From the sequence record PQ100635.1: a stretch of DNA of 64,000 nt; one strand, 5' to 3'. Shown here one piece after another: positions 1-64,000 of the stretch. How positions within the stretch are numbered: the first letter of the stretch is position 1; each line of letters starts with the position of its first letter. Below the pieces are notes generated by a model that worked only from the letters and a program-made list of their open reading frames with translations, was not told the origin of the DNA and made no database searches. The DNA is from Escherichia phage PNJ-9. The position numbers and the translations under genes were made by a program.

Positions 1-389
1 AATTCATCCAACATCATTGATTTGATATTTGGACTAAATTTTGTGTTGTCTAAATTTATAGAAACGACTTCTGTATCATCTTCATACACGATAGCATCGG
101 AAACTATTTCAGAGACCGCGTTATCCACTTCATAGTTCGTCATCAAATTTCGATACGTATCGATTAATTCACGGGTTGATTTGAGCCCTGGTTCTTGACT
201 ACCGAACATTCTCTGAAACATAGCATTATATGTTTGCTGTGCTTCATTTTCAGATACTTCGTATTCTTTAGCACCATCGTCTAATTTTGGTGTAGTGATA
301 GATTCTAAATTTTCTTTTTCTTGGTCTTTGTAATCACGTTCGTCCATTTTTGCCCATGGAGCAAACAAACTTAAGATATTAAATTTCAT
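1..389 (-). CDS. 20: portal vertex protein gp20, N-terminal part (gene runs off the window start)
   Basis: Minus-strand ORF with ATG at 389-387; N-terminus [26 protein letters not shown] matches the T4 portal N-terminus as recalled; lies after 18-19 as in T4. Confidence 0.85.
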
Positions 390-417
390 TGTATTCTCCG
401 AATGGGAATTATAGTTA

Positions 418-425
418 TATTTATA
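418..425 (-). promoter_or_regulatory. T4-type late promoter (TATAAATA) for gene 20
   Basis: Plus strand reads TATTTATA, i.e. TATAAATA on the coding (minus) strand, about 30 nt upstream of the gene 20 start. Confidence 0.6.
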
Positions 426-473
426 TGGACTTCTCCGTCATCACGGGAAGCTGGGGATTTCTCCCCAACCAGA

Positions 474-965
474 TTATTCCCACCAATCAAGAGCAAGAGT
501 TACTTCGAACGTTTCAATCTCGTTATTGCTGTCCCAGTCAAGAGATACTTCGCCAACGTTAGTAGGCCACAAGCCGACAATTTCAACTTCTTTAGTGACC
601 GTTTTAGCATCACGAGCAAATTGACGAACGATAGCAGTCTTTTTATATTCAGCAGGTTTACCACCGGTAATTTCATTACCTTGTCCTGCTGCAATACCTT
701 GCCAATCAACAAATTTCTGACGAATGCTATGAGCATCATCGTTCATTACTGTAATAGTCCAATCATCGAATGTACGATCACCAGCCACGTTAATTTTACG
801 GTTCATATAAGAAACAGGAACCTTTTCAACGATCGCAGCAGGAAGAGCCGTAGCACGACACTGGAAGCTAAAGTTTTGCCCAAGATAAGAGATTTCTACT
901 TCGAACAGGTTAGGGCGAGCGAAATCACCAGATTCGAAGGCACGAGTTACGTCATCTACAAACAT
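474..965 (-). CDS. 19: tail tube protein gp19
   Basis: 163-aa ORF MFVDDVTRAFESGDFARPNLFEVEISYLGQNF; near-identical to T4 gp19 as recalled; same length. Confidence 0.95.
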   Translation of the reverse strand: MFVDDVTRAFESGDFARPNLFEVEISYLGQNFSFQCRATALPAAIVEKVPVSYMNRKINVAGDRTFDDWTITVMNDDAHSIRQKFVDWQGIAAGQGNEITGGKPAEYKKTAIVRQFARDAKTVTKEVEIVGLWPTNVGEVSLDWDSNNEIETFEVTLALDWWE

Positions 966-1038
966 ATTAGCCTCTGTAGTAATATGGGCTTAGGATTAAC
1001 CGGATGCCCATAGAATTAATTTTTAAAACGATATAGTA

Positions 1039-1046
1039 TATTTATA
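1039..1046 (-). promoter_or_regulatory. T4-type late promoter (TATAAATA) for gene 19
   Basis: TATTTATA on plus strand between the gene 18 stop and the gene 19 start. Confidence 0.6.
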
Positions 1047-1047
1047 T

Positions 1048-1065
1048 GGGCTACCGAAATAGCCC
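1048..1065 (-). promoter_or_regulatory. intercistronic RNA hairpin between genes 18 and 19
   Basis: GGGCTA-ccgaaa-TAGCCC perfect 6-bp stem directly after the gene 18 stop and adjacent to the late promoter. Confidence 0.5.
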
Positions 1066-1078
1066 ATCAGACGTCTTA

Positions 1079-3061
1079 TTAACCACCTACAGCACCAATC
1101 AGTTCGTCGAAATCGGCACCAGTTGCTGTTGCTACAAAGTTCAACGTAATATAATTTATCGAGCGGGCAGGTTGTAAGTAGAAAGTAGCTACAAATTCAT
1201 TACGGTCGATAACTGCTGGGGTGTTATTGGTAGTATCACAAACAACTTTAAAGTTATATACACCACCGAGAGCTTTAATACCCTGTAGATATTGAGAAGT
1301 CTCTGTACGGAAAGAAGAACGGGTGAATGCGTTGTTCAATTCAAACAGGCGATATTTGGATGCTGAACCAATGTTCGTTTTAACCATATTGAACAAACGA
1401 CGAACGTTAATACGGTCAAATGGTGAAGGAACAGAAGTGGCAGTTTTATCACCGTACAGAACATACCCATCACCACCGGTACCAGTAACAGGGTTAATAG
1501 CTTCTTGATACAAACGATCACGCTGTGGTTGGCGAGTTTCAATTGCAAGCTTAATAACGTTAAGAATTTGACCACGGTTATAACCAGCAGGAGACATCCA
1601 AGGCTGAGAAATATTGTCTGTGCGAGCACAAAGACCAGCAATATCAGCAGCTAACGGAACCCAACGATTCACATCATTATATTTGTCATATTGATATTTA
1701 TAGTTACCGTCAATAGCCGCGTAAGTAGAACTTACATTAAAGTTATTATCAGTGTAAGTTCCTGACGCAGTACGCCAATCAACCAGATTATCAACTGCAC
1801 GATTAACAGGAATACCGACTATAGTTGCACGTGGCGGCGAGCAAAGAACCAAGCAATCTTGGCGAGAATCACCAATTGCTACAACATGTTTCTGAACTGT
1901 AGAAGCAACTTCTAAAGATTCACCTGCACAAGAACCGGCAATAAACAACTGCGCATTAACAGATTCGCGGTCAGCAAACAAATCCCAAGCTTCCATTAAA
2001 TCACCGGCGTCAACCGTTTCATTAGATGATAAGCCGCCACCCAGTTTGATTACGCCAGAGAAACCTTTTGGCCAACCTTGTGCAGTAGCGAAAATATAAT
2101 TGCTTGCGCCTTTAGCAAAGAAATCATCAATAAAGATATTACTACCATAAATATCGCGTTCACCACGTTTAGTAGAAAGAATTACGCTCTGAACTACAGC
2201 ATCGTTACGACGAACGATAATTGCATATTGGTCATCAGTTTGTGGGCCATACCCAAAGATTGCTTTAGCAGTAGATGCACGAGTACCACCATCAGGATAA
2301 ATTTTTAACTGGGCTGAAGCACCTTTGTCATAGTCTGCTTTAGATACGATTTCAATTTCGAGCTGGTCGCCAAGTTCACCAGGATAAAGAGCAACTACGC
2401 CTGGGACACCATATTTTTTAATAGATTCTTGGAAAGTTAGAGAAGTAATAGCTTCTTCAGAAGTTTCAACTTCAGTTAACAGAATACCTGAATCGGTTAC
2501 GATAGAACCAATTGTAATAACGCCAGAGAGTCCAGAAGAAGAACTGGCAACTTCGGCGGTCCAGTTAGAACCCAATGCCGGATATTCATTAATTTCTTTT
2601 GCACGAGCAATAATTTTACCGGTTGGGATATAAATGTTAAGAATTTTACCATCGACATCAACTGAAGTGACATAACCATCTGCTTCAACAGTTTCGGTCA
2701 AATACTTAACGATAATTTTATCACCAACTGCATAGTTACTACCAGCAGCAGAGATTGTGAATTCAATATTGCCTGCTACAGGAGATGAGTTCTTAGCAGT
2801 ATCACGATCAACTGCGCGTACAACACGAAGGTCATTACCATATTGAAGGAAGTTCATAGCAGACATGAAATAATCTGCTGTATCTGTATTAGGAGTACCA
2901 AACATATCAACCAATGCAACTTCATCAGTGATTTGTTTAATCTGGAATGCAGGTCCCCATTGGAATTTTCCAGCCAGGGCAGCAGTACCAGTGGAGTTAT
3001 TAACTACAGTACTCTGTACGGTAGTTTCTTTGAGCTCAACGCCCGGAGAGAGAAGTGCCAT
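1079..3061 (-). CDS. 18: tail sheath protein gp18
   Basis: 660-aa ORF MALLSPGVELKETTVQSTVVNNSTGTAALAGKFQWGPAFQIK; matches T4 gp18 as recalled in sequence and length. Confidence 0.95.
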   Translation of the reverse strand: MALLSPGVELKETTVQSTVVNNSTGTAALAGKFQWGPAFQIKQITDEVALVDMFGTPNTDTADYFMSAMNFLQYGNDLRVVRAVDRDTAKNSSPVAGNIEFTISAAGSNYAVGDKIIVKYLTETVEADGYVTSVDVDGKILNIYIPTGKIIARAKEINEYPALGSNWTAEVASSSSGLSGVITIGSIVTDSGILLTEVETSEEAITSLTFQESIKKYGVPGVVALYPGELGDQLEIEIVSKADYDKGASAQLKIYPDGGTRASTAKAIFGYGPQTDDQYAIIVRRNDAVVQSVILSTKRGERDIYGSNIFIDDFFAKGASNYIFATAQGWPKGFSGVIKLGGGLSSNETVDAGDLMEAWDLFADRESVNAQLFIAGSCAGESLEVASTVQKHVVAIGDSRQDCLVLCSPPRATIVGIPVNRAVDNLVDWRTASGTYTDNNFNVSSTYAAIDGNYKYQYDKYNDVNRWVPLAADIAGLCARTDNISQPWMSPAGYNRGQILNVIKLAIETRQPQRDRLYQEAINPVTGTGGDGYVLYGDKTATSVPSPFDRINVRRLFNMVKTNIGSASKYRLFELNNAFTRSSFRTETSQYLQGIKALGGVYNFKVVCDTTNNTPAVIDRNEFVATFYLQPARSINYITLNFVATATGADFDELIGAVGG

Positions 3062-3088
3062 TTTAATTCCTCTTAATTTGCTTTATTT

Positions 3089-5414
<2,326 letters not shown>

Positions 5415-6239
5415 TTATTGTTTTCTAGGACCAGGAGTGGTTGGTGGAGTCGGGATTGGAATATCATGAGTATAAGTTTGTTCAACTTCACCATTCCAAT
5501 CTTGGGCTTCAACGTCTCTCGGTTTAATTTCTGTATCAACTGATTCAAAAACGCTGGCGGCTGTTTGAAGGTCTCGTTCATTAGCATGAAAATCAAGATA
5601 AGTCGTTTTAATAAGGCCTTCAGCTGCGCCTACCGGAGGATACATCCATCCATTTACTTCAAATGTTAATGACCACTCTAAACGTCGACGGGATAAATTA
5701 TCACCGTCTATTTGTTCATCCATTGCTGCTGCCATCCATACGACTTTAATATCCCTTTCAAATGGAATATCCTGCCCATATTGCTCAATCATAGTCGTAT
5801 TAAAATGCGGCTGAAAATATGGAATAATTTGCTCAACGATTTGGAACATATCATCTTCATAACGAGTAAAGATGCTCAGTTCAAAAATCATTTTAATTGG
5901 TGATGGGTTGTATTGGTCTACAATATCCTTAGTCGATTTACTCAAAAGAGAGTTATTCAATATATTCGTTTTAAACGTCGGGTTATAAACGAAATCTACC
6001 ATTTGGAGATTTATGCGTGGTAGAATAGTTTCGACTTTAGCCACATCTTCTTGTGAGTTTATAGAGGTCCATTTATTAAGTTTCATCATAAAGTGCTCTT
6101 TAGATGCATACGTAATAGGAACTCTAATTAATTTATTGCCTGTAGACAATTGACGGTTAACTTGGATATTTGAAAACAAATCGCCCATCATTGTGATATA
6201 TCGCCTGAACGACGAGTTGTAAAAATAGCCAAACATCAT
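5415..6239 (-). CDS. 15: tail sheath stabiliser / tail completion protein gp15
   Basis: 274-aa ORF in the T4 gp15 position between 16 and 14; length matches. Confidence 0.85.
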   Translation of the reverse strand: MMFGYFYNSSFRRYITMMGDLFSNIQVNRQLSTGNKLIRVPITYASKEHFMMKLNKWTSINSQEDVAKVETILPRINLQMVDFVYNPTFKTNILNNSLLSKSTKDIVDQYNPSPIKMIFELSIFTRYEDDMFQIVEQIIPYFQPHFNTTMIEQYGQDIPFERDIKVVWMAAAMDEQIDGDNLSRRRLEWSLTFEVNGWMYPPVGAAEGLIKTTYLDFHANERDLQTAASVFESVDTEIKPRDVEAQDWNGEVEQTYTHDIPIPTPPTTPGPRKQ

Positions 6240-6247
6240 TTCTCCTA

Positions 6248-6265
6248 ACCGGCCTTTCGACCGGT
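6248..6265 (-). promoter_or_regulatory. 5' UTR hairpin between genes 14 and 15
   Basis: ACCGG-cctttcga-CCGGT inverted repeat between a near-consensus AATAAATA (minus strand) and the gene 15 SD AGGAGA. Confidence 0.4.
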
Positions 6266-6288
6266 GTTTGCTTTATCTTATCTATTTA

Positions 6289-7053
6289 TTAATTCATAAA
6301 CCCATCGTCAAACGGTGAATTTTGTCTACCACGGTTGTTAACTACTACGTATGGTTCAACGTATTCACTTGCCTCTGAATTGATTTGCTCAACTTCAGAA
6401 TATTCATCGATATTAATGTCATGGATACCGTCAAGATTTCTAACAGGGTTAAGTTCCAAGTCACTAAATTCAGGTATATTGATACCTTCATTTTTCTGAA
6501 GCACCGGATTGATTTCTTCACCAGAGTAAATAAACTTGCCTGCAGTAATTTTACGAATTGCATTTTTACCTACTTGATAGAATGGGTCATATGGTTCAAC
6601 CCAGTTAATCTCAAACAAACTGTTGTCCATTGGGAAGTATATTAAATCACCTTCCTTAGGCTCCTGATTGTTGACCTGGTGTTTGAAAAGACCTGGGTTA
6701 ATAGATAATGTAACTTCATCTTGAACTTGCATTCCGAAGTTGCTGAAGAACGATTTCGCTCCTTCATAACCTTCAAATGAGTTCAGATATGCTGCAAATT
6801 TCCATGCTTTAGTAAATTTATTTTTAAGGTCCTCACCAAAGATAAGGTCCACGGCAACATATTCACGTGGAACATAAAAACATTCAATACCGCGCATCTG
6901 TATGCTTTCTGCCACTAGAACATCGGCTAATGTCTGACTATTCTCATAGTTATTAAAATTGACAAATGGATTGAGGATTTCGGTCTCATTTGTTTGAGAA
7001 TACCCACCACGATTTTCTAGTTTGGCGAAAAGATTTTTATCATAAGTTGCCAT
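6289..7053 (-). CDS. 14: neck protein gp14
   Basis: 254-aa ORF; position and length match T4 gp14. Confidence 0.85.
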
Positions 7054-7054
7054 A

Positions 7055-7981
7055 TTAACCTACCAAAATACCTGCAGGAGGGTCCAGTAAATATAACTCT
7101 TCTCGTAAAGCTTCTTTCTCTAAACGAGCTTCTTCAATTAATCGAACACCATCAACAGTGACGCCACCCGGTAACATCATACCTTGATGTTTAGCAAGAA
7201 TTTGTCCATTAAGCTCTTTAGCTAATGCAGTTGCATAATCTTTAACCCAGCGGTTGTTATATGCGCCTTGTTTAGTTGCAGGATCTTCACCAACTCGACG
7301 TCCGACCAAATTATGGTCTGGATTATCATAACGTTCAGAAATAGACCATGAATCACGAGGACCTACTTGGCCGTACCCTACTGTATTTCCTACCATCTTA
7401 TGGGTCTCGATATAAGAGCGAACATACGATTCAACGATAATGACATCTTTCTGTCTAAAGTTACCCATTACTTTTAATTGCTCGTTTGCAGAGTTAAACC
7501 AAAAATCTGGAAGAGGAGCAATCATATCTTGAAGCATACCCATATAAGATACTAATTGAGAATAATACCCGAGATCAGCGCCAAAAGCGTTCGGACCGTA
7601 GAATTTACCGCAATTACTACCCATACCACCTGAAACACCGGCCATTCCTAAAAGGAAATCAGTGAACCATGGATAAGTTGCATTACCATCCATTGAAGTA
7701 ATAGAGCCAACGTTTGTTCTTATAATTCTTGTTACAGCAAATACGTTAGAACCACGCATATCAAATACGCCGTGACGGTATTTTTCTTCGTCATCAACAA
7801 AAAATACATGGAAACCTTTATTCAACCCGTCAAAATGGTATTCGCCATAAAGTTCTAACGCTCGTGAAATACAATCATAAATTTGATCTGTAGTTAATTC
7901 AACATTTACAATAGGAGCGCCTAAACGACGTAATATTACATCCTTTAATTCTTTAGGGTTTTGTGCATTATAACCTGACAT
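7055..7981 (-). CDS. 13: neck protein gp13
   Basis: 308-aa ORF; position and length match T4 gp13. Confidence 0.85.
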
Positions 7982-7993
7982 ATAAATCCTTTA

Positions 7994-8007
7994 GGGCCCG
8001 AAGGCCC
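7994..8007 (-). promoter_or_regulatory. C(UUCG)G-type hairpin between wac and gene 13
   Basis: GGGCC-UUCG-GGCCC on the minus-strand transcript between the wac stop and the gene 13 SD; no U-tract, so more likely a stability element than a terminator. Confidence 0.5.
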
Positions 8008-8013
8008 TTTTCA

Positions 8014-9462
8014 TTAAGCTGTAGGAAGTTCAACCCATGCACCATCTTTGCGAACATAGAATTTACCGTCTGAAGGAGCATCTTCAATATATCCAGCTTC
8101 CTTAAGAGTTTGGATTTCAGCTTCTGCAGCGGCCAAATCAGTTTCAAGAGTAGCAATTCTAGAAGTTAAACCATTAATTGTCGTATCGTGACTTTTAACT
8201 GTAGGCAATATACCACGTTCTTCAACAGTCGAACCATTTGGGTTGGTGCCGTTTATAAGAGTATTTAATGTGTTTACAGAACCCTTAATCCCTGTGGTAT
8301 TAGTCCCAACATCGGTTTGAATGTTCTGAATGTCATTACTCATCTCACCGATAGATCCTTCAAGCGCTCGAGTACGATAAAGCAAAGAGCCGTCTGGTTC
8401 CGGTTTCCCACCTGAAGCGTCAACACCAACTACGTTATTTAACCATGACACATTAAAACGCAATCCTGACGAAGAATCAGAGCCGACAACAGTGTTCAAT
8501 GCTCCAATAGCATCAGTATTGAGTTTAATACGTCCTTGAATTGTAGTAGGCAAATCATCGGTTCCAATGGCAGTTTCTACTGTAGTCAAACGAGGTTTAA
8601 TACCACCTGATTGATTGAGCTCAAGATTAATGTCGTTTATTGCTGAACTATTCGCATTAGTTGTAGTAATAATAGAAGTCGTATTAGGATACCCAATAGA
8701 CTGTTTAATGCCATCTAAGTCAGCATTTTGACGCGACAAAGTTAAATCAATACCGGAAAGACGACTAAATACTGGAGTAGTGAAAGAAGTGCGAGGTCCC
8801 ATTTCTTCGCGTAAGTGTTCGACTTCATTAGTTAAAGAGCCGACGTCAGAATCAGCAAATTTAGTTTCTAAATCAGTTAATCGAACACCGTGGTCAACAA
8901 TCACAGAGCTATTAGTCATAATACGGCGTTTCATACCAGTGCTATCATTTCCTGGAGTAGGAACCCCATTAATATCTTGACCAGTATATTGTCCTAATTC
9001 ATTTTTAATCCAAAGCAGGTCGTTACGAACGGTTCTATAAACTGAATCTGTTTCCTGATTATAAACACCAATATCATCAGTATTCGCATCAATATGTTCA
9101 TTCAAATCATTCAATTCACTAGCATGGGTTTGAACTGTGACTTTAATGACATCAATATCTTGGGTGTTCTGACCAATCTGTGCAAGTGCTTCGACGTCCC
9201 CGGAAACATCTAAAATACCTTGAATAACTTTTATATCTTCATTGGCTGTATTCAAAGAAGATGCTATAGTTTTAATATTAGTATCTAACGCTTCTACGTT
9301 ACGTTGAACTTCAACAATAGGACGGTTCATTACACCTTCAGAACCGTATTTTGTATCAGCACCGGTAATTTCTTCGTCGTTTTTAATCCATTCAATACGA
9401 CTCTGACCCGCGTCTGGCGGGCCGTCAACATATGGTAAATCTACCAGAGTTATATCAGCCAT
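8014..9462 (-). CDS. wac: fibritin (whisker antigen control protein)
   Basis: 482-aa ORF with coiled-coil body and C-terminal foldon GYIEDAPSDGKFYVRKDGAWVELPTA; N-terminus matches T4 Wac as recalled. Confidence 0.9.
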   Translation of the reverse strand: MADITLVDLPYVDGPPDAGQSRIEWIKNDEEITGADTKYGSEGVMNRPIVEVQRNVEALDTNIKTIASSLNTANEDIKVIQGILDVSGDVEALAQIGQNTQDIDVIKVTVQTHASELNDLNEHIDANTDDIGVYNQETDSVYRTVRNDLLWIKNELGQYTGQDINGVPTPGNDSTGMKRRIMTNSSVIVDHGVRLTDLETKFADSDVGSLTNEVEHLREEMGPRTSFTTPVFSRLSGIDLTLSRQNADLDGIKQSIGYPNTTSIITTTNANSSAINDINLELNQSGGIKPRLTTVETAIGTDDLPTTIQGRIKLNTDAIGALNTVVGSDSSSGLRFNVSWLNNVVGVDASGGKPEPDGSLLYRTRALEGSIGEMSNDIQNIQTDVGTNTTGIKGSVNTLNTLINGTNPNGSTVEERGILPTVKSHDTTINGLTSRIATLETDLAAAEAEIQTLKEAGYIEDAPSDGKFYVRKDGAWVELPTA

Positions 9463-11045
9463 TATTTTACCTTAATAATATAGTTTAAAGAAATATTCCA
9501 TGGACGAGTTTCATTTCCAATTAATTCTGGACGATTCATGGTATATTTAGAGTTACGCTGAGACGCTGGATCAATTTCATATCCTTCGTTAGTAAAATAT
9601 GAACGGTTATCCCAGTCAAGTCCTTTACGAGTACCAACAAAGTTTGAACGACGAGTATTACCAAATGCACCGGAATCATCGTGTTCGCCAAAACCACCAG
9701 CATGTTTATGATATGACATCTGTTGTTTTTGCACTTCACCGACATATCCACCAGTACAACCAACTCCTAAACGAGGTTTACCAAATTGGTCATTACCATT
9801 AACATTAGGGTTAGTTAAATGTGTACCACGACCTGAGCCGCGAACAAATAATCCACGCATATCAGGCAAGCCCGGGTTAGAAGAGCTACCACCATATCGT
9901 GTCCCAATTCTGGAAGCATATACCGGACATTCTGAAGCAGAAACGGTCCCACCGTGACAGAAGCGCCAGTCAGAACTCGGTAAACTATCTGCAGCCCACA
10001 TTGTAATAGAGCCAACAGGAAGAATTCGGTCTAATTCATTTTGAGTCACAATACGATTGCCTTGAATATAACCACCAGTCATATTGACATTACCAGTTAT
10101 ATTAGCGCCACCGGAACCAACCGTCAACGTATTATTAATGCGAAGAGTGCCATTAATAGTTTGTCCGCCTCGTTGGTGGATAACATCAGCATTCCAAGCA
10201 AGGGCAGAAGAACCATCACCACCTGATTGGCTACCCGCTTGTGTAGTTAAACGAACAACTCCACGTAAAGAAGTTGTAGCCCCGCGGCCGTTTAATGTTG
10301 CGCCAGTCACTACAACTGAAGAGTTGTTACTATTTACTTCAGTCTGTGTCCCTAGTTTAACGACGCCTTTATTAGTTTCTGATGCTACTGAATTCATAAA
10401 GGTATAAGGTGAAATTGCATAGCCTTCACGCAGGGTGCCTTGTTGTGCTTGTGCAACTGTAGCTAAACGAACAACACCGGTAATAGATTCGGTGGCGTCA
10501 CTATTATTTGGAGCAATTTGCGAAATAAGTTTAATTGCTAATTGCTGTGTTTTTAACGGGGTCATTGCCGTTGTATCGTCAGAACCAGCTAATGCCGCAG
10601 CAGAAGTTGAAATTTTAATTACACCATTTGTTGCTTCTGTTGACACTTTTGTCTGAAATACATTGTCTATTTTTTGATTCAATTTAAGCGGAGTAATTGA
10701 TGCATCGTCAATAGCTCCGGTTACTGCTTCATCTTCAGTAGCATAACGAGTTAAACCATACTGAGTTTCGGTTGCATTAGGATATTGTAGACGAGCATTC
10801 AGTGTTGCCGGAGTAACAGCTTTACTATTATCTAATCCATCAATAACTTCTTGTGGAGTAGCTATTTGAATAATTCCTGGTGTAGTAGTTGTTGCTTCCG
10901 GTACGCCATTAACACCTGAAGGAGAAATAGCAGCTAATGCGGCTTGGACATTAGTGACTGTCTCTGGAAAATTCGACCCCGTAGGGTCGAATTCAACGTA
11001 AATAGATTCGTTTGAAACGTGTTGGTATGTATTGTTATTACTCAT
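9462..11045 (-). CDS. 12: short tail fibre protein gp12
   Basis: 527-aa [29 protein letters not shown]...; matches T4 gp12 as recalled in sequence and length. Confidence 0.9.
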
Positions 11046-11719
11046 GAGGCTCTCACAAAGTGGTAGAAAACGGTAGGAGTACTATGGTTATCAAGAGTAA
11101 CCGTTTGGGCACCCAATAAATTCCATGTTCCGTATCCGGATTTTGCTTCAGACAAAATTTCTTGCGAAATTGTTACACCAAACGAAGCATATGTTGGCAA
11201 CACATGTCGTTGGTTATCTAAATATGTCACCTGAAGTTTATTACCTTCGGTCGGATGGTCTTTATAAGAAGAAATAGCGATTTGATTAGAAATGGCTTCT
11301 TGTAAAGCTATACGAACTTGTGCCGTTAATTCGTTATCAGTCATACCGATTGTTGCTTTAACAGCAAGTCCAAATACGTTAATAACGACCGGCGTTCCAG
11401 GGGCCAAAGTATCGTCGAGAACATCACCAGAAAAAGTCCAATAATCAACTTGTGCTGTACCTTCAGGTGATATGCCTGAAGTGTTTGTGATAACAGTACC
11501 AATATCAGCTCGTGCCATATTATGGACATCATTTATTGCAGATTCTACGTTAGCATCATAAAAACCGCGAGCTAACTGAGAAATAGTCACGGAACCTACA
11601 GCTTGGTTGTTTAAAACATCAATTTGAGCTGGATTTTTTCTGTAATTTAAAAAATCAGCATGACGGGAAATAACTCCCGCCTTTGTATTAAGTACAGTCA
11701 TTATGCAATCCTTACCCAA
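11042..11719 (-). CDS. 11: baseplate wedge / tail pin protein gp11
   Basis: 225-aa ORF between gp12 and gp10, overlapping starts and stops as in T4. Confidence 0.8.
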
Positions 11720-13506
11720 CGGTATACAGTTATAGATGGCTGAATATTAGTTATAGAACGCGCTGGAACATGAGATCCGTTAGTCTTTGCATGGTCTTCA
11801 CGATATTTAGTGTAAATAGGACCTTCTTCATCCGGGTCATATTGGCAACCGCCTATAATTACTGTACCATTATCATCAGAAATAAGAACCTTTTCATCGG
11901 TTTGTGTAGCTGGTAAATCAGCATTTTCTAATGTGATGGTTGTTACACCAACGGTACCACCTGCGGTATGAGTAGGGTTACCATTGACGTCAAGGTCATT
12001 ATTATTTAATGCAAAATTAGGATCCGACGCGTCGTCATTCCAACCTGCTAATACTTTGCCTTGTCCCCAAATTTTCCACGAACCAAAACCTAAATAAGTT
12101 GCCGGATTATTAGGGTTAACCGCATTTTCGTAAATAGTCCCGACAGGATAAATTGTATCAAATATTGCTGAGATAGTCGAGAATTCACGTTCATACTTAG
12201 GAACAGGTTCTACATTAGGCCATCCAATTTTATCGAAATCGGTTAATGCAACGTCACCAGTAATTTCAATGTTAGACCCTTGAGAAACATATTTCTCATC
12301 AGCGACATCAAGGATTTCTTCCATTTCAAGAAGAGTTCCTAAATCGTTATTAAACCATGTGATGGTAATAATGTCTTGGTCTTCAAATTGACGGTCAAAC
12401 AGAATTGCGCTAGGGATATTATCAGTATATTCAATCGCATAATCTGTATACGATTGGGTCCATGTCCCGCCGAGGTTTGTGCATGACTCTTCAGAATCAG
12501 CATCCACACCTTCACAACGGAAAATAGGAGTACCAACAGTACCAGCTAATTCTTGGAGAATACCATTGAAGCGAACTTCTAATGAATTCGGGTTAGGTGG
12601 TTCTGTAGGATTAATACCAAATGCTGTAAATGGAATAGACCGGAACGTACTCAAATCAGTGACGTAAATACTTCCGTCAATAGACTTTTTAGCAGTCAAT
12701 TTACTATCTAAAATGCGAACTTGACGACGAGTATATGAACTACGCCACTGAGAAACACCATCTAGAAATGTCTCAATTTGTACGGTGTCGCCAACATTAC
12801 ATGGTTGGCGTAATCTAATATTAAATCCATCGAGTGCAACCAGTTCACCAGGATTAGCGCCTGGAGAACCAAAATCACTATTATCACTGAATACATCACC
12901 ATAATACAATTCGTTGCCACGATGTTTTACGCGAATGTTATTAACGTTATAAGAGGTCCCGTTAAAAACATCCATGAAATCGGTCTGACCTTGGGTTTCA
13001 ACCAGATATTCTCTACGAGCAACATTACTAATGTCAGAGCTAACTATTTTATCAATTTGTTTGTTCTTGATGTATTCCCAACGTCCAGGAGCACAATAAA
13101 CTAATTCTAAATCAGAGAACTGAACGTTAATTTCTACCGGAGATGAAGAACCTTTAATCGTGTCTCCGTTTGCCGGAATTAAAGTAACAGGGTTAATGTT
13201 CCAAGTTGCAAATACGTCACGAGCACGAATAACTTTATTATAGTCTGCAATTGTCCCTTTAGGAAGATTTACCGAAACTCGTCCAGAAGTAGTATTAATT
13301 GCATAAGATTTACCCCAAGCGGCATTAAGATTAAGACCATCAGCCGCATCATAAGTCTTCCATGCGCCAGCTGAATAAGGAACTTCACCATCACCTAATT
13401 CATAATAGATTTCGTCAAAGTTCTCATTTATTTTTTCACCACCTCGACGAAGGTAATCGCCTTGTCCGTCATCAACGACGTTACCAATTTTAATATTTTG
13501 TTTCAT
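11701..13506 (-). CDS. 10: baseplate wedge protein gp10
   Basis: 601-aa ORF; position and length match T4 gp10. Confidence 0.85.
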
Positions 13507-14378
13507 TATTGAGCGACCCCAATTTTCTGAGTTGAGATAATTTTAACTGCTGAACGTAATCCAATAATATCAGATGTAATCGTCATAGTAACAAAGTTGT
13601 TAATAATACTAAAGCTAATATTAGCAATCTCGTCGGTTTCATCTACATTACCAACTCGCATTACTGCAAATTCGGTAGAAAGAACTTCTGAGTTAATTGT
13701 ATCTATTAGAATATTTATTTCGCATGTTTTTATTTTTCTACCGTCGGCGGATTGGCATGTAACAAGCAATTTAGCCATGTTATAATCTGTGCGATAAAAC
13801 AGAGGAATAGAAACTGTGTTTCCTGTAAGACTCCAAGTCCCATCGACAGGAGATTCTTTCTGCCCAAACATGCTATCAGTAGAATAATTCCATACTGAAG
13901 TCGGCCCATTAAGTTCAATACAACGAAGAACAACATGGGTATAAGGGGTGGAAATAACAAGATTATTAAGAACGCCTTTAATTGAACCATCGGTTACTTG
14001 GATACTTAAAGGATTGTTAACAGAAATAGACCCATTAGAGTTTATGAATTCTACAGAGTCACCTAATTCAGGACGGTCAATAATAACAATCACACCGCCA
14101 TCAGAAGCATCAATATCATGCATGGTGCCGGGTTTAATAGGAGTTTGATAATCGACCGCCTTTCCTTTTTGATAATAACCTGTGGCATGAATAGTTTGAC
14201 CTGTAGGTCCGGTTCCATCTGCTACGGCCATTTTACGTTGATCGCCAAATGCATTGTAAATAGCGTTGATATCGTCATTTATTTTATTACCACCGTCGAA
14301 TAAGATATCACCTGTTGAGGCATTACCAATTTCGCCGGTATCGATTAATTGTTTAGGAGTTTGCTTAAAAAATGCCAT
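13506..14378 (-). CDS. 9: baseplate wedge protein gp9 (long tail fibre socket)
   Basis: 290-aa ORF; position and length match T4 gp9; own late promoter upstream. Confidence 0.8.
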   Translation of the reverse strand: MAFFKQTPKQLIDTGEIGNASTGDILFDGGNKINDDINAIYNAFGDQRKMAVADGTGPTGQTIHATGYYQKGKAVDYQTPIKPGTMHDIDASDGGVIVIIDRPELGDSVEFINSNGSISVNNPLSIQVTDGSIKGVLNNLVISTPYTHVVLRCIELNGPTSVWNYSTDSMFGQKESPVDGTWSLTGNTVSIPLFYRTDYNMAKLLVTCQSADGRKIKTCEINILIDTINSEVLSTEFAVMRVGNVDETDEIANISFSIINNFVTMTITSDIIGLRSAVKIISTQKIGVAQ

Positions 14379-14410
14379 AATTCTGCCTTTTGTTGTCCGA
14401 TATTATATTC

Positions 14411-14418
14411 TATTTATA
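14411..14418 (-). promoter_or_regulatory. T4-type late promoter (TATAAATA) for gene 9
   Basis: TATTTATA on plus strand about 33 nt upstream of the gene 9 ATG. Confidence 0.6.
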
Positions 14419-14423
14419 GATAC

Positions 14424-14447
14424 AAAAATGGGAGCCCGAAGGCTCCC
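14424..14447 (-). terminator. rho-independent terminator after gene 8
   Basis: Minus-strand transcript GGGAGCC-UUCG-GGCUCCC followed by AUUUUUG, directly after the gene 8 stop. Confidence 0.65.
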
Positions 14448-14450
14448 TAA

Positions 14451-15455
14451 TTAAAACATAAACAAAATGTTAATTTCTTCTGTTTGGTCCATTGCCATAA
14501 TAACAGGTGGTCGGTTTTCCATATAAATCATTTCACCAGAATGACGCTGCAGGTCTCTAGGGTCGTAATAATCCTTTTCTGCTTTAACATTAGGGTCATT
14601 TGGATTTTTCTTAGCTTCTAACGGGTTTGCGATAATTGATATCTGTCTAAAACCCTTGTTACCAGGCAAAGCTGCCTCAGGGAAATAAACAGAATCAAAA
14701 TATGCTTTAAACCGCATCGTATTGGCTTTAACACGGTAAATCAAGCCGTAGTCATCTTGTTGCCAAGTTAAGTTATTTTCATATCCCCAACGGGTTGGGT
14801 CTTCTTTAATTTCTTCCGGCCATGGAACTACAAGATATTCATTAGTGCAACGGTTAATTGACACATCGGCAGGAATCTCATAAAGGTATTCCCAAATATA
14901 CCCATCACCGGTTTCGATAACCCCATTAGCATCGCCTCTGCCTTCAGGAGGAGACATAGAACGAACAGACGGAGTCCATTTACCACCTAATTTAAGACAT
15001 TCATCTTTATTATCTAAAGATTCTATTGAACAGAGCCCTACGTCAGGGACATCTAAACAACGGTAAATTAACCAACCAGCTCCAACTTCTGTCGCGTTGT
15101 ACGGAGCAGTATTACATGCGACTATATCGTTAATTCTAAACGTGTAAGGGTCTGGATATCGCACATCTCCCCAATCACGTCTAGGAATAACAGAATCTAA
15201 CATTGAAGGTAAAACTTTAACGATACCCATCATATGGGTCCACATATCAGTAACACCAAGAACAGAATCTGTAGGATAAGGTGGGGCGAAGCCCACCTCA
15301 TTTTCATTTGACGCCCAAGGCTCTGAACGTCCAAACGTAATATAAATGGAGTTCTTATCATCTCCATCCCCAACTGAATTATAAAAATTCAGCATTTTCT
15401 CTGTTCTAAATTTTGATGTAACTATTGCACGATAGATAACACTTGAATCATTCAT
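14451..15455 (-). CDS. 8: baseplate wedge protein gp8
   Basis: 334-aa ORF; position and length match T4 gp8. Confidence 0.85.
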   Translation of the reverse strand: MNDSSVIYRAIVTSKFRTEKMLNFYNSVGDGDDKNSIYITFGRSEPWASNENEVGFAPPYPTDSVLGVTDMWTHMMGIVKVLPSMLDSVIPRRDWGDVRYPDPYTFRINDIVACNTAPYNATEVGAGWLIYRCLDVPDVGLCSIESLDNKDECLKLGGKWTPSVRSMSPPEGRGDANGVIETGDGYIWEYLYEIPADVSINRCTNEYLVVPWPEEIKEDPTRWGYENNLTWQQDDYGLIYRVKANTMRFKAYFDSVYFPEAALPGNKGFRQISIIANPLEAKKNPNDPNVKAEKDYYDPRDLQRHSGEMIYMENRPPVIMAMDQTEEINILFMF

Positions 15456-18400
15456 CTAATTTAACCTGTGGTGGATTCACGGGGTCTCTTGGATTTCCTA
15501 CATTATCGATTAACCGCTGTTCAACCAAATCTCTAAATCTAGAGAATGTTGTTCCGGACGCATCAAATAATGGGCTCATCAGTTTACGTCGTTCCGATGG
15601 AAGTTGACCTTGAAATATGGAGTTATTGTTTTCAGCGTTATAATCTTCAGGCAATGGATAATCTTGACCAGCCATAGGGCCTATTTCATATATCGCTTCA
15701 CCTGTAATAGGGTCAAACTCAACATTTCCTTGTGGGTCTAATTTAGCCACTCGGTCTGCATATTTAGTCGGTAATCCAGAATCCCACTTATAGTTTTTGT
15801 ATTTATTAATAATGGTTTCAACATGTTTAAGTGTTAATCCGGTGTTAATAAACATTGTGAGAAGGGTAATTGCGATAAATCCAAATCCAACCGGATGAAC
15901 AAAACGTAATACGTCTGATTTCCAACGAGATGATGGAAGTTTAGATTTAATCTTCATTACGTAGTATGCTCTACCACGATTTATGTAATCGATGTTGTTC
16001 TGAGAAAGCTCTTTACCTTTAATACCACGAACAATTTCACCTTCAAAACCAGGGAGTCTTTCAGCTTTAACTTCCTGTCCTTGGATTAAACGACCTAAGA
16101 GGTTGTGAATTGTTACAGCCCATTGTAATTTACCTTTAGAGTAACTTCTCTCGATATACGTCACATTACAACGTCCTGTAGCGGTGTATATGGTTTGTCC
16201 GACCAAATCTTCTGTCAACGAATCAGATTCAATGATGATATCATATTCGGTCCCGGAACTAGATTCAATTTCAATTTCAACATCTTCATTATAAAGCACT
16301 TTAAACAAGAATTTATATGATGCTTCAGTTCCTTTAGTTGAATAGAAGTCATAACTTCTTGATTCAAAGAAACGAGACACTAAATCGCGTTTTTCGGCGT
16401 TTAAGTAAATGTTTCGTTTATAAATCTCAGACCATAAATATTCCCACGCATGTTCTTCTCGCGGATATTGATTTTTAATAAGATTTAAAAGGTTGTTATA
16501 ATGGGTCCCATAGCCGTCAGAAAGATACTGAATATAAGCCTCGCAGAATGCTTCGAAGTTTGTATTATCTAAAAGATAAGACTCCGGCATCATTGTAGTG
16601 AGCAATGGTCGTAAATCTGGGTCCGCAATACCGTTCTCTTCCACAGGAGACCATGTGGTATCTTTTTCTTGGTTTTGTAACGATGCTGTTAAGAATACAT
16701 TAGTAGGCTTCCAAATTATAGAAACATTATCTCTAACACGATAACTAAAATCATAATAAGAAATAATCTCACCTGATGCTTTATAGAAAATCATGCCAGA
16801 TGCATATTTTTTAAATCCGGTGAAATCTACGTTAGGCATCACTATTGTACAGTCACCGTCATTCCAATATTCATGAACTTCACGGTCTGGAGAACTAAGT
16901 GGATGACTCTCAATAACCTTAGTGTAAAGTAAATCAGAATAAATTACAACGACCTTGTCTGAGTTATTAATCCAACAACGAGTACCAGACTTTCTAGAAT
17001 AACTAAAGAATGGCTCAGCATAGTATTCCATCGGTTGAGGAGTAAACGATTCCCATTGAGAGTCTTCGGTTGAAATAAATGACATCATATGATAATGTTT
17101 ATCAGCCAACCATTCGCGAGGATACTCGTATTTAACAGCACCGATTAAACCGTACTTGGCTTGTGTTTTTGGGTCATCAACAATATCTGATTCTAAAAAT
17201 TTAAAATTACTAGATGAAATAGATAACTCAACACCATCAGTAGACATACTGGTGTACCCAGGTTCAATACGACGGCGTTCTTCTTCAGTATTACCAAACA
17301 CACGTTTAAATGTGCCAGCATCATGGTCTAGAACGTAAACACCCTTATCAACAGAATCAACAATAGGAGTGGTCCTCGGGTCGTCATTAAGATTAACAAC
17401 TTCACCGATAATCAGTGCAAATATTTTACCACCAACAGAATCCATTTTATAGCAAACTGCCTTAGGGTTACCTGTGATGTTAAATGTTTCTTGTTCAAAC
17501 AAACGTTCGGAATATGTCGGAGATAATGGGTCCGAATCAATAGGGGCATTACTAGTTTTAATAAAACGAACTTTATCTCGAGCAGCAACGTATACATAAT
17601 CGTCATTGCAAACGATAGCTTCTGCAATACGCGATACGTTAGCAGGTAATGATGCGTAGTTACCAAATATTTCTACATCAAATCCTAAATTTAATTGGTC
17701 GCCAATTTTAGCAAATGTTATATCTTGAGAACTAAATCTCACATCATCAGCAGACCAACGAACGTCAGTTGATTTACGGCCGTAAAATAATTTATCATAC
17801 CCAAGAACATACGTGGTGTGATCTGTCTGGTAATACACTGTTCTTGATACAGGGTACCCTACACGGTCATTAAACAATTTAACCGATTTCCAGGTTTGTC
17901 CCTTATCATTAGAGACTTTAACCACAGGCTGGTACCGTTCAAACAAATAAAGAATTCCTTCGGATTCCATCAAATAAACGCGGTTTATATCATGACACAC
18001 CTGTTGAATCGAACCTTGAATTTCATGATACTCATTTTCGCCAATAATGAAATTTTTAATAGATGAAATATCCGCATAAGCAGGGCTAAATTGGAACGAT
18101 TCATTCATTAGAGCTGCCATTATAGTGTCGTTATTAAAATCGACATAAGCCGTGTTGTTATTTGTAAATTTTTCTCTAATAAAAGTGTTAGCCAATTGCA
18201 TTTCAATCATATGTTGAAATGTATACGCGTTGGTCTGAAATGATTCAAATATTTCGGTGTATACCCAATCAGATCTCTCGAAGCCTTCGGCGGCAGTTGA
18301 TACACGAATAATATAAGAAGTTAATGGGTCTAAGCTACTTTCGAACCAATTGCTATTAGGAGTATATCCTAAATTTATCCATCTGTAGTTGGCAGGGGGA

Positions 18401-18546
18401 ATTATTTCCCCGTCTGCCGTTTTAGTCTCAGCGATTTCTACGAAATAGTAGAAATTAGCACCAACGTCATCCCAGCGTATTTGAACTTGGTTAGCGGACA
18501 ACTTGGATATTCTGAGACTTGTGACTGCTGGCGCTTTTACTGTCAT
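15448..18546 (-). CDS. 7: baseplate wedge protein gp7
   Basis: 1032-aa ORF; exactly the T4 gp7 length; correct position. Confidence 0.9.
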   Translation of the reverse strand: MTVKAPAVTSLRISKLSANQVQIRWDDVGANFYYFVEIAETKTADGEIIPPANYRWINLGYTPNSNWFESSLDPLTSYIIRVSTAAEGFERSDWVYTEIFESFQTNAYTFQHMIEMQLANTFIREKFTNNNTAYVDFNNDTIMAALMNESFQFSPAYADISSIKNFIIGENEYHEIQGSIQQVCHDINRVYLMESEGILYLFERYQPVVKVSNDKGQTWKSVKLFNDRVGYPVSRTVYYQTDHTTYVLGYDKLFYGRKSTDVRWSADDVRFSSQDITFAKIGDQLNLGFDVEIFGNYASLPANVSRIAEAIVCNDDYVYVAARDKVRFIKTSNAPIDSDPLSPTYSERLFEQETFNITGNPKAVCYKMDSVGGKIFALIIGEVVNLNDDPRTTPIVDSVDKGVYVLDHDAGTFKRVFGNTEEERRRIEPGYTSMSTDGVELSISSSNFKFLESDIVDDPKTQAKYGLIGAVKYEYPREWLADKHYHMMSFISTEDSQWESFTPQPMEYYAEPFFSYSRKSGTRCWINNSDKVVVIYSDLLYTKVIESHPLSSPDREVHEYWNDGDCTIVMPNVDFTGFKKYASGMIFYKASGEIISYYDFSYRVRDNVSIIWKPTNVFLTASLQNQEKDTTWSPVEENGIADPDLRPLLTTMMPESYLLDNTNFEAFCEAYIQYLSDGYGTHYNNLLNLIKNQYPREEHAWEYLWSEIYKRNIYLNAEKRDLVSRFFESRSYDFYSTKGTEASYKFLFKVLYNEDVEIEIESSSGTEYDIIIESDSLTEDLVGQTIYTATGRCNVTYIERSYSKGKLQWAVTIHNLLGRLIQGQEVKAERLPGFEGEIVRGIKGKELSQNNIDYINRGRAYYVMKIKSKLPSSRWKSDVLRFVHPVGFGFIAITLLTMFINTGLTLKHVETIINKYKNYKWDSGLPTKYADRVAKLDPQGNVEFDPITGEAIYEIGPMAGQDYPLPEDYNAENNNSIFQGQLPSERRKLMSPLFDASGTTFSRFRDLVEQRLIDNVGNPRDPVNPPQVKLDE

Positions 18547-20516
18547 TGTGAAATAGGCTCCAAATCTATAGTTAAGTACTGAGGACGTAAGTCATTTTCG
18601 AATACGATTAAAGAACCATCCTTTGTAAAAATAATATCATCTGCAGGGTCGGAATAAAGTTCAATTGTTTGAACTTCAAAACGGTCTGAAGTGAGGTCAA
18701 TTTTAGCAATGTTCCAATAAATCGAATCGGCAGGATAATTCACTTCACCAATTGAATAGTATTTGTTTCGTCCGTCAGTAACAGTAAGTTTATTAAAATC
18801 ATTACCTGTATAAGGTTGTATATTTTCGTTTTCAACAACATCACCGTCTGCAAATGGACCAATAATAACTTGACCTATGCCACGATCATTACGGTCAGAA
18901 GATACTATGCGAACACCGTATTTAATAGTTTCGTTTGCATTTTCTGGATTAGGTCTGTGTGAATCAAACGAGAATATATTAGATTCCATCGATCTATCTT
19001 TAATCTGATTATTGTATTTAATACCGGCCTCAGGCGTTTTATAGAAGTTTTGTACTTCGCGAACCATTTGAATAGTAGCTGAAGAACCAATAATAGAAAT
19101 ATCTGCATCATCGACATAAGTTAGCATTTTAGATTTTGCAAACGATGAGTTAAAAATTTCTACATCTTCAATATAATAACGGTCTATTTTATTAATAATC
19201 TGCCCTTCAAGATATTGTTCTGATTCCTGGAGTTTATTCAAAGCGTACGTAACTTTGATATTCATTTTGATAAACAAATAATCAGGCGAAATAACAACAG
19301 GTGTAATAGTCCCTAAGTTATAATCATTTAAATAGTTTTTGATATCATCACGTTGAACAGAAGTCAAATACAACCCAGACTTAGGTTTAGCAGCAATAAA
19401 TGCGTACCCTGGTTTAGATGAATCTGTGAATGTTTGAACCGCTTGAATAATAGAACCAAACCGCTCAGAGACGAATGTGTCATAGTCGGAAGCTGTTACA
19501 CAACGTTGTTGAGTTTCGCGTTTAATTGTGCCTAATTCGCGGATACGTTCAATATCTTCAGGGTCACCACCACCATCGGCCCCGACAAAGTCCGGGTTGT
19601 TGCTAGGGTTCTCGTTAATACCGATTACCGTGATATTAGCTAATGTATCAGCATAAGAAAATCCTACAGCACCGTTAGCATCTGCGCCGTTAGTAGAAAT
19701 ATACTCAATTACGATTTTAGAACCCTGAACAGGTTTAAGGCCGCCAATGTAGTTAGATGTTAACGCACCTTCTGATGTGTTAATAGAGATTTCGCCTTCA
19801 CCAAAATAAAATTCGGTGTTCCCATCAACTGTTTCACGCATATAATAGATTGTTGACGTAGAACCAGCGTGAACCATCGACTTACGAGTCCAGTTAATCC
19901 ATTCTGCTCCGTCAACATACAACTTAACCAAATTACGGTCAATATTCTTATCACGAATAATGATAGGTTTTAATCTATCAAATGTTAATTCAGTGCGAAC
20001 AATACGTCCTTGAGCTAATCGAAGACGTGGAAAATATTGGTTATTTTTGTCTTTAACTACAATGACATCTTCAGTAGAAACAAAGTTATACGGGTTAACA
20101 GAAGTATCTTTAGCGTATGCTAAGAAACGAGTGCCACGTGGAATGGTGATATAGTTTCTATTTAATGCATCCGTACATGTGAGCATAATTTCTGTTTGTG
20201 CTGCTGATTTAGATGAAGGCAGATATCCGTTATCTTGAGCCGCTTGTACAACAGAACTACGCAAGTTTGCAGTACGCATAAAACTTTCATACACTGCACT
20301 ATTACTAAACTGTTGGATGTAAAGAGTGTTATATGCTAAAAGGTCACATAATACGTTTAAACGCGAACCTTCAAAATCATAATCAAGAAATTCATTCTGT
20401 CCATTGAGCCATTCGATAATGTTCTGTTTGATTTCGGCAAATGTGCCCCCGATAAAAATCTCGGGAATAGCATTCGCTGTTCGTGTTAATTGATAATTTA
20501 CAGGAGTGTTTGCCAT
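18543..20516 (-). CDS. 6: baseplate wedge protein gp6
   Basis: Start placed at the internal ATG giving MANTPVNYQLTRTANAIPEIF (matches T4 gp6 N-terminus as recalled), 657 aa; the ORF track extends 19 codons further upstream. Confidence 0.9.
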   Translation of the reverse strand: MANTPVNYQLTRTANAIPEIFIGGTFAEIKQNIIEWLNGQNEFLDYDFEGSRLNVLCDLLAYNTLYIQQFSNSAVYESFMRTANLRSSVVQAAQDNGYLPSSKSAAQTEIMLTCTDALNRNYITIPRGTRFLAYAKDTSVNPYNFVSTEDVIVVKDKNNQYFPRLRLAQGRIVRTELTFDRLKPIIIRDKNIDRNLVKLYVDGAEWINWTRKSMVHAGSTSTIYYMRETVDGNTEFYFGEGEISINTSEGALTSNYIGGLKPVQGSKIVIEYISTNGADANGAVGFSYADTLANITVIGINENPSNNPDFVGADGGGDPEDIERIRELGTIKRETQQRCVTASDYDTFVSERFGSIIQAVQTFTDSSKPGYAFIAAKPKSGLYLTSVQRDDIKNYLNDYNLGTITPVVISPDYLFIKMNIKVTYALNKLQESEQYLEGQIINKIDRYYIEDVEIFNSSFAKSKMLTYVDDADISIIGSSATIQMVREVQNFYKTPEAGIKYNNQIKDRSMESNIFSFDSHRPNPENANETIKYGVRIVSSDRNDRGIGQVIIGPFADGDVVENENIQPYTGNDFNKLTVTDGRNKYYSIGEVNYPADSIYWNIAKIDLTSDRFEVQTIELYSDPADDIIFTKDGSLIVFENDLRPQYLTIDLEPISQ

Positions 20517-20524
20517 TTTAATTC

Positions 20525-20818
20525 CTATTTTATAAAGACTTTTGACGAGGCCTGAGAAACAGTATCCCCGCATGAAATTGGGTCAGCCATTTGAACAGCC
20601 TTTTTACCGGTGACGTATACTTTAGATGTACGAGGTTCAGTAACACCTCCATGAGTCTCGTATGGTTTTTTAATTTCTGTATGAGGTGTTATTTGGTCTC
20701 CTGCCACAAGAACAGGAATACCGCCGGTGAATACTTTAGATTGGGAAGCATTTATTACAGTAGGAGGCCATGCTTCATGACCTGTTGTAACGCACTTGTC
20801 GTAACTTAAGCCAGACAT
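20525..20818 (-). CDS. 5.4: baseplate spike tip protein gp5.4 (PAAR-like)
   Basis: 97-aa product from the internal ATG: [21 protein letters not shown]...; matches T4 gp5.4 as recalled. Confidence 0.8.
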
Positions 20819-20820
20819 TT

Positions 20821-21336
20821 TCACGGCCTCACATAAACATAGTTTCGTAATTGTTGAGCCCATTTGCTCCAATTTCCTACTATAGTTTTTGTATAAACCT
20901 TAGTAAGAGTTTTTTGTACTGGAGCCGGTGGAGGTTCTGTACCAGAGGCACTTCTAGAATCGCCTGATGAACTTTCTTCTTGGTAGTTATAAATCATTTC
21001 AACCGTATAACTAAACACTTTACGAAGATTCTGAGGAGCTCTCCACAAATATAACTGTGTGGATTCATCTTTTGGTAAATCATCCCATGAAGATGCGGTT
21101 TCAAAATCATCATTTAAACGGTATTTCAATGCATCCGAAGAAAAGCTAAACACACTTTCATATGTTCCATATAAACGATTACCATCTACCGTAATGCCTT
21201 GTGTCGGTTCATAATCTGTTATATTTATTGACACTAAAGTTTCGGTTGTTTCTAACTGTGGAGTAAAAAGGACGTCAATAGACGCCCCTTCCATGTCTTC
21301 TCCTAAGTCGGTATTTAAAGGAAGTATTTGTGCCAT
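20821..21336 (-). CDS. conserved hypothetical protein in the gp5.1 position
   Basis: 171-aa ORF between gp5 and gp5.4; assigned by synteny only. Confidence 0.55.
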
Positions 21337-21339
21337 ATA

Positions 21340-23073
21340 TTACCCAATATCAATACGAGATCCGTCAACAGTGTATTGTCCTGAAGCTACTGAGCTCATT
21401 GTAGACATTGTTTCTGCCCAATCCCCGGCAACAGTCATATCAACATTACCATTAACAGTCCATTTAACGTTTCCGTTGACGGTGTAATCATGATTCCCTT
21501 CGACCTGAGTTTTAGCATCACCTTTAACAAGAATATCTGCATTTCCGTCAACAACTATTTTGATATTACCCTTAACGTAAAGAGTTCCATCGCCTTCAAC
21601 AGTTTTAGATTGGTTACCGCGAATAAAGATTGTGTCATTGCCATCTATTTGATGGAGGCGGTCTGCCATGTTATAATATATTTCGTTAGCACCAACGTTA
21701 ACAAGCTTATCGCCAGAAATCAAGAAGTTCCCGTCGCCATTAGTGATGTCAAAAAGGTCTTCTACAGTTTTACGAGTACGTCGCCCGGACGGAGAAACTT
21801 CCTCATATGACCCTGTTGGATGAACTAAGCGATAACGTTCATTACCTGGAGTATCGTCAAATTCTTGGATATGACCGCTTTCTGTTTCCATAGCATGAAC
21901 GTATGGATACTCACCACGATAACTTGATTCCGGTTCTTTAAAAAGGATGCGTGAATCTAACGGAACAGGAGGACCAGCTGGGTCTTCTGGATCGGTATTT
22001 CTAGTAACTAAATCAGCACCAACTCCTGGTGAAGGTGGTGTTTTAACAGGAACGCCATATGATTCCATGTTACCAGTTAAAATAATTGTTGTTACACGTG
22101 AAGCACGCCCTTTAGTCTGTTGGAACCATAACGAATCGCGTCCAGATTTGTATGCGGTTTTCCAATCACCTGTGGCCATTGCTTTAAGCATAGTATTGAA
22201 TTTTGCTACACCACCAACGCCCATCTGGAAGCACATGTTTTCTAATGCCATTTGGCGAGATCTGTTCATTTTAGCATAAACAGGACCTACTTTAGAATTA
22301 GAACGAATGTCTTTCTGCATCTTAGCAAGGTCCTTCTCAAATAATGCTGTTGCTTCTTCTAATGTAATAGTTCCCGGATTTCCTGTTACTTCACGCCCTA
22401 CTTGATCAGATAACAATTTATTAATTCGAGACATATCTCGGGTCTTTTCCATTACGATAAGGTGTCCAATACCTACTGTAGGATACCCGAGATGGTCCCA
22501 ATACACTTTATCACGAAGACCTTCGTCACGACGTAACATTTCTGTTATTGTAAAATTAGGGTCATCATCTTCTGGAATATTTGCTAAATCTGTATCATCT
22601 GGGTTTATACCATAATCCAAGTTGTTATCTTGAATTACGTTAGAGTTTGAATAATAACCAGCTTCGCCGCCTTGGTTTAATACGTTCGTATCATTACCTA
22701 AACGTCGCGGATACTGACCTGTCGGGTCTGAAAAACCTTCAAGTCTATTAGGCTTTTCACGTACTATTCCACCGTATGTACCAAGTACAATCCCGTTTGT
22801 TTTCCATTTGTCTAAGAAATGACCATATACTCGAGTTCCTTCAACAGGACCTGTAACAGAACCACCAATACCTGACATTGATGCAGACGTAATAGGTTGA
22901 ATAACAGTCATCCATGGAAGTTTTTCTGTAGGAATACCTTGTACATCACCTTGTGTTCTCTGTGCCGGATGAAGACCAACGACTCGAACTCGAACTCGCC
23001 CTTGTTTTAATGGGTCCATTCTGTCCTCGACAACGCCCACGAACCAATTAAGGCTACTGCTAATCATTTCCAT
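21340..23073 (-). CDS. 5: baseplate hub/spike protein gp5 with lysozyme domain
   Basis: 577-aa ORF MEMISSSLNWFVGVVEDRMDPLKQGRVRV...; lysozyme-like segment DEGLRDKVYWDHLGYPTVGIGHL; C-terminal V-x-G-x repeats of a beta-helix. Confidence 0.95.
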   Translation of the reverse strand: MEMISSSLNWFVGVVEDRMDPLKQGRVRVRVVGLHPAQRTQGDVQGIPTEKLPWMTVIQPITSASMSGIGGSVTGPVEGTRVYGHFLDKWKTNGIVLGTYGGIVREKPNRLEGFSDPTGQYPRRLGNDTNVLNQGGEAGYYSNSNVIQDNNLDYGINPDDTDLANIPEDDDPNFTITEMLRRDEGLRDKVYWDHLGYPTVGIGHLIVMEKTRDMSRINKLLSDQVGREVTGNPGTITLEEATALFEKDLAKMQKDIRSNSKVGPVYAKMNRSRQMALENMCFQMGVGGVAKFNTMLKAMATGDWKTAYKSGRDSLWFQQTKGRASRVTTIILTGNMESYGVPVKTPPSPGVGADLVTRNTDPEDPAGPPVPLDSRILFKEPESSYRGEYPYVHAMETESGHIQEFDDTPGNERYRLVHPTGSYEEVSPSGRRTRKTVEDLFDITNGDGNFLISGDKLVNVGANEIYYNMADRLHQIDGNDTIFIRGNQSKTVEGDGTLYVKGNIKIVVDGNADILVKGDAKTQVEGNHDYTVNGNVKWTVNGNVDMTVAGDWAETMSTMSSVASGQYTVDGSRIDIG

Positions 23074-23648
23074 TATGCAATCTCCATCTCACGAATCAAA
23101 TCTGTGATAAACGAGTTTATATCTTCTTTTGCAACAATTTTTATTTTACGAAGTTTTTCATTATCTAATACTGCAGCTTCATAAGTATCTACTGCAGCTA
23201 AAGGTCCTTTATATTGCGGATACTTACGAGCTTCATCACCTTTATCGTACCACACTAAAGGCTCGTCCGGATATGAAACCAAATTGTAAAATTTCTCATG
23301 ATTTTCATTAATATGATAAAGAACTTGGTCGCCGCCAGCATTAGCATATTTCTGAATAGAAGCTTGATACGCTGCTTCCTGAGATGTAATCCAACCATAA
23401 TACGGATCATAGTTGTCATTACACATCAAAAGGACCCAGTATAATTGAGGGTTGCCATAAATTATGTTTGCTAGTTCTTCAGGACGCGGAGAGCCTTTAA
23501 TATAATAAGAACGTAATCTATAATTGGCAGCAACACGCTTAAAGTACTCTTTATAGTTACGAAATATGTCTGTCATAGGAATAGTAGGTGCGTTCTTATT
23601 AACTGTTTTAGCACTATATCCTATTGGGTCGAAGAATGTAAATAACAA
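23073..23648 (-). CDS. 53: baseplate wedge protein gp53
   Basis: 191-aa ORF MLFTFFDPIGYSAKTVNKNAPTIPMTDIF; matches T4 gp53 as recalled; apparent TTG start 7 nt after a strong SD AAGGAG. Confidence 0.85.
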   Translation of the reverse strand: MLFTFFDPIGYSAKTVNKNAPTIPMTDIFRNYKEYFKRVAANYRLRSYYIKGSPRPEELANIIYGNPQLYWVLLMCNDNYDPYYGWITSQEAAYQASIQKYANAGGDQVLYHINENHEKFYNLVSYPDEPLVWYDKGDEARKYPQYKGPLAAVDTYEAAVLDNEKLRKIKIVAKEDINSFITDLIREMEIA

Positions 23649-23675
23649 GATAGTCTCCTTCCAATATGAAATTGG

Positions 23676-23683
23676 TATAAATA
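23676..23683 (+). promoter_or_regulatory. T4-type late promoter (TATAAATA) for gene 4
   Basis: Exact TATAAATA on plus strand 27 nt upstream of the gene 4 ATG; SD AAGGAGG follows. Confidence 0.65.
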
Positions 23684-23690
23684 ATAATAC

Positions 23691-23698
23691 TATTTATA
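23691..23698 (-). promoter_or_regulatory. T4-type late promoter (TATAAATA) for gene 53
   Basis: TATTTATA on plus strand, i.e. TATAAATA on minus; divergent from and 8 nt away from the gene 4 promoter. Confidence 0.65.
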
Positions 23699-23709
23699 AG
23701 GAGGACAAC

Positions 23710-24159
23710 ATGGCCTACTCTGGTAAATGGGTCCCAAAAAATTTAAAAAAATACCGTGGAGACCATACCAAAATAACGTATCGTTCAAACTGGGAAAAAT
23801 TCTTTTTCGAATGGTTAGATAAAAATCCAGAAATTATTGCATGGGGTAGTGAAACGGCAGTAATTCCATATTTCTGTAACGCAGAAGGTAAGAAACGTCG
23901 ATACTATATGGACATATGGATGAAAGATGCATCAGGTCAAGAGTTCTTTGTAGAAATAAAACCAAAGAAAGAAACTCAACCACCTATTAAGCCTGCAAAT
24001 CTTACTACCGCAGCAAAGAAACGTTATATGAACGAGCTCTACGTGTGGTCTGTGAACTGTGACAAATGGAAAGCTGCCTCAGCTGTTGCTGAAAAGAGAA
24101 ATATAAAATTCCGAGTTCTAACCGAGGATGGTCTTAGAAAACTCGGATACAAGGGGTAA
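23710..24159 (+). CDS. 4: head completion protein gp4
   Basis: 150-aa product [35 protein letters not shown]...; matches T4 gp4 as recalled; start at internal ATG after SD AAGGAGG. Confidence 0.9.
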
Positions 24160-24161
24160 TT

Positions 24162-24983
24162 ATGAGCATATTCCAAATTATATCTGAAGGCGTACAAGCC
24201 CCTAAGATTGCTCAGTCTATGAATGAAAGAAAATGGATTGAGATAGGATTAGAATACAAGAAAGCTAAAGAGAAAGGAATCACTGCAAAAGCATTTGCAG
24301 AATCAAAAGGAATAAAATACTCGTCGTTTACATCTGCAATGTCTAGATATGCATCATCTATTAAGACTGCACAGAAAATTGAAACGCTTGAATCTAAACC
24401 TAAAAATAAACTCAATAAGCAAGAACGTCAACTTCTGATGATAAACTCGTTTCGCAGTTCAATACGAGAAAAGATTAGAAATGAAGGCGCAGCAGTAAAC
24501 AACAAATCATCTAAGTGGTTTGTTGAAACAATTAAGAAAAGTGTAAAAGGTCATAAAGTAGTCAAGCCTACGCCAGGCAAAATTTATACTTACGTGTATG
24601 ATGCTAAACATAAAGATACTCTGCCGTACTGGGACCGATATCCTTTGATTATTTATTTAGGATTAGGTAAACATAATTTGATGTATGGGTTAAACTTGCA
24701 CTATATCCCACCTAAAGCACGTCAACAGTTTCTTGAAGAATTGCTGAAGCAATATGCTAGCACAACTACTATTACTAATAACACAAAGTTGAAGATAGAC
24801 TGGAGCAAGGTGAAAGGATTTCAAGGTGCTGACAAAATGATTAAAGCATACCTGCCAGGCCACATTAGAGGAACAATAACAGAAATAGCTCCTAAAGACT
24901 GGGCTAACATAATCATGTTACCTACTCAACAGTTTATGTCAAAAGGAAAACGTTTCTCTGCGAATACTGTTTGGAAATCTTAA
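24162..24983 (+). CDS. 2: DNA end protector protein gp2
   Basis: 273-aa ORF immediately after gp4; length and position match T4 gp2. Confidence 0.85.
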
Positions 24984-25085
24984 TTCTATTCTCTTCCGTT
25001 CTTCTGATATTCTGTTGAACCGGATTAATGGAAGAGACCTAAAACCATTATACTGCATTTTTATTAAAGCGTTTTTGAGGTGCTT

Positions 25086-25670
25086 ATGACTCGTCCAGCG
25101 AGACAGATTTTTAACCAAACAAATATAACAAACTTTGTTGTGGATATCCCAGATAGTACACGAACTTCAGGTTTTGTGCTCAATGCCCAAACGGCACCAT
25201 TGCCAGGTGTGAGAATTCCTGTTGTTGAAACTGTGACAGGCACAATGGGGTTAGGACGTGCAATGCGTGCAGGCACCACATTTGAATATGACCCTTTTGT
25301 TGTACGATTTATAGTTGACGAAGACATGACGTCCTGGATGAACATGTATAAATGGATGCTCAGCACTAATAACTATATAACCGGACATAATACGGCCCAC
25401 TCAGATGGTCCTGAGTTTGTTACTTTGCACATTTTAAACAACAATAAGACCGAAGTAGTTTTGACGGCAAATTTCTATAAACCATGGATTTCTGATTTGA
25501 GTGAAATTGAATTTAGTTACACCGAAGACTCTGACCCTGCCGTTACGTGCGTAGCAACTATTCACTACGCGTATATGACGATAGAAAAGGATGGCGAAGT
25601 CATTGTATCTCAACAGCCACGTCAAGCGGTCGAATCTAAATCCATTTCTAGACACCCTTCCTTGCGTTAA
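25086..25670 (+). CDS. 3: tail completion / sheath stabiliser protein gp3
   Basis: 194 aa from ATG 25086 (SD GAGG 5 nt upstream; ORF track begins at GTG 25080); assigned by the 4-2-3-1 synteny. Confidence 0.7.
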   Translation: MTRPARQIFNQTNITNFVVDIPDSTRTSGFVLNAQTAPLPGVRIPVVETVTGTMGLGRAMRAGTTFEYDPFVVRFIVDEDMTSWMNMYKWMLSTNNYITGHNTAHSDGPEFVTLHILNNNKTEVVLTANFYKPWISDLSEIEFSYTEDSDPAVTCVATIHYAYMTIEKDGEVIVSQQPRQAVESKSISRHPSLR

Positions 25671-25723
25671 TCGCTTCTAGCTCCGTATGTTATAATCATT
25701 CATAAATTATATGAGGAAAACCT

Positions 25724-26458
25724 ATGGAGCTAATCTTTTTAAGCGGCATCAAACGTAGTGGTAAAGACACTACTGCCGATTACATCAATTCAAACTTTAA
25801 ATCCGTAAAATACCAATTGGCATATCCGATTAAAGACGCTCTAGCAATAGCCTGGGGACGTAGGCATGCTGAAAATCCTGATGTATTCACAGAGTTGAAA
25901 TACGAATACTTTGAAGGCATTGGATACGACCGTGAAACACCATTAAATCTCAATAAGTTGGATGTTATTGAATTATTGGAAGAAGCGCTAATTTATTTGC
26001 AAAGTCAATATTTACCAATTAATAATGTTAAAGTATTATCATCGTTAGAAGGTGGATATTCATATCTAGATATTAAACCATATGAAGCCCTGCGTGAAGC
26101 TATAAATAATATCAACGACACATGGTCAATCCGCCGTCTTATGCAAGCCCTCGGTACGGATGTTGTCGTTAATTTATTTGACCGTATGTATTGGGTTAAA
26201 CTTTTTGCATTAAACTATATGGATTATATTGGAAGTGATTTCGATTACTATGTTGTAACCGATACACGCCAAGTCCATGAAATGGAAACCGCTAGAGCGA
26301 TGGGTGCTACAGTTATTCATGTGGTTCGCTCTGGTACGGAATCCACTGATAAACATATTACAGAAGCTGGGTTGCCTATTGAAGAAGGCGATTTAGTTAT
26401 TACAAACGACGGCTCTTTAGAAGAGCTTTATTCTAAAATTGAAACAATCTTAAGGTAA
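25724..26458 (+). CDS. 1: deoxynucleoside monophosphate kinase gp1
   Basis: 244-aa ORF MELIFLSGIKRSGKDTTADYI...; P-loop-like SGIKRSGKDT; matches T4 gp1 as recalled. Confidence 0.9.
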   Translation: MELIFLSGIKRSGKDTTADYINSNFKSVKYQLAYPIKDALAIAWGRRHAENPDVFTELKYEYFEGIGYDRETPLNLNKLDVIELLEEALIYLQSQYLPINNVKVLSSLEGGYSYLDIKPYEALREAINNINDTWSIRRLMQALGTDVVVNLFDRMYWVKLFALNYMDYIGSDFDYYVVTDTRQVHEMETARAMGATVIHVVRSGTESTDKHITEAGLPIEEGDLVITNDGSLEELYSKIETILR

Positions 26459-26462
26459 TAAA

Positions 26463-27148
<686 letters not shown>

Positions 27149-27160
27149 TTTAACAAAACA

Positions 27161-27190
27161 GTTTACATAAGGATGATGGTGTGTTACTAT
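27161..27190 (+). promoter_or_regulatory. T4-type early promoter (GTTTAC -35, TACTAT -10) with embedded inverted repeat
   Basis: GTTTAC at 27161-27166, 18-nt spacer, TACTAT at 27185-27190; inverted repeat AGGATGAT/ATCATCCT flanks the -10. Confidence 0.55.
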
Positions 27191-27224
27191 CATCCTATCA
27201 AATAAACGACCTCAAGGAAATAAA

Positions 27225-27512
27225 ATGAAAACCTATAAAGAATTTATATCACCTGTTGCTAACGTTTCTACTCTGACCGAAGCAACCCTTACTTCCGAAG
27301 TTATTAAAGCAAATAAAGGACGTGAGGGTAAACCAATGATTAGTCTGGTTGACGGCGAAGAAGTAAAAGGTACTGTTTACTTAGGGGATGGATGGTCTGC
27401 TAAGAAAGATGGCGCTACTATTGTTATCTCTCCGGCTGAAGAGACCGCACTGTTTAAAGCTAAGCATATTTCTGTAGCTCAGCTTAAAATTATTGCAAAA
27501 ACTCTTCTGTAA
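27225..27512 (+). CDS. ipI: internal protein I-like capsid-targeted protein
   Basis: 95-aa ORF with N-terminal capsid targeting sequence MKTYKEFIS; sits next to 57B as ipI does in T4. Confidence 0.65.
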   Translation: MKTYKEFISPVANVSTLTEATLTSEVIKANKGREGKPMISLVDGEEVKGTVYLGDGWSAKKDGATIVISPAEETALFKAKHISVAQLKIIAKTLL

Positions 27513-27515
27513 GTA

Positions 27516-27545
27516 GTTTACATGCTGATAGGACTATGTTATAGT
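27516..27545 (+). promoter_or_regulatory. T4-type early promoter with 10-bp inverted repeat
   Basis: GTTTAC 27516-27521, TATAGT 27540-27545; inverted repeat GATAGGACTA/TAGTCCTATC around the -10. Confidence 0.55.
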
Positions 27546-27580
27546 AGTCCTATCAGATCAACAACCAAACGGAAAAACAA

Positions 27581-27844
27581 ATGAAAACCTATAAAGAATT
27601 TATCGCTGAATCTCAATCTTCTACTCTGTCAGAGAACTACGAATCATTCTCTTACAACAACGACCATGCAATGTTCTACGACCGAAACATCGGTACTTAT
27701 GTCCATGTATGGGGTGTTAAAGATGGTAACGTAGTTGTTAAGAAAAACTCTAAAGAAGGCAATGGTCGTGGCCAGGTAAAAATTACCAGCAAGAAAGCTA
27801 TCCAAGCTTACGTCGATTATGTTAAACGCGAAGCTGGTATTTAA
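27581..27844 (+). CDS. internal-protein-like capsid-targeted protein
   Basis: 87-aa ORF beginning MKTYKEFIAE (capsid targeting sequence with the L/I-x-E protease motif). Confidence 0.55.
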   Translation: MKTYKEFIAESQSSTLSENYESFSYNNDHAMFYDRNIGTYVHVWGVKDGNVVVKKNSKEGNGRGQVKITSKKAIQAYVDYVKREAGI

Positions 27845-27846
27845 TA

Positions 27847-27876
27847 GTTTACATGATGATAGGACTATGTTATAGT
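27847..27876 (+). promoter_or_regulatory. T4-type early promoter (near-duplicate of the 27516 element)
   Basis: GTTTAC 27847-27852, TATAGT 27871-27876, same GATAGGACTATGTTATAGTAGTCCTATCA core. Confidence 0.55.
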
Positions 27877-27906
27877 AGTCCTATCAAAACATGAGAGGAT
27901 AATAAA

Positions 27907-28092
27907 ATGAAACGCGCTGAACTGATTCGTAATGTTGCTGTAGTAATTGCTTCAATGGCTTTTAGTTTTTCGATGTTTGTAGGATTCATTTGTGGACTAC
28001 TGACGACAACCGAAAACTCTATCTCATTGGTAGTGGCATTTCTAATCGGCTTAATCGCCATCGTTATGGATAAAATTGCAAAAGGTGAGTAA
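27907..28092 (+). CDS. small hydrophobic membrane protein
   Basis: 61-aa ORF with two predicted TM helices (VAVVIASMAFSFSMFVGFICGLL / LVVAFLIGLIAIVM). Confidence 0.45.
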   Translation: MKRAELIRNVAVVIASMAFSFSMFVGFICGLLTTTENSISLVVAFLIGLIAIVMDKIAKGE

Positions 28093-28093
28093 A

Positions 28094-28456
28094 ATGAAAT
28101 ATCATGTATATGCTGATTTTGAAGCTAATCCTTCTAAAGACCCTGATTGTCGTTTGTTACGTGAACCGTTTGATTCAGCCACAGAAGCATGGCACTGGAT
28201 TAAATCTAAATCACCCGGTTATATGTTCTTTGAAGTAGTCGATGACAATGGTACACTGCATCCAGCCCCTACGGAAACTATTAATTTCCTTCTGTTTGCT
28301 GGTTATGAATACTATCCTTATGGTGGTATCGACGACCTTTACGCTAAAGGTAAAACTGTCGAAGCTCTTCGTGAAATATATAAGAACGCTGAAGAAAATT
28401 TCGACTGGTACCATATTGTTAATGCCCATACCTTTGAAGTGGTGGAACATTCATGA
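28094..28456 (+). CDS. hypothetical early protein
   Basis: ATG at 28094 (MKYHVYADFEANPSK...) overlapping the previous stop; no recognisable motif. Confidence 0.5.
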   Translation: MKYHVYADFEANPSKDPDCRLLREPFDSATEAWHWIKSKSPGYMFFEVVDDNGTLHPAPTETINFLLFAGYEYYPYGGIDDLYAKGKTVEALREIYKNAEENFDWYHIVNAHTFEVVEHS

Positions 28457-28743
28457 TTCTTTATGCTAAAGTAAAATCTGTTGAGAATGGTTATGAAAGC
28501 GATCAGCAAGCAGCTAAAGCATTGGTCAATGATTACGGTATTTTGACTAACTTTGAAGTTGAAAAAGTTTACATCGACCGTTCATCTTCGCAGGTTAAAT
28601 TACTCTGGGAAGACGGTAAATTTAATAGCGTGAATTTTGATTTCTTTATTGAAACAGAAAAAGGTCCTCTTGAATATGATATTTTCAAGAATCCTTTGAA
28701 ATTACGTTGCATTGAATATAATTACATTAATATGGTACGGTGA
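28453..28743 (+). CDS. hypothetical early protein
   Basis: 96-aa ORF translationally coupled to its neighbours; no recognisable motif. Confidence 0.5.
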   Translation: MILYAKVKSVENGYESDQQAAKALVNDYGILTNFEVEKVYIDRSSSQVKLLWEDGKFNSVNFDFFIETEKGPLEYDIFKNPLKLRCIEYNYINMVR

Positions 28744-28747
28744 GTAA

Positions 28748-29263
28748 ATGAATATTCGTTTAGGCAGTACAATTCCTAAGGGCTACGTAATTGATGTCAC
28801 TACCTATGAAAATGATGGTGACAACTATAAAATCAAAACATTGTTTGAAGTGGAAGAGCATGAGCTCCAACAGTTTAAATATCTCTTGAAGAAATTTAAG
28901 AGCCGTCATTCTAGCACTAAAGCCGAACGTTATTGCGGTAATACACCATTCAGTGATTGTTCGCTTTTAATCTATGAATACTTGGTTGAAGGACTGTTCT
29001 CAGACCAGCTTTATCCAGAATTCATTAAAAAGGTCTTTGGTATCGAAGTTGACCTTGGTGACAAATCCGAAGAAGATGAAACACGTGTATTCGACCTATT
29101 CTTTGAGAGCGGAGATGAGATATCTCAAGGACTTATTGATATTCTTGGCTATGCTTCTGAATACTATGATTACGATTTCTTGCGTGTAGTTGAACGTGTC
29201 GAATTTGCTTATATTGAAAAAGAAATTGTTTTGCCAACCGTTAAAATGGTTGATTTGCTTTAA
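28748..29263 (+). CDS. hypothetical early protein
   Basis: 171-aa acidic ORF; no recognisable motif. Confidence 0.5.
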   Translation: MNIRLGSTIPKGYVIDVTTYENDGDNYKIKTLFEVEEHELQQFKYLLKKFKSRHSSTKAERYCGNTPFSDCSLLIYEYLVEGLFSDQLYPEFIKKVFGIEVDLGDKSEEDETRVFDLFFESGDEISQGLIDILGYASEYYDYDFLRVVERVEFAYIEKEIVLPTVKMVDLL

Positions 29264-29342
29264 GAATTATGTGTTATTATTAATTCATACCCTCTATTAC
29301 TAAAGGTGCTCTAAAGTGCCTTTCATAATAGAAAGTTATTAA

Positions 29343-29417
29343 GGCCCTGTAGCTCAATGGGAGAGCTGTCAGCTCATAACTGATAGGTAGCTGGATCGAA
29401 ACCAGCCAGGGTCACCA
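29343..29417 (+). tRNA. tRNA with CAT anticodon (Met, or lysidine-modified Ile)
   Basis: Hand-folded cloverleaf: acceptor GGCCCTG/CAGGGTC, D-arm GCTC-AATGGGA-GAGC, anticodon loop CTCATAA, T-arm GCTGG-ATCGAAA-CCAGC, 3' ACCA encoded. Confidence 0.75.
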
Positions 29418-29420
29418 ATC

Positions 29421-29497
<77 letters not shown>

Positions 29498-29515
29498 ACT
29501 TCAAGTGAGGAAAAT

Positions 29516-29860
29516 ATGAAAGGCAATATTTATTTGGTAGTTCATGATTTAACGTTTTATTTTAACGAACAGGATACAGTTATTTCCGACCGGTTGATTA
29601 ATTCGTTATATCAACACGCTGATTACGTTTATTTTCAAAATGAATTCGGACATTGGAAGTTTCTTAAAAACCGTTCCGGGTTAACTAGTTTTGAATACTT
29701 TGACCGTAAAGACCTTTTAAACGAAATTCCATTACAACATCGGTTCCAGAAACGCGAATCACTATACTATTGTCGCCATATACCAAATGCTGAATGTGTT
29801 TATGAAGCGATTAATCTATGGCGTCGGCGTCGAGAGCAAATTGATGATATGCCAAAATAA
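29516..29860 (+). CDS. hypothetical protein in the tRNA region
   Basis: 114 aa from ATG 29516 (SD GAGGA); the ORF track's upstream extension overlaps the tRNAs and is rejected. Confidence 0.4.
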   Translation: MKGNIYLVVHDLTFYFNEQDTVISDRLINSLYQHADYVYFQNEFGHWKFLKNRSGLTSFEYFDRKDLLNEIPLQHRFQKRESLYYCRHIPNAECVYEAINLWRRRREQIDDMPK

Positions 29861-29861
29861 G

Positions 29862-30171
29862 AAGCCGGGTCGCTACCGGCAAGACGTCGGACTGATGTTC
29901 CCTGAGTAAGGACTGGTCTTAATAAATCTTTACGATTTGTTAATACCCCCTTACATCACAGCAGAAACGGCGCACAGAATTATCGATTCGAGGAAATATC
30001 TTTGCCGTAAGCCGAGTAGCGTTTTTGACGGAACGTTCGGATATGGTCGAGATATGGCCTTTTAAAAATATTGAGTAGCGTCAACTGCTTAATAACCGGG
30101 TTCGAATCCCGGCGTTTCGTACAAACACTTGCCTTAGCAGGTGGGACCCCGACAAGGTTGCCGCAAGGCAT
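29862..30171 (+). ncRNA. candidate structured stable-RNA region
   Basis: About 310 nt with no credible ORF, between the tRNA pair and a strong terminator; contains a perfect tRNA-like T-arm CCGGG-TTCGAAT-CCCGG (30096-30112) and several stems; could correspond to T4 stable RNA species, but no cloverleaf could be folded. Confidence 0.3.
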
Positions 30172-30201
30172 AGCCCCTTCCGAAAGGTTGGGGCTTTTTT
30201 G
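30172..30201 (+). terminator. rho-independent terminator
   Basis: GCCCC-ttccgaaaggtt-GGGGC stem followed by TTTTTT. Confidence 0.7.
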
Positions 30202-30209
30202 TATAAATA
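30202..30209 (+). promoter_or_regulatory. T4-type late promoter (TATAAATA)
   Basis: Exact TATAAATA directly after the terminator, 36 nt upstream of the 30245 ATG. Confidence 0.6.
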
Positions 30210-30244
30210 TAGTAAACAATAAACCTACTTTCTAAGGACCATCA

Positions 30245-30871
30245 ATGTATACTTTTAATGAATTTTTAGCAGAAACGGAAGTAATCACCGAAGCCGGTGT
30301 ACGTATGACAAAAGAGAAATGGCAAGCTGCTTACGATGCTATTTCTGGTACAAAAACTAGTACAGAGTTTTTCAAAAACGTTCAAGCCATGTACGGTATC
30401 GACACTTCCAGCCAAAAAGAATATTACAGAGCTTCTAAAGCATTCAAAGATATTGTTAGTGGTGGTGTTTCTGCTAAATCGGGTTCGCCTAAAGTAAAAC
30501 CTGCTCCTACCATTCCTAAACCTGCGACCCCTAAAGCAGTAGCAAAACCTGAGCCTAAGCCGGAAGTAAAAGCAACTCCTAAAGCTCCTGCTCTTAAGTT
30601 TGATACTTCTAGCCTGGAAAAAAAATATAAACAACTATCTTCGCTTGTTCGTGATATTGAATCCGATACATCTTCACTCGTTCGTGAATTCAATATTCTT
30701 CGTAATGGCCAACATATCAACAACCTTGATACCCCAGACCTTTATCGTCTTTATTTGACTATCGAAGGTTTGAAGTATACTCAACCACTTCACGATGCGA
30801 TTAAAGAAAAACTTCGTCAGGCAGGTCGTTTGGCTGCTGACGCTGCTCAGTATGCAAAAACTCGTAAGTAA
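30245..30871 (+). CDS. late-expressed protein with a diverged capsid-targeting-like N-terminus and Pro/Lys-rich linker
   Basis: 208-aa ORF beginning MYTFNEFLAE (compare MKTYQEFIAE); low-complexity PKVKPAPTIPKPATPKAVAKPEPKPEVKATPKAP segment; bracketed by a late promoter and a hairpin terminator. Confidence 0.6.
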   Translation: MYTFNEFLAETEVITEAGVRMTKEKWQAAYDAISGTKTSTEFFKNVQAMYGIDTSSQKEYYRASKAFKDIVSGGVSAKSGSPKVKPAPTIPKPATPKAVAKPEPKPEVKATPKAPALKFDTSSLEKKYKQLSSLVRDIESDTSSLVREFNILRNGQHINNLDTPDLYRLYLTIEGLKYTQPLHDAIKEKLRQAGRLAADAAQYAKTRK

Positions 30872-30876
30872 AGAAT

Positions 30877-30895
30877 GGGGACTTCGGTCCCCTTT
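30877..30895 (+). terminator. C(UUCG)G hairpin / weak terminator
   Basis: GGGGAC-TTCG-GTCCCC followed by TTT and an overlapping CCCC-ttta-GGGG alternative stem. Confidence 0.5.
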
Positions 30896-30923
30896 AGGGG
30901 GTCTATAACTTACTGAAAAAGTT

Positions 30924-30952
30924 GTTTACTTCTTCCCTAGATGTGTTACTAT
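30924..30952 (+). promoter_or_regulatory. T4-type early promoter
   Basis: GTTTAC 30924-30929, 17-nt spacer, TACTAT 30947-30952, then CCTATTAAAACATGAGGAGAA leader. Confidence 0.55.
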
Positions 30953-30980
30953 AGTCCTATTAAAACATGAGGAGAATATT

Positions 30981-31484
30981 ATGAGTCTTTACACTGAACT
31001 GAATAAAAAATCTGAAGAATCTGCTGAAACTATTTTTAAAAACGTGCAAAAGCGTATTTTAGAAAAGATGTATAACACTGCAGCTAAAGGTGAAAAATCT
31101 TGCCGGTTTCCGATGAGGTGTTCTTCCGATTTATGCGCAAATACTATTGAATGGCTGGAAAGCGAAGGTCTTACGGTAGAGAAAAACCCGGCGACTTCTA
31201 TTGACAGTGAATCATATATTAGTATTTCTTGGGATAAATCAAGGGTAGAAGAGAAAGATGGTGATTGGGTTGTAGATGTTAAAACTTCTGATGGCGGACG
31301 TTCTGTTGAAGTTTCAGCTGTAGTTAAAGGTACCCACGAACAAAGGACTTGGGGTTGGGGTGGTGAAGAAAAAGAAATTGTTCTTAGTGTGATTGCCAGG
31401 TCAACTAGTAATAAAATTGCACAAAGCATCATTGACGCTGCAATTGCTGAAGCAGAAAAAATTTGCAAAATTAAAAATAAATGA
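30981..31484 (+). CDS. hypothetical early protein
   Basis: 167-aa ORF after an early promoter and SD GAGGAG; no recognisable motif. Confidence 0.5.
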   Translation: MSLYTELNKKSEESAETIFKNVQKRILEKMYNTAAKGEKSCRFPMRCSSDLCANTIEWLESEGLTVEKNPATSIDSESYISISWDKSRVEEKDGDWVVDVKTSDGGRSVEVSAVVKGTHEQRTWGWGGEEKEIVLSVIARSTSNKIAQSIIDAAIAEAEKICKIKNK

Positions 31485-31542
31485 TGTACAAACGCCAAGG
31501 ACGGTGTTACTATAGACCTATCAACTACAGAGGAGAAACAAA

Positions 31543-31770
31543 ATGGTTACAGTTAGTATTGATGTCGTTGATTATGAATACACCGAAGAAGTTATTCGCA
31601 ACCGTCACCCTGAAGTTCGTATCGATTCAGTCCAAGATTCCAAGTTTTGGACAACCGAGCTTAATCTGAGTGGTCCTTATGAAGCTGTTAAGAAGTTCAT
31701 GGTTGAAGAATACTGCGAAGGCATGCACCCCGAGAACGCCGAGTTTTATGTCAATTTGATTAAAAAATAA
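31543..31770 (+). CDS. hypothetical early protein
   Basis: 75-aa acidic ORF after a promoter-like element and SD GAGGAG. Confidence 0.5.
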   Translation: MVTVSIDVVDYEYTEEVIRNRHPEVRIDSVQDSKFWTTELNLSGPYEAVKKFMVEEYCEGMHPENAEFYVNLIKK

Positions 31771-31799
31771 TTTACAAACTCTTGAGAGCAGAGTATAAT
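31771..31799 (+). promoter_or_regulatory. sigma70-like early promoter with 8-bp inverted repeat flanking the -10
   Basis: TTTACA 31771-31776, 17-nt spacer, TATAAT 31794-31799; TGAGAGCA/TGCTCTCA arms; near-identical copy at 63321-63348. Confidence 0.55.
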
Positions 31800-31840
31800 G
31801 CTCTCATTGGATAATAAACCACCAATTGAAAGGTAATAAT

Positions 31841-32434
31841 ATGAACACACTGAAGAAACTTGTTGAATTCATCCGCACTAAACTGGGTACTGCTATGGCT
31901 AAAAATCTGACTGTCGAAGAACAGTATAACGCAGCTGCAGATAAGTTGATTACCCAAATCAAAGAACTAAAAACGGCTTCTGTTAAATCTATTAATGAAG
32001 AAAAACGTATTCGCGAACTTGTTATTGAAAAGAATAAGCAAGCCGCTTCTAAGGAACGTGAAATTCGTAAGCTCTTGGCTGAAGGACAAGATGTTACCAT
32101 GCATGCTAAGCTTGGTCTTCTGTATCGTCGAACTGCCGAACAACTTAATACAAAAGCCGACGGGTACGCTGCTATGCGAATTGAAATTGCTCGTAAGGTG
32201 GTTGAACTTGATGATGCTCGTCAGAACCTGGCAATCAAACTTGAATACATTCGTGAAACTCGAGCGGCCAATGCCCTTGGTATCTCTACGGCTGATGATG
32301 TAATTGAAATCGCTGCACTGACTAAGGTTGATATCGAAGACACTCTGACTCGTGTTGAAACGTTCAATGGCACTCCAGCTGGTGTCGAAACCACTTCTGC
32401 TGATGTACAAGAATATATTAACTCTTTGAAATAA
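31841..32434 (+). CDS. coiled-coil early protein
   Basis: 197 aa from ATG 31841 (SD AAAGG; ORF track starts at TTG 31826); predicted long helices. Confidence 0.5.
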
Positions 32435-32442
32435 AATAATAC

Positions 32443-32464
32443 GGAGGACTCCGGTCCTCCTTTT
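32443..32464 (+). terminator. rho-independent terminator
   Basis: GGAGGAC-tccg-GTCCTCC followed by TTTT. Confidence 0.65.
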
Positions 32465-32483
32465 GGATAATAAAGGAGTTAAC

Positions 32484-33080
32484 ATGCGAAACCAAAATAA
32501 TGATATTGACTCAATGTTCGAAGAGTTCCGAGATAAGGTAAATCCACCTACGTCTTTAGTTGATTCATTACGATATGTTGCAACTGGACGTAAATGGTAC
32601 TGGTCGTCTTCTTATGAGACAACTGAATATGCAAATAACCGAAAATCTTTATTAGCCCCAGGTATTATGATTCATGATATCGGAGCTATTGCTAAACTAG
32701 TTGCAGACCATGATATTAGATTCACTGATTTCGTTGCTCCTACGTGGTCTGTTTGTTGTTTAAACACTGAATGGGAATATATCAGCGAACGCTCTGAAGA
32801 TTATTATGGTTTTAGAGACAAGCTTTTAAGGTCTAACATGTTTTATATTGATACAGAAGTTCTGGTCAATAATAAAAAATATTACTTTACGTTAATCGTC
32901 GATTCTGAAACTATGTATGAAGGCAAGCCTTTGCTTAAAAGAGTTGATGCTTTAAGTGCTATTGATGCGCTTTATGAAACTATGGTTGTTAGTCCTAATT
33001 TCACTAACAATTTAATCCTTGAGCAATTTATTATGGAATGTAGAGAATATGTCAAAGCCAACCCTATACATGCCAAGTAA
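32484..33080 (+). CDS. hypothetical early protein
   Basis: 198 aa from ATG 32484 (SD AAAGGAG; ORF track starts at TTG 32463). Confidence 0.5.
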   Translation: MRNQNNDIDSMFEEFRDKVNPPTSLVDSLRYVATGRKWYWSSSYETTEYANNRKSLLAPGIMIHDIGAIAKLVADHDIRFTDFVAPTWSVCCLNTEWEYISERSEDYYGFRDKLLRSNMFYIDTEVLVNNKKYYFTLIVDSETMYEGKPLLKRVDALSAIDALYETMVVSPNFTNNLILEQFIMECREYVKANPIHAK

Positions 33081-33444
33081 GCCCTGGGCGTATGAATACA
33101 AGCGTAAATTAATCCCAAATGAAGTACTATTTGGCCCTATTTTAGCTTTAGCGTTTTTAATCTTTATGATTATAGGAGCTATTTTAGATTCCAATAAAGT
33201 TATATCGTCTGATGCAGTGTTTTTACTTATTATACCCGGGTCGTTTATTGTACCATTTTTATTAATGCCTATTAACTGGGCAGGATATTGGTACCAAGGC
33301 CGTCATCACAGAGCTCGAGTTCGTGAGTGGAAAGTTCAGTGCGCAAAAGCCCAAGCTCAATATGATGAAGCTGTTAAAAAGTATGAATATGAAGAAGCTA
33401 TAGAATTCGTTAAGGAAATAAGATGCAAAAGCCTCAACTCTTAA
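33049..33444 (+). CDS. 2-TM membrane protein, FIKECR-tail family member 1
   Basis: Two hydrophobic helices, then a helical tail ending EEAIEFVKEIRCK; start at internal ATG 33049 is uncertain. Confidence 0.5.
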   Translation: MSKPTLYMPSKPWAYEYKRKLIPNEVLFGPILALAFLIFMIIGAILDSNKVISSDAVFLLIIPGSFIVPFLLMPINWAGYWYQGRHHRARVREWKVQCAKAQAQYDEAVKKYEYEEAIEFVKEIRCKSLNS

Positions 33445-33782
33445 CCGTATGGCCGTCTCTTGGTGAGAACATTCTAATTTTTATTATGAGTATTGGCATG
33501 GGATTTGCCTTTGGATTAGTTGGATTTCTTATTGACGGAGTTGTGTTAGGATTTATAGGGAATACAGGTGGATTCACAGACCAATGGCAGGACCTAAGAT
33601 ACACCCAAGCTTTTGCATCTATCGCATCATTTTGTACCGTAGTCTATTTTTACTACGATTTTATAAACCATAACAAGAAAAATAAAAAGGTTTACGCTTC
33701 TCAAATGATTAGTTATAATGAACTCCTAGCTAGACGTGAAAATGAAACAATAGAAAACTTTATTAAGGAATGTAGAAAATGA
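33423..33782 (+). CDS. 2-TM membrane protein, FIKECR-tail family member 2
   Basis: 119-aa ORF with two TM helices and C-terminal ETIENFIKECRK; overlaps both neighbours. Confidence 0.55.
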   Translation: MQKPQLLTVWPSLGENILIFIMSIGMGFAFGLVGFLIDGVVLGFIGNTGGFTDQWQDLRYTQAFASIASFCTVVYFYYDFINHNKKNKKVYASQMISYNELLARRENETIENFIKECRK

Positions 33783-34084
33783 GTAAGATTATTGAAATTA
33801 AAGTACCAGAGTTTAATGATGCCAAATCCGCTTCAGATGCAATTTATAAACTTCTGAATCAAGCTGAACGCATCGAAGAAGAAGCAACAAAGATCGCAGA
33901 CCAATATGCTGTATCATTTTCTGTAGGTGATTATGGTAGCGGTCGTACTTATTATCCTAAGGGTGAAATTGTATCCCAGTGGATGAAAGATGAAATTGAA
34001 AATAATGGTGGTGATGTTAAACGTGAAGGTAATGGTTACGTTATTACTGAAGGTGCTTGGGTTTCTTCTTCTGCGATGTGCTAA
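33779..34084 (+). CDS. small protein, W-SSS-C tail family member 1
   Basis: 101-aa ORF ending GAWVSSSAMC; N-terminal amphipathic helix; overlapping ATGA start. Confidence 0.55.
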   Translation: MSKIIEIKVPEFNDAKSASDAIYKLLNQAERIEEEATKIADQYAVSFSVGDYGSGRTYYPKGEIVSQWMKDEIENNGGDVKREGNGYVITEGAWVSSSAMC

Positions 34085-34093
34085 GGAATCATT

Positions 34094-34366
34094 ATGTCTA
34101 AAGAACAAACCGAACTGGCTGAAGCCGTAGCAAAAATCTATGCAGCTATTGAGGCTGCCAAAGAAATTGCTGATAAACAAAACACAACATTCGACTTGTA
34201 TCCAGCTTATGGTATGGGTGGAACCTATCATTCACCCGGACAACTTAAAGCCGATCTTGAACGTTGTACAAAAAACGGCTATGCTGAATGGGCTGACGTT
34301 TACCAATACGACTACAACCTGAGCCTCGAAACTGGTGGTTGGATTGCATCTTCTCACACTTGCTAA
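34094..34366 (+). CDS. small protein, W-SSS-C tail family member 2
   Basis: 90-aa ORF ending GGWIASSHTC; shares the Y-G-x-G-x-T-Y-x-x-P-G core with member 1. Confidence 0.55.
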   Translation: MSKEQTELAEAVAKIYAAIEAAKEIADKQNTTFDLYPAYGMGGTYHSPGQLKADLERCTKNGYAEWADVYQYDYNLSLETGGWIASSHTC

Positions 34367-34375
34367 GGAAACCAT

Positions 34376-34573
34376 ATGTCTCGTGAATTAGATTGTGCTG
34401 TACGTACGGCAGTAGCTGCTCTGGAAAACCTGTTCCAAATTGCAACAGAAGAACGCGAAGAAGTTACATTGTGGATTGAAGATAACGCAGGTCTGAATCT
34501 CCAGGACGCGATCTCATTATCCAATAATAGCATTACTGTTCAAGGCTGGGTATCATCTAGTTATTCTTGCTAA
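34376..34573 (+). CDS. small protein, W-SSS-C tail family member 3
   Basis: 65-aa ORF ending QGWVSSSYSC. Confidence 0.5.
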   Translation: MSRELDCAVRTAVAALENLFQIATEEREEVTLWIEDNAGLNLQDAISLSNNSITVQGWVSSSYSC

Positions 34574-34577
34574 AACA

Positions 34578-34607
34578 GTTTACAACAAGATAGGGCTATG
34601 TTATAGT
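34578..34607 (+). promoter_or_regulatory. T4-type early promoter
   Basis: GTTTAC 34578-34583, 18-nt spacer, TATAGT 34602-34607; ATAGGGCTA/TAGTCCTAT imperfect inverted repeat. Confidence 0.55.
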
Positions 34608-34635
34608 AGTCCTATCAAATTAAATGGAGTCCACA

Positions 34636-34875
34636 ATGATTTATTACGAAAGTGTTGGAACTAAAGTGGTTGCTAAAACCATTACTCGTGAAAAGTTTGC
34701 AAAGATATTCGATATGCGTTATAAAAAATCTGAACACAAAGGCATCCGATTCGAAGATGCGCACTGTACAATTTGTCCTTATAATGAAGACATAAACGGT
34801 ACAATCGTTCCATTGGTAGAGGCTTCACATGACGACCTCTGGGATGAATATAATATCGCATGTCGCGAAATTTAA
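34636..34875 (+). CDS. hypothetical early protein with Cys/His cluster
   Basis: ATG 34636 (SD GGAG 6 nt upstream); contains HCTICPYNED; 79 aa. Confidence 0.45.
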   Translation: MIYYESVGTKVVAKTITREKFAKIFDMRYKKSEHKGIRFEDAHCTICPYNEDINGTIVPLVEASHDDLWDEYNIACREI

Positions 34876-34900
34876 GTAATCTAAATTCGAGGAAATTATT

Positions 34901-35857
34901 ATGATGTTAGTTATTGGTTCTCGTGCACTTCACTATCACAGTCTTATTGATTCTAACGCTATCAAAAATAGTGACTGGGACTTTATTGCAGACCAAGGTT
35001 CTTGGAATGCATTCAAAAATCAAATGATGGGTGTATATGTTCATCAAGATAACCCTGATGTCCAAGTTTTCAAATGCTTCCATAATGGACGCGAAACTCA
35101 TTTTGAAGCATATATTGTTCCGGCAATCACTAATGTCCGTGAATTAGTCGGTGAACTCACTCCTGAAGATTTCACGTCTTCTTATGACCTTTTAAAATAC
35201 GCCAAGAAAAATTTGACTAAAGACCGTTTGAACGGGTTTTACTGGGCAACTCCTGAGATATGTCTTGCAATTAAAATGTCTCATCGTTTCAAGAAAAATA
35301 ATCCATTCTTTTTAAAGACTATGAACCATATTCAGTATCTTCGTGGTAAAGGTGTTACACTGAACGATGAACTTACTGAAATTATGCTGAAACGCCAGAA
35401 AGAAACTTTGAACTATGCTCACCCAGTTCTTGACACTTCTAAAAGTGCGTTCTTTAAAGATGACATCTATACATATGACCATGATACTATTCACGAAGCC
35501 ATTGCACTAACAGACCGTCCGGCTTATACGTTTTACATGAAAGACGGTTCTGAAGTCATGACCTCACGCGAGAAGTTCGAATCGTTACCAGAAATGGTCA
35601 AATTGGCCGGCGTATATGAAGAATCATGTGTACTAGCGTTAGAACGTTCTCAGATTCCTAATAACTTTGAAATTAACCCTGAAGCCAGTTTCATGATGGC
35701 ATTAGAAAAAGTCTGCACAAGCATCACCTCCGGTTGGTTCCGTGAGTTCGCTTGGGAAAATTATAGCAAAGTAGTAAGTATGTATCAAAGCTTAGGACAC
35801 GACGATTACGTCAAGCGTTTCAAACAAAATTTTCATATGGTAAAACCTTTCAAATAA
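34901..35857 (+). CDS. hypothetical protein, weak nucleotidyltransferase-like N-terminal signature
   Basis: 318-aa ORF; N-terminus VIGSRALHYHSLIDSNAIKNSDWDFIAD (G-S ... D-x-D, but spacing longer than canonical). Confidence 0.55.
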   Translation: MMLVIGSRALHYHSLIDSNAIKNSDWDFIADQGSWNAFKNQMMGVYVHQDNPDVQVFKCFHNGRETHFEAYIVPAITNVRELVGELTPEDFTSSYDLLKYAKKNLTKDRLNGFYWATPEICLAIKMSHRFKKNNPFFLKTMNHIQYLRGKGVTLNDELTEIMLKRQKETLNYAHPVLDTSKSAFFKDDIYTYDHDTIHEAIALTDRPAYTFYMKDGSEVMTSREKFESLPEMVKLAGVYEESCVLALERSQIPNNFEINPEASFMMALEKVCTSITSGWFREFAWENYSKVVSMYQSLGHDDYVKRFKQNFHMVKPFK

Positions 35858-35869
35858 TTTCACCAAACT

Positions 35870-35899
35870 GTTTACAAGGTCTGTAGTTGTTGATACTAT
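35870..35899 (+). promoter_or_regulatory. T4-type early promoter
   Basis: GTTTAC 35870-35875, 18-nt spacer, TACTAT 35894-35899; GGTCT/AGACC arms. Confidence 0.55.
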
Positions 35900-35936
35900 A
35901 GACCTATCAAAACAAATGAGTGAATGGAGATACAAA

Positions 35937-36137
35937 ATGACTACTTTGAATAAACGTTTCGGTAAAGCTAAACCTGGCTGTGCAGCAGAACGTCGTTACA
36001 TTTTCGCTCAGTTAGAAGATGTAGAGTATCAGATTAATCAAGTTCACATTACTGGCATCGAGCCTATGTGTGGCCTTGAAGCTCTTCGTGAAGTTCGTGA
36101 CGGGTATCGTCGTGATATCGAAGAAATGTCAAAATAA
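35937..36137 (+). CDS. hypothetical early protein
   Basis: 66 aa from ATG 35937 (SD GGAG); basic N-terminus. Confidence 0.45.
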   Translation: MTTLNKRFGKAKPGCAAERRYIFAQLEDVEYQINQVHITGIEPMCGLEALREVRDGYRRDIEEMSK

Positions 36138-36195
36138 GTGTACAAACTGATAGGGCTATGTTATAGTAGTCCTATTAAAACATGAGGAGAATATT

Positions 36196-36501
36196 ATGAA
36201 ATTAACAGAAACCAACCGAATTGGTCTTTTAACAATACTTGCATCACCTTTTTACGCAGCCCTTTCTGTTGCAGTATTACAAAAGGCTTACGATATGGAT
36301 GGTGTTCCTGGTTTTATATTCTTATCGCCGTTTTTGCTATTCGTTGGAGCATTGTTATTATATGCCACGACTGGTTTCGACCATAATGTCTGGGTCAATT
36401 ATAAATGTAAATTGTCTGAAGAAGAACACGCAGAAGCTCGTAAAAAAGCTATTGAATCTACCAATCTAGAAAATTTCATTAAAGAATGTCGAGGAAAATA
36501 A
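36196..36501 (+). CDS. 2-TM membrane protein, FIKECR-tail family member 3
   Basis: 101-aa ORF with two TM helices and C-terminal ESTNLENFIKECRGK. Confidence 0.55.
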   Translation: MKLTETNRIGLLTILASPFYAALSVAVLQKAYDMDGVPGFIFLSPFLLFVGALLLYATTGFDHNVWVNYKCKLSEEEHAEARKKAIESTNLENFIKECRGK

Positions 36502-36502
36502 T

Positions 36503-37189
36503 ATGAATAGTTCTAAAGTGTTTAATAGTCAAGCTCGTGCAGTAGGTGGTTTTGCCGGCGGTATTTCTAATGATAAAATCAAGAACGAGCCTATGTTCTT
36601 CAACTGTAGTTTAGAATTTGCTTATAATAATGGCGGTCCTATTACTCGCTCTTTCATTATGAACTTGCCGGATGATTGGAACACCGACCAGGTTGTATTT
36701 GATTCACGAGTCCACATGCTGATGCCTGGTTGGTATCCTGCTATTCCTGGATATCACCATGATGACGTACCACGCCCAGATATTCCAACAGGACAACATT
36801 TTATTACTGCAGGACAACCTGATTATGACAACCCTCGTTACCATTCTGAACATATTCTTGGTCTTGTTAACGCTGATGTGTGTCCTACTCATTTTGCAAC
36901 AGGAACTGCAGAGTTCAGTCAGATTCCTGATGGCGAACTTATCTATCGCCAGTGGCACAAAGAAGTCCTCGAAAAAATCGAAAAAGGCGAACTAGAGAAA
37001 TGGGAAGCTCCGGACCGTACTCTTCTTCAGTTTGATTGGCAAACATGGCACACTGGTTCTCGTGCAATTAGTAATGGATGGCGGTGGTTCGGACGTGTAT
37101 CTCGTAATACAGACCGAGTTAAAAAGATTACCAATGAAATTCGTGTCAACGCCCAAGTTTATCTGGAATTCCCTATGGAAGGCTGGTAA
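36503..37189 (+). CDS. hypothetical early protein
   Basis: 228-aa ORF, Trp/His-rich (GWRWFGRVSR); no recognisable motif. Confidence 0.55.
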   Translation: MNSSKVFNSQARAVGGFAGGISNDKIKNEPMFFNCSLEFAYNNGGPITRSFIMNLPDDWNTDQVVFDSRVHMLMPGWYPAIPGYHHDDVPRPDIPTGQHFITAGQPDYDNPRYHSEHILGLVNADVCPTHFATGTAEFSQIPDGELIYRQWHKEVLEKIEKGELEKWEAPDRTLLQFDWQTWHTGSRAISNGWRWFGRVSRNTDRVKKITNEIRVNAQVYLEFPMEGW

Positions 37190-37668
37190 TGATTAACAAT
37201 AATATAGACGATGGCAATGAAGGTATTTCATACTATTCAGTAGATTGGACAGGATGTCCATCCTACTTAGTGAAACATATTTGCCAAGAATTTAAAATCG
37301 ACCAGCCAGCAGGTATTATCGTGAACAGATACATTAATGGATATCAACCTATCGATGAAGTAATACGAACAACTCAAGCTGAGCTTGAAAAGTTTTTCAA
37401 TAAGTGCCAATGGATAACAGGATGGATTATATTTGTACCGTCAGTGTGGTTTTTTAGTACTAAGGTGAGTTCTTTCGGTTTTGTTGATATTATTGCTATC
37501 TTATTAGCATCTAGTATCATAAGTGTTGTTGGTGGCATCATTGGCGGCGGTACCGCCGCCATCATTATTAATCTTGTTAAAAGTAGTTTACAGGAACGTA
37601 AAGACAAGATAAAGGCCAAGAATAATGAAGTTGAACGTTTTATTACCGAATGCAGGAATTTGAGATGA
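37189..37668 (+). CDS. 2-TM membrane protein, FIKECR-tail family member 4
   Basis: 159-aa ORF with hydrophobic helices (Gly-rich IISVVGGIIGGGTAAIIINLV) and C-terminal NNEVERFITECRNLR. Confidence 0.55.
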   Translation: MINNNIDDGNEGISYYSVDWTGCPSYLVKHICQEFKIDQPAGIIVNRYINGYQPIDEVIRTTQAELEKFFNKCQWITGWIIFVPSVWFFSTKVSSFGFVDIIAILLASSIISVVGGIIGGGTAAIIINLVKSSLQERKDKIKAKNNEVERFITECRNLR

Positions 37669-37901
37669 GTATAGCAATTTACATTAAATCGGAATCGTGT
37701 GATAGTTATCTGTACACATACGATAAAGATGTGTCAGAAGAAAAAATCAAAGACGACCTTAATATGGACCTTGATATGTTCCGTCCTATTGCAGATTACA
37801 AACTTGCGGTCTCTAATAGTGAAAGTCCATCTAAAGAAACGCGCATTGAAGAATTTATGTCCGAATTAATGGCCAAATCATGGGACCGAGATGATGAGTA
37901 A
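37665..37901 (+). CDS. hypothetical acidic early protein
   Basis: ATG 37665 (MSIAIYIKSES...), 78 aa, overlaps both neighbours. Confidence 0.45.
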   Translation: MSIAIYIKSESCDSYLYTYDKDVSEEKIKDDLNMDLDMFRPIADYKLAVSNSESPSKETRIEEFMSELMAKSWDRDDE

Positions 37902-38349
37902 GAAAAATAAAGTGAAAGAACTATCAGCAGGTATTATTTTCCTTACCGAAGATAAAGAATTATTCATGGGGCGTGTAACTGGTTCTCGTCCTAAAGGTGC
38001 ATTAGCTCATCGGTGGGATATTCCTAAAGGTCGTGTCGAGCCCGGTGAATCTCCTATCGAAGCCGCTATTCGTGAATGCGAAGAAGAAACTGGGTTTACA
38101 CAATATGACCCTGCCTTCCTGAAAGACCTAGGTGAACATCATTACTCAGACAATAAGAATATTCATCTGTTCCTATATACCATCCCTGTAGAGCACGAGC
38201 AATTCAGAAACAGTGTTTGTAATTCCTATCATACGTTCCCAGACGGACGACAGATTCCTGAATTTGATGCATTCGCTTTAATTAAACCTTCTCAGTGGGA
38301 ATATGTAATGGGCAAATCATTATATAAGGTGCTCACTACCATCCTATAA
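37891..38349 (+). CDS. nudE: Nudix hydrolase NudE
   Basis: 152-aa ORF with Nudix box GRVEPGESPIEAAIRECEEETG; immediately upstream of lysozyme e as in T4. Confidence 0.85.
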   Translation: MMSKKNKVKELSAGIIFLTEDKELFMGRVTGSRPKGALAHRWDIPKGRVEPGESPIEAAIRECEEETGFTQYDPAFLKDLGEHHYSDNKNIHLFLYTIPVEHEQFRNSVCNSYHTFPDGRQIPEFDAFALIKPSQWEYVMGKSLYKVLTTIL

Positions 38350-38351
38350 GT

Positions 38352-38383
38352 AATAAATACCTCCTATAAACGTGGGAGGTATT
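38352..38383 (+). promoter_or_regulatory. late-promoter-like element plus SD-sequestering hairpin upstream of e
   Basis: AATAAATA at 38352-38359 (7/8 of TATAAATA) and 9-bp stem AATACCTCC / GGAGGTATT (38356-38364 with 38375-38383) whose downstream arm is the e SD. Confidence 0.55.
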
Positions 38384-38872
38384 ATGAATATATTTGAAAT
38401 GCTTCGTAATGACGAAGGTCTTAGACTGACTTTATACAAAGACACTGAAGGCTTTTGGACAATTGGCATAGGTCATTTAGTAACAAAGAACCCGTCTTTA
38501 GCTGTAGCTAAAGCTGAACTTGACAGAATGATCGGGCGTAAATGCAACGGTACAATTACCCTTGATGAGGCTGAAAAGTTATTTAATGAAGACGTTGATA
38601 AAGCTGTTCGCGGAATCTTGGGTAATGCTAAACTTAAACCGGTATATGATTCTTTAGATGCGGTTCGTCGATGTGCATTGGTCAATATGGTCTTCCAAAT
38701 GGGTGTAGCAGGCGTCGCTGGTTTTACTAATTCTCTTCGTATGCTTCAACAGAAACGTTGGGATGAAGCGGCAGTAAATCTAGCACAATCTAAATGGTAT
38801 CGTCAGACACCTAATCGCGCGAAACGCGTAATCTCAACATTTAAAACAGGAACTTGGAAAGCGTATATATGA
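38384..38872 (+). CDS. e: endolysin (T4 lysozyme)
   Basis: [32 protein letters not shown]...; near-identical to T4 lysozyme as recalled; 162 aa from ATG 38384. Confidence 0.95.
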
Positions 38873-39150
38873 AAACATATAGCGAATTTTTATCAGAATC
38901 TATTCTTAACGAAGCTACTGACACATTTGCAACTAAGCTAGGTGCAGCTTTGGTTGAAGCTGAAAGTCTATTAGCACGTATTTCTGAACTTGCTAGTAAG
39001 ATAGATACTCGCAAATTTGAACGTACCAGCGATATCGTTAAGCTTGAAGCCTTGTTGCGTATGTGCGATAAACCGGAAGAAATCGCTAAGAACGGCTCGC
39101 TGATGAAACAACGTCTTGAAAAATATATTTCAGGCGCTTCAGAAAAATAG
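38869..39150 (+). CDS. internal-protein-like capsid-targeted protein
   Basis: 93 aa beginning [10 protein letters not shown] (capsid targeting sequence); ATG overlaps the e stop (ATGA). Confidence 0.6.
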
Positions 39151-39151
39151 T

Positions 39152-39205
39152 GTTTACTTCCTCCAAGGACTTTGATACTATACATTCATCAACTACTTGG
39201 AGGAA
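39152..39205 (+). promoter_or_regulatory. T4-type early promoter with 10-bp inverted repeat sequestering the denV SD
   Basis: GTTTAC 39152-39157, TACTAT 39176-39181; arms TTCCTCCAAG (39158-39167) and CTTGGAGGAA (39196-39205); SD GGAGGA lies in the downstream arm. Confidence 0.55.
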
Positions 39206-39208
39206 ATT

Positions 39209-39622
39209 ATGACCCGTATCAATTTAACACTTGTTTCTGAACTGACCGACCAACATCTTATGGCTGAGTATCGTGAATTACCACGCGTATTTGGTGCAGT
39301 CCGTAAACATGTTCAAAACGGTAAACGTGTAAAGGATTTTAAAATCTCTCCAACATTTATCTTAGGCACAGGTCATGTAACATTCTTTTACGACAAACTC
39401 GAATTTTTACGTTTACGTCAAATCGAGCTAATCGCCGAATGCTTGAAACGTGGTTTCAAAATCAAGGACACGACTGTCCAAGATATTTCCGACATCCCTG
39501 CCGAATTTCGTAATAATTATGTCCCGTCCGAAGCGTCCATTGCGATAAGTCAAGCACGCTTAGATGAAAAAATTGCTCAGCGCCCGACTTGGTACAAATA
39601 CTATGGTAAATCAATTTACTAA
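39209..39622 (+). CDS. denV: endonuclease V (pyrimidine-dimer DNA glycosylase)
   Basis: [34 protein letters not shown]...; near-identical to T4 DenV as recalled; 137 aa from ATG 39209. Confidence 0.95.
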
Positions 39623-39628
39623 GGAAAA

Positions 39629-39889
39629 ATGAAAATGTATCAAGAATTTATCGCTGAAGCAGATGCCAAAGGTCATAAATTTAAAGTTAAAGCTTTCATT
39701 GGTGATGCGGAAGACTTTGGCTCATTAAAACGTAATGGGTATTTTTTCTTAGGTGGCGATGGTAAAGAAATCAACACCTATGCAAAACGTAGTGAAATTG
39801 CTTATGTTGTAGCAAGCCCTAAAGTAGATGTTGACGATATTGGATACGATTTTAACAACTTCGGAATTATTTCTGGCGGTAAAGCTTAA
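39629..39889 (+). CDS. internal-protein-like capsid-targeted protein
   Basis: 86 aa beginning MKMYQEFIAE. Confidence 0.6.
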   Translation: MKMYQEFIAEADAKGHKFKVKAFIGDAEDFGSLKRNGYFFLGGDGKEINTYAKRSEIAYVVASPKVDVDDIGYDFNNFGIISGGKA

Positions 39890-39892
39890 ACG

Positions 39893-39922
39893 GTTTACGC
39901 TTAAGTATTAATATGGTATAAT
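39893..39922 (+). promoter_or_regulatory. T4-type early promoter
   Basis: GTTTAC 39893-39898, 18-nt spacer, TATAAT 39917-39922. Confidence 0.55.
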
Positions 39923-39952
39923 TACTCTATCAAAACAAACAAGGAAACAAAA

Positions 39953-40255
39953 ATGAAAACTTATCAAGAATTTATCACCGAAGCGCGAGTAAGTGCAGGT
40001 AAATTAGAAGCCGCTATAAATAAAAAGGCCCATTCATTTCATGATTTGTCCGATAAAGACCGTAAGAAACTTGTAAGCCTTTATATTGACAAAGAGCGTA
40101 TTCTCGCTCTTCCTGGCGCTAATGAAGGTAAACAGGCCAAGCCTTTGAATGCTGTCGAAAAGAAAATTGATAACTTTGCTTCTAAATTCGGTATGTCTAT
40201 GGATGACCTTCAGCAAGCGGCTATCGAAGCAGCTAAAGTAATTAAAGGTAAATAA
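39953..40255 (+). CDS. internal protein (IPII/IPIII-like)
   Basis: 100 aa beginning MKTYQEFITEARVSAGKLEAA; resembles T4 internal proteins as recalled. Confidence 0.6.
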   Translation: MKTYQEFITEARVSAGKLEAAINKKAHSFHDLSDKDRKKLVSLYIDKERILALPGANEGKQAKPLNAVEKKIDNFASKFGMSMDDLQQAAIEAAKVIKGK

Positions 40256-40368
40256 CAGTTTACTTTCTCCTAGAATTGTGATAGTATATTCATAATTACT
40301 TGGAGTGGTAAATACAGAAATGGACAATTCATAGGTCATTCCATAGCCCCAACCTTAAGAGAAACTAA

Positions 40369-40698
40369 ATGAAAACATATCAAGAGTTTATCACTGAAGT
40401 TACATTATCTGCGGAACAGAAAGCTGCTATCGAAGAAGCTAAAAATCCCAAAGTAACATATAAAGTAAATAGTAAAGGCGTTTTTGATGGCTTGGTTCAA
40501 GACCCTGAATTGAAAAAAGCTCTTTCTAAAACTAATGCGTACTTTGCTCCTAAATTTAACACAGCCGGCGTACTTATTGGATTGGATGTATTCAACTCTA
40601 AAGGTGTTCTATCTAATGCCTTTGGTTATGCCGCTAACAAAATTACCAAAGCCGCATGGGAATCCAATACCAAACAAGCTCAAAAGCCTAGAGTATAA
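40369..40698 (+). CDS. internal-protein-like capsid-targeted protein
   Basis: 109 aa beginning MKTYQEFITEVTLSAEQ. Confidence 0.6.
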   Translation: MKTYQEFITEVTLSAEQKAAIEEAKNPKVTYKVNSKGVFDGLVQDPELKKALSKTNAYFAPKFNTAGVLIGLDVFNSKGVLSNAFGYAANKITKAAWESNTKQAQKPRV

Positions 40699-40872
40699 TT
40701 CTTGCCTAATAAAGGGAAACGCAACCTCTCCTTATGAACGTCGAGTCCTCTGAGTGATGTACCTTTTCCAACCTGTAATAAGGTCGAGCCCAAGTGCGGT
40801 AATGGGTTTACATAGCGAGTCGAAGGACCTAACATGTGCCACGGAATGGCCCCAAACCTTAAGAGAAATAAT

Positions 40873-41412
40873 ATGAGAACATTTTTAACTGGACCTTATC
40901 TATCCCTGATGAATGCTTTTACACACCATTCTGATGCTAGAGTAGAAGAAATTTGTAAGAACGGTTATGTCCCACCATTTGAAGACGTACTCAAGCAGTA
41001 CTGTACACTTCGTTTAGACGGTGGCAGACAATCAGGTAAATCGACCGCAGTAACTAATTTTGCTGCTAATTGGCTGTATGACGGTGGAACAGTTATTGTT
41101 CTTTCTAATACTTCAGCTTATGCTAAAATTTCTGCTGGCAACATTGAAAAAGAATTTTCTCGTTATTCTAGCGACGATATTCGATTCCGTTTATTTACTG
41201 ATTCTGTCCGTAGTTTTATTGGCAATGAAGGTTCTAAATTCCGTGGATTAACGCTTTCTCGTATTCTGTATATAATTGACGAGCCTATTAAAGCTCCTGA
41301 TATGGATAAGATTTACAACATACATATTAAAACAGTCCAACACTGTTGCAAAAGCAAATATTGCATCGGCGGTATTGCTCGTCCTCAATTTTTTGTGATT
41401 GGAATGCAATGA
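40873..41412 (+). CDS. P-loop NTPase of unknown function
   Basis: 179 aa from ATG 40873; Walker A GGRQSGKST and Walker B-like ILYIIDEP. Confidence 0.55.
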   Translation: MRTFLTGPYLSLMNAFTHHSDARVEEICKNGYVPPFEDVLKQYCTLRLDGGRQSGKSTAVTNFAANWLYDGGTVIVLSNTSAYAKISAGNIEKEFSRYSSDDIRFRLFTDSVRSFIGNEGSKFRGLTLSRILYIIDEPIKAPDMDKIYNIHIKTVQHCCKSKYCIGGIARPQFFVIGMQ

Positions 41413-41717
41413 TGACCACTATTGAAGTTTTTGAGTATTGTTATAACAGCCCAGTATGCAATAAAAGGGCTCTTGTAGAAAATTACGAGATTTACCATTT
41501 TAAACCTAAACGATATCGTTTGACTAAAGGTCCGTTCGCAGGGCAGCAGGTTCTTTGTACTGCTCCTAATGCACGGTTGATGACTAGTATTCCGCATTTC
41601 AAAATGGAATTTACTGATGGGCCATTTAAGGGATTAATCACTCAAAGTTTAATGGCGTTTAATTCCGACCCATTTTTGATTAAAGAAAAATCTTGGATAA
41701 ATTTATTTTCTAATTGA
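41409..41717 (+). CDS. hypothetical protein
   Basis: 102 aa from ATGATG overlapping the P-loop gene stop (translational coupling). Confidence 0.5.
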   Translation: MMTTIEVFEYCYNSPVCNKRALVENYEIYHFKPKRYRLTKGPFAGQQVLCTAPNARLMTSIPHFKMEFTDGPFKGLITQSLMAFNSDPFLIKEKSWINLFSN

Positions 41718-41723
41718 GGTTAT

Positions 41724-42086
41724 ATGAAAGCATATCAAATTCTTGAAGGTGAACATAAAGGCACTATTTATTTTGAAGACGGTACTCAAGCCCGGATTAT
41801 TGTCTCTAAGACTTTTAAAGAAGACGCTATTGTAGATCCAGAAATTTTCTACGGTTTGAATGCTCGTGAAATTGAAATTGAACATCAACCTAAAGTTAAA
41901 ATTGAAGGTGGTCAGCACCTGAACGTTAACGTTCTGCGTCGTGAAACTCTGGAAGATGCAGTTAAGCATCCGGAAAAATATCCGCAGCTGACCATCCGTG
42001 TATCCGGATATGCAGTTCGCTTTAACTCTCTGACTCCGGAACAGCAGCGCGACGTTATCGCTCGTACCTTTACTGAGAGTCTATAA
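41724..42086 (+). CDS. autonomous glycyl-radical cofactor (GrcA/YfiD-like)
   Basis: 120-aa ORF whose C-terminal half [63 protein letters not shown] carries the RVSGY glycyl-radical motif and matches E. coli GrcA as recalled. Confidence 0.85.
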
Positions 42087-42310
42087 TGGCTAAATTGATT
42101 ATAGAAGGGTCTGAAGATGTTTTAAAATGTTTTGCCGCCTGGTTTAGTTGCTCAGGCGAGCAATCATTCATTGAAGCATTTAGAATGGGTGATATTACTG
42201 GAAACTATCCGGCAACTGATATCACTGTACGTGGATATGGTATTAATGAGCCTATCCAATTGGTCGAATATGACCTTGCCACCGATGAGGAAATTCCTTA
42301 TGTCGATTGA
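42086..42310 (+). CDS. hypothetical protein
   Basis: 74-aa ORF overlapping the GrcA stop (TAATG). Confidence 0.5.
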   Translation: MAKLIIEGSEDVLKCFAAWFSCSGEQSFIEAFRMGDITGNYPATDITVRGYGINEPIQLVEYDLATDEEIPYVD

Positions 42311-42545
42311 AGACATCAAAGGCTACAAGCCACATACCGATGATAAAATCAGTAAAGTGAACGCTATTAAAGACGCAGAAGTTCGTTTAGGACTTATTCT
42401 GGACGCCCTGGCAGAAGAAGCATTATCAGCAAATACTCCTGAAGCTCTGACGGCTTTGTCCCAATTGAACTGTGCTAAAGAACGCCTAAAGGAAGCTAGT
42501 ATGTGGGCTTGTCGTGCGGTATTTCGACCAGAGGAAAAATACTAA
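42300..42545 (+). CDS. hypothetical protein
   Basis: 81 aa from ATG 42300 overlapping the previous stop. Confidence 0.45.
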
Positions 42546-42844
42546 TGGCTCAAATCCTATCAGGCTTTGGAACTCATTATGAAGCATCTCGACGCATAAC
42601 TGAAAGCAATCCTTTTGGCCTTGTTCCGAAGCACAAGAAAATTCAAAGCCTTGATGACTTTGAGAATCGCCTATGGGCCCTCTTTAATGAGTACAAGGCA
42701 TATCTGAAAGAAGACGCTGACGATTGTCTTGAAGAAGATGAGATTGCGTATTACGAACAACGCCTTGAACAGCTCAAGAACTTCCACCAGGTTCGTGACG
42801 AAGTATCTAAAGCAGTTAAAAAGTTAATTCCTTTCAAAGAGTAG
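42545..42844 (+). CDS. hypothetical protein
   Basis: 99 aa from ATG 42545 ([21 protein letters not shown]...). Confidence 0.45.
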
Positions 42845-42893
42845 TTTACTTCTCCTCTAGTTGTGTTACTATAGACCTGTCAACTAGAGGAGA
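42844..42893 (+). promoter_or_regulatory. T4-type early promoter with 13-bp perfect inverted repeat sequestering the regB SD
   Basis: GTTTAC 42844-42849, 17-nt spacer, TACTAT 42867-42872; arms TCTCCTCTAGTTG (42851-42863) and CAACTAGAGGAGA (42881-42893); SD GAGGAG in the downstream arm. Confidence 0.6.
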
Positions 42894-42901
42894 AATCAAA
42901 A

Positions 42902-43360
42902 ATGACTATCAATTCTGACGTTTTTATCCGCCGTAATAAACTCCGTCGAATCTTTGAAACGGAGTTCCGCAAAATAAATGCCGGTATAAAAGATGCTGCA
43001 AAGTCTCTTGGACTACCAGGCTTTCATATCAAGTATTCTCAACATCTCTTAGATCGTGCTATCCAGAGAGAAATAGATGAGAACTACGTTTTTGAATTAT
43101 TTCGTAAAGTAAAAAATCATGTTAAAGAAGTTGCAGAATTTTTATCAATGCCGGCACGTCCAGATGTTGATGAAGATTTTGTCGAAGGTGTCGAATATCG
43201 CCCAGGCCGTTTAGAAATAACTGATGGAAATCTTTGGTTAGGACTTACAGTTTGTCGCGAAAATCCAGCATTCAAAATGAAGACTCTTCAATGCAGAATG
43301 GCTATTATTAACAATAAACGACTACCAGGAAAAGCTTCTAAAGCAGTGATTAAAATCTAG
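42902..43360 (+). CDS. regB: sequence-specific endoribonuclease RegB
   Basis: 152-aa ORF MTINSDVFIRRNKLRRIFETEFRKINAG...; matches T4 RegB as recalled in length and sequence. Confidence 0.8.
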   Translation: MTINSDVFIRRNKLRRIFETEFRKINAGIKDAAKSLGLPGFHIKYSQHLLDRAIQREIDENYVFELFRKVKNHVKEVAEFLSMPARPDVDEDFVEGVEYRPGRLEITDGNLWLGLTVCRENPAFKMKTLQCRMAIINNKRLPGKASKAVIKI

Positions 43361-43368
43361 AGGTAAAC

Positions 43369-43911
43369 ATGAGAAAAGCACTACTCGCTGGTCTATTTGC
43401 TCTTTCATTATCAGCACATAGCTCCGAGCATACTTTTAGTAATGTCCAACTCGATAACTTGAATTATGCTTATCAGTTTGGGGAACAGTTTTCTAAGGAT
43501 GGAAAATTTAAAACGCATGAAAATATGCATAAGAAAGGACTTGGATACATAATGGCCGCAATACTATGGCAGGAATCATCTGCCGGTATTAATCTTAAAG
43601 ATAAGAAAGGTCACCATGCGTATGGAATGTTCCAAAACTATCTACCAACAATGAGGGCAAGAATTAACCAGCTTGGTTATAATATGACTGATGCCCAAAT
43701 TAAGAAAATGCTATCTAAGCGGTCTAATTCAACCAGATGGGCTTATATCGAATTTTCTTATTGGTTAAATATACATAACGGGGATATAAGAAAAGCTATA
43801 TCCTCATATAATGCGGGATGGAAGACAAGTGCTGGAAGTAAATATGCTTCTGAAGTCCTAGAAAAGGCTAATTACCTTAAATCAAATAAACTACTGGAAA
43901 TAAAAGAATGA
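43369..43911 (+). CDS. secreted lytic-transglycosylase-like (SLT domain) protein
   Basis: 180-aa ORF with N-terminal signal peptide and SLT motifs WQESSAG, GMFQ, YNAGW. Confidence 0.65.
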   Translation: MRKALLAGLFALSLSAHSSEHTFSNVQLDNLNYAYQFGEQFSKDGKFKTHENMHKKGLGYIMAAILWQESSAGINLKDKKGHHAYGMFQNYLPTMRARINQLGYNMTDAQIKKMLSKRSNSTRWAYIEFSYWLNIHNGDIRKAISSYNAGWKTSAGSKYASEVLEKANYLKSNKLLEIKE

Positions 43912-44255
43912 CCAAAGTGTTGGCTTTAATAGTTGGCTTGGTTTCATTTAACGCTCTTGCTAATACTACATATACTGATGTAACGGAGTATACAAATAGA
44001 ACGGCGTCTGATTATTGTGGTAAAAGTCAAGAGTGTAAAGTAGATTTTTCACAAAAATTGTTATATGCGTATAAAGACGGAGAAAAAGATGGGGCGTCTA
44101 GTAGGTTCAAGGCGTCTACCTTAATTAAAAGATACTATAAAAAATGGCAAATATTAGAATGCTCGGTGGCGGAACCTAAAGATAAGGCAGCATGCAATTC
44201 TATGGTGGACCGTCTAGTTGACTCTTATAATAGAGGACTTGCAGCAAGTGATTAA
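43908..44255 (+). CDS. secreted Cys-containing protein
   Basis: 115-aa ORF with signal peptide MTKVLALIVGLVSFNALA and six Cys. Confidence 0.5.
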   Translation: MTKVLALIVGLVSFNALANTTYTDVTEYTNRTASDYCGKSQECKVDFSQKLLYAYKDGEKDGASSRFKASTLIKRYYKKWQILECSVAEPKDKAACNSMVDRLVDSYNRGLAASD

Positions 44256-44715
44256 AAACTATATCAAGGGCGATATTGTCGCCCTGTTTTCTAAAGGTAA
44301 TAATATTGCTCATGGGTGTAATTGTTTTCATACAATGGGCGCTGGTGTGGCAGGACAATTAGCAAAGGCTTATCCAAAAATTTTAGAAGCCGATAAACTT
44401 CAAACCGAATTCGGTGATGAGACTAAACTCGGGACTTATTCGGTTTATGAAAAATATTTTAAGACCCATAAAGCTTATTGCTTTAATCTTTATACACAGT
44501 TTGAGCCGGGACCTAATTTTGAGTACTCTGCTTTAATGAATTGTATAATAGAATTAAATGAATTCGGAAAGAATAAGATAACAAAGCCTGTAATTTATAT
44601 GCCAAGAATTGGTGCAGGTATCGGTGGTGGAAACTGGGATGTCATCGAAGAGATTTTAGATACGTATTCCACTAAACTAGAAATTGTGATTGTTGATTGG
44701 GAACCGTTATTATGA
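44248..44715 (+). CDS. macrodomain protein (TARG1/OARD1-like ADP-ribose hydrolase candidate)
   Basis: Motifs KGDIV...AHGCNCFHTMGAGVA and MPRIGAGIGGGNW resemble the TARG1-type macrodomain signature; no in-frame ATG, so the start is GTG 44248 or TTG 44239/44218. Confidence 0.65.
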   Translation: MIKNYIKGDIVALFSKGNNIAHGCNCFHTMGAGVAGQLAKAYPKILEADKLQTEFGDETKLGTYSVYEKYFKTHKAYCFNLYTQFEPGPNFEYSALMNCIIELNEFGKNKITKPVIYMPRIGAGIGGGNWDVIEEILDTYSTKLEIVIVDWEPLL

Positions 44716-44924
44716 ATATACATTATCCACATCCATATGACCCAAAGAATAAGGTAGTAATTATTCGTCAATGGGAACGCATTTGTCGTACCAAATGTCC
44801 AATTAATAGTCCACATGATGTAGATAAAGACTACATCGGAACATTCGTTGAATATACCTTTATTGATAAGAAAGGTCGTAAACAGCATGTAGAAGAATAC
44901 TGCTTAAAGGTGACATGGTTATGA
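44712..44924 (+). CDS. hypothetical protein
   Basis: 70 aa from ATG 44712 (MNIHYPHPYD...), overlapping the previous stop. Confidence 0.45.
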   Translation: MNIHYPHPYDPKNKVVIIRQWERICRTKCPINSPHDVDKDYIGTFVEYTFIDKKGRKQHVEEYCLKVTWL

Positions 44925-45106
44925 GTTTAAGTAAAGAACAAAAAGACAAACTCTTTTCTCTTATCCACGAAGTTATGGATAAAAATAGTGAATTGGAAAA
45001 AGTTTGTAATGAATGCGGTCCTTTTAGTGCAAACGAGTACGAAGAACTTTCTAAAGAATTCGATAATAAAGAACAAGAACTTATTAATTATATAAATTCC
45101 TTATGA
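44915..45106 (+). CDS. small acidic protein, REQ-family paralogue
   Basis: 63 aa MVMSLSKEQKDKLFSLIHEV... Confidence 0.45.
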   Translation: MVMSLSKEQKDKLFSLIHEVMDKNSELEKVCNECGPFSANEYEELSKEFDNKEQELINYINSL

Positions 45107-45291
45107 TTACTCGCGAACAAAAGAACGAAATATTATTTTTAGTTGGTGAAATTATTAGTTTAGAAAAGGATTTGTCTTTTGAAATATCTTCTGAATATGG
45201 AGATGCCGAAACATATTACGAATTAGTAAAATCTATCGATAAAGCTGAAAATGATTTAAAAACATATTTAGAAAATTTAACTAAGGATTAA
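45103..45291 (+). CDS. small acidic protein, REQ-family paralogue
   Basis: 62 aa MITREQKNEILFLVGEII...; tandem with the previous gene, same architecture. Confidence 0.45.
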   Translation: MITREQKNEILFLVGEIISLEKDLSFEISSEYGDAETYYELVKSIDKAENDLKTYLENLTKD

Positions 45292-45292
45292 A

Positions 45293-45874
45293 ATGGCTAG
45301 TTTAATTTTTACATATGCCGCTATGAACGCTGGTAAGTCTGCTTCATTACTTACAGCCGCACATAACTATAAAGAACGTGGCATGGGTGTATTAGTTCTT
45401 AAACCGGCTATTGATACTCGCGATTCAAAAGGTGAAATAGTCTCTCGTATTGGTATTCGTCAGGACGCCAATATAATTACAAAAGACATGGATATCTTTG
45501 AATTCTATAAATGGGCTGCAGCACAAAAGGATATTCATTGTGTATTTGTTGACGAAGCTCAATTCTTAACTACTGAAAAGGTGTATCAACTTAGTCGTAT
45601 TGTTGACGTATACAATGTGCCGGTAATGGCATATGGACTACGAACAGATTTTAAAGGTAATCTATTTGAAGGTTCTCAAGCATTAATGGCTATTGCCGAT
45701 AAGCTTGTTGAACTTAAAGGTGTCTGTCATTGCGGTAAAAAGGCCACAATGGTAGCTAGAGTCACGGAAGACGGACTTCCAATTACAGATGGCAGTCAAA
45801 TTGAAATTGGTGATACTGATAGATATGTGTCATTATGCCGGAAGCATTGGAATGATTTGACAGGGTTGTTATAA
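45293..45874 (+). CDS. tk: thymidine kinase
   Basis: 193-aa ORF with P-loop AMNAGKS and C-terminal Zn motif CHCGKK...CRKHW; matches T4 Tk as recalled. Confidence 0.9.
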   Translation: MASLIFTYAAMNAGKSASLLTAAHNYKERGMGVLVLKPAIDTRDSKGEIVSRIGIRQDANIITKDMDIFEFYKWAAAQKDIHCVFVDEAQFLTTEKVYQLSRIVDVYNVPVMAYGLRTDFKGNLFEGSQALMAIADKLVELKGVCHCGKKATMVARVTEDGLPITDGSQIEIGDTDRYVSLCRKHWNDLTGLL

Positions 45875-45901
45875 ATACTAATATCTAACCAAGAGGTATA
45901 T

Positions 45902-46114
45902 ATGCAGCAATTAAACGAAAGACAACTTCGTAATCTTACTGTAACCCAACTGGATGAAATCCGAAGAGAATTAGGACATTCTATTTCTCATTTAAACGAG
46001 GATATCCGTCAAACTGGTTCTAAAGCTGATTATACACGCAAGCGCAAGCTGGAAAAATACCTCACAGATGTTAAGGCCGTCCAAAGGCGAAAAATAAATA
46101 CTGGCCAAAATTAA
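45902..46114 (+). CDS. hypothetical basic protein
   Basis: 70-aa ORF immediately upstream of rI. Confidence 0.45.
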
Positions 46115-46126
46115 CAGGAGGCCTAT

Positions 46127-46429
46127 ATGGCCTTAAGAGCGATAGCTGTCATGGCGATGCTGGGGTTTTTTGCAGCAACAACTCCTATCGTTGGTACTGC
46201 GTACACTGACCCATATTTTGATAACTTTATGGAATCAGGGATTAAAAACGTATATACTTTGTTTGAAATTCAAAATGTCGAGAATTCTGAAAAATTCTAT
46301 AAGTATATGGTAAAGCATTACAAAAATAGCCCCTGTGATGATGCATTTGAATGTCATGAACAAGGCATAAAAACTGCCAGACAATTTGCCGAGTTCATGA
46401 AAATAAAATTAGAGCCTACATCTATCTAA
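46127..46429 (+). CDS. rI: lysis inhibition regulator RI (antiholin)
   Basis: 100-aa ORF MALRAIAVMAMLGFFAATTPIVG...DPYFDNFMESGI...SPCDDAFEC; matches T4 RI as recalled (signal-anchor plus periplasmic domain). Confidence 0.8.
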   Translation: MALRAIAVMAMLGFFAATTPIVGTAYTDPYFDNFMESGIKNVYTLFEIQNVENSEKFYKYMVKHYKNSPCDDAFECHEQGIKTARQFAEFMKIKLEPTSI

Positions 46430-46435
46430 TTTACT

Positions 46436-46464
46436 AGCCCCTTCCTTATGGTTGGGGCTTTTTG
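46436..46464 (+). terminator. rho-independent terminator after rI
   Basis: AGCCCC-ttccttatggtt-GGGGCT followed by TTTTT. Confidence 0.65.
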
Positions 46465-46474
46465 GCATCTATCA

Positions 46475-46526
46475 GTTTACTTCTCCTCAGGTTGTGTTAT
46501 AGTAGTCCTTACTTACTAGAGGAGAA
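46475..46526 (+). promoter_or_regulatory. T4-type early promoter with SD-containing inverted repeat
   Basis: GTTTAC 46475-46480, TATAGT 46498-46503; arms TTCTCCTC (46481-46488) and GAGGAGAA (46519-46526). Confidence 0.5.
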
Positions 46527-46530
46527 CGTT

Positions 46531-46710
46531 ATGTCACGTAAAGAAAAAATTTCTAAGTTAATGTTTTTGATTGAAGAGTACGCTAATGCGGTATCTGATT
46601 GGGAAAATGCTCATGGTTGCGAAGATGGAGACATCGACATTAACAGAGCTATGAAAAAGATGGCCGAAGCCCACTCCGAATTGCAAATGTATGTTAACGA
46701 GATTATGTGA
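46531..46710 (+). CDS. hypothetical small protein
   Basis: 59 aa from ATG 46531 (MSRKEKISKLMF...); the ORF track's upstream extension runs through the promoter and is rejected. Confidence 0.4.
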   Translation: MSRKEKISKLMFLIEEYANAVSDWENAHGCEDGDIDINRAMKKMAEAHSELQMYVNEIM

Positions 46711-46717
46711 GGATATT

Positions 46718-46927
46718 ATGCTTTACGATTATACTGGAAAATCTGAAGACGGTGTACTTGAACTTTTACCTGAAAGCGCTGAAGATGACGATATGACGAC
46801 GGTGATGTTTTGTAAAAATGGTCCTGGGGATAAGGGATGGATTTATCTTCGTCAAGAAAATGACCTAATTGTTTTGGACCCTAAACAAGTTGAAGAACTT
46901 TATCAACATTTAAAACACAATCGGTAG
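46718..46927 (+). CDS. hypothetical small acidic protein
   Basis: 69 aa from ATG 46718 (MLYDYTGKSEDG...). Confidence 0.4.
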   Translation: MLYDYTGKSEDGVLELLPESAEDDDMTTVMFCKNGPGDKGWIYLRQENDLIVLDPKQVEELYQHLKHNR

Positions 46928-47091
46928 TTTACATCTTGGTAGGACTATGTTATAGTAGTCCTATCAAAACAAACGGAGAACAAAATGAAACTTTTGCTTA
47001 TCGCTTATGTTGTAGTACAATACAATTATCCGATGTTTACTTATAACATGGTAAACGGCATAGTGAATCTTATTGAAACGAGTATGGTAAA

Positions 47092-47271
47092 ATGACCCGT
47101 GAACAAGCTAATAAATTGATGGACCTTATCCATGACTTACGTGAAGCTGATTCAGATTTAAATGATGTAGCTTATCATGCAGTAAATGACTGTGGAGACT
47201 TTTATGAAAAACAAGTTGATTCTCGTCAGAATGATTTGGTGAATTTTGTTGAAACTTTAATTGGTGAATAA
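47092..47271 (+). CDS. small acidic protein, REQ-family paralogue
   Basis: 59-aa ORF (below the ORF-track cutoff) MTREQANKLMDLIHDLREAD...; resembles the 44915/45103 pair. Confidence 0.35.
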   Translation: MTREQANKLMDLIHDLREADSDLNDVAYHAVNDCGDFYEKQVDSRQNDLVNFVETLIGE

Positions 47272-47272
47272 T

Positions 47273-47803
47273 ATGAAAACTGTAATTGAAACAACCGAAC
47301 TGTTCGGTGATTTGACTATCGAAAAACGTGGTAATGTATACGTTCTGACTCAGGAAGATGATGGTATTACTATTTGTCCTATGGAACTAGACGAGATTTT
47401 GAAACTCAATCCGCCTGGTCATGCATCGGCAATTAATATTGGTGGAGACCTTCAGGCTCGTTTTTATCATGGGCTTTATAACGGTGCTAATATCGAAACT
47501 GAAGACAAATGCCTTTCTATCGATAACTGGAAAACATTCGTTGCTAAGGTGAAAGAATTCTTGGAATCCGAACCACCTGAAAAGGCTAAACTTAAATGGG
47601 GTATCAGTCGTGGTGCTTACATTATTAATCCAATAGCTCCAAACTATACCACGACTTTGGCAGTCATGAATTCTTATGAAGATGGTGATGTCGTAACTAT
47701 TCGCCAAAATGATGATTTACGTTCACATGTTACTACATTTACCAAAGACGAAGCTGTAGCTCTTAAAGCTTATCTTGATTCTATTATCCCGACTTTGAAA
47801 TAA
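47273..47803 (+). CDS. hypothetical protein
   Basis: 176 aa from ATG 47273 (MKTVIETTELFGDL...). Confidence 0.5.
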   Translation: MKTVIETTELFGDLTIEKRGNVYVLTQEDDGITICPMELDEILKLNPPGHASAINIGGDLQARFYHGLYNGANIETEDKCLSIDNWKTFVAKVKEFLESEPPEKAKLKWGISRGAYIINPIAPNYTTTLAVMNSYEDGDVVTIRQNDDLRSHVTTFTKDEAVALKAYLDSIIPTLK

Positions 47804-47812
47804 GGAATTATT

Positions 47813-48286
47813 ATGATTATCAATGAAAACTCTTGGCACTTTAAAATTTATGCCGCGTTCAATAGTACATGGAATCGCCCTAAAACGTTGTGTGCTTATT
47901 TTTGGAAAACGTTAATCCCGGTATTGTCTGTTTCAATTATCGGATTTGCGATTTTAGCAGCAGTAACAATCATTGGCCAGGAAATTTTAACTAGATTCTT
48001 TGTTTTTAGCAGTCTATGGACATTAGTTCCAGCCTCAATTGGCGTAGGCATTTTAATGGTAGCAGTCATGGCTTTTATTTCTGCCGGGTTGGTAATTGGT
48101 CCGTCTTGGTTGTTAGACAAATATAACGACAGAAAATATTATAAAGAAATTGAGTTCATTGCACAAAACCAAGAACGAATTAAAAATGGACTTGAACCTA
48201 TTGAACGTAAGAAATCATTAATAGGTGAATACATTAAAGCTCGTAAAGAAAAAGTCTGTCCTACTCTTGAATATAAGGCTAAATGA
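47813..48286 (+). CDS. 2-TM membrane protein coupled to the nucleotidyltransferase-like gene
   Basis: 157-aa ORF with two long hydrophobic helices; its stop overlaps the next start (ATGATGA). Confidence 0.5.
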   Translation: MIINENSWHFKIYAAFNSTWNRPKTLCAYFWKTLIPVLSVSIIGFAILAAVTIIGQEILTRFFVFSSLWTLVPASIGVGILMVAVMAFISAGLVIGPSWLLDKYNDRKYYKEIEFIAQNQERIKNGLEPIERKKSLIGEYIKARKEKVCPTLEYKAK

Positions 48287-49272
48287 TGAAAACAATTATG
48301 AAAGGCTACTTTGGTAGCCACCTTTATGGAACGTCTACTCCTGAATCTGACGTCGATTTTAAAGAAATTTATGTCCCTCATGCTCGTGATATCTTGACCG
48401 GTAACGTTAAAGAACACATGAGCAAGAACACGAATAACACATCTTCTAAGAACACAAAAGACGACGTGGACCATGAGTTGTATAGTCTCAAATATTTCTT
48501 TAAACTAGCTGCGGACGGTGAAACAGTCGCATTAGATATGCTTCACACTCCACCAAGTTTAGTAGTTAAATCTGATTTGCCTGATGTATGGAAGTATATT
48601 CAAGATAACAGGTCTCGTTTCTATACCACTAACATGAAATCTTATTTAGGGTATGTCCGTAAGCAAGCTTCTAAATATGGTGTCAAGGGTTCTCGACTAG
48701 CTGTTCTTCGTCAAGCCCTTAAACGTTCTAATGAATGGGGACAATACTTTGATAATGGTGCAGTAATTCGTTTATCACATATGAAGAATGTTCTGCCTGT
48801 AGGTGAATTTGCTTCGTGGGTTGAAACTGAAAACGAGAAAACAGGTAAGCAAACATTCTATAATCTGTTAGACCGTAAATTCCAAGACACGTTAACCAAT
48901 AAAGAGTTCAATGCCATCCTTGTTAAACTGGAAGAGAACTATGGCGAACGTGCTCGTAAGGCAGAAGCTAACGAAGGTATTGACTGGAAAGCATTGAGTC
49001 ATGCATGTCGTGGTGGACTTCAATTATTGGAAATTTACAAAACAGGCGACCTGGTTTACCCACTTCAGGATGCTCCATTTATTCTCGATGTTAAGCTTGG
49101 TAAACATACGTTTAAAACTGTACAAGAATTCCTAGAAGATATCGTTGACCAAGTTGAACATGCGTCAGAACAAGCTGCCAAGAACGGTATGCAACAAAAA
49201 GTAGATATGAGTTTCTGGGATGATTTCCTTGAGCAAGTCTATCTCGAAAATCATAATTCTTACTATAAATAA
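48283..49272 (+). CDS. predicted Pol-beta-superfamily nucleotidyltransferase
   Basis: 329-aa ORF; N-terminal GSHLYGTSTPESDVDF fits the hG[GS]x9-13Dh[DE]h NTase signature. Confidence 0.6.
   Translation: MMKTIMKGYFGSHLYGTSTPESDVDFKEIYVPHARDILTGNVKEHMSKNTNNTSSKNTKDDVDHELYSLKYFFKLAADGETVALDMLHTPPSLVVKSDLPDVWKYIQDNRSRFYTTNMKSYLGYVRKQASKYGVKGSRLAVLRQALKRSNEWGQYFDNGAVIRLSHMKNVLPVGEFASWVETENEKTGKQTFYNLLDRKFQDTLTNKEFNAILVKLEENYGERARKAEANEGIDWKALSHACRGGLQLLEIYKTGDLVYPLQDAPFILDVKLGKHTFKTVQEFLEDIVDQVEHASEQAAKNGMQQKVDMSFWDDFLEQVYLENHNSYYK
49264..49271 (+). promoter_or_regulatory. T4-type late promoter (TATAAATA)
   Basis: Exact TATAAATA overlapping the NTase stop codon, 33 nt upstream of the 49304 ATG. 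Confidence 0.55.
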
Positions 49273-49303
49273 ATAGATAAATAACCATTCACTTGAGGTA
49301 AAT

Positions 49304-49573
49304 ATGAAAAAATTAGTAATTGGTTTATTCGCAGTAATGATTGCGTTCTCTGTTGGTGCAGCCAGCGGTAGTGCAGGAGCTGGTGGTAACCAAACTTCTG
49401 GGCCTTCTAATGGTTCGGTAAATGCATCACATTCTCAGGGTATTGAGAACATTAAATCAAGCTATATTAATAGCACGGCCGGACAAGCAACTGAAGCATG
49501 GTCAAAGGGACGAGTAGTTACTCGCTCCGTATTCTGTGATATGCCTAATTATGTTGCTAAGTGCGATAAGTAA
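49304..49573 (+). CDS. small secreted protein
   Basis: 89-aa ORF with signal peptide MKKLVIGLFAVMIAFSVGAASG and a Gly/Ser/Asn-rich mature region; late promoter upstream, hairpin downstream. Confidence 0.5.
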   Translation: MKKLVIGLFAVMIAFSVGAASGSAGAGGNQTSGPSNGSVNASHSQGIENIKSSYINSTAGQATEAWSKGRVVTRSVFCDMPNYVAKCDK

Positions 49574-49578
49574 ATGTG

Positions 49579-49597
49579 GGGACCTTCGGGTCCCTTT
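49579..49597 (+). terminator. C(UUCG)G hairpin / weak terminator
   Basis: GGGACC-TTCG-GGTCCC followed by TTT; near-copy of the 30877 element including the CCCTTTAGGGGG alternative stem. Confidence 0.5.
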
Positions 49598-49624
49598 AGG
49601 GGGTTAAAATATTTTTAAAAAGTA

Positions 49625-49653
49625 GTGTACATGCTTTTAGGATATGTTATTAT
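49625..49653 (+). promoter_or_regulatory. T4-type early promoter
   Basis: GTGTAC 49625-49630, 17-nt spacer, TATTAT 49648-49653, then TAGACCTATCAAAAC leader. Confidence 0.45.
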
Positions 49654-49691
49654 AGACCTATCAAAACGAAATGAGTAAATTGGAGAATAAA

Positions 49692-50672
49692 ATGTTCAAC
49701 GTTCAAATCAAAAAAGGTATCTATCGTAATAACGAAATCTCTGGTTCTTATGTTGCCACAAAGACCTGGTTCCCAGCAAAGCTTAATCCTGAATGTTCCC
49801 ACTTAGGTGATGGTAAAATTTTCGTTATGATTGATGGTTCTGAACGCGGAGTATGGGTCTTCAAATCAGACATCGTAATGGAAGGAGTTGAGACGTCACC
49901 AGTTGCAGTTGTTGAAAGCACTGAAGATATGAAAACTCGTATCAACAAACGTTTTAAAGTAATGAACATGATGACGAATGGCATTATCGATGGCAAAATT
50001 CGTTCACTCATTATTTCAGGTGCAGCTGGTATTGGTAAGACGTATTCTCTGGATAAAGCACTTAATAATGCTAATGATAACGGTTTCATCAAATACAAAA
50101 GCATTAATGGTAAAATCTCTGGTATTGGCCTTTACGAACAACTTTGGCTCAACCGTGATGCGGACAGCGTTCTCTTAATCGACGACGTTGACGTATTCTC
50201 AGATATGGACATCTTGAACCTTCTTAAAGCAGCATTAGATACTGGAGATAAACGCAAAGTTTGCTGGAGCACTGCGTCATCTTATCTCGATGATAAGGGT
50301 ATTGATAAAGAATTTGAGTTTGAAGGTACTATCGTTTTCATTACAAACGTTGATATCGATAAAGAGTTAGAACGCGGTTCGAAACTTGCCCCACACCTTC
50401 AAGCTTTAGTATCTCGTTCAGTGTATCTCGACCTTGGAGTACACTCTAATGAAGAGATTATGGTTCGAGTTGAAGATGTAATATTATCTACTGACATGAT
50501 GCAGAAACGTGGTCTGACAGATGCAGAAACGTATAAAGCCTTGTCCTGGATGAAGGCTAACGTATCTCGTCTTCGCAATGTATCATTACGTACGGCTCTT
50601 TACGTAGCAGATTTTATTTCAACTGATAAAGATGGTTGGGAAGAAATCTCGGAAGTTACTTTACTGAAATAA
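49692..50672 (+). CDS. AAA+ family ATPase
   Basis: 326 aa from ATG 49692 (SD GGAG); Walker A GAAGIGKT, Walker B VLLIDDVD. Confidence 0.65.
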   Translation: MFNVQIKKGIYRNNEISGSYVATKTWFPAKLNPECSHLGDGKIFVMIDGSERGVWVFKSDIVMEGVETSPVAVVESTEDMKTRINKRFKVMNMMTNGIIDGKIRSLIISGAAGIGKTYSLDKALNNANDNGFIKYKSINGKISGIGLYEQLWLNRDADSVLLIDDVDVFSDMDILNLLKAALDTGDKRKVCWSTASSYLDDKGIDKEFEFEGTIVFITNVDIDKELERGSKLAPHLQALVSRSVYLDLGVHSNEEIMVRVEDVILSTDMMQKRGLTDAETYKALSWMKANVSRLRNVSLRTALYVADFISTDKDGWEEISEVTLLK

Positions 50673-50810
50673 GCTTATAGGAAGTTCTGAGGTAACAAAA
50701 GCCATAAAGATGAATAATCATATGGCTTACCTCAAAGAAGGACACCAGGAACCTACTGAGGGCATAGAAATATTTAAAAATAATGATGTACAAATCAAAG
50801 AGGATATGTT

Positions 50811-51098
50811 ATGGATTTTATGCAAAAAATTAAAGCCGCAGTAGAACTCTATGCTCATCGTATGGTTAGTTCTACGATGCAATATAGCGAGGAGGTTCGC
50901 CAGGACTCTTCCTTGAAAGGAAAAACTAAAGCCTTAATTACCTTAGACCGTCTACAAAAGAATGCCCTAGAGTTGTTCCAGTACGACAAGGATGCATATA
51001 AGAAAGAACAGGAAGAGAAACTTAAATCCGAAAAATTACAGAAAATTCCGAAGTCGGTTTGGTTCAGTGGAAAAAATACCGAAAAAAGTTTCTTTTAG
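50811..51098 (+). CDS. hypothetical coiled-coil protein
   Basis: 95-aa ORF, Lys/Glu-rich helix. Confidence 0.45.
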   Translation: MDFMQKIKAAVELYAHRMVSSTMQYSEEVRQDSSLKGKTKALITLDRLQKNALELFQYDKDAYKKEQEEKLKSEKLQKIPKSVWFSGKNTEKSFF

Positions 51099-51100
51099 TT

Positions 51101-51129
51101 GTTTACAAGGTCTATGGTTGTGTTATTAT
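51101..51129 (+). promoter_or_regulatory. T4-type early promoter
   Basis: GTTTAC 51101-51106, 17-nt spacer, TATTAT 51124-51129; GGTCTA/TAGACC arms. Confidence 0.5.
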
Positions 51130-51156
51130 AGACCTATCAACTACTGGAGGTAAAAC

Positions 51157-51684
51157 ATGAACGCTAAAGATATTTTCAACCTGGTAAATTATAACGACGG
51201 TAAATTTAAATCTGAAGCACAAAGCAAGTTCTTTAATGACGTTGCTTATGGTAACGAGATTACCGTGGACGGAGGTCAGATTTTCAAATCTCGCTGGAAT
51301 TGGATTGCTATCATCGATTCAGTTGGAATTGTGGAAGTCTACAAAAACACTAACAAAAAACGTACATTATTCTGGTCTCGTGAAACTAACGAGCAGTACA
51401 AAAAGGATAAAGCATCTCGTTTATCTAAAGTAACCCAGGAAGATATCGAGTTTATCAAGAAAGATATCGAGATGTACGAAAATTTAATCGCTGAAGACCA
51501 GGCAGTACTCGATAAGTTTGATGAAATTAAAGCTTCTCGTGAAATCCCTGACTTCATGAAAGAAACAGTAAATGAACGATACGCTCTCACTTCAGAACGT
51601 ATTGCAAACTATACAAAACAGAAAGCAGAACGTATTAGTACTCTTCGGAAATTTGAAGAACGTTTAAAGACGGTTCACGCATAA
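51157..51684 (+). CDS. hypothetical protein with C-terminal coiled coil
   Basis: 175-aa ORF after an early promoter and SD GGAGG. Confidence 0.5.
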   Translation: MNAKDIFNLVNYNDGKFKSEAQSKFFNDVAYGNEITVDGGQIFKSRWNWIAIIDSVGIVEVYKNTNKKRTLFWSRETNEQYKKDKASRLSKVTQEDIEFIKKDIEMYENLIAEDQAVLDKFDEIKASREIPDFMKETVNERYALTSERIANYTKQKAERISTLRKFEERLKTVHA

Positions 51685-51746
51685 ACGCTTTACCCAAGGA
51701 CGGGTTATAATGGTTTTGAGTTCCAATTCAATCTGAGGAAATAGTT

Positions 51747-52742
51747 ATGAGCATTACATCTGATGCGGTAAAACATGAAATTAACGGTTTATGTGCTTCA
51801 CAGATTAAAGTGTGGTTTAAAGACCATAATGATCGCAGAGCACTTAATTATGAGCAAATTGCTATCCAAGTTCATCAATTACTGACTAGTAAATTTGATT
51901 TTCATATGCCGTCTGAAATCTATACTAATCTACCGCGAGCGCTTATTAAAGCGTGTAAAGGTTACGGAAAATCAATGGCCGATGGAATCTTCAGCGCGCT
52001 GAATAAACTTAACGTTCTGTCGATGATTAACTCTAACAACATCCTGCGTAATCTAGGACGTACTGATTTGTTCGGTCGGGAACAGTGTAAAATGCCTTTG
52101 AAATGGATTGTTGCTCATCTTAACGAGAACCAAACACGTTTTATGGCCGTATCAGCACGCTTACAAATGGGCCTAGATCGTCAGATGAACTTTAAAACTC
52201 ATCCACGTTATTCAGGTTCAACAGACTTTTATAAATGTGAGCTTCAAAAGGTTGCAGGTAAAACTGTCTTAGTAGTTCGTGTAACGTTTGAAGGACGACG
52301 ACAAGGATATTTTGACCTAATCGGCTCTGGTCTTAAACATTGCGGATTTATTGACGAAGTTGATATCAAGCGAGACAGCATTGGATACCGTATTGGATAT
52401 GTTTGTACTCTTAAAGAAGAGATTTCAGGACCAGTACCAGGACTAAAAGACGTTAGATATAAAGACGAGCTCGTTGAAGAAATAAAAGAAGTTGAATATG
52501 ATATCAACCAAGAAGATGCTCTTAAAGACCTTATTGATGAACTGAACCAAGACGTTATTCCGGTTCAGAAATTTGAATCAAAACATGCTGAGCAAATCAA
52601 ATACTTTGAAGCTTTGATTAACGAACTTAATGTAACTATTCAACAGACTGACGATGAAATCTCGCGATTAGCAGGCTTAAACGGTAAAAATAAAACAGAA
52701 CGAGCTAATCTTATTCAGGTAGTAAAACTTCTTAAGGAATGA
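51747..52742 (+). CDS. hypothetical protein with C-terminal coiled coil (first of three)
   Basis: 331-aa ORF; about 230-aa globular region, then heptad-like Glu/Lys-rich tail. Confidence 0.5.
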   Translation: MSITSDAVKHEINGLCASQIKVWFKDHNDRRALNYEQIAIQVHQLLTSKFDFHMPSEIYTNLPRALIKACKGYGKSMADGIFSALNKLNVLSMINSNNILRNLGRTDLFGREQCKMPLKWIVAHLNENQTRFMAVSARLQMGLDRQMNFKTHPRYSGSTDFYKCELQKVAGKTVLVVRVTFEGRRQGYFDLIGSGLKHCGFIDEVDIKRDSIGYRIGYVCTLKEEISGPVPGLKDVRYKDELVEEIKEVEYDINQEDALKDLIDELNQDVIPVQKFESKHAEQIKYFEALINELNVTIQQTDDEISRLAGLNGKNKTERANLIQVVKLLKE

Positions 52743-52771
52743 TGTACAACCAAGGATGGTTGGAGTATAAT
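52743..52771 (+). promoter_or_regulatory. T4-type early promoter (copy A)
   Basis: TGTACA 52743-52748, 17-nt spacer, TATAAT 52766-52771; 26 nt ACAACCAAGGATGGTTGGAGTATAAT identical to copy B. Confidence 0.55.
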
Positions 52772-52797
52772 AAATTTTTCAACATGAGGAATATAAA

Positions 52798-53757
52798 ATG
52801 GCTTCTATTACACGTAGAGAACTTATCAAAGAATTTACCTCGAACGCATATACCCCAGGACCTAATCCTATCCGTATGCCTGTAAAGACTCCTGAAGAGA
52901 TTGAGGAAATCTGTTCATATTATGGGATTAATTCTCGTAAGTTTACTCAATTTGAATGCGTTACTAACACACCCGTTAAAGAGTTCATTAAAAATGGTGA
53001 GTTCAGCCGTTTATTGGCCAAACAGAAACTTCGTAATTTTTGTATCGGCGGCAACGGACAATATTTTGCTAAACAGTTCAGAAATAACCTTAACAATCTG
53101 ATGGCCATTGCTTCTCGTATTCGTCCTCAAGCAATTAACATGAAACATTTGAAATATACTTACGATAAGTTAGAAATCATGGTTATCAGTGAGAACGAGT
53201 TCACTCTTACGTATAAACCTAAGAATGATAACGTTGCTCGTGTATTCCACCAAGCGTTGGAAGTTTTAGGTGATAATATCCACCAGATTAAAGCAATTTA
53301 TTCTCGTGAGCTTAATATTATCAACCCTATCAAGAATAAGGGCCATATCGCTATCCAGGCTCGTGTATCTGTTGGTAAAAAGGTTCCTGCGCCATGGTGG
53401 CACAAAGACTCTGAATACTATCAAAATCTTAAAAAGGAAAATGCAACGTTCGAAGCATCGCTTACTGGGACCCCAATTGAACAGGCCGAAGTCCTAAGTG
53501 CTTATTCTACTTCGGGTAAATCAATGTTTAAAGGTTTGCCAAATGTGTGCAAACTGTCTGCAGTAAAACTAAATGTTTCTAATGACCTTCTTCCGGCCGA
53601 AGATTACCATTACAATCAAATCAAGGCCACTATGGACCAACTGTCTGTTGAACTTGACAAAGCACAAGCTAAGCTTCGTGATGCTCAAAGTGTTGTAACG
53701 AATCTCCAGTTGCAGTATTCTAAACTTTTTAACGCAATGAATGCATTAAAATCATAA
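52798..53757 (+). CDS. hypothetical protein with C-terminal coiled coil (second of three)
   Basis: 319-aa ORF with the same architecture as its neighbours. Confidence 0.5.
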   Translation: MASITRRELIKEFTSNAYTPGPNPIRMPVKTPEEIEEICSYYGINSRKFTQFECVTNTPVKEFIKNGEFSRLLAKQKLRNFCIGGNGQYFAKQFRNNLNNLMAIASRIRPQAINMKHLKYTYDKLEIMVISENEFTLTYKPKNDNVARVFHQALEVLGDNIHQIKAIYSRELNIINPIKNKGHIAIQARVSVGKKVPAPWWHKDSEYYQNLKKENATFEASLTGTPIEQAEVLSAYSTSGKSMFKGLPNVCKLSAVKLNVSNDLLPAEDYHYNQIKATMDQLSVELDKAQAKLRDAQSVVTNLQLQYSKLFNAMNALKS

Positions 53758-53761
53758 ATCA

Positions 53762-53791
53762 GTTTACAACCAAGGATGGTTGGAGTATAAT
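53762..53791 (+). promoter_or_regulatory. T4-type early promoter (copy B)
   Basis: GTTTAC 53762-53767, TATAAT 53786-53791; duplicated core shared with copy A. Confidence 0.55.
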
Positions 53792-53819
53792 GAATCTATC
53801 TTAACGAGAGGAAAATATT

Positions 53820-54770
53820 ATGACACGTTCACATTACATTGATTATTTTGCAGGTCTTATCGCTAATGTTCATGCCCAACGTGCTTCTGGTTCATTAGGA
53901 TTTGATGTTCCACACCGAGATGTAGTAAGTGGTATTCTTCGCGATTTTGGTACATATACCGGCCAAGAAAATCATATCTGTAAAGATACTCAAAATGCGT
54001 ATTCTCATTCATTAGGGACACTGCTTCAATGGTTCAAACGTTCTCGTTTATTATCTTCTACTGTAGCTCGCGATAACATTAAAAACTTTATGAAGCCGAG
54101 CTTTATTAAATCTGTGACATCTAAAACCGATTTGGTTGAATTCACTATTGTTAATGATGTTAAAAAGACTCATTTGGCTGATTGGTTATCTACCATTCCT
54201 GAAACTAAATTTGCTGATAAATTTGCTTGTGAATTCAATAACCAAGTGAATATGCTTTTTAAACATTCTCGTAAATTATTCACAGGTGGCGATGATCGTA
54301 CAAATACAGTTCATGTTAAAGATTGGGTTACTGCAGTATTCAAACCAACCGGTAATGGTAACGCATCATTATCAATTGATATCCAGGTTCCTTATTACTA
54401 CTCACGTAATCTCGGTACCATGAAAGCCGAAGAAATTAATAAGCACAACAAAACCATTCGTTCGCTGTCTTATAAACTTCGCATGATGTTAAGAATCATG
54501 GACGTGGTAGAAATGTATGATGAAACCGAAGATAACGGTTCGATGTTATTCAGTTCTCGTATTCAAATTAAGCTGAAGAATCCTAACGAGTATAAGCCTA
54601 AGCCTATTAAAGAACCTAAAGCAGAAAAGGTTGATATCATGGCTGAAGAACGTGAGTACCTCAAATCTCGTCTGAAAGAAGTCGAAGCCCAGATTGCAGA
54701 ACAAACTAAATCGTTAAAAGCTCTGAATGCGAAAGCGGACGGTTTACGAAATGCCATTGAGGTTTTATAA
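53820..54770 (+). CDS. hypothetical protein with C-terminal coiled coil (third of three)
   Basis: 316-aa ORF; C-terminal EEREYLKSRLKEVEAQIAEQTKSLKALNAKADGLRNAIEVL helix. Confidence 0.5.
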   Translation: MTRSHYIDYFAGLIANVHAQRASGSLGFDVPHRDVVSGILRDFGTYTGQENHICKDTQNAYSHSLGTLLQWFKRSRLLSSTVARDNIKNFMKPSFIKSVTSKTDLVEFTIVNDVKKTHLADWLSTIPETKFADKFACEFNNQVNMLFKHSRKLFTGGDDRTNTVHVKDWVTAVFKPTGNGNASLSIDIQVPYYYSRNLGTMKAEEINKHNKTIRSLSYKLRMMLRIMDVVEMYDETEDNGSMLFSSRIQIKLKNPNEYKPKPIKEPKAEKVDIMAEEREYLKSRLKEVEAQIAEQTKSLKALNAKADGLRNAIEVL

Positions 54771-55075
54771 TGAAACTACGTCTTTTAGAGGATATTGATA
54801 TGAGCACTAATCACGGCTTGGTTAAGTTTATTGACGATAGTTCAAAGATTGAATTTGTTCAGCGAGATAAAATCCACGGTGAAGAAGAGTTCGTTCCTCC
54901 AGCATGGAACGAAATCATGAAAATGGTTGAACGACGTGAAAATGCTGCCAAATCGGCAGCAAAACATCCATGTCCGGAATGTGGAACTATCCAAGTCCAA
55001 CTGGTTAACTGGACCACTGATAACTTGAAATTGAAATGCCGTAAATGCTTCCACAAATTTGAGAGAACATTATAA
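54770..55075 (+). CDS. zinc-ribbon protein
   Basis: 101-aa ORF with CPECG...CRKC four-Cys motif. Confidence 0.5.
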   Translation: MKLRLLEDIDMSTNHGLVKFIDDSSKIEFVQRDKIHGEEEFVPPAWNEIMKMVERRENAAKSAAKHPCPECGTIQVQLVNWTTDNLKLKCRKCFHKFERTL

Positions 55076-55488
55076 TGAGATATAGCCTTCGTTGTTTTAT
55101 CGCAGCTTTAGTTTTTGCTATTATTCCATTCATTTGGAACAGCCAGAATACTTACATGGAAACTAAAGTAATTCCTGTGGAGGTAGTGGAATTAATCTCA
55201 GGCCAATCTACAGGAAAATATTCTAAATTGGAATTTATTGCAGTTTATAAAGATGAACAAGGTCGAGTTTTTGACAGGCATGTATCACCGTCGTTTTATA
55301 CGCTTCTGAATAAAGGTGATACGATAGCTATAGAAATTCGTGAGATGGATATCAAACAAACTACTAAAGATAACTTGATTTGGTTCTTTGGTACAGTGTT
55401 GTTGGTTTCTATCTGTATCACAGGTTTTATTACATGTATTGTATTTGGCATTGCATATTTAATCGATGAAAGGAAAAATAATGTTTAA
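55075..55488 (+). CDS. membrane protein
   Basis: 137-aa ORF with N- and C-terminal hydrophobic helices. Confidence 0.5.
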   Translation: MRYSLRCFIAALVFAIIPFIWNSQNTYMETKVIPVEVVELISGQSTGKYSKLEFIAVYKDEQGRVFDRHVSPSFYTLLNKGDTIAIEIREMDIKQTTKDNLIWFFGTVLLVSICITGFITCIVFGIAYLIDERKNNV

Positions 55489-55744
55489 AGTGTACGGGTA
55501 CGACTCTACTATTCATAAATGCATTTATTGCGATAATGCGAAACGATTGCTGACTGTTAAGAAACAGCCATTCGAATTCATTAATGTTATGCCAGAAAAA
55601 GGTGTTTTTGATGATGAGAAAATTGCTGAGCTTCTGGTTAAGCTTGGACGTGAATCACAAGTCGGATTGACTATGCCTCAAGTGTTTGCTCCTGATGGAA
55701 CTTCGATCGGTGGCTTTGACCAACTACGAGAATATTTTAAATGA
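55481..55744 (+). CDS. nrdC: thioredoxin/glutaredoxin NrdC
   Basis: 87 aa MFKVYGYDSTIHKCIYCDNAKRLL...; CIYC redox motif; matches T4 NrdC as recalled. Confidence 0.85.
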   Translation: MFKVYGYDSTIHKCIYCDNAKRLLTVKKQPFEFINVMPEKGVFDDEKIAELLVKLGRESQVGLTMPQVFAPDGTSIGGFDQLREYFK

Positions 55745-56097
55745 CATATTCATTAAATCTTAAAGATTTCCAAGATGTATACGAAGTTTGTGCCAATGAA
55801 CTTGGTCCTGATGCTCCAACTATTATTGAAGTTTTAAATGTGCTCCCTTCATCATTAGCTTACGAAGCCAAATCATGGGGTTGGAACGACACTGTCGTTC
55901 GTGATGACCTTTACGTCCTGATGAACGATATGATGCTTAAAAAGGCAGAACCGGTTGCACCAATGGTTACCATTACCGTTGAAGAATATAATCGCCTGCA
56001 AGCCATTGAAGAGCTTCTGTGGAACATTGAATGTGACCTGCCATCCGGACTAGAATCCTGGATTGATTATGAAGAGCTCAATAAACTCCGGGGTTAA
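55741..56097 (+). CDS. hypothetical acidic protein
   Basis: 118-aa ORF overlapping the nrdC stop. Confidence 0.5.
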   Translation: MTYSLNLKDFQDVYEVCANELGPDAPTIIEVLNVLPSSLAYEAKSWGWNDTVVRDDLYVLMNDMMLKKAEPVAPMVTITVEEYNRLQAIEELLWNIECDLPSGLESWIDYEELNKLRG

Positions 56098-56225
56098 ACC
56101 GTGGTATTCGGCTCGATGGGAGACAGTCGAGCCAGACGTCGAAACAGTTTACAATGACGAAGAAACGTGTTATGATGAACCTTCAATAAATGAATTAATT
56201 GATATGGAAATGGGAAGAGATTATT

Positions 56226-56396
56226 ATGCAAGTTAAATTATTGTACCGTTTATTAAAAAATGGCAAGCATGATTGGTATTTGCTTATTAAAACCGATCCG
56301 AATTTTTTCTCTGGACAACCATTTACAGTTCGTCCTACTAAACGTCAGCTTCGCAAAGCTAAACGTTCCCATCGTAACTTTTATAGAGAATATTGA
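56226..56396 (+). CDS. small basic protein (RPTKR tail paralogue 1)
   Basis: 56 aa from ATG 56226; C-terminus FTVRPTKRQLRKAKRSHRNFYREY. Confidence 0.4.
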   Translation: MQVKLLYRLLKNGKHDWYLLIKTDPNFFSGQPFTVRPTKRQLRKAKRSHRNFYREY

Positions 56397-56397
56397 T

Positions 56398-56811
56398 ATG
56401 AATATTTCTGAAACTCGCGGTAAATGGTTCAAGATTGTTAAAGAAGACGAAGAACTCCAAGATAAGTTTCCTGAATTAAAGAAAGATACGATCATCAAGG
56501 TAATTGGTACTACTACCGAAGATGGTTATGGCGACCATGGCATTATCGAAGTGATGTTGAACACAGGTGAGAAACTTTGCATCTATGACCGTGATACTTC
56601 TCTTTGGTGCTTCTGGGAATCCCATTCAATAGATGAACTCGAAGAAATTGACCAAGTAGTTTGTGATGGTGGACTTGGCGAATTCGAAGGTGAACGTATT
56701 TCTTATGCTTTAGCTAAATTAGCCGCCCAAGAAAATAATGACGGTTATGAAGGTAATCTGATGCAAGCCGCAGCGGAATACATTGAATATTTAGAAAGAC
56801 GTTTAAGTTAA
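56398..56811 (+). CDS. hypothetical acidic protein
   Basis: 137 aa from ATG 56398 (MNISETRGKWFKIV...). Confidence 0.5.
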   Translation: MNISETRGKWFKIVKEDEELQDKFPELKKDTIIKVIGTTTEDGYGDHGIIEVMLNTGEKLCIYDRDTSLWCFWESHSIDELEEIDQVVCDGGLGEFEGERISYALAKLAAQENNDGYEGNLMQAAAEYIEYLERRLS

Positions 56812-56820
56812 GGGCTTATT

Positions 56821-57000
56821 ATGAAAACTGCATTATTTTTTGGCGAAAGAACAAACGGTCAAAAATCTTGGAAATTTGTTATAATTGGTGCTCCAAACAA
56901 TCCGAACATGAGGACTTCAATCATTTCGGTAACACGTCCTACTAAAAGAATGATTCGCCAATACAAACGTTTCCATCGTGACTTTTATAACATTTATTAA
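56821..57000 (+). CDS. small basic protein (RPTKR tail paralogue 2)
   Basis: 59-aa ORF (below the ORF-track cutoff); C-terminus SVTRPTKRMIRQYKRFHRDFYNIY parallels the 56226 product. Confidence 0.4.
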   Translation: MKTALFFGERTNGQKSWKFVIIGAPNNPNMRTSIISVTRPTKRMIRQYKRFHRDFYNIY

Positions 57001-57002
57001 AT

Positions 57003-57032
57003 TATAAATACCCTTATCTAATATGGTAAGGG
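57003..57032 (+). promoter_or_regulatory. T4-type late promoter (TATAAATA) plus SD-containing hairpin upstream of gene 49
   Basis: Exact TATAAATA 57003-57010; inverted repeat CCCTTA (57011-57016) / TAAGGG (57027-57032) whose downstream arm overlaps the gene 49 SD. Confidence 0.55.
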
Positions 57033-57038
57033 TTTATT

Positions 57039-57512
57039 ATGTTATTATCTGGCAAATTATACAAAGAAGAAAAACAAAAATTTTATGATGCACAGAATGG
57101 TAAGTGTCCTATTTGCCACCGTGAATTAGACCCTGATGTTCAAGGTAACCATCTTGACCACGACCACGAATTAAACGGGCCAAAAGCAGGTAGAGTTCGT
57201 GGGTTACTCTGTAATCTGTGCAACGCAGCAGAAGGCCAAATGAAGCATAAGTTCAACCGTTCCGGTCTTAAAGGACGTGATGTCGACTACCTCGAATGGC
57301 TTGAAGCTCTTCTTGCTTATTTGAAACAAGATTATTCTGATAATAATATCCATCCTAATTTTGTTCCAGACAAAACTAAAGAGTTCTCAAGACTAGGTAA
57401 AGAGGAAATGATGGCTGAGATGCTTCAAAGAGGATTTGAATATAATGAATCTGATACCAAAACACAATTAATAGCTTCATTCAAAAAGCAGCTTAGAAAG
57501 AGTTTAAAATGA
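57039..57512 (+). CDS. 49: endonuclease VII (Holliday junction resolvase) gp49
   Basis: 157-aa ORF MLLSGKLYKEEKQKFYDAQNGKCPICHRELDPDVQGNHLDHDHE...; near-identical to T4 gp49 as recalled. Confidence 0.9.
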   Translation: MLLSGKLYKEEKQKFYDAQNGKCPICHRELDPDVQGNHLDHDHELNGPKAGRVRGLLCNLCNAAEGQMKHKFNRSGLKGRDVDYLEWLEALLAYLKQDYSDNNIHPNFVPDKTKEFSRLGKEEMMAEMLQRGFEYNESDTKTQLIASFKKQLRKSLK

Positions 57513-58046
57513 AAATTGAAAAAGAAATTGAAGGATTAATTCATAAAACTAATAAAGATCTTTTGAACGAGAATGCTAATAAAGATTCTCGTGTTTTTCC
57601 AACTCAACGGGACCTTATGGCTGGTATTGTGTCTAAGCACATTGCCAAAAATACGGTCCCGTCTTTTATTATGAAAGCACATGAAAGCGGAATTATCCAT
57701 TTCCATGATATTGATTATTCTCCTGCTCTTCCATTTACTAATTGCTGTTTAGTCGATTTAAAGGGGATGCTTGAGAATGGATTTAAATTAGGCAATGCTC
57801 AAATTGAAACGCCTAAATCGATTGGTGTTGCTACTGCAATTATGGCACAAATTACTGCGCAGGTTGCTTCCCATCAATACGGTGGAACTACATTTGCGAA
57901 TGTAGATAAAGTCCTTTCTCCTTATGTTAAACGCACCTACGCAAAACATATTGAAGATGCAGAAAAATGGCAAATCTCTGATGCGTTGAATTATGCCCAA
58001 TCTAAAACAGAAAAAGATGTCTATGACGCGTTCCAGGCGTATGAGT
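57509..58046 (+). CDS. nrdD: anaerobic ribonucleoside-triphosphate reductase NrdD, exon 1
   Basis: ORF from ATG 57509; predicted 5' splice site after T58046, where exon ATGAGT pairs with the intron guide GCTCAT ending in a U-G pair; the downstream stop is intron-encoded. Confidence 0.75.
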
Positions 58047-58257
58047 TAATTTAATTCAGGCTCATGTAAAACCGGTCTAAACGGGGAACCTCTCTAGTAG
58101 ACAATCCCGTGCTAAATGTTCTTTTGAACTAAATGCCTAACGACTAACCGTGATGAATGTAGCGGTGTAGAATAGAAGCTAATGCTATTCGAAACGGCCG
58201 GCATCGAAAGATGAAGATATAGTCTAATCTGCATGGCGACATGCAGCAGTCATCTTG

Positions 58258-58265
58258 TATAAATA
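58258..58265 (+). promoter_or_regulatory. T4-type late promoter (TATAAATA) inside the intron, upstream of the endonuclease ORF
   Basis: Exact TATAAATA 30 nt upstream of ATG 58295. Confidence 0.55.
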
Positions 58266-58294
58266 AGATTATCTTATGAATACGAGGTGAAACA

Positions 58295-59065
58295 ATGAAA
58301 TGGATAAAAAGACGTTGTACTAAAATAAAAGATAAAGACGCATTTACATACTTAGTTAAGTTTTCTAATGGTGACATTTATATCGGTTATAAAAAATTTA
58401 GAACAATTAAAAACAAGCCCACAAACTGGAAAACTTACACAACGTCATCTAAGTATATAAATGAACGCTTAAAAACTGATACACCTACTAAATGGATAAT
58501 TTTAAAAACATTTGATAGTTATAAAGATGCATTAAAACATGAAGAAGAGGTCATACGTAAATATTTTTATAGCAAAAAATGTTTAAATAAATCCATAGGC
58601 GGTAAAAAGTTTTATAAGCATCCGGATACTGAAGAACATATTCAAAAATTAAGAGATGCTCATAAGGGTAAAGTGTTATCCGAATCTCATAAAAACAATA
58701 TAAAATCTTCTGTAGCTGAATATTATGCTAAAAACGGAAGATCTAAGGAACATGTGCAAAATAATATCAATAGTCGAAAAAGTAAAAAACAAGTATCGAT
58801 AAAGCTTAAAAATAAAACTTTTAGAAGTTTTAAAAAAGCAGCGGAATATTTAAATTGCACTGAAAGTGAAGTCGAAACTCATCCTCTTGTTTTGAGTATT
58901 AAGACTACTATTCATAAAGTTCCTGAATATGTGGTTGTTGACGGTATTAAGTATACGTCTTATATAGAAGCAGCTAAAGCGCTAAATTTTCATCCTAGCA
59001 CTATAAAAGAACGTTGCATATCTATGGACTATCCAAATTTTGTTGTTTCATATAAACGGGCATGA
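58295..59065 (+). CDS. intron-encoded GIY-YIG homing endonuclease (I-TevII-like)
   Basis: 256-aa basic ORF inside the intron; GIY-YIG-like motif TYLVKFSNGDIYIGYKK; position matches the T4 nrdD intron endonuclease. Confidence 0.7.
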   Translation: MKWIKRRCTKIKDKDAFTYLVKFSNGDIYIGYKKFRTIKNKPTNWKTYTTSSKYINERLKTDTPTKWIILKTFDSYKDALKHEEEVIRKYFYSKKCLNKSIGGKKFYKHPDTEEHIQKLRDAHKGKVLSESHKNNIKSSVAEYYAKNGRSKEHVQNNINSRKSKKQVSIKLKNKTFRSFKKAAEYLNCTESEVETHPLVLSIKTTIHKVPEYVVVDGIKYTSYIEAAKALNFHPSTIKERCISMDYPNFVVSYKRA

Positions 59066-59091
59066 ATTTGCGACTCATGCTGAATATAATG

Positions 59092-60371
59092 ATGAAGTAA
59101 ATACACTTTTCAGCTCTAATGGACAAACGCCTTTTGTAACAATTACATTTGGCACGGGAACTGACTGGACTGAACGAATGATTCAGAAAGCAATTCTGAA
59201 AAATCGTATTAAAGGTCTTGGCCGTGACGGGATAACTCCTATTTTCCCTAAACTTGTTATGTTCGTTGAAGAGGGTGTCAATCTTTATAAAGACGACCCG
59301 AACTACGATATTAAGCAGCTTGCTTTAGAATGCGCAAGCAAAAGAATGTATCCTGATATTATTTCAGTTAAGAACAATAAAGCTATTACTGGTTCTTCAG
59401 TTCCTGTTTCTCCGATGGGCTGTCGTAGTTTCTTGAGCGTATGGAAAGATTCGACTGGTAATGAAATTCTTGATGGACGTAATAATCTTGGTGTTGTAAC
59501 ACTGAATCTTCCTCGTATTGCATTAGATTCTTATATTGGAACACAATTCAATGAACAGAAATTTGTTGAGCTATTTAATGAACGAATGGATCTGTGTTTT
59601 GAAGCTTTGATGTGTAGAATTAGTTCTTTAAAGGGTGTTAAAGCAACTGTAGCTCCTATTCTTTACCAAGAAGGTGCATTCGGGGTTCGTCTTAAACCTG
59701 ATGACGATATAATTGAGTTATTTAAAAATGGTAGAAGTTCAGTGTCCCTAGGATACATTGGTATTCACGAATTGAATATTCTTGTCGGACGTGATATTGG
59801 ACAGGAAATTTTAACTAAAATGAATGCTCGTCTTAAGCAGTGGACTGAAAGAACCGGTTTTGCTTTTAGTTTATATTCTACTCCTGCTGAAAACCTTTGT
59901 TATCGCTTCTGTAAACTTGATACAGAAAAATATGGAAGTGTAAAAGATGTCACCGATAAAGGCTGGTACACTAACAGTTTCCACGTTTCAGTAGAAGAAA
60001 ATATTACTCCATTTGAAAAGATTTCTCGTGAAGCCCCATATCATTTCATTGCAACAGGCGGTCACATTTCTTATGTTGAACTTCCAGATATGAAAAATAA
60101 CTTAAAAGGTCTTGAGGCTGTCTGGGATTATGCTGCACAACATTTAGATTATTTTGGTGTTAATATGCCAGTAGATAAATGTTTTACATGTGGAAGTACT
60201 CATGAAATGACTCCTACTGAAAACGGATTTGTTTGTTCAGTTTGTGGAGAAAGTGATCCTAAAAAGATGAACACCATAAGAAGAACATGTGGTTATTTGG
60301 GAAATCCGAACGAACGCGGATTTAATCTCGGTAAAAATAAAGAAATCATGCATAGGGTTAAACACCAATGA
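59092..60371 (+). CDS. nrdD: anaerobic ribonucleoside-triphosphate reductase NrdD, exon 2
   Basis: Splicing 58046 to 59092 restores ...FQAYE-Y-EVNTLFSSNGQTPF...; C-terminal Zn ribbon CFTCG...CSVCG and glycyl-radical motif RRTCGYLG. Confidence 0.85.
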
Positions 60372-60838
60372 ATTATGATAGATTTTATCCTTGCGATTTT
60401 GTGAATGGCCCTGGTTGCAGGGTCGTTCTTTTCGTTACAGGTTGTTTGCATAAATGCGAAGGGTGTTATAATAAATCAACATGGAACGCTAGAAATGGTA
60501 TTCCATTCACTGGTGAAACACTAGAACAATTGATTGAATGTTTGAATAATGATTATATAGAAGGATTAACTATAACCGGAGGAGATCCTCTCTATCCTGA
60601 TAACCGAGATGTTATTCATCGCATTGCTCAAACAGTAAAAAATCTTTATCCCAATAAAAGCATTTGGTTGTGGACAGGATATAAGTTTGAAGATATTAAA
60701 CAACTAGAAATGCTTAAATATGTTGATGTTATTATTGATGGGAAGTATGAGAAAAATCTTCCGACTAAAAAGATGTGGCGAGGATCAGATAATCAGCGAC
60801 TTTGGTCAAATACCGATGGGGTGTGGAAACATGATTAA
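60368..60838 (+). CDS. nrdG: anaerobic RNR activating enzyme NrdG (radical SAM)
   Basis: 156-aa ORF with radical-SAM CxxxCxxC (GCLHKCEGC); overlaps the nrdD stop. Confidence 0.9.
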   Translation: MNYDRFYPCDFVNGPGCRVVLFVTGCLHKCEGCYNKSTWNARNGIPFTGETLEQLIECLNNDYIEGLTITGGDPLYPDNRDVIHRIAQTVKNLYPNKSIWLWTGYKFEDIKQLEMLKYVDVIIDGKYEKNLPTKKMWRGSDNQRLWSNTDGVWKHD

Positions 60839-60948
60839 ATTGAATTACATTATGGATACTATAAATGATATGATTTTTCGTTTTGGTCCAGAATTTTATT
60901 CGCAGTATAGTTTGGTGTTTATCAATGCTTAGTTAATTAAGGGTAAAT

Positions 60949-61164
60949 ATGTATAAATTTCGTAAAGGTTTAGCTGATTTTCTTACAACTGTAACGTTCT
61001 TTTTGTTTATGGCAGTTGGAGCTATTTTTCTTATTCCTTTTACTGTTGTATTTTTCTTGATTAGTTTAATTTCTCCGGAAAAGGGTTTATCCTCCAGCGA
61101 ATTCAATGAACGTTTGGACAAAATTACTAATAAACTGAATTCTGTTCTTGATAAAAAGGCTTAA
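60949..61164 (+). CDS. small membrane protein
   Basis: 71-aa ORF with one long hydrophobic segment. Confidence 0.45.
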   Translation: MYKFRKGLADFLTTVTFFLFMAVGAIFLIPFTVVFFLISLISPEKGLSSSEFNERLDKITNKLNSVLDKKA

Positions 61165-61166
61165 TT

Positions 61167-61484
61167 ATGATTAGTTTTGAGCGGTATGTGGTAGAGAGTT
61201 GGAAAGGTTTTGATATGTTCGGTAATGACTATTATTTTTACGAATGTAATCTAAATCCTAGTTTTTGGGCTGGACGTGAACGAGATCTCGAAGAAATTAG
61301 TGTTCGCGCCGAATTGTTAGGTGAACTGCCTACGGTTTATTTTACCTTTGATGAATCTGGATTTGTTATCCAGGTTTATTTTCCTGAAGAAAACTCTGGT
61401 GAGGATTCTGTTAATCCTCCTTATTGGGCTTACCAAGGAATTATTTCTCGTGGAACAAAACTCGAACTTAAAGAACAAGATTGA
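61167..61484 (+). CDS. hypothetical protein
   Basis: 105-aa acidic ORF. Confidence 0.45.
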   Translation: MISFERYVVESWKGFDMFGNDYYFYECNLNPSFWAGRERDLEEISVRAELLGELPTVYFTFDESGFVIQVYFPEENSGEDSVNPPYWAYQGIISRGTKLELKEQD

Positions 61485-61773
61485 AATTTATGGCATCCCT
61501 GAAGAAGTAGGACGTTGTCCCGGATGTTATACTGTTACAAAACTTTTAAAGGAGCTCAATGCTCCTTATACATTTTATAAAGTCCTCACTAATAATGGTA
61601 AGATTGAATATGACCGTCCTTTAATCGTATCTCTTGCTAAACGTGCAGGATTCACTTCACTTAATATTCGTTATCCTGTCATATTTTTAAATGATAAGAA
61701 ACAAAGGAATATTGCAGAGTTTAAAAAGTCCTTGATTTCATTAGGATACGACTCTGATATCATAGAAGATTGA
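61450..61773 (+). CDS. thioredoxin-fold (NrdH/glutaredoxin-like) protein, start uncertain
   Basis: Reading frame encodes KIEIYGIPEEVGRCPGCYTVTKLL (CPGC redox motif) but has no in-frame ATG near the domain; GTG 61450 is the nearest plausible start; overlaps the previous ORF. Confidence 0.4.
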   Translation: MEQNSNLKNKIEIYGIPEEVGRCPGCYTVTKLLKELNAPYTFYKVLTNNGKIEYDRPLIVSLAKRAGFTSLNIRYPVIFLNDKKQRNIAEFKKSLISLGYDSDIIED

Positions 61774-61797
61774 CCAGGTGCCGCCTGGTCTTCTTTA
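61772..61797 (+). terminator. rho-independent terminator
   Basis: GACCAGG-tgccg-CCTGGTC followed by TTCTTT. Confidence 0.6.
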
Positions 61798-61938
61798 TCT
61801 CATTTCTAATATAATCCATTGGAATCTTCACTTCACTATCTCCTTGTGCCCCTCTCAAATCGAAAATATTTTCATAAAACAGTTTACATCCTCAATAGAT
61901 GTGTTAAGATTAAACCATCTACTATAGAGGAAAATAAA

Positions 61939-62121
61939 ATGACAATTGAAGATAAAGAAATTAAGGTCGACCAGTACTATTCTGTCAATGGTAATGCAAT
62001 ACAGATAACCAGAGTTTCAAGCCTGGATGTTTGGTACCGTTCAATCAAATATCCAGAAATTGGTGAAATGCTTTGTGACCGTGGTATCTTCTGTTCAATT
62101 GCGAAGGAAATTAAGCCATGA
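61939..62121 (+). CDS. hypothetical small protein
   Basis: 60 aa from ATG 61939 downstream of a GTTTAC promoter-like element (61882-61887). Confidence 0.4.
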   Translation: MTIEDKEIKVDQYYSVNGNAIQITRVSSLDVWYRSIKYPEIGEMLCDRGIFCSIAKEIKP

Positions 62122-62366
62122 TTAGTTTAGATTCAAAGAAAGTTGTTCTAACTCTTAATGTAAACAACGAACGTCCAGTATTCGTTACCATTTCCGATTT
62201 GCATGTTGAAATTGCTAATGGCGTCCGTACTTATCAAACGTCTAAAACACATTGGGACTATATCCCAATGTTGACGCTTACTCAGCGTTTAGAATCAATC
62301 GGTCTTAAAGACCTTTCAGTAAGTGAAATGAATTTTATCAAACGCATTGTATCAATCAACCTCTGA
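62118..62366 (+). CDS. hypothetical protein
   Basis: 82-aa ORF with overlapping start. Confidence 0.45.
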   Translation: MISLDSKKVVLTLNVNNERPVFVTISDLHVEIANGVRTYQTSKTHWDYIPMLTLTQRLESIGLKDLSVSEMNFIKRIVSINL

Positions 62367-62373
62367 GGTACTT

Positions 62374-62667
62374 ATGGGTAAAACGTATCGTCGTAAAGAT
62401 TTGAAAGTTCGTGATTACGACTATTTTGGTAAACGTAAAGCTCCTGACGGTGTTAGCCACAAAGACATGGTTGAAAACATTTTCCGCTCAGATAAATGGA
62501 AACGTATGAAAGGCGTTGATTCTGAAGTCAAGAACGAAATGAATCGACAACTCCGCAAAGAAGTTCGTAAGTTGAAAAAAGATGTTTACAGTAAAGAAGA
62601 TTATGATTATAATACTTCTCATACTGAAGCCAAACGTAAAGCTAATGAATGTTATCGTTACAGTTGA
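62374..62667 (+). CDS. hypothetical basic protein
   Basis: 97 aa from ATG 62374 (MGKTYRRKDLKVRDY...). Confidence 0.45.
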   Translation: MGKTYRRKDLKVRDYDYFGKRKAPDGVSHKDMVENIFRSDKWKRMKGVDSEVKNEMNRQLRKEVRKLKKDVYSKEDYDYNTSHTEAKRKANECYRYS

Positions 62668-62674
62668 GGAAATT

Positions 62675-62809
62675 ATGAATATCAAACGAATGCTTTTTAA
62701 GCAGGGATTATATACTTTAAATGCTAATCCAAAGGGTGATACAACTAAATGGTCTGTAAATGACTGGATTAAGTTCATCGATGAAAATGGGGCGTGGAAC
62801 ACAAAATGA
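62675..62809 (+). CDS. hypothetical small protein
   Basis: 44 aa from ATG 62675 (SD GAGGA); below the ORF-track cutoff. Confidence 0.35.
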   Translation: MNIKRMLFKQGLYTLNANPKGDTTKWSVNDWIKFIDENGAWNTK

Positions 62810-63006
62810 ATCCTGAAAATATTGTGTCATGGCAACTTCGTGAAGAACGTGCCGAATTCTTTGCCAATATGAAACTCAACGGCGTTGAGGATGAAGACTT
62901 TTTACGTTGGTTCTGGATTTACAAATACAAAGAATGTCAACATGCTGTGCTATTGACTTGCGCAACTATGTACGAAGGCTGGAAAGGCGCTAAAAAGTTC
63001 GGTTAA
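62806..63006 (+). CDS. hypothetical small protein
   Basis: 66 aa from ATG 62806 overlapping the previous stop (ORF track begins at GTG 62794). Confidence 0.4.
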   Translation: MNPENIVSWQLREERAEFFANMKLNGVEDEDFLRWFWIYKYKECQHAVLLTCATMYEGWKGAKKFG

Positions 63007-63071
63007 TAATATACAACGATAGGAAGACGAATGTTATTATCTTCCTATCGTCTTAAAATGAGGAAAATATC

Positions 63072-63311
63072 ATGGCCCAAGAATTAGATTTTATCAAATT
63101 CAAAAAACACCTCGACGTTAAAATTGGGGATTCAATTGTTAGGATTGAGTATGACATTTTAACAGATGCTATTACTGTTAGTTGTGATGGAAATAGTTTC
63201 AGCTTCGATACAACCGAAAATAAATACCCAATCTATAAAGGCATCTTTGATATGGGTGTTGATATTACTCCACGTGATACAAATTACTTACTTTTCATGC
63301 TTAAAAAATAG
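63072..63311 (+). CDS. hypothetical protein
   Basis: 79-aa ORF preceded by a 12-bp perfect inverted repeat (63016-63051) and SD GAGGAA. Confidence 0.45.
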   Translation: MAQELDFIKFKKHLDVKIGDSIVRIEYDILTDAITVSCDGNSFSFDTTENKYPIYKGIFDMGVDITPRDTNYLLFMLKK

Positions 63312-63377
63312 TATATAAACTCTTGAGAGCAGAGTATAATTCTCTCATTGGATAATAAAATAACCGAGGAAAATAAT

Positions 63378-63710
63378 ATGTCTACTAAAATCAAAAACGT
63401 AGTTAATTCTTTCGCTTTCGATAAAGTTGTTGCTCTTCTGGAATCCGGCAATATTGTTACTCCTCAAGTCCTTGACGCGTGGGAATTCCGTCTTTATGAA
63501 ATTATGCAAAAACACGACCAGAAAATTGGACGTAATTCTATTCGTGAAATTCTAGTACAATATATTCTTTCTGAATTTGACGTTGCTGCATTTGGTGTTG
63601 AATCTAAAGCTTATCAGAAACATGAAATCTCTGAAAAGACTATCCGTCGTATGAAAAATCAACGTAAGAAAAAATTCGTTGACCTGAAAATTGTTAAGGC
63701 GGTAAAATGA
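63378..63710 (+). CDS. hypothetical protein
   Basis: 110 aa from ATG 63378 downstream of the duplicated CTCTTGAGAGCAGAGTATAAT promoter element. Confidence 0.45.
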   Translation: MSTKIKNVVNSFAFDKVVALLESGNIVTPQVLDAWEFRLYEIMQKHDQKIGRNSIREILVQYILSEFDVAAFGVESKAYQKHEISEKTIRRMKNQRKKKFVDLKIVKAVK

Positions 63711-63934
63711 GCGTATTAACAGAAACTTTGATTAATGACCTGCGTCTAGCTGGTTATGAAGTTGGTACAAATAGTCTAGGTCTTTCTCAGATTGAAGGGC
63801 TTGGATTTATCCTAGAATATGAATTCAAACAATGGTGGCTATATACTACGGCTGACGATGCGTTGAATATCGATTTCGTTGACCAATTTGATTCGTTGGA
63901 TGATGCTCTTGAAGCAGCAAAGGAACTAGAATGA
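63707..63934 (+). CDS. hypothetical acidic protein
   Basis: 75-aa ORF with overlapping start. Confidence 0.45.
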   Translation: MSVLTETLINDLRLAGYEVGTNSLGLSQIEGLGFILEYEFKQWWLYTTADDALNIDFVDQFDSLDDALEAAKELE

Positions 63935-64000
63935 AATTAACTCGAATCAGTATAACTGAAGAAAAGCTGGGCGAATTTTATGTTGACGAATATATGAAAG
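63931..64000 (+). CDS. hypothetical protein, 5' part (runs off the window end)
   Basis: ATG 63931 overlapping the previous stop; truncated by the window. Confidence 0.35.
   Translation, partial: MKLTRISITEEKLGEFYVDEYMK

Follow-up and report, generated by a model that had tools for sequence, protein, structure and literature searches.

A phage protein family with a conserved C-terminal Trp-x-x-Ser-Ser-x-x-Cys tail, linked to a downstream enzyme-like gene

The tandem array and its surroundings

The 64-kb window analysed here (the whole stretch of DNA under study, from Escherichia phage PNJ-9, PQ100635.1) is a Mosigvirus-type T4-like coliphage sequence, 100% identical to phage PNJ-6. It contains three consecutive small genes on the + strand, at 33779-34084 (gene 1, 101 aa), 34094-34366 (gene 2, 90 aa) and 34376-34573 (gene 3, 65 aa), the products of which end in GAWVSSSAMC, GGWIASSHTC and QGWVSSSYSC, respectively. 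The tails themselves lie at 34058-34081 (W94-V-S-S-S-A-M-C101), 34340-34363 (W83-I-A-S-S-H-T-C90) and 34547-34570 (W58-V-S-S-S-Y-S-C65), all on the + strand. No other stop-to-stop ORF of 40 aa or more in any frame of the window ends in this pattern, and only six of 275 ORFs of 60 aa or more end in Cys at all; three adjacent occurrences are therefore far beyond chance. An earlier note, made from the sequence alone, had drawn attention to these three genes, and its observation is confirmed as to their existence, positions, lengths and C-termini.

Some details of that note require correction. The conserved tail comprises eight residues, W-x-[S/A]-S-S-x-x-C, rather than W-x-SS-x-x-C. The heptamer TAAGGAA, said to follow each of the three genes, follows only gene 1 and gene 2 (34082-34088 and 34364-34370), in each case 12 nt before the next ATG, whereas gene 3 is followed by TAAAACAG. 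The heptamer also lies 12-15 nt before the starts at 33423 and 33779; it is simply the TAA stop plus the Shine-Dalgarno sequence of the next gene, and it is not enriched across the window (17 found against 13 expected). The gene 1/gene 2 junction (34082-34093, + strand) consists of the TAA stop, a GGAA Shine-Dalgarno sequence and a 9-nt spacer, the gene 2/gene 3 junction at 34364-34375 has the same layout, and the same 9-nt junctions occur in related phages. The start of gene 1 overlaps the stop of the upstream membrane-protein gene (ATGA).

The core said to be shared by the first two proteins, Y-G-x-G-x-T-Y-x-x-P-G, is more exactly Y-G-x-G-x-T-Y, because the Pro is shifted by one residue between gene 1 (YGSGRTYYPKG; core motif YGSGRTYYP at 33932-33958, + strand) and gene 2 (YGMGGTYHSPG; core motif YGMGGTYHSP at 34208-34237, + strand). 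The family consensus is YGMGGTYYP, in which Y and both G are near-invariant. Gene 2 encodes the member closest to the family consensus (IAD...F.L..AYGMGGTY), whereas the product of gene 3 lacks the YGxGG core. The N-terminal helices noted for the first two proteins are supported by confident AlphaFold2 models (pLDDT 89 for gene 1 and 90.7 for gene 2). In the model of the gene 1 product, a long N-terminal helix is accompanied by a small beta-sheet, with the tail forming the last strand and a short helix.

Downstream of the array lie an 83-aa ORF (34624-34875, + strand; PHROG 3723), which contains C-T-I-C, and then a 318-aa gene (34901-35857, + strand), which we refer to as the partner gene. Promoter-like sites of the T4-early type precede both units. 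The first, TTTACG-17-TATAAT at 33691-33719 (+ strand), is preceded by G (GTTTAC, as in the T4-early consensus) and lies 60 nt upstream of gene 1; the second, TG-extended TTTACA-17-TATAGT at 34579-34607 (+ strand), lies in the gap after gene 3 and overlaps a stable hairpin at 34589-34616. It should be borne in mind that these are consensus matches only, and that the count of such sites in the region is not above that in shuffled sequences.

Conservation of the tail

Word-indexed homologue searches with each ORF found only close relatives. An exhaustive profile search of 1.84 billion cluster representatives, by contrast, revealed a sizeable, phage-restricted family: of 135 small proteins (61-167 aa) found, 126 end exactly in W-x-[S/A/P]-S-S-x-x-C-COOH, and these represent about 126 clusters that are under 50% identical to each other. 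W, S, S and C are the only invariant columns, while mean column identity is 21%. Giant hits in the same search (2,289-5,191 aa, with 4-17 matching stretches each) are cadherin-type repeat proteins that match the hairpin region repeatedly, and are treated as spurious. The earlier note had proposed that its reading would fail if homologues did not keep the tail or if it varied freely among close relatives; judged by the profile search, the tail is kept. Tail spacing is nevertheless not absolutely fixed: the variants WxSSxC, WxxSAxxC and WxGSxC exist, and one related subfamily ends in ...YGWNI without Cys.

The tail outlives the rest of the protein. Several subfamilies that BLAST cannot join to the main family still carry it, including the gene 3 type and proteins ending in HAWCSSSMSC and ITWYNSSESC; in a profile-profile comparison, gene 3 matches gene 1 only over the last 16 residues. 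Within the array, the Ser codons of the three tails differ (TCT / GCA-TCT / TCA-TCT-AGT) and the DNA of the tails is only 70% identical. Conservation is therefore at the protein level and does not reflect a DNA repeat.

The interpretation offered in the earlier note is partly supported. The genes do form a tandem array of related small proteins with a strongly conserved Trp/Ser/Cys C-terminus, and no described family matches: searches of Pfam, NCBIfam, PADLOC, the PDB (by sequence and by profile) and the literature were all negative, the only catalogue entries being PHROGs of unknown function. The description of the array as progressively truncated is not supported, because each of the three proteins belongs to a separate orthologous subfamily whose length is stable across phage genera (gene 3-type proteins are 65 aa in Escherichia, Enterobacter and Klebsiella phages), and other phages have one, two, three, four or more copies, including a fourth subfamily. 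The suggestion of a modification or recognition motif gains only indirect support, from the gene linkage described below, which the note had not seen. Nothing specific supports its further suggestion of metal binding, given that most members have only the one Cys.

Linkage to a downstream enzyme-like gene

The 318-aa partner protein comprises Pfam DUF7277 (PF23942; residues 2-101) and DUF7275 (PF23940; residues 120-305), with scores of 97.2 and 265.4 bits (E = 9e-28 and 4e-79) against a gathering cut-off of 27; all 33 aligned homologues hit both domains. G6-S7 and D25-x-D27 are invariant, and an acidic residue (E) near position 69 is conserved, in 33-36 homologues. We read this pattern by eye as resembling that of pol-beta-type nucleotidyltransferases, an assignment that remains unproven. 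Only one of 33 members weakly hits a Pfam nucleotidyltransferase family (DUF6036, E = 0.005), one GenBank record calls the protein a putative nucleotidyltransferase, and searches of the PDB (sequence and profile), NCBIfam and PADLOC were empty. The second domain is rich in invariant H, D, E, K and R; K125, H128, H194-D195, H198, E240-E241 and E248-R249 are invariant.

The linkage was examined in both directions. Of 84 loci gathered only through the DUF7277/DUF7275 protein, 78 carry 1-4 tailed ORFs upstream on the same strand, within about 2.5 kb, whereas the next commonest neighbour occurs in 30; the 83-aa ORF (PHROG 3723) is a facultative neighbour, present in 30 of the 84. The exceptions to the order are one variant-tailed member just downstream of the partner gene in each of two loci (L104 and L105). 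The strict tail pattern, scanned against 5862 ORFs on both strands of 80 loci, matched only same-strand upstream ORFs. When the partner proteins are clustered at 60% identity, 23 of 25 clusters have the tail family. In the reverse direction, all five informative contigs reached through divergent tail proteins, including Myxococcus phage Mx1, have the partner gene 0-1 genes downstream.

The module is widespread among phages. About 390 (tail family) and 730 (partner) of 50,697 deposited phage genomes match, across T4-like phages of Escherichia, Klebsiella, Enterobacter, Serratia, Aeromonas and Acinetobacter, rV5-like phages, Pseudomonas phages, contigs of jumbo-phage size and Myxococcus phage Mx1. 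It is essentially confined to phages, with four hits in 185,579 bacterial and archaeal species genomes, all on MAG contigs. The module is present in RB69 and in many therapeutic-candidate coliphages, but the first 80 kb of T4 (bases 1-80,000), which hold the syntenic e-to-tRNA region and most of the non-essential early genes, have no DUF7277/DUF7275 homologue (best E about 1) and no tailed ORF, which may explain why the module has escaped study. T4 NrdC.11, annotated as a nucleotidyltransferase, is unrelated by HMM, and there was only a weak non-tail hit to Tk.1.

More distant DUF7275 homologues (26-34% identity), in Gordonia, Mycobacterium, Vibrio K412 and DSS3_VP1 phages, have no tail gene nearby. 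The partner protein can therefore work without the tail proteins, and its primary substrate may be something else. A search for an alternative conserved small partner downstream in these distant phages found no similarity, and the 228-aa ORF at 36503 of the window shows no significant homology to the gene upstream of the DSS3_VP1 homologue (E = 0.06). The label 'sulfurtransferase' on the neighbour's homologue in phage F27 has no Pfam support.

A proposed two-component module of unknown function

Taken together, we consider the three genes to be members of an undescribed, phage-restricted family of small acidic cytoplasmic proteins, each with an N-terminal helix, a beta-hairpin carrying YGMGGTYYP, a variable acidic linker and a last strand, and defined by the C-terminal tag W-x-[S/A/P]-S-S-x-x-C-COOH. 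In this view, they form a two-component accessory module with the partner gene, which looks like a two-domain enzyme with a pol-beta-type nucleotidyltransferase head. The most likely mechanism would be that the tag is what the enzyme recognises, presenting its Ser hydroxyls and the terminal Cys thiol or carboxylate as the docking or acceptor site for a covalent modification, most plausibly nucleotidylylation. The one to six paralogues per phage would then be alternative substrates or carriers that differ in their N-terminal parts, and the module would probably be expressed early and serve host takeover or counter-defence. Several fast-diverging small genes next to one slowly evolving enzyme-like gene is the usual layout of substrates or carriers plus a modifier, and the invariant residues of the tag include nucleophiles (Ser, Ser, Cys).

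This proposal is tentative, and we hold it with less than even confidence. What the analysis establishes is the family, the invariance of its tag and the gene linkage; the fold and chemistry of the putative enzyme, physical contact between tag and enzyme, the modification itself and the biological role are all inferred, and there is no direct evidence of contact or modification. AlphaFold2 places the tag inside the fold (last strand plus a short helix, pLDDT about 83-85) and not as a floppy tail, which fits a structural role as well as an acceptor role. In addition, gene linkage in phages can reflect co-regulation only.

A more far-reaching possibility, which is not excluded but which we regard as unlikely, is that the DUF7277/DUF7275 protein is a writer, possibly a writer and eraser, that installs a previously unknown covalent modification on the tag of folded carrier proteins. 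Candidates are Ser or Cys nucleotidylylation, or activation and elimination of Ser followed by capture by the terminal Cys to give a lanthionine- or AviCys-like C-terminal ring. A set of variable small proteins would thereby be turned into modified effectors that large lytic phages use against their hosts, which would represent a new protein-tagging chemistry and a new class of phage accessory system. Neither the tail family nor its pairing with DUF7277/DUF7275 has been described in the literature searched, and a C-terminal Ser-Ser-x-x-Cys tag next to an enzyme-like gene offers a precise hypothesis that could reveal a new protein modification or a new host-takeover or counter-defence mechanism.

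Alternative explanations

The likeliest alternative, although we still think it unlikely, is that the tail proteins are non-covalent regulators, inhibitors or specificity adaptors of the DUF7277/DUF7275 enzyme, in an antitoxin-like or pseudosubstrate arrangement. The conserved tail would insert into or cover the active site, and the different paralogues would tune or redirect the enzyme.

Somewhat less likely still, the tail proteins might act on their own, for example as anti-defence decoys, ligand sponges or inhibitors of host proteins, the tail being a structural cap or oligomerisation element of the fold, with adjacency to the partner gene reflecting only shared early regulation or joint inheritance. 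The modelling of the tail as an integral strand and helix of a compact domain is consistent with this, as is the occurrence of the partner without tail proteins in distant phages. The proteins are small and acidic (median pI 4.5) and sit in multi-copy, fast-diverging arrays in a hyperplastic early region, which is typical of phage counter-defence genes; the near-invariant YGxGG loop and the tail could together line a ligand pocket. On the other hand, the linkage survives across very different phage backbones (T4-like phages of many hosts, rV5-like phages, jumbo-phage-sized contigs of about 355-390 kb, Mx1 and CPR-binned contigs) across which all other neighbours change, and order and strand are fixed apart from the two downstream copies in L104 and L105. 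The persistence of the tail when the rest of the protein is no longer alignable is hard to explain by fold stability alone, and no similarity to known sponge or inhibitor families was found in Pfam, PHROGs or BFVD.

It is improbable that the tail is a short linear motif aimed at a host machine, be it a C-terminal degron, a protease/PDZ-type ligand, a mimic of a host protein's C-terminus or a mimic of the terminal cysteine of phosphopantothenoylcysteine. The motif does sit at the exact C-terminus with a free carboxylate and is invariant across hosts, and recognition of C-terminal peptides by proteases and by the HFCD decarboxylases CoaC and EpiD is established. However, the tail is predicted to be structured and not extended, and the hosts range from enterobacteria to Myxococcus and candidate-phyla bacteria, so that the target would have to be universal. 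This reading also leaves the linkage to the partner gene unexplained, and the last three residues (x-x-C with polar x) do not fit the EpiD substrate rule of hydrophobic residues. Finally, a chance resemblance or a DNA-level repeat, such as a recombination or regulatory cassette, for which the similarity of the two TGC-TAA-GGAA plus 9 nt plus ATG junctions might be cited, is refuted by the protein-level conservation, the divergent DNA of the tails and the absence of opposite-strand matches among the ORFs scanned.

Comparison with known systems

The closest catalogued entries are PHROG 899, to which gene 1 (E = 2e-23) and gene 2 (E = 1.9e-18) clearly belong, PHROG 4882, to which gene 3 belongs (E = 1.1e-36), and the two Pfam domains of the partner. 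These entries carry no function, no motif description and no stated link between the two gene families, and the literature searches found no paper mentioning them.

As a working analogy only, GlnD, the uridylyltransferase/UMP-removing enzyme, has a pol-beta-type nucleotidyltransferase domain followed by a second catalytic domain, and covalently nucleotidylylates a hydroxyl residue on PII, a small signalling protein of about 100 aa. No sequence or fold relation was detected: PII is a ferredoxin-like trimer modified on a loop Tyr, whereas here the fold has no PDB match and the candidate site is a C-terminal Ser-Ser-x-x-Cys. The CitX and MdcG holo-ACP synthases provide a second comparison, in that a nucleotidyl-type transferase attaches a nucleotide-derived prosthetic group to a Ser of a small acidic carrier (CitD or MdcC) encoded in the same operon. 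There are, however, no Pfam hits to CitD, MdcC, CitX or MdcG, the acceptor Ser in those carriers is N-terminal, and no CitG-like precursor enzyme is present in the neighbourhood. The tail proteins likewise match neither PII nor CitD-MdcC carrier proteins by family HMM and characteristic fold, nor the ThiS/MoaD-type sulfur carriers and ubiquitin-like proteins, which are characterised by a beta-grasp fold and a C-terminal Gly-Gly.

RiPP precursor arrays with a maturase also place several divergent small genes next to one conserved enzyme gene, and the Ser at -4 and Cys at -1 at the exact C-terminus have the same spacing as the S-x-x-C that forms the AviCys ring of epidermin. The tail proteins are, however, predicted to be folded domains (pLDDT around 90) and not leader-core peptides, the conserved part is the 'core' and the variable part is the rest, which is the reverse of RiPPs, and no LanB, LanM, LanKC, LanC or LanD/HFCD domains occur in the window neighbours or in recurrent neighbour families. 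With respect to characterised anti-defence sponges and inhibitors (Tad1, Tad2, Acb2 and similar), Pfam and PHROGs give no such family, and a BFVD fold search returned only uncharacterised members of the same family. A final and tentative comparison is with type II antitoxins of the Phd/YefM/RelB type and with nucleotidyltransferase toxin systems (MenAT, AbiE), in which, as here, a small acidic protein is encoded upstream of a larger conserved nucleotidyltransferase-like protein; the best structural hits are YefM/Phd-type antitoxins.

Genomic context and the three tails

The region around the three genes is 100% identical to that of Escherichia phage PNJ-6 and 95-97% identical to that of many Mosigvirus phages, such as JS09, ST0 and APCEc01. 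The genes lie in the variable early region between the tRNA genes (29343-29497) and the nudE/lysozyme genes, a position that in T4 is occupied by e.2-e.8. Three co-directional ORFs are found at 33779-34084 (101 aa), 34094-34366 (90 aa) and 34376-34573 (65 aa), ending in GAWVSSSAMC, GGWIASSHTC and QGWVSSSYSC, respectively. The observation made in the earlier note is confirmed, and is stronger than that note indicated. No other ORF of 40 aa or more in any frame of the window ends this way, and only 6 of 275 ORFs of 60 aa or more end in Cys.

Two details require correction. The conserved tail, given in the earlier note as W-x-SS-x-x-C, has eight residues, W-x-[S/A]-S-S-x-x-C. The heptamer TAAGGAA, which was said to follow each of the three genes, follows only the first two; it also sits 12-15 nt before the starts at 33423 and 33779, so that it is the stop codon plus the ribosome-binding site of the next gene, and it is not enriched in the window (17 found against 13 expected). 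The tails are only 70% identical at the DNA level and use different Ser codons, so selection acts on the protein. Pairwise BLASTP between the three proteins is weak (E about 1e-4) and is dominated by the tail.

A phage protein family with a conserved C-terminal tag

Pfam gives no match to the three proteins, whereas PHROGs place the first two (ORF1 and ORF2) in phrog_899 and the third (ORF3) in phrog_4882, both of which are catalogued without a function. A tblastn search finds ORF1 relatives in 389 phage records, mostly T4-like phages of Escherichia, Aeromonas, Enterobacter, Klebsiella, Shigella, Serratia and Citrobacter. A profile of the three subfamilies was searched exhaustively against 1.84 billion cluster representatives and gave 153 hits at E <= 1e-3. 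Among these are giant cadherin-type repeat proteins (P0058, P0060-P0062, P0081, P0134, P0147 and P0195 in our numbering of the hits), which score well through many short matches to the hairpin region (…DDG.GNTY…); this is probably an artefact of composition or repeats. Of the 135 small hits (61-167 aa), 126 end exactly in W-x-[S/A/P/T]-S-S-x-x-C, the third position being S in 89, A in 24, P in 12 and T in 1. In these W, S, S and C are invariant, Gly is preferred at -9 and -10, and acidic residues come before that. A few members carry one extra residue after the Cys (…SST..C[NSR]).

In a 122-sequence alignment the only invariant columns are W, S, S and C, the near-invariant columns being an Ala in the helix and Y-G-x-G of the core YGMGGTYYP, against a mean column identity of 21%. 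The proteins are acidic (median pI 4.5), and 78 of 126 have no Cys other than the terminal one. None of the 122 members hits a Pfam family consistently, and PDB sequence profiles, NCBIfam and PADLOC give nothing.

AlphaFold2 models of ORF1 (pLDDT 89.4) and ORF2 (pLDDT 90.7) are confident. In both, a long N-terminal helix is predicted to be followed by a hairpin that carries the YGxGG loop, a variable segment, and a final strand containing G-W-x-S that runs into a short helical turn ending at the Cys. A search of BFVD returns only uncharacterised members of the same family, and the fold is therefore not assignable to a known one by these means.

Organization of the arrays

In related phages the array has one to four copies with the same 9-nt junctions, and Dhakavirus- and Gaprivervirus-type phages add a fourth subfamily ending GFWF[S/T/N]SSMSC. 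Over 76 loci with a strict tail, the copy number is 1 in 31, 2 in 24, 3 in 11 and 4 in 10; some metagenomic phages have five or six when variant tails are counted. The variants indicate that the tag has tolerated forms, which could map its requirements. In the arrays of L060, L067, L074, L075 and L078-L084 (loci in our numbering), a related subfamily has an internal …SGGCEWE[E/Q]SA… motif and ends in …YGWN[I/V/L] without a terminal Cys, and other members have shortened or altered tails (WxSSxC, WxxSAxxC, WxGSxC).

The earlier note read the three genes as a progressively truncated array. However, ORF3-type proteins are a stable 65-aa subfamily across genera, and in a profile-profile comparison the ORF3 subfamily aligns to the ORF1 subfamily only over the last 16 residues (probability 37%, E = 3.5e-4). 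The picture is one of several long-lived subfamilies sharing a C-terminal tag, rather than of one gene decaying stepwise.

Linkage to a DUF7277/DUF7275 gene

The first indication of a partner came from contigs carrying two very divergent members (P0074, from Myxococcus phage Mx1, and P0108), both of which showed a protein of about 305 aa with Pfam DUF7277 + DUF7275 zero or one gene downstream. The window has the same arrangement: ORF 34901-35857 (318 aa) matches DUF7275 at E = 3.8e-79 and DUF7277 at E = 9e-28. We then collected 80 viral loci using only this protein, and 76 of these contain one to four ORFs with the strict tail. Every strict-tail ORF is on the same strand as the enzyme-like gene and upstream of it within about 2.5 kb; the strict pattern was scanned on both strands (5862 ORFs) and matched nothing else. 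Two of the four exceptions carry variant tails (…WVQSSC and …WDSSTC).

Clustering of all same-strand ORFs of 84 loci by BLAST gave the enzyme-like protein in 84 and the tail family in 78 (plus a separate ORF3-type cluster in 16). In this clustering one variant-tailed family member lies just downstream of the enzyme-like gene in each of two loci, L104 and L105, and these are the only copies not upstream. The next most frequent neighbour is found in only 30 loci, and everything else in 26 or fewer. This neighbour is represented in the window by the 83-aa ORF 34624-34875 (PHROG 3723), which contains C-T-I-C, ends in …YNIACREI and sits between the array and the enzyme-like gene; it may be a facultative third component. 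At 60% identity the enzyme-like proteins form 25 clusters, 23 of which have a tailed ORF upstream. In the reverse direction, all five informative contigs reached through tail proteins (P0074, P0108, P0082, P0119 and P0163) have the enzyme-like gene next door, a sixth contig being too short to tell.

The DUF7277/7275 protein occurs in 734 phage records, but in only 4 contigs among the genomes of 185,579 bacterial and archaeal species; all four are MAG contigs, and three of them also carry tailed ORFs. The linkage has a limit, in that homologues at 26-34% identity in Gordonia, Mycobacterium, Vibrio K412 and DSS3_VP1 phages have no tailed neighbour and no recognisable alternative partner. Distant homologues without tail genes (at L109, Gordonia phage Toniann; L110, DSS3_VP1; L111, Vibrio phage K412; and a further locus, L121) lie near tRNA clusters, RNA ligase and phosphoesterase genes, or nicotinamide phosphoribosyltransferase and Prs genes. 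The copy in the window is also about 5.4 kb from tRNA genes. These surroundings hint at a possible RNA- or nucleotide-directed ancestral activity. Bases 1-80,000 of T4 lack the module. T4 NrdC.11 (NC_000866, 55435-56445) is annotated as a nucleotidyltransferase and has its own G-S…D-V-D motif, but shows no HMM relation to DUF7277/7275.

Possible nature of the partner protein

In 33-36 aligned homologues the N-terminal domain keeps an invariant G-S near the N-terminus, D-x-D about 18 residues later, and a conserved Glu or Asp in a hydrophobic stretch about 40 residues further on, which we read as the pattern of pol-beta-type nucleotidyltransferases. The C-terminal DUF7275 domain has many invariant charged residues, namely K125, H128, K139, H194-D195, H198, E240-E241 and E248-R249; the H...HD...H arrangement could be HD-like, although this is only our reading of the sequence. 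Independent support for these inferences, which are drawn from sequence alone, is thin. One member hits Pfam DUF6036 ('nucleotidyltransferase of unknown function') at E = 0.005, one GenBank record says 'putative nucleotidyltransferase' and another 'DefenseFinder protein', whereas PDB profile searches, NCBIfam and PADLOC are empty. Other records label the gene 'major capsid protein' or 'prohead assembly scaffold protein', which are evidently mis-annotations.

Promoter-like sites and neighbouring features

Sites resembling the T4 early promoter consensus precede both the array (GTTTAC…TATAAT, 33691-33719) and the enzyme-like unit (GTTTACA…TATAGT, 34579-34607), and would make these two early transcription units. 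This is consistent with early expression and a role in host takeover or counter-defence, but these are consensus matches only. The second site is TG-extended and is overlapped by a stable hairpin at 34589-34616 (11 bp, -16 kcal/mol, z = -3.4 against shuffles), which lies in the 50-nt gap after ORF3 and has no T-run after it.

A second recurring C-terminal motif, E-x-F-I-x-[E/M/Q]-C-R, ends four or five otherwise different proteins around the module, mostly small membrane proteins (…EQFIMECREY…, …ENFIKECRK, …ENFIKECRGK, …ERFITECRNLR). In the window these are at 32463-33080, 33423-33782, 36196-36501 and 37189-37668, with a weaker case at 33019-33444, and the motif is also seen in loci L047 and L119. 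It is found in 20 of 84 loci, all from enterobacterial T4-like phages, and sometimes directly before the enzyme-like gene. In the window its codons (TTT ATT AAG GAA TGT AGA) overlap the ribosome-binding site and start of the next gene, and the motif may therefore be partly a by-product of a conserved translation-initiation cassette. One GenBank record labels the homologue of the membrane protein at 33019-33444 (F27_0136, in locus L001) a 'sulfurtransferase', for which Pfam gives no support.

Interpretation

Two things are established by the analysis: a real, sizeable, phage-restricted family defined by an invariant C-terminal tag, and a fixed gene order, of tagged genes followed by the DUF7277/7275 gene, conserved across otherwise unrelated phage backbones. 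The fold and chemistry of the partner, and any contact with or modification of the tag, are inferred. The interpretation put forward in the earlier note is supported in part. The conserved C-terminus is a family-defining tag, linked to a conserved enzyme-like partner, whereas the proposal of progressive truncation is not supported and has been dropped.

The tag outlasts every other part of the proteins; it consists of nucleophilic residues, and it is encoded in several diverging copies beside a single slowly evolving enzyme-like gene. The explanation that we tentatively rate highest is that the tag is the docking and acceptor site of the putative enzyme for a covalent modification, most simply nucleotidylylation. 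Alternatively, the tail proteins might be non-covalent regulators or pseudosubstrates, which would use the same interface; this more doubtful reading is favoured by the weak antitoxin-like fold hits and by the existence of enzyme-like proteins without tail partners. Somewhat less likely again is an independent effector role with merely syntenic genes, which is favoured by the structured tail of the models but does not explain the fixed linkage. A host-directed C-terminal motif is unlikely, and an artefact very unlikely.

Comparison with known systems

The only families to which the proteins actually belong are catalogue entries without a function, PHROG 899 and 4882 for the tail proteins and DUF7277 and DUF7275 for the partner. 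No paper mentioning them was found in the literature searched, and further searches returned nothing relevant. Functionally, the nearest analogies are GlnD with PII, CitX/MdcG with their small carrier proteins, RiPP precursor arrays with a maturase (including S-x-x-C C-terminal rings), and antitoxin-nucleotidyltransferase pairs. Membership in each was examined by HMM or fold and was not found for GlnD with PII, for CitX/MdcG with their carriers or for RiPP precursor arrays, while the resemblance to Phd/YefM antitoxins consists of weak fold hits.

What the first reader, a model, noticed from the sequence alone, without database searches (positions are those of the whole stretch)
34901..35857. 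318-aa protein with a weak nucleotidyltransferase-like N-terminal signature
The N-terminus VIGSRALHYHSLIDSNAIKNSDWDFIAD contains a G-S followed by D-x-D, reminiscent of an NTase active site but with a longer spacer (about 17 residues) than canonical. It sits directly after the W-SSS-C triplet and before the third FIKECR-family gene. If real, this would be a second NTase-fold enzyme in the window.
Basis: inference. Interest (0 to 1): 0.45.

Follow-up and report, generated by a model that had tools for sequence, protein, structure and literature searches.

The report
Phage nucleotidyltransferase with tail-tagged partner proteins
The 318-aa ORF is a real, almost certainly active nucleotide-transferring enzyme of a phage-only family, and across very different phages it is preceded by one to six small acidic proteins that all end in the same W-x-x-S-S-(x-x)-C tail, which suggests an undescribed enzyme-plus-substrate (or enzyme-plus-regulator) module.

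Summary

The new result is genetic linkage. The reciprocal test gave 6/6 and an independent set gave 5/5. Their tail is predicted to be exposed. Neither family has a published function, and both appear to be phage-restricted.

Best guess (about 0.4): the enzyme nucleotidylylates a tail serine of these proteins. Main rival: a MenT-like RNA-end transferase held in check by antitoxin-like partners. I rate it a new variant of a known enzyme kind, with moderately high interest.

The parts
34901..35857 (+). Gene for the 318-aa NTase (DUF7277+DUF7275; PHROG 2141; RB69ORF134c homologue), stop codon included
   Evidence: ORF and RBS. Pfam DUF7277 9e-28 and DUF7275 4e-79. PHROG 2141 5e-150. 100% identical to Escherichia phage PNJ-6 and present in 733 phage records. 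RB69 name.
34901..35215 (+). N-terminal Pol-beta-type nucleotidyltransferase domain (aa 1-105)
34916..34921 (+). G6-S7, NTase motif I (hG[GS])
   Evidence: G in 150/151 and S in 146/151 (+3 G) of diverse representatives; invariant in alignment A1.
34973..34981 (+). D25-W-D27, NTase motif II ([DE]h[DE]h), the metal-binding carboxylates
   Evidence: D25 in 149/151 (+2 E) and D27 in 151/151. Retained even in the short Gordonia and Vibrio phage variants.
35105..35107 (+). E69, candidate third catalytic carboxylate (h[DE]h) on strand 64-73
   Evidence: E in 132 and D in 17 of 151; strand assignment.
35243..35854 (+). C-terminal all-helical domain (DUF7275, aa ~115-318). Invariant residues: K125, H128, K139, F184, H194-D195-x-x-H198, P207, E240-E241, E248-R249, K270, C272, S274, T276-S277-G278, R281
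33779..34084 (+). Partner gene 1: 101-aa acidic protein ending ...GAWVSSSAMC (PHROG 899; RB69ORF138c/139c)
34094..34366 (+). Partner gene 2: 90-aa acidic protein ending ...GGWIASSHTC (PHROG 899; RB69ORF137c)
   Evidence: Model pLDDT 86.3 with the last five residues as a coil tail. No fold match.
34376..34573 (+). Partner gene 3: 65-aa acidic protein ending ...QGWVSSSYSC (PHROG 4882; RB69ORF136c)
34624..34875 (+). Intervening 83-aa ORF (PHROG 3723; RB69ORF135c). It is lineage-specific and not part of the conserved module.
   Evidence: The ORFs immediately upstream of the NTase in other lineages are unrelated to it. It is not among the multi-lineage neighbour clusters.
34579..34607 (+). Early-promoter-like site (TTTACA-17-TATAGT) ahead of the 83-aa ORF and the NTase gene
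   Evidence: Consensus scan, 10/12 matches. This is a pattern match only.

Best explanation
The ORF encodes a catalytically competent Pol-beta-superfamily nucleotidyltransferase. Its core is structurally closest to the MenT/AbiEii, ANT(2'') and LnuA group, and it is fused to a family-specific all-helical domain (DUF7275). It is the enzyme component of a phage-restricted two-part module. The other part is an array of 1-6 small acidic proteins (about 60-120 aa) made of a long N-terminal helix, an invariant YGMGG turn and a strand carrying Trp, and ending in an exposed C-terminal tail W-x-x-S-S-(x-x)-C-COOH. The most likely mechanism is that the enzyme binds an NTP with Mg2+ through D25, D27 and E69 and transfers the NMP onto a hydroxyl of the invariant tail serines of these partner proteins, that is, protein O-nucleotidylylation. 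The conserved basic and histidine-rich face of DUF7275 would dock the acidic partner and its tail. What is shown: the fold, the conservation of the catalytic residues, the genetic linkage and its polarity, and the predicted exposure of the tail. What is inferred: physical interaction, serine as the acceptor, and the biological purpose (probably maturation or switching of small early-expressed effector proteins).
Against: There is no direct evidence of interaction or of any modification. The closest structural relatives act on tRNA 3' ends (MenT1/3/4; PMC7450476, PMC10435456) or on small molecules (ANT(2''), LnuA), not on proteins. The layout of a small upstream gene followed by the NTase is also the layout of MenAT and AbiE toxin-antitoxin pairs. 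Serine nucleotidylylation does not explain why the terminal Cys and the Trp are invariant. In this window the partners are separated from the enzyme gene by a promoter-like site and an unrelated ORF, so co-translation is not required. Short-form relatives exist without partners, so the catalytic core can work without them.
Confidence: 0.4

Rival explanations
1. MenT/AbiEii-like RNA-end transferase with antitoxin-like partners. The enzyme adds nucleotides to tRNA or other RNA 3' ends, for example to disable selected host tRNAs while the phage supplies its own. The small acidic proteins are inhibitors or regulators that plug the active site with their tail or mimic nucleic acid.
Against: None of 46 members matches Pfam AbiEii/DUF1814 even at E<=5. 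One to six diverged partner copies per enzyme is unusual for a toxin-antitoxin pair. The enzyme family is near neutral (median pI 6.4), whereas MenT3/4 show electropositive RNA-binding surfaces (PMC7450476). The family is confined to lytic-type large phages rather than cellular genomes. The partner fold matches no antitoxin in the PDB.
Confidence: 0.2
2. Small-molecule nucleotidyltransferase of the ANT(2'')/LnuA type. The enzyme nucleotidylylates a metabolite, antibiotic or signalling nucleotide, and the small proteins are carriers, sensors or functionally separate neighbours.
Against: This reading leaves the very strong, polar and reciprocal linkage to the tail proteins unexplained. The NAD-gene linkage is loose and variable in position. 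There is no match to the Pfam aminoglycoside or lincosamide NTase families.
Confidence: 0.1
3. RiPP-like tail maturation (an extension of the best explanation). Nucleotidylylation activates a tail Ser as a leaving group, elimination gives dehydroalanine, and the invariant terminal Cys thiol adds to form a thioether ring. DUF7275 would supply the elimination or cyclisation chemistry.
For: The invariant pairing of Ser-Ser with a terminal Cys at fixed spacing, in two tail registers. Several diverged 'precursor' genes precede a single enzyme gene. DUF7275 carries H194-D195-x-x-H198 on one helix plus E240-E241, H128 and C272, a plausible metal or acid-base site. That Ser activation followed by elimination and Cys addition is how lanthipeptides are made comes from my own knowledge and was not tested here.
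Confidence: 0.1
4. Divergent fused MNT-HEPN-type protein. The N-terminal NTase regulates a C-terminal HEPN-like RNase domain by self-AMPylation, as in FhepTA.
For: Similar size and order of domains (FhepTA is 276 aa with MNT then HEPN; PMC13000451). Most family members carry R129-[YF]-x5-H136, which formally fits Rx4-6H with an adjacent Tyr. There is a weak profile hit to the RNase L KEN region, E=0.23.
Confidence: 0.05
5. Chance motif or inactive pseudo-enzyme.
For: The bare pattern occurs somewhere in 9% of shuffled sequences.
Against: All three carboxylates and G-S are near-invariant across 151 representatives at 35-73% identity. The model is confident and has the NTase fold.
Confidence: 0.02

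Closest known systems
MenT toxins / AbiEii (DUF1814 NTases) with MenA/AbiEi antitoxins
   Different: No sequence-level membership (no PF08843 hit). The helical domain is about 200 aa, much larger, and has its own invariant residues. There are 1-6 partner copies with a conserved C-terminal tail unrelated to the known MenA or AbiEi antitoxins. The family occurs in phages rather than cellular genomes. The enzyme is near neutral rather than electropositive.
HepT/MntA (HEPN-MNT, type VII TA) and fused FhepTA
   Same: The functional logic I favour is the same: a minimal Pol-beta NTase transfers AMP onto a hydroxyl of a co-encoded partner protein (PMC7641770, PMC11586414). A fused NTase-plus-helical-domain form of similar length exists (PMC13000451).
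   Different: No Pfam MNT or HEPN hits and no MNT or HEPN structural match. The acceptor there is a Tyr next to the RNase motif, whereas here the candidate is a Ser-Ser in a C-terminal tail. The partners here are not HEPN proteins.
ANT(2'')-Ia and LnuA antibiotic nucleotidyltransferases
   Different: Those are about 160-180 aa enzymes acting on small molecules, with no DUF7275 domain and no partner proteins, and there is no sequence-family match.
Pfam DUF7277 + DUF7275 / PHROG 2141
   Same: The protein is a full-length member, as are the relatives in all reciprocal loci.
   Different: These entries carry no function. One GenBank record (Acinetobacter phage Berthold) already labels a homologue 'putative nucleotidyltransferase'. 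I found no record or paper noting the link to the tail proteins.
RlaP-family NTase in the same window (48283-49272)
   Same: It is also a Pol-beta NTase with an N-terminal GS...DxD motif (GSHLYGTSTPESDVD).
   Different: It belongs to a different Pfam family (PF10127, RNA-repair associated), has the canonical 11-residue spacer, and has no tail-protein neighbours.

Membership tests
Pol-beta nucleotidyltransferase superfamily | Motif I: hG[GS] at the turn between strand 1 and the following helix | tested here: met
   V-I-G6-S7 follows strand 2-5 and precedes helix 6-12. G in 150/151 and S in 146/151.
Pol-beta nucleotidyltransferase superfamily | Motif II: [DE]h[DE]h on strand 2 (two metal-binding carboxylates) | tested here: met
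   D25-W-D27-F at the start of strand 26-31. D25 in 149/151 and D27 in 151/151.
Pol-beta nucleotidyltransferase superfamily | Motif III: third carboxylate (h[DE]h) on a later strand | tested here: met
   F-E69-A in strand 64-73. E or D in 149/151.
Pol-beta nucleotidyltransferase superfamily | Alpha/beta NTase fold | tested here: met
Pol-beta nucleotidyltransferase superfamily | Nucleotidyl-transfer activity | not testable with these tools
   This needs an enzyme assay.
DUF1814 / AbiEii / MenT toxin family | Sequence membership (Pfam PF08843 AbiEii) | tested here: not met
   No hit in any of 46 family members at E<=5.
DUF1814 / AbiEii / MenT toxin family | Family-specific C-terminal motif IV with catalytic Lys and Asp (MenT3 K189 and D211; PMC7450476) | tested here: inconclusive
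DUF1814 / AbiEii / MenT toxin family | Toxicity neutralised by a cognate upstream antitoxin; tRNA 3'-end extension | not testable with these tools
   Upstream small partner genes exist, but they resemble no solved antitoxin structure. The activity is unknown.
HEPN-MNT / FhepTA | HEPN domain with a conserved Rx4-6H RNase motif | tested here: not met
HD-domain phosphohydrolase (as in the bacterial CCA enzyme or GlnD C-terminal domains) | H...HD...D metal motif on the HD fold | tested here: not met
Pfam DUF7277 + DUF7275 (PHROG 2141) | Scores above the gathering threshold for both domains | tested here: met
   97.2 and 265.4 bits against a cut-off of 27. PHROG 2141 at 5e-150 over its full length.
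Proposed module: NTase-DUF7275 plus W-x-x-S-S-(x-x)-C tail proteins | One or more tail proteins encoded upstream on the same strand | tested here: met
   Three copies at 33779-34573, the only ones in the 64 kb. The same arrangement is found in 17/19 lineages, in 6/6 reciprocal loci and in 5/5 independent loci.

The most novel reading that the evidence does not exclude
A widespread, phage-only post-translational pathway that has not been described. A MenT-like nucleotidyltransferase with a novel helical domain covalently modifies the exposed W-x-x-S-S-(x-x)-C C-terminal tail of arrays of small early proteins. This could be stable O-nucleotidylylation or oligonucleotidylylation, giving protein-nucleotide conjugates. 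Alternatively it could be Ser activation followed by elimination and attack by the terminal Cys, giving a lanthionine-like ring. Either way it would create matured effector proteins used against the host.
Probability: 0.3. Interest if true: 0.85.

Novelty: new variant of a known kind. Interest (0 to 1): 0.62.

Why it matters
The enzyme family is large (about 1,600 clusters at 50% identity) and spans T4-like, jumbo, Otagovirus-like and Myxococcus phages, yet it is listed only as two domains of unknown function. Assigning the NTase fold and conserved active site gives it a testable chemistry. The strict linkage to a second uncharacterised family, small proteins with an invariant C-terminal tail, provides a concrete candidate substrate or regulator. 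That turns two sets of hypothetical genes in the hyperplastic regions of model phages such as RB69 into a single simple experiment: co-expression followed by mass spectrometry. If the tail is modified, this would be a new kind of phage-encoded protein modification, with possible uses as an enzymatic C-terminal tagging system. If the partners are inhibitors, it would be the first MenT-like toxin-antitoxin logic found to be used by lytic phages.

Tried and rejected
1. Immediately upstream ORF as a conserved antitoxin. The ORFs directly upstream in the window, Berthold, Cucurbita and K408 share no similarity, so I rejected this. The conserved partners are the tail proteins further upstream.
2. 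Sequence-level assignment to known NTase families. Pfam scans of 46 members at E<=5 gave only DUF7277/DUF7275 plus noise. NCBIfam gave nothing. PADLOC gave only a chance Cas8b hit. A PDB profile search gave only RNase L at E=0.23 and PsaB.
4. HEPN reading. The window protein lacks the His of the Rx6H pattern.
5. tRNA linkage. tRNA genes lie 5.4 kb away in the window and 1.2 kb away in Gordonia phage Cucurbita, but this is not a recurrent tight neighbour.
6. NAD-salvage linkage. NAMPT-like and PRPP-synthetase-like genes occur in 4-5 lineages at variable distance and on either side, which I judged to be loose synteny.
7. The search for related loci with the small-protein alignment failed because no stretch was conserved enough. 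Degenerate DNA patterns for the tail were either too narrow or too unspecific, so I used a protein-profile search plus contig look-ups instead.
9. Literature searches for the DUF, PHROG and RB69ORF names found nothing.
10. An early upstream/downstream count assumed a fixed NTase start; I corrected it.

Full report
**Context.** The window is a Mosigvirus (RB69-type T-even phage). The ORF is 100% identical at protein level to a hypothetical protein of Escherichia phage PNJ-6 and corresponds to RB69ORF134c. It lies in the early, hyperplastic tRNA-to-e region, with tRNA-Met and tRNA-Arg at 29343-29497 and nudE, e and denV downstream. Relative to T4, where e.2 and e.3 are adjacent, RB69-type phages carry an inserted block between them (RB69ORF132c-139c) that contains this gene.

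**Observation check.** The ORF runs from 34901 to 35857 (318 aa) with a GAGGA ribosome-binding site. The bare pattern is uncommon at an N-terminus: it appears in 0.7% of shuffles and in 3 of 58 long + strand ORFs, one of which is a true RlaP NTase. Conservation is the stronger argument. In 46 homologues, G6, S7, D25, D27 and E69 are invariant. In 151 sequences at 35-73% identity to the window protein they are kept in 150, 146 (+3 G), 149 (+2 E), 151 and 132 (+17 D). The spacer ranges from 10 to 28 residues with a mode of 15, so 17 is ordinary here. Very distant short homologues in Gordonia and Vibrio phages also keep GS...DxD.

**Family size and range.** tblastn finds the gene in 733 of 50,697 phage records from Escherichia, Acinetobacter, Aeromonas, Pseudomonas, Vibrio, Klebsiella, Gordonia, Streptomyces and other phages. 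An exhaustive profile search finds 1,593 clusters at 50% identity, and the best 150 are all about 300 aa with the same two domains. In one genome for each of 185,579 prokaryotic species only five loci were found, all on MAG contigs. That scan relies on two conserved peptides, so it is a lower bound. The family looks phage-restricted.

**The conserved partner.** I collected 84 loci (80 viral contigs, three GenBank phages and the window), called ORFs within 6 kb on each side, and clustered them. A regex independent of clustering (W-x-x-S-x-x-x-C at the end of a stop-to-stop frame) gives 171 hits on the NTase strand and 4 on the opposite strand. Ser at -4 (137/144), Ser at -6 (99/144) and Gly at -10 (80/144) were not imposed by the regex but are conserved. 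A second register, W-x-x-S-S-C, gives 50 against 4 and covers the two full-length lineages that lacked the long form. With each locus's true NTase position, 216 copies lie upstream (plus 4 abutting the start) and 1 downstream, with 479 kb and 482 kb scanned. That covers 17/19 lineages and 77/84 loci, with 1-6 copies per locus and the nearest copy a median of 346 bp upstream. In the whole 64-kb window the only three such ORFs are 33779-34084, 34094-34366 and 34376-34573, and the T4 tRNA-e fragment has none. The two lineages without partners are the short-form enzymes (Gordonia phage Cucurbita gp15 and Vibrio phage K408), which also lack R129, R165, H174, C272, S277 and R281.

**Reciprocal and independent tests.** A profile of the small proteins retrieves 452 proteins, all short, with no Pfam domain, from phages including Xanthomonas XbC2, Pseudomonas phiPsa315/psageK4/REC and Myxococcus Mx1. 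For six divergent members I looked up the encoding contigs. In all six a DUF7277/DUF7275 gene follows on the same strand within about 20-1000 bp. The five genome-contig loci, which played no part in defining the motif, all have tail ORFs upstream on the same strand.

**Mechanism.** Three things are shown: an NTase fold with a conserved active site, a strict polar linkage to proteins with an invariant tail, and predicted exposure of that tail. NTase-fold enzymes transfer NMP to hydroxyl groups. Precedents for a co-encoded protein acceptor are MntA on HepT (PMC7641770, PMC11586414, PMC13000451), and an NTase tailors the C-terminal Ser of a lasso peptide (PMC8498205). The variable number of diverged paralogues sharing one tail looks more like a set of substrates than a 1:1 antitoxin. 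The near-neutral enzyme (median pI 6.4) paired with acidic partners does not suggest an RNA substrate. I therefore favour nucleotidylylation of the tail serines, at about 0.4. The main rival, at about 0.2, follows from the structural neighbours: a MenT-like RNA 3'-end transferase (PMC7450476, PMC10435456) with the small proteins acting as antitoxin-like inhibitors. The gene order is the same as in MenAT1. Less likely are a small-molecule NTase (0.1), an RiPP-like Ser activation followed by thioether formation with the terminal Cys (0.1; it would explain the invariant Cys but has no fold support), a divergent fused MNT-HEPN protein (0.05), and a pseudo-enzyme (0.02).

**Novelty.** The NTase resemblance has been noted at least once: a homologue in Acinetobacter phage Berthold is annotated 'putative nucleotidyltransferase'. 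The fold assignment alone would therefore be a new member of a known kind. The distinctive DUF7275 domain and the obligate association with tail-tagged small proteins make it a new variant, and I found neither described anywhere.

Noticed in passing
window 48283-49272 (+): A 329-aa ORF starting with GSHLYGTSTPESDVD is an RlaP-family Pol-beta NTase (PF10127, 'RNA repair pathway DNA polymerase beta family', E 7.7e-13).
   Followed up: partly
window 32463-33080, 33019-33444, 33423-33782, 36196-36501, 37189-37668 (+): The 'FIKECR' family flanking the module corresponds to the RB69/T4 genes annotated e.5, e.4, e.3, RB69ORF133c and e.2 (e.2-e.4 are predicted membrane proteins). All end in a conserved [FV]-[IV]-x-E-[CI]-R-type C-terminal motif. 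The NTase/tail-protein block is inserted between e.3 and e.2 relative to T4.
   Followed up: partly
L088 8367-9146 (Xanthomonas phage XbC2); also L041, L048, L054, L056-L058, L085 and others: A calcineurin-like metallophosphatase gene (PF00149) lies 150-530 bp downstream of the NTase gene in 8 of the 14 loci (3 lineages) that carry it. It could be an eraser of a phospho- or nucleotidyl modification.
   Followed up: no
L004, L035, L036, L039, L042, L076, L079, L081: NAMPT-like and PRPP-synthetase-like (NAD-salvage type) genes lie 0.5-4.3 kb from the NTase gene in 4-5 lineages, on either side. NudE is 2 kb downstream in the window. I judged this to be loose synteny.
   Followed up: partly
L007-L020, L035-L042, L071 etc. 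(cluster 10 proteins), e.g. L008 4890-5117: A subfamily of the small proteins carries the motif twice: an internal D-W-L-N-S-S-C followed by Y-G-E, plus the terminal W-x-x-S-S-C. The internal copy occupies the place of the segment before YGMGG in the main subfamily, which hints at a pseudo-repeat or a pair of Cys residues.
   Followed up: no
L094 4235-4541 (RB69 69734-70040): In the RB69 reference record the 101-aa tail protein is annotated as two short overlapping ORFs (ORF138c and ORF139c). This suggests a frameshift or sequencing error in RB69, or decay of that copy.
   Followed up: no
P0277 (134 aa): One metagenomic small protein continues past ...GWAASSQSC into a second helix-plus-tail unit ending CVWDHSGCAF. 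It is either a natural tandem fusion or a read-through of two adjacent partner genes.
   Followed up: no
L088 782-3571 and L091 3967-4614: RNA ligase (Rnl1 or RNA_ligase) and PNKP genes lie 1.4-5 kb upstream of the module in jumbo phages. PNKP-like genes recur in 9 loci of 2 lineages. This may be relevant to the RNA-end rival.
   Followed up: no
window 36503-37189 (+): A 228-aa ORF (RB69ORF132c) downstream of the module has no Pfam match. It is a neighbour of the NTase in 24 loci, but these span only 2 lineages.
   Followed up: no
L086 2065-3206 (Myxococcus phage Mx1): A Macro-domain gene and a HopBF1-like kinase gene lie 3-4 kb upstream of the module in Mx1. Both are other protein- or nucleotide-modifying enzymes in the same early region.
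   Followed up: no

Follow-up and report, generated by a model that had tools for sequence, protein, structure and literature searches.

The window analysed here, a 64 kb stretch of DNA, holds in our reading the two classical internal protein (IP) loci of a T-even-type phage, populated by exchangeable cassettes, each led by a capsid targeting sequence (CTS), whose products would be injected into the host as anti-defence proteins; we put the probability of this reading at about 85%. The window is 100% identical to Escherichia phage PNJ-6, an RB69-like Mosigvirus. Six CTS-led ORFs were found, all on the + strand and all where the original prediction had placed them, two beside 57B and four in the block around denV (Table 1), and on this count the ORF list, the motif scan and the six-frame scan agreed. 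Each of the six occupies an IP-locus position, either downstream of 57B or in the e-to-vs.8 interval that holds denV. The portal gp20, the core proteins gp67 and gp68, the gp21 protease and gp22-24 are annotated in PNJ-6 directly beyond the start of the window.

The leader was detected at both the DNA and the protein level. Allowing up to three mismatches, ATGAAAACNTATMAAGAATTTAT matched the six CTS starts and nowhere else in the window, against a chance expectation of 0.01, and six matches were reached in 0 of 100 shuffles. A six-frame protein scan of the 64 kb with M[KR]x[YF]x[ED][FYL][ILVM] returned the six CTS ORFs only, with none outside the two IP loci. All six begin with a CTS near MKTYQEFIAE. 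The consensus proposed beforehand, MKTY(K/Q/S)EF(I/L)(A/S/T)E, stands overall and is departed from twice: in cassette B Thr3 is replaced by Met, and the ipI orthologue, with the leader MKTYKEFISP, has Ser-Pro at residues 9-10 and lacks Glu10. The anticipated prohead-protease motif [LI]-x-E is present on every leader, in five of the six at residues 8-10, where the predicted gp21 sites are IAE10 (cassettes B and E), LSE10 (A) and ITE10 (ipII and D). The sole copy in the ipI orthologue is LTE at residues 17-19, and a cut after Glu19 is predicted to leave a 76-aa IPI*; the T4 IPI leader is likewise degenerate (MKTFKEFTST...ITE19). The leader of cassette E is also IPI-like, with MKTYKEFIAE followed by SQSSTLSE, and offers a second [LI]-x-E site at LSE18.

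Table 1. Genes and elements of the two IP loci, in window coordinates
Feature	Position	Strand	Remarks
57B	26693-27148		just upstream of the ipI/cassette E pair
Early-promoter/stem-loop upstream of ipI	27159..27205	+	GTTTACA-17 nt-TACTAT; in the promoter scan TTTACA-17-TACTAT with upstream TG; inverted repeat GGATGAT/ATCATCC
ipI orthologue, 95 aa	27225-27512	+	leader MKTYKEFISPVANVSTLTE
Early-promoter/stem-loop, left repeat of cassette E	27514..27560	+	TTTACA-17-TATAGT with TG
CTS cassette E, 87 aa	27581-27844	+	body PHROG 13302
Early-promoter/stem-loop, right repeat of cassette E	27845..27891	+	promoter of the next gene (27907)
CTS cassette A, 93 aa (RB69ORF127c)	38869-39150	+	PHROG 3499, E 1.2e-46
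denV promoter/hairpin	39152..39205	+	GTTTACT-17 nt-TACTAT; inverted repeat I4, direct repeat D4
denV (endonuclease V)	39209-39622	+	GenBank annotation in PNJ-6 and relatives
CTS cassette B, 86 aa	39629-39889	+	MKMYQEFIAE, predicted cut after residue 10; PHROG 2667, E 5e-20
Early-type promoter upstream of ipII	39893..39922	+	TTTACG-17 nt-TATAAT with TG
ipII orthologue, 100 aa	39953-40255	+	MKTYQEFITE, predicted cut after residue 10; PHROG 7857, E 4.5e-55
Relic of T4-type ipII-denV intergenic region	40256..40320	+	promoter, SD, ATG; direct repeats D4, D16
32-nt direct repeat D3, left copy	40347..40378	+	CCCCAACCTTAAGAGAAACTAAATGAAAACAT; 84% identity to right copy
CTS cassette D, 109 aa (RB69ORF123c)	40369-40698	+	MKTYQEFITE, predicted cut after residue 10; PHROG 3966
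vs.8 homologue	40874..41412	+	downstream boundary of locus; placed and sized like the vs.8 of ime09 and T4

Behind the leaders the bodies diverge, as had been foreseen. Only two of the six are close T4 orthologues, the mature parts being identical to T4 IPI* at 72 of 76 positions (95%) and to T4 IPII at 84 of 90 (93%), and therefore the alternative that all six are simply IPI, IPII or IPIII fails. Residues 20-95 of the ipI product match the full 76-position Pfam profile IPI_T4 (PF11634, E 1.3e-50), and the protein falls in PHROG 4363. The other four bodies show no kinship to one another or to IPI, IPII and IPIII, and sequence comparison with T4 found no IPIII orthologue within the window. Two of their four PHROG families, 3499 and 2667, bear the label ‘internal head protein’, and in RefSeq relatives these genes go under the names internal head or internal virion protein. 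Cassettes D and E appear only as ‘hypothetical protein’ across the records examined, which for E number just 35 from phages; the PHROG 13302 profile spans only residues 16-87 of E. Cassette A is a distant relative of Ip5, with 47-51% identity to the ip5-named genes of T2 and PP01 (about 48% for T2). The four bodies gave no Pfam or NCBIfam match above threshold and no PDB-chain match with an E better than 0.065. Homologue searches with cassette proteins yielded very shallow families of 2, 11 and 5 clusters, and an exhaustive HMMER search with D recovered one genuine distant cluster. Weak summed matches of D to the MBG_2 repeats of giant surface proteins were treated as composition or repeat noise, since Pfam finds no MBG_2 in D. 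Fold prediction gave a generic fold for D and a compact model with a generic alpha/beta sandwich for B (AF2, pLDDT 75.6), neither with a functional lead. A 14/40 local alignment had hinted that B might be a distant IPI relative; membership of the IPI family was not borne out. Our literature search found no mention of RB69ORF123c and no virion proteomics for Mosigvirus.

The e/denV locus proved to be rearranged, as the original prediction had it: its order is unlike that of T4, and behind ipII lies the relic of such a junction between ipII and denV as T4 has, followed by a 4-codon mini-ORF where the T4 type has denV. The relic was called by alignment with T4, with the Dhakavirus AnYang and with the window’s own denV upstream region, and the denV promoter/hairpin was defined in part by alignment with the ipII-denV intergenic regions of T4 and AnYang. 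This hairpin has 15-nt inverted-repeat arms, the 3' arm containing the denV Shine-Dalgarno sequence. denV is itself a non-IP gene, yet sits within the cassette array. Cassette B follows the denV stop at a distance of 7 nt and lacks a promoter of its own. At the left edge the start codon of cassette A overlaps the stop of the lysozyme gene e (ATGA). At the right edge the two D3 copies bracket cassette D, the right one (40851-40882) lying at the start of the vs.8 homologue; in phages SF and NHEP36 the left copy is about 110 nt long, matching window positions 40768-40882. The record of PNJ-6 wrongly calls the vs.8 homologue an ‘endoribonuclease’. At the ipI locus the promoter/stem-loop belongs to a 47-nt direct-repeat family of three copies, of which the two flanking cassette E are 94% identical and spaced by 331 nt, the left one with a perfect 12-bp stem.

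Comparison with near-identical relatives puts the cassette breakpoints in CTS codons or in the 47-nt promoter/stem-loop repeats. Cassette content varies between genomes that are 96-99% identical. On the partial loci compared, phage phi25-307 has seven CTS genes and GADS24 and 308Ecol101PP have five each, and AnYang has five at the denV locus alone. The set is thus expanded relative to T4, as proposed, but six is ordinary for this group, in which partial loci hold 5 to 7. At the e/denV locus phi25-307 carries a two-cassette insertion, with an IPIII orthologue placed just before ipII, and GADS24 a replacement, with junctions at window positions 39941-39975 and 40357. 308Ecol101PP lacks ipII and has the D body joined to the ipII promoter and RBS, the switch occurring no more than ~16 nt into the CTS. 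On the ipI side, left-hand junctions fall in the CTS, at 27247 or 27610, and right-hand ones in the 47-nt promoter/stem-loop repeat; in GADS24, which lacks cassette E, the crossover is inside the copy at 27514-27560. The suggestion that the repeated 5' ends supply homology for exchange is thereby supported, the CTS-coding repeat being a genuine crossover zone between relatives. Exchange also crosses genera: cassette A and its spacer are 98-100% identical at the nucleotide level (97.9% for the cassette) to Tequatrovirus ime09, where the order is e, A, denV, Ip4, vs.8, and the mosaic is sharp, with nudE, e and denV only 62-82% identical to ime09.

We propose that the first 10 residues of each gene product (18-19 in the IPI type) would act as its capsid targeting sequence, by which it is held on the scaffolding core while the prohead assembles. 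gp21 would then cut after [LI]-x-E and release a mature protein of 8-11 kDa into the head, to be ejected into the cell along with the DNA. Arriving with the DNA, ahead of phage gene expression, the mature protein would most likely serve to block a host nuclease attacking the incoming modified DNA. DNA of RB69-type phages is described in the literature as arabinosylated, not glucosylated. A cassette unit would consist of a body plus the downstream early-promoter/stem-loop, bounded on the left by the conserved CTS codons and on the right by the next CTS or promoter element, and homologous recombination in these short repeats would gain, lose and swap cassettes within and between phage genera. 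For T4, published work describes the CTS and how it is processed (PMC9026906), and shows Ip1, Ip2 and Ip3 to be inhibitors of three different GmrSD type IV restriction enzymes, one each (PMC12373910). The IPI and IPII orthologues here almost certainly keep their GmrSD-inhibitor functions. For the four non-T4 cassettes we infer packaging, cleavage, injection and anti-defence activity; they are sensible anti-defence candidates because all three T4 IPs are specific type IV inhibitors, and their bodies would most likely be specific inhibitors of other defence variants. Silas et al. saw no reproducible inhibition when they assayed ip4-ip10 on a panel of GmrSD variants (PMC12373910), so calling the non-T4 cassettes type IV restriction inhibitors is an extrapolation.

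That negative result also lends itself to a structural interpretation, in which the extra CTS proteins are physicochemical components of the head, acting as DNA counter-ions, packing partners or core and head-shape helpers as suggested for T4 IPIII. The mature forms of IPI-like, E, IPII-like and D, four of the six, are basic (pI 9.0-9.7), and the T4 head contains ~360 copies per IP, with head-assembly aberrations in IPIII-minus and triple-IP mutants (PMC9026906). Yet mature A (pI 6.3) and mature B (pI 6.8) are close to neutral, the T4 IPs are non-essential (PMC9026906), and all of them, including the basic IPII and IPIII, are specific GmrSD inhibitors (PMC12373910). A structural role also leaves unexplained the rapid turnover in presence and absence, and the transfer between genera, of unrelated bodies, and we regard it as improbable, if the best of the alternatives.

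A slightly less probable alternative is that some of the six are decaying or hitch-hiking ORFs whose 5' end is maintained by recombination copying, in which case cassette B may escape packaging. B is the particular suspect. Its leader is altered (MKMY for MKTY), its first ATG has an SD spacing of only 3 nt, and GenBank places the start at the second ATG (39635). Truncated or frameshifted copies are common among its database relatives, which suggests that some of the population may carry a decaying B, and in SF it is deleted almost exactly. Against decay, all six ORFs are intact in PNJ-6, and B, which occurs in 216 phage records, stays 63-84% identical at the protein level as far away as Salmonella phages (63-67% in the S16-type), where the MKTY leader is intact; the compact model of B also speaks for a maintained protein. 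The CTS reportedly tolerates substitutions at positions such as 2, 4, 7 and 8 (work of Mullaney and Black, 1996); its determinants have been probed through suppressor substitutions at these positions (PMC9026906).

Promoters bear on the timing of supply. Early-type promoters precede most cassettes, the one before ipII being the best promoter-like site of the region (10 of 12 positions); the late promoter TATAAATA was found directly upstream of none, its sole copy at the locus lying inside ipII. The assumption that IPs would be available while heads are being built comes from T4 biology. This early pattern, the CTS-less occurrence of the cassette E body elsewhere and the cytoplasmic activity of IPIII without its CTS (PMC9391042) might suggest that the 5' end is conserved merely as RBS-plus-start context for proteins acting only after de novo synthesis, but this is very unlikely given that what is conserved is the amino-acid sequence (MKTYxEF[IL]xE, protease site included, with Thr3 codons varying between ACC, ACA and ACT), that adjoining non-IP early genes lack the CTS sequence, and that the 10 N-terminal residues of IPIII are enough to have a protein packaged, CTS fusions bringing foreign proteins into the T4 head (PMC9026906).

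The preferred reading, of CTS-led, injected anti-defence cassettes, invites a broader and more tentative idea, which we consider possible though less likely than its opposite: IP loci may be an open recruitment platform, where any small early effector acquires a CTS by recombination and so becomes pre-packaged and injected. Cassette E would be a natural example. Homologues of its body without a CTS form a family of early genes downstream of the topoisomerase gene 52, in the Dhakavirus AnYang and in one other T4-like lineage (L017), and in Mosigvirus this body is joined to the IPI-type leader MKTYKEFIAE-SQSSTLSE of 18 residues beside ipI. The two CTS-less loci were found by a viral-contig scan with a two-sequence alignment; the same scan with the E body as single query found nothing. 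If loci do recruit in this manner, the four non-T4 cassettes need not be GmrSD inhibitors.

Nothing in the concept, the loci, the leader or the shuffling mechanism is new to the literature, and the window is a clean illustration carrying no new principle; the original prediction was essentially right, yet a rediscovery of earlier work (PMC3012670, PMC2839356, PMC12373910). IPs have been described as diverse defence proteins with the CTS as their only common part (PMC3012670), encoded at two hypervariable loci with a conserved leader, more than 30 variants, PeSL-like flanks and cassette shuffling (PMC2839356). As these three papers relate them, the polymorphic IP loci of T-even phages and Ip4-Ip10 go back to Repoila et al. 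1994, and the count of more than 30 variants to Comeau et al. 2007. Public genomes also contain the cassette sequences, two of which already carry an internal head protein annotation. What is added here are the breakpoints in CTS codons and 47-nt repeats, the cross-genus cassette and the CTS-less body of cassette E.

The genes of the window resemble the T4 IPs in their leader, their [LI]-x-E motif, their small size and their arrangement at two loci, one on the 57B side and one on the e/denV side, and two of them are direct orthologues. The polymorphic T-even loci show the same phenomenon, with CTS-led ORFs varying in number, order and identity between conserved promoter/stem-loop flanks proposed as shuffling agents, and do not differ in kind from those of PNJ-6. 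The PeSL cassettes of RB49 and phi1 are small non-essential ORFs between promoter/stem-loop recombination linkers (Arbiol et al. 2010, PMC2839356), and cassette E resembles them in lying between 47-nt repeats with the junction of a cassette-less relative inside the repeat. Unlike PeSLs, the PNJ-6 elements are of the T4-early-promoter type (GTTTAC, 17 nt, TAnnAT) with AT-rich stems, a type that PMC2839356 itself notes for IP loci, and a coding repeat, the CTS, serves as an additional left-hand linker. More distant parallels are the Dar system of phage P1 (DarA, Hdf and others) and the giant phage SPN3US, where head-loaded effectors delivered with the DNA pre-empt restriction, some by way of propeptides cut by the prohead protease; their proteins and signals are unrelated to those here and form no cassette array with a common 10-residue leader (PMC12810830, PMC5694885, PMC7411985).

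IPs are the earliest phage molecules to face host defences, and the four non-T4 cassettes are candidates for explaining the host range of therapeutic T4-like phages. Should the recruitment idea hold, the non-T4 cassettes of RB69-type phages may be directed at other first-response defences.

Six genes in the window begin with the T4 capsid targeting sequence (CTS), four around denV and two beside 57B, just as the original prediction had it. Matches to the CTS DNA motif fell precisely on these six starts (0.01 expected), and a six-frame protein scan of the 64 kb found no seventh CTS ORF. The proposed leader consensus holds in general, with two departures: cassette B reads MKMY in place of MKTY, its annotated start being the second ATG, and the ipI orthologue has its sole [LI]-x-E, the site of the prohead protease gp21, at LTE17-19, the same as T4 IPI, whereas the other five ORFs carry it at residues 8-10. 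Mature products come to 8.0-10.7 kDa, four of them basic (pI 9.0-9.7) and those of A and B near neutral. The portal gp20, core proteins gp67 and gp68, protease gp21 and gp22-24, which are the machinery reading the CTS signal, are encoded in the same genome just past the window start. Judging from sequence, we put at roughly 85% the probability that all six encode CTS-targeted, gp21-processed, injected proteins carried in recombining cassettes.

Features of the window, CTS-less homologues of cassette E, and cassette content of the two internal protein loci in relatives (X, a further cassette)
Feature	Position	Product	Setting or content
Tail and baseplate genes	up to ~23.6 kb		- strand
Following genes	after ~23.6 kb		in order: 1, 57A, 57B, ipI locus, two tRNAs, nudE, e, denV, vs genes
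ipI orthologue	27225-27512	95 aa	directly after 57B; CTS start
Cassette E	27581-27844	87 aa	directly after 57B, in ipI locus; CTS start
Cassette A	38869-39150	93 aa	denV locus; CTS start
Cassette B	39629-39889	86 aa	denV locus; CTS start
ipII orthologue	39953-40255	100 aa	denV locus; CTS start
Cassette D	40369-40698	109 aa	denV locus; CTS start
Early-type promoters			before ipI, E, gene after E, denV, ipII; also after ipII
CTS-less E homologue, AnYang	NC_055782 130683-130904 (L012 1495-1716)		between gene 52 and motA
CTS-less E homologue, T4-like contig	L017 ~2470-2665		downstream of gene 52
denV locus, PNJ-6			A, denV, B, IPII, D
denV locus, phi25-307			A, denV, B, X, IPIII, IPII, D
denV locus, 308Ecol101PP			A, denV, B, D
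denV locus, GADS24			A, denV, B, X, D
denV locus, SF			A, denV, IPII, D
ipI locus, PNJ-6			IPI, then E
ipI locus, GADS24			IPI alone
ipI locus, LF82-7			IPI and a 102-aa cassette
ipI locus, phi25-307			only the 102-aa cassette seen in LF82-7
ipI locus, F27			two other cassettes

Across 38300-41000 the window matches Escherichia phage PNJ-6 (OQ076693) at 100% identity; PNJ-6 is a Mosigvirus (RB69-like) within the Tevenvirinae, and many further Mosigvirus genomes match at 96-99%. Gene order in the window is the T4 map in reverse direction. Two tRNA genes only (Met-CAT, Arg-TCT; 29343-29497) compare with the eight-tRNA cluster, segB and two small stable RNAs of T4. The gene at 40874-41412, named 'endoribonuclease' in the PNJ-6 GenBank record, is a vs.8 homologue by position and size, and T4 regB lies several genes beyond the vs.8 position; the label is probably an annotation error.

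The bodies following the leaders had been called divergent, and those of A, B, D and E indeed have no significant similarity among themselves or to T4 IPI, IPII or IPIII. Only 27225 and 39953 are close orthologues of T4 internal proteins (IPs): the former is ipI (Pfam IPI_T4, E 1.3e-50; mature part 72/76 identical to T4 IPI*), the latter ipII (PHROG 7857, E 4.5e-55; 84/90 identical to T4 IPII), and no IPIII orthologue lies within the window. Cassette A (RB69ORF127c; PHROG 3499, 'internal head protein') shares 47-51% identity with the T2 and PP01 gene named ip5, and B (PHROG 2667, also 'internal head protein') occurs in 216 phage records, reaching Salmonella S16-type phages. Both D (RB69ORF123c; PHROG 3966) and E (PHROG 13302) belong to families of 'unknown function' and are 'hypothetical protein' throughout, in 90/90 and 35 records respectively. 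For the bodies of A, B, D and E, no relatives were found in Pfam, NCBIfam or PDB, and sequence and fold searches indicated no function.

That the set is expanded is true relative to T4, but six is not unusual against relatives: counted over partial loci, phi25-307 has seven CTS genes and GADS24 and 308Ecol101PP five each, and Dhakavirus AnYang has five at the denV locus alone, flanking denV on both sides. The 35-nt CTS DNA occurs at 2656 places in 1024 phage records (up to six places among the 60 records listed), and loci of ten genomes yielded 11 unrelated body families. Near-identical relatives, compared over partial loci only, differ in cassette content, which makes recombination open to test.

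The idea that the repeated CTS 5' ends provide homology for exchange was borne out by junctions inside the CTS in relatives. The flanking alignments of 308Ecol101PP share a 44-nt overlap spanning the ribosome-binding site and CTS; base by base, this phage follows the copy upstream of ipII up to position -3 and the D copy from codon 6 on. The phi25-307 insertion and GADS24 replacement have junctions at 39941-39975 and 40357. At the ipI locus, left junctions fall within the CTS (27247 or 27610) and right junctions within a 47-nt promoter/stem-loop repeat, whose copies either side of E (27514-27560, 27845-27891) are 94% identical. These breakpoints define a cassette as a body plus downstream promoter element, limited by the CTS at left and the next CTS or promoter element at right. 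The exception is loss of B in SF, a plain deletion (39630-39877) without any repeat. B is also often frameshifted or shortened in related genomes and metagenome assemblies (P0006, P0008, P0010, P0011; H108, H116, H129). In part of the population, selection on B may be relaxed.

The T4-type ipII-denV intergenic region survives as a relic behind ipII, at 40256-40320, with promoter and Shine-Dalgarno sequence, down to the ATG. A 4-codon mini-ORF (MDNS*; relic with mini-ORF, 40256-40345) follows. Some relatives in the databases (P0002, 125 aa) have this mini-ORF joined in frame to D, giving an N-terminal extension before the CTS. D itself lies between copies of a 32-nt direct repeat (40347-40378 and 40851-40882 in PNJ-6). 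In SF and NHEP36 the repeat is ~110 nt at 77-79% identity (L006 2075-2298; L007 2300-2409), a partial duplication, upstream of D, of the 176-nt leader that precedes the vs.8 homologue (window 40699-40882); PNJ-6 retains just the 32 nt. This duplication looks like the footprint of D insertion ahead of vs.8. Cassette A is 97.9%, and its downstream spacer 100%, identical in nucleotides to Tequatrovirus ime09 (window 38869-39208 against L019), against 62% for nudE, 82% for e and 73% for denV, a sharp mosaic that indicates a recent cross-genus transfer between Mosigvirus and Tequatrovirus.

Promoters of T4-early type (GTTTAC, 17 nt, TAnnAT; extended -10 TG in most) stand at both loci, and most enclose or overlap a stem-loop. 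The start codon of A shares bases with the stop of lysozyme gene e (ATGA), and B begins 7 nt past the denV stop, so both would ride on the upstream gene's transcript. No late promoter TATAAATA stands immediately ahead of any cassette. At 39152-39212, a 15-nt inverted repeat TTCCTCCAAGGACTT / AACTACTTGGAGGAA surrounds the denV promoter's -10 box, and its 3' arm contains the Shine-Dalgarno sequence of denV; the ribosome-binding site would be masked in read-through transcripts and free in those from this promoter, the masking logic known for T4 gene e.

Homologues of the E body without any CTS (63% and 49% identical) are found downstream of topoisomerase gene 52 in Dhakavirus AnYang, IME08 and another T4-like contig, as free-standing early genes of two other T4-like lineages. 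The PHROG 13302 profile covers E residues 16-87 only, and the E leader, MKTYKEFIAE-SQSSTLSE, resembles that of adjoining IPI, with a second cleavage site and a 15-nt DNA repeat in common. Most simply, E would have arisen by capture of an early cytoplasmic protein onto an IPI-type leader; the reverse, loss of the CTS, may instead have taken place.

This kind of system is already known. In 1994 Repoila reportedly described 10 new IP ORFs with an 11-residue leader and suggested that the conserved blocks on either side bring about shuffling. Known IP variants number over 30, and the promoter/stem-loop elements may be what drives their exchange and restricts it to these loci (Arbiol et al., PMC2839356). 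Each of Ip1, Ip2 and Ip3 blocks a single GmrSD type IV enzyme, a different one in each case, and ip4-10 had no reproducible effect on the GmrSD panel tested (Silas et al., PMC12373910); IPIII is active in the cytoplasm without its CTS (Srikant et al., PMC9391042), and the ipI homologue of RB69 has been noted (PMC13326640). Given this published variability, shuffling and GmrSD inhibition, the six-gene finding is a correct re-derivation of known biology, its observation confirmed and its interpretation supported. By analogy, we hold with moderate confidence that the bodies of A, B, D and E are specific anti-defence inhibitors. The CTS-less homologues of E may be a novel observation: with a CTS here and without one elsewhere, a single effector would come packaged in one setting and be synthesised after infection in the other.
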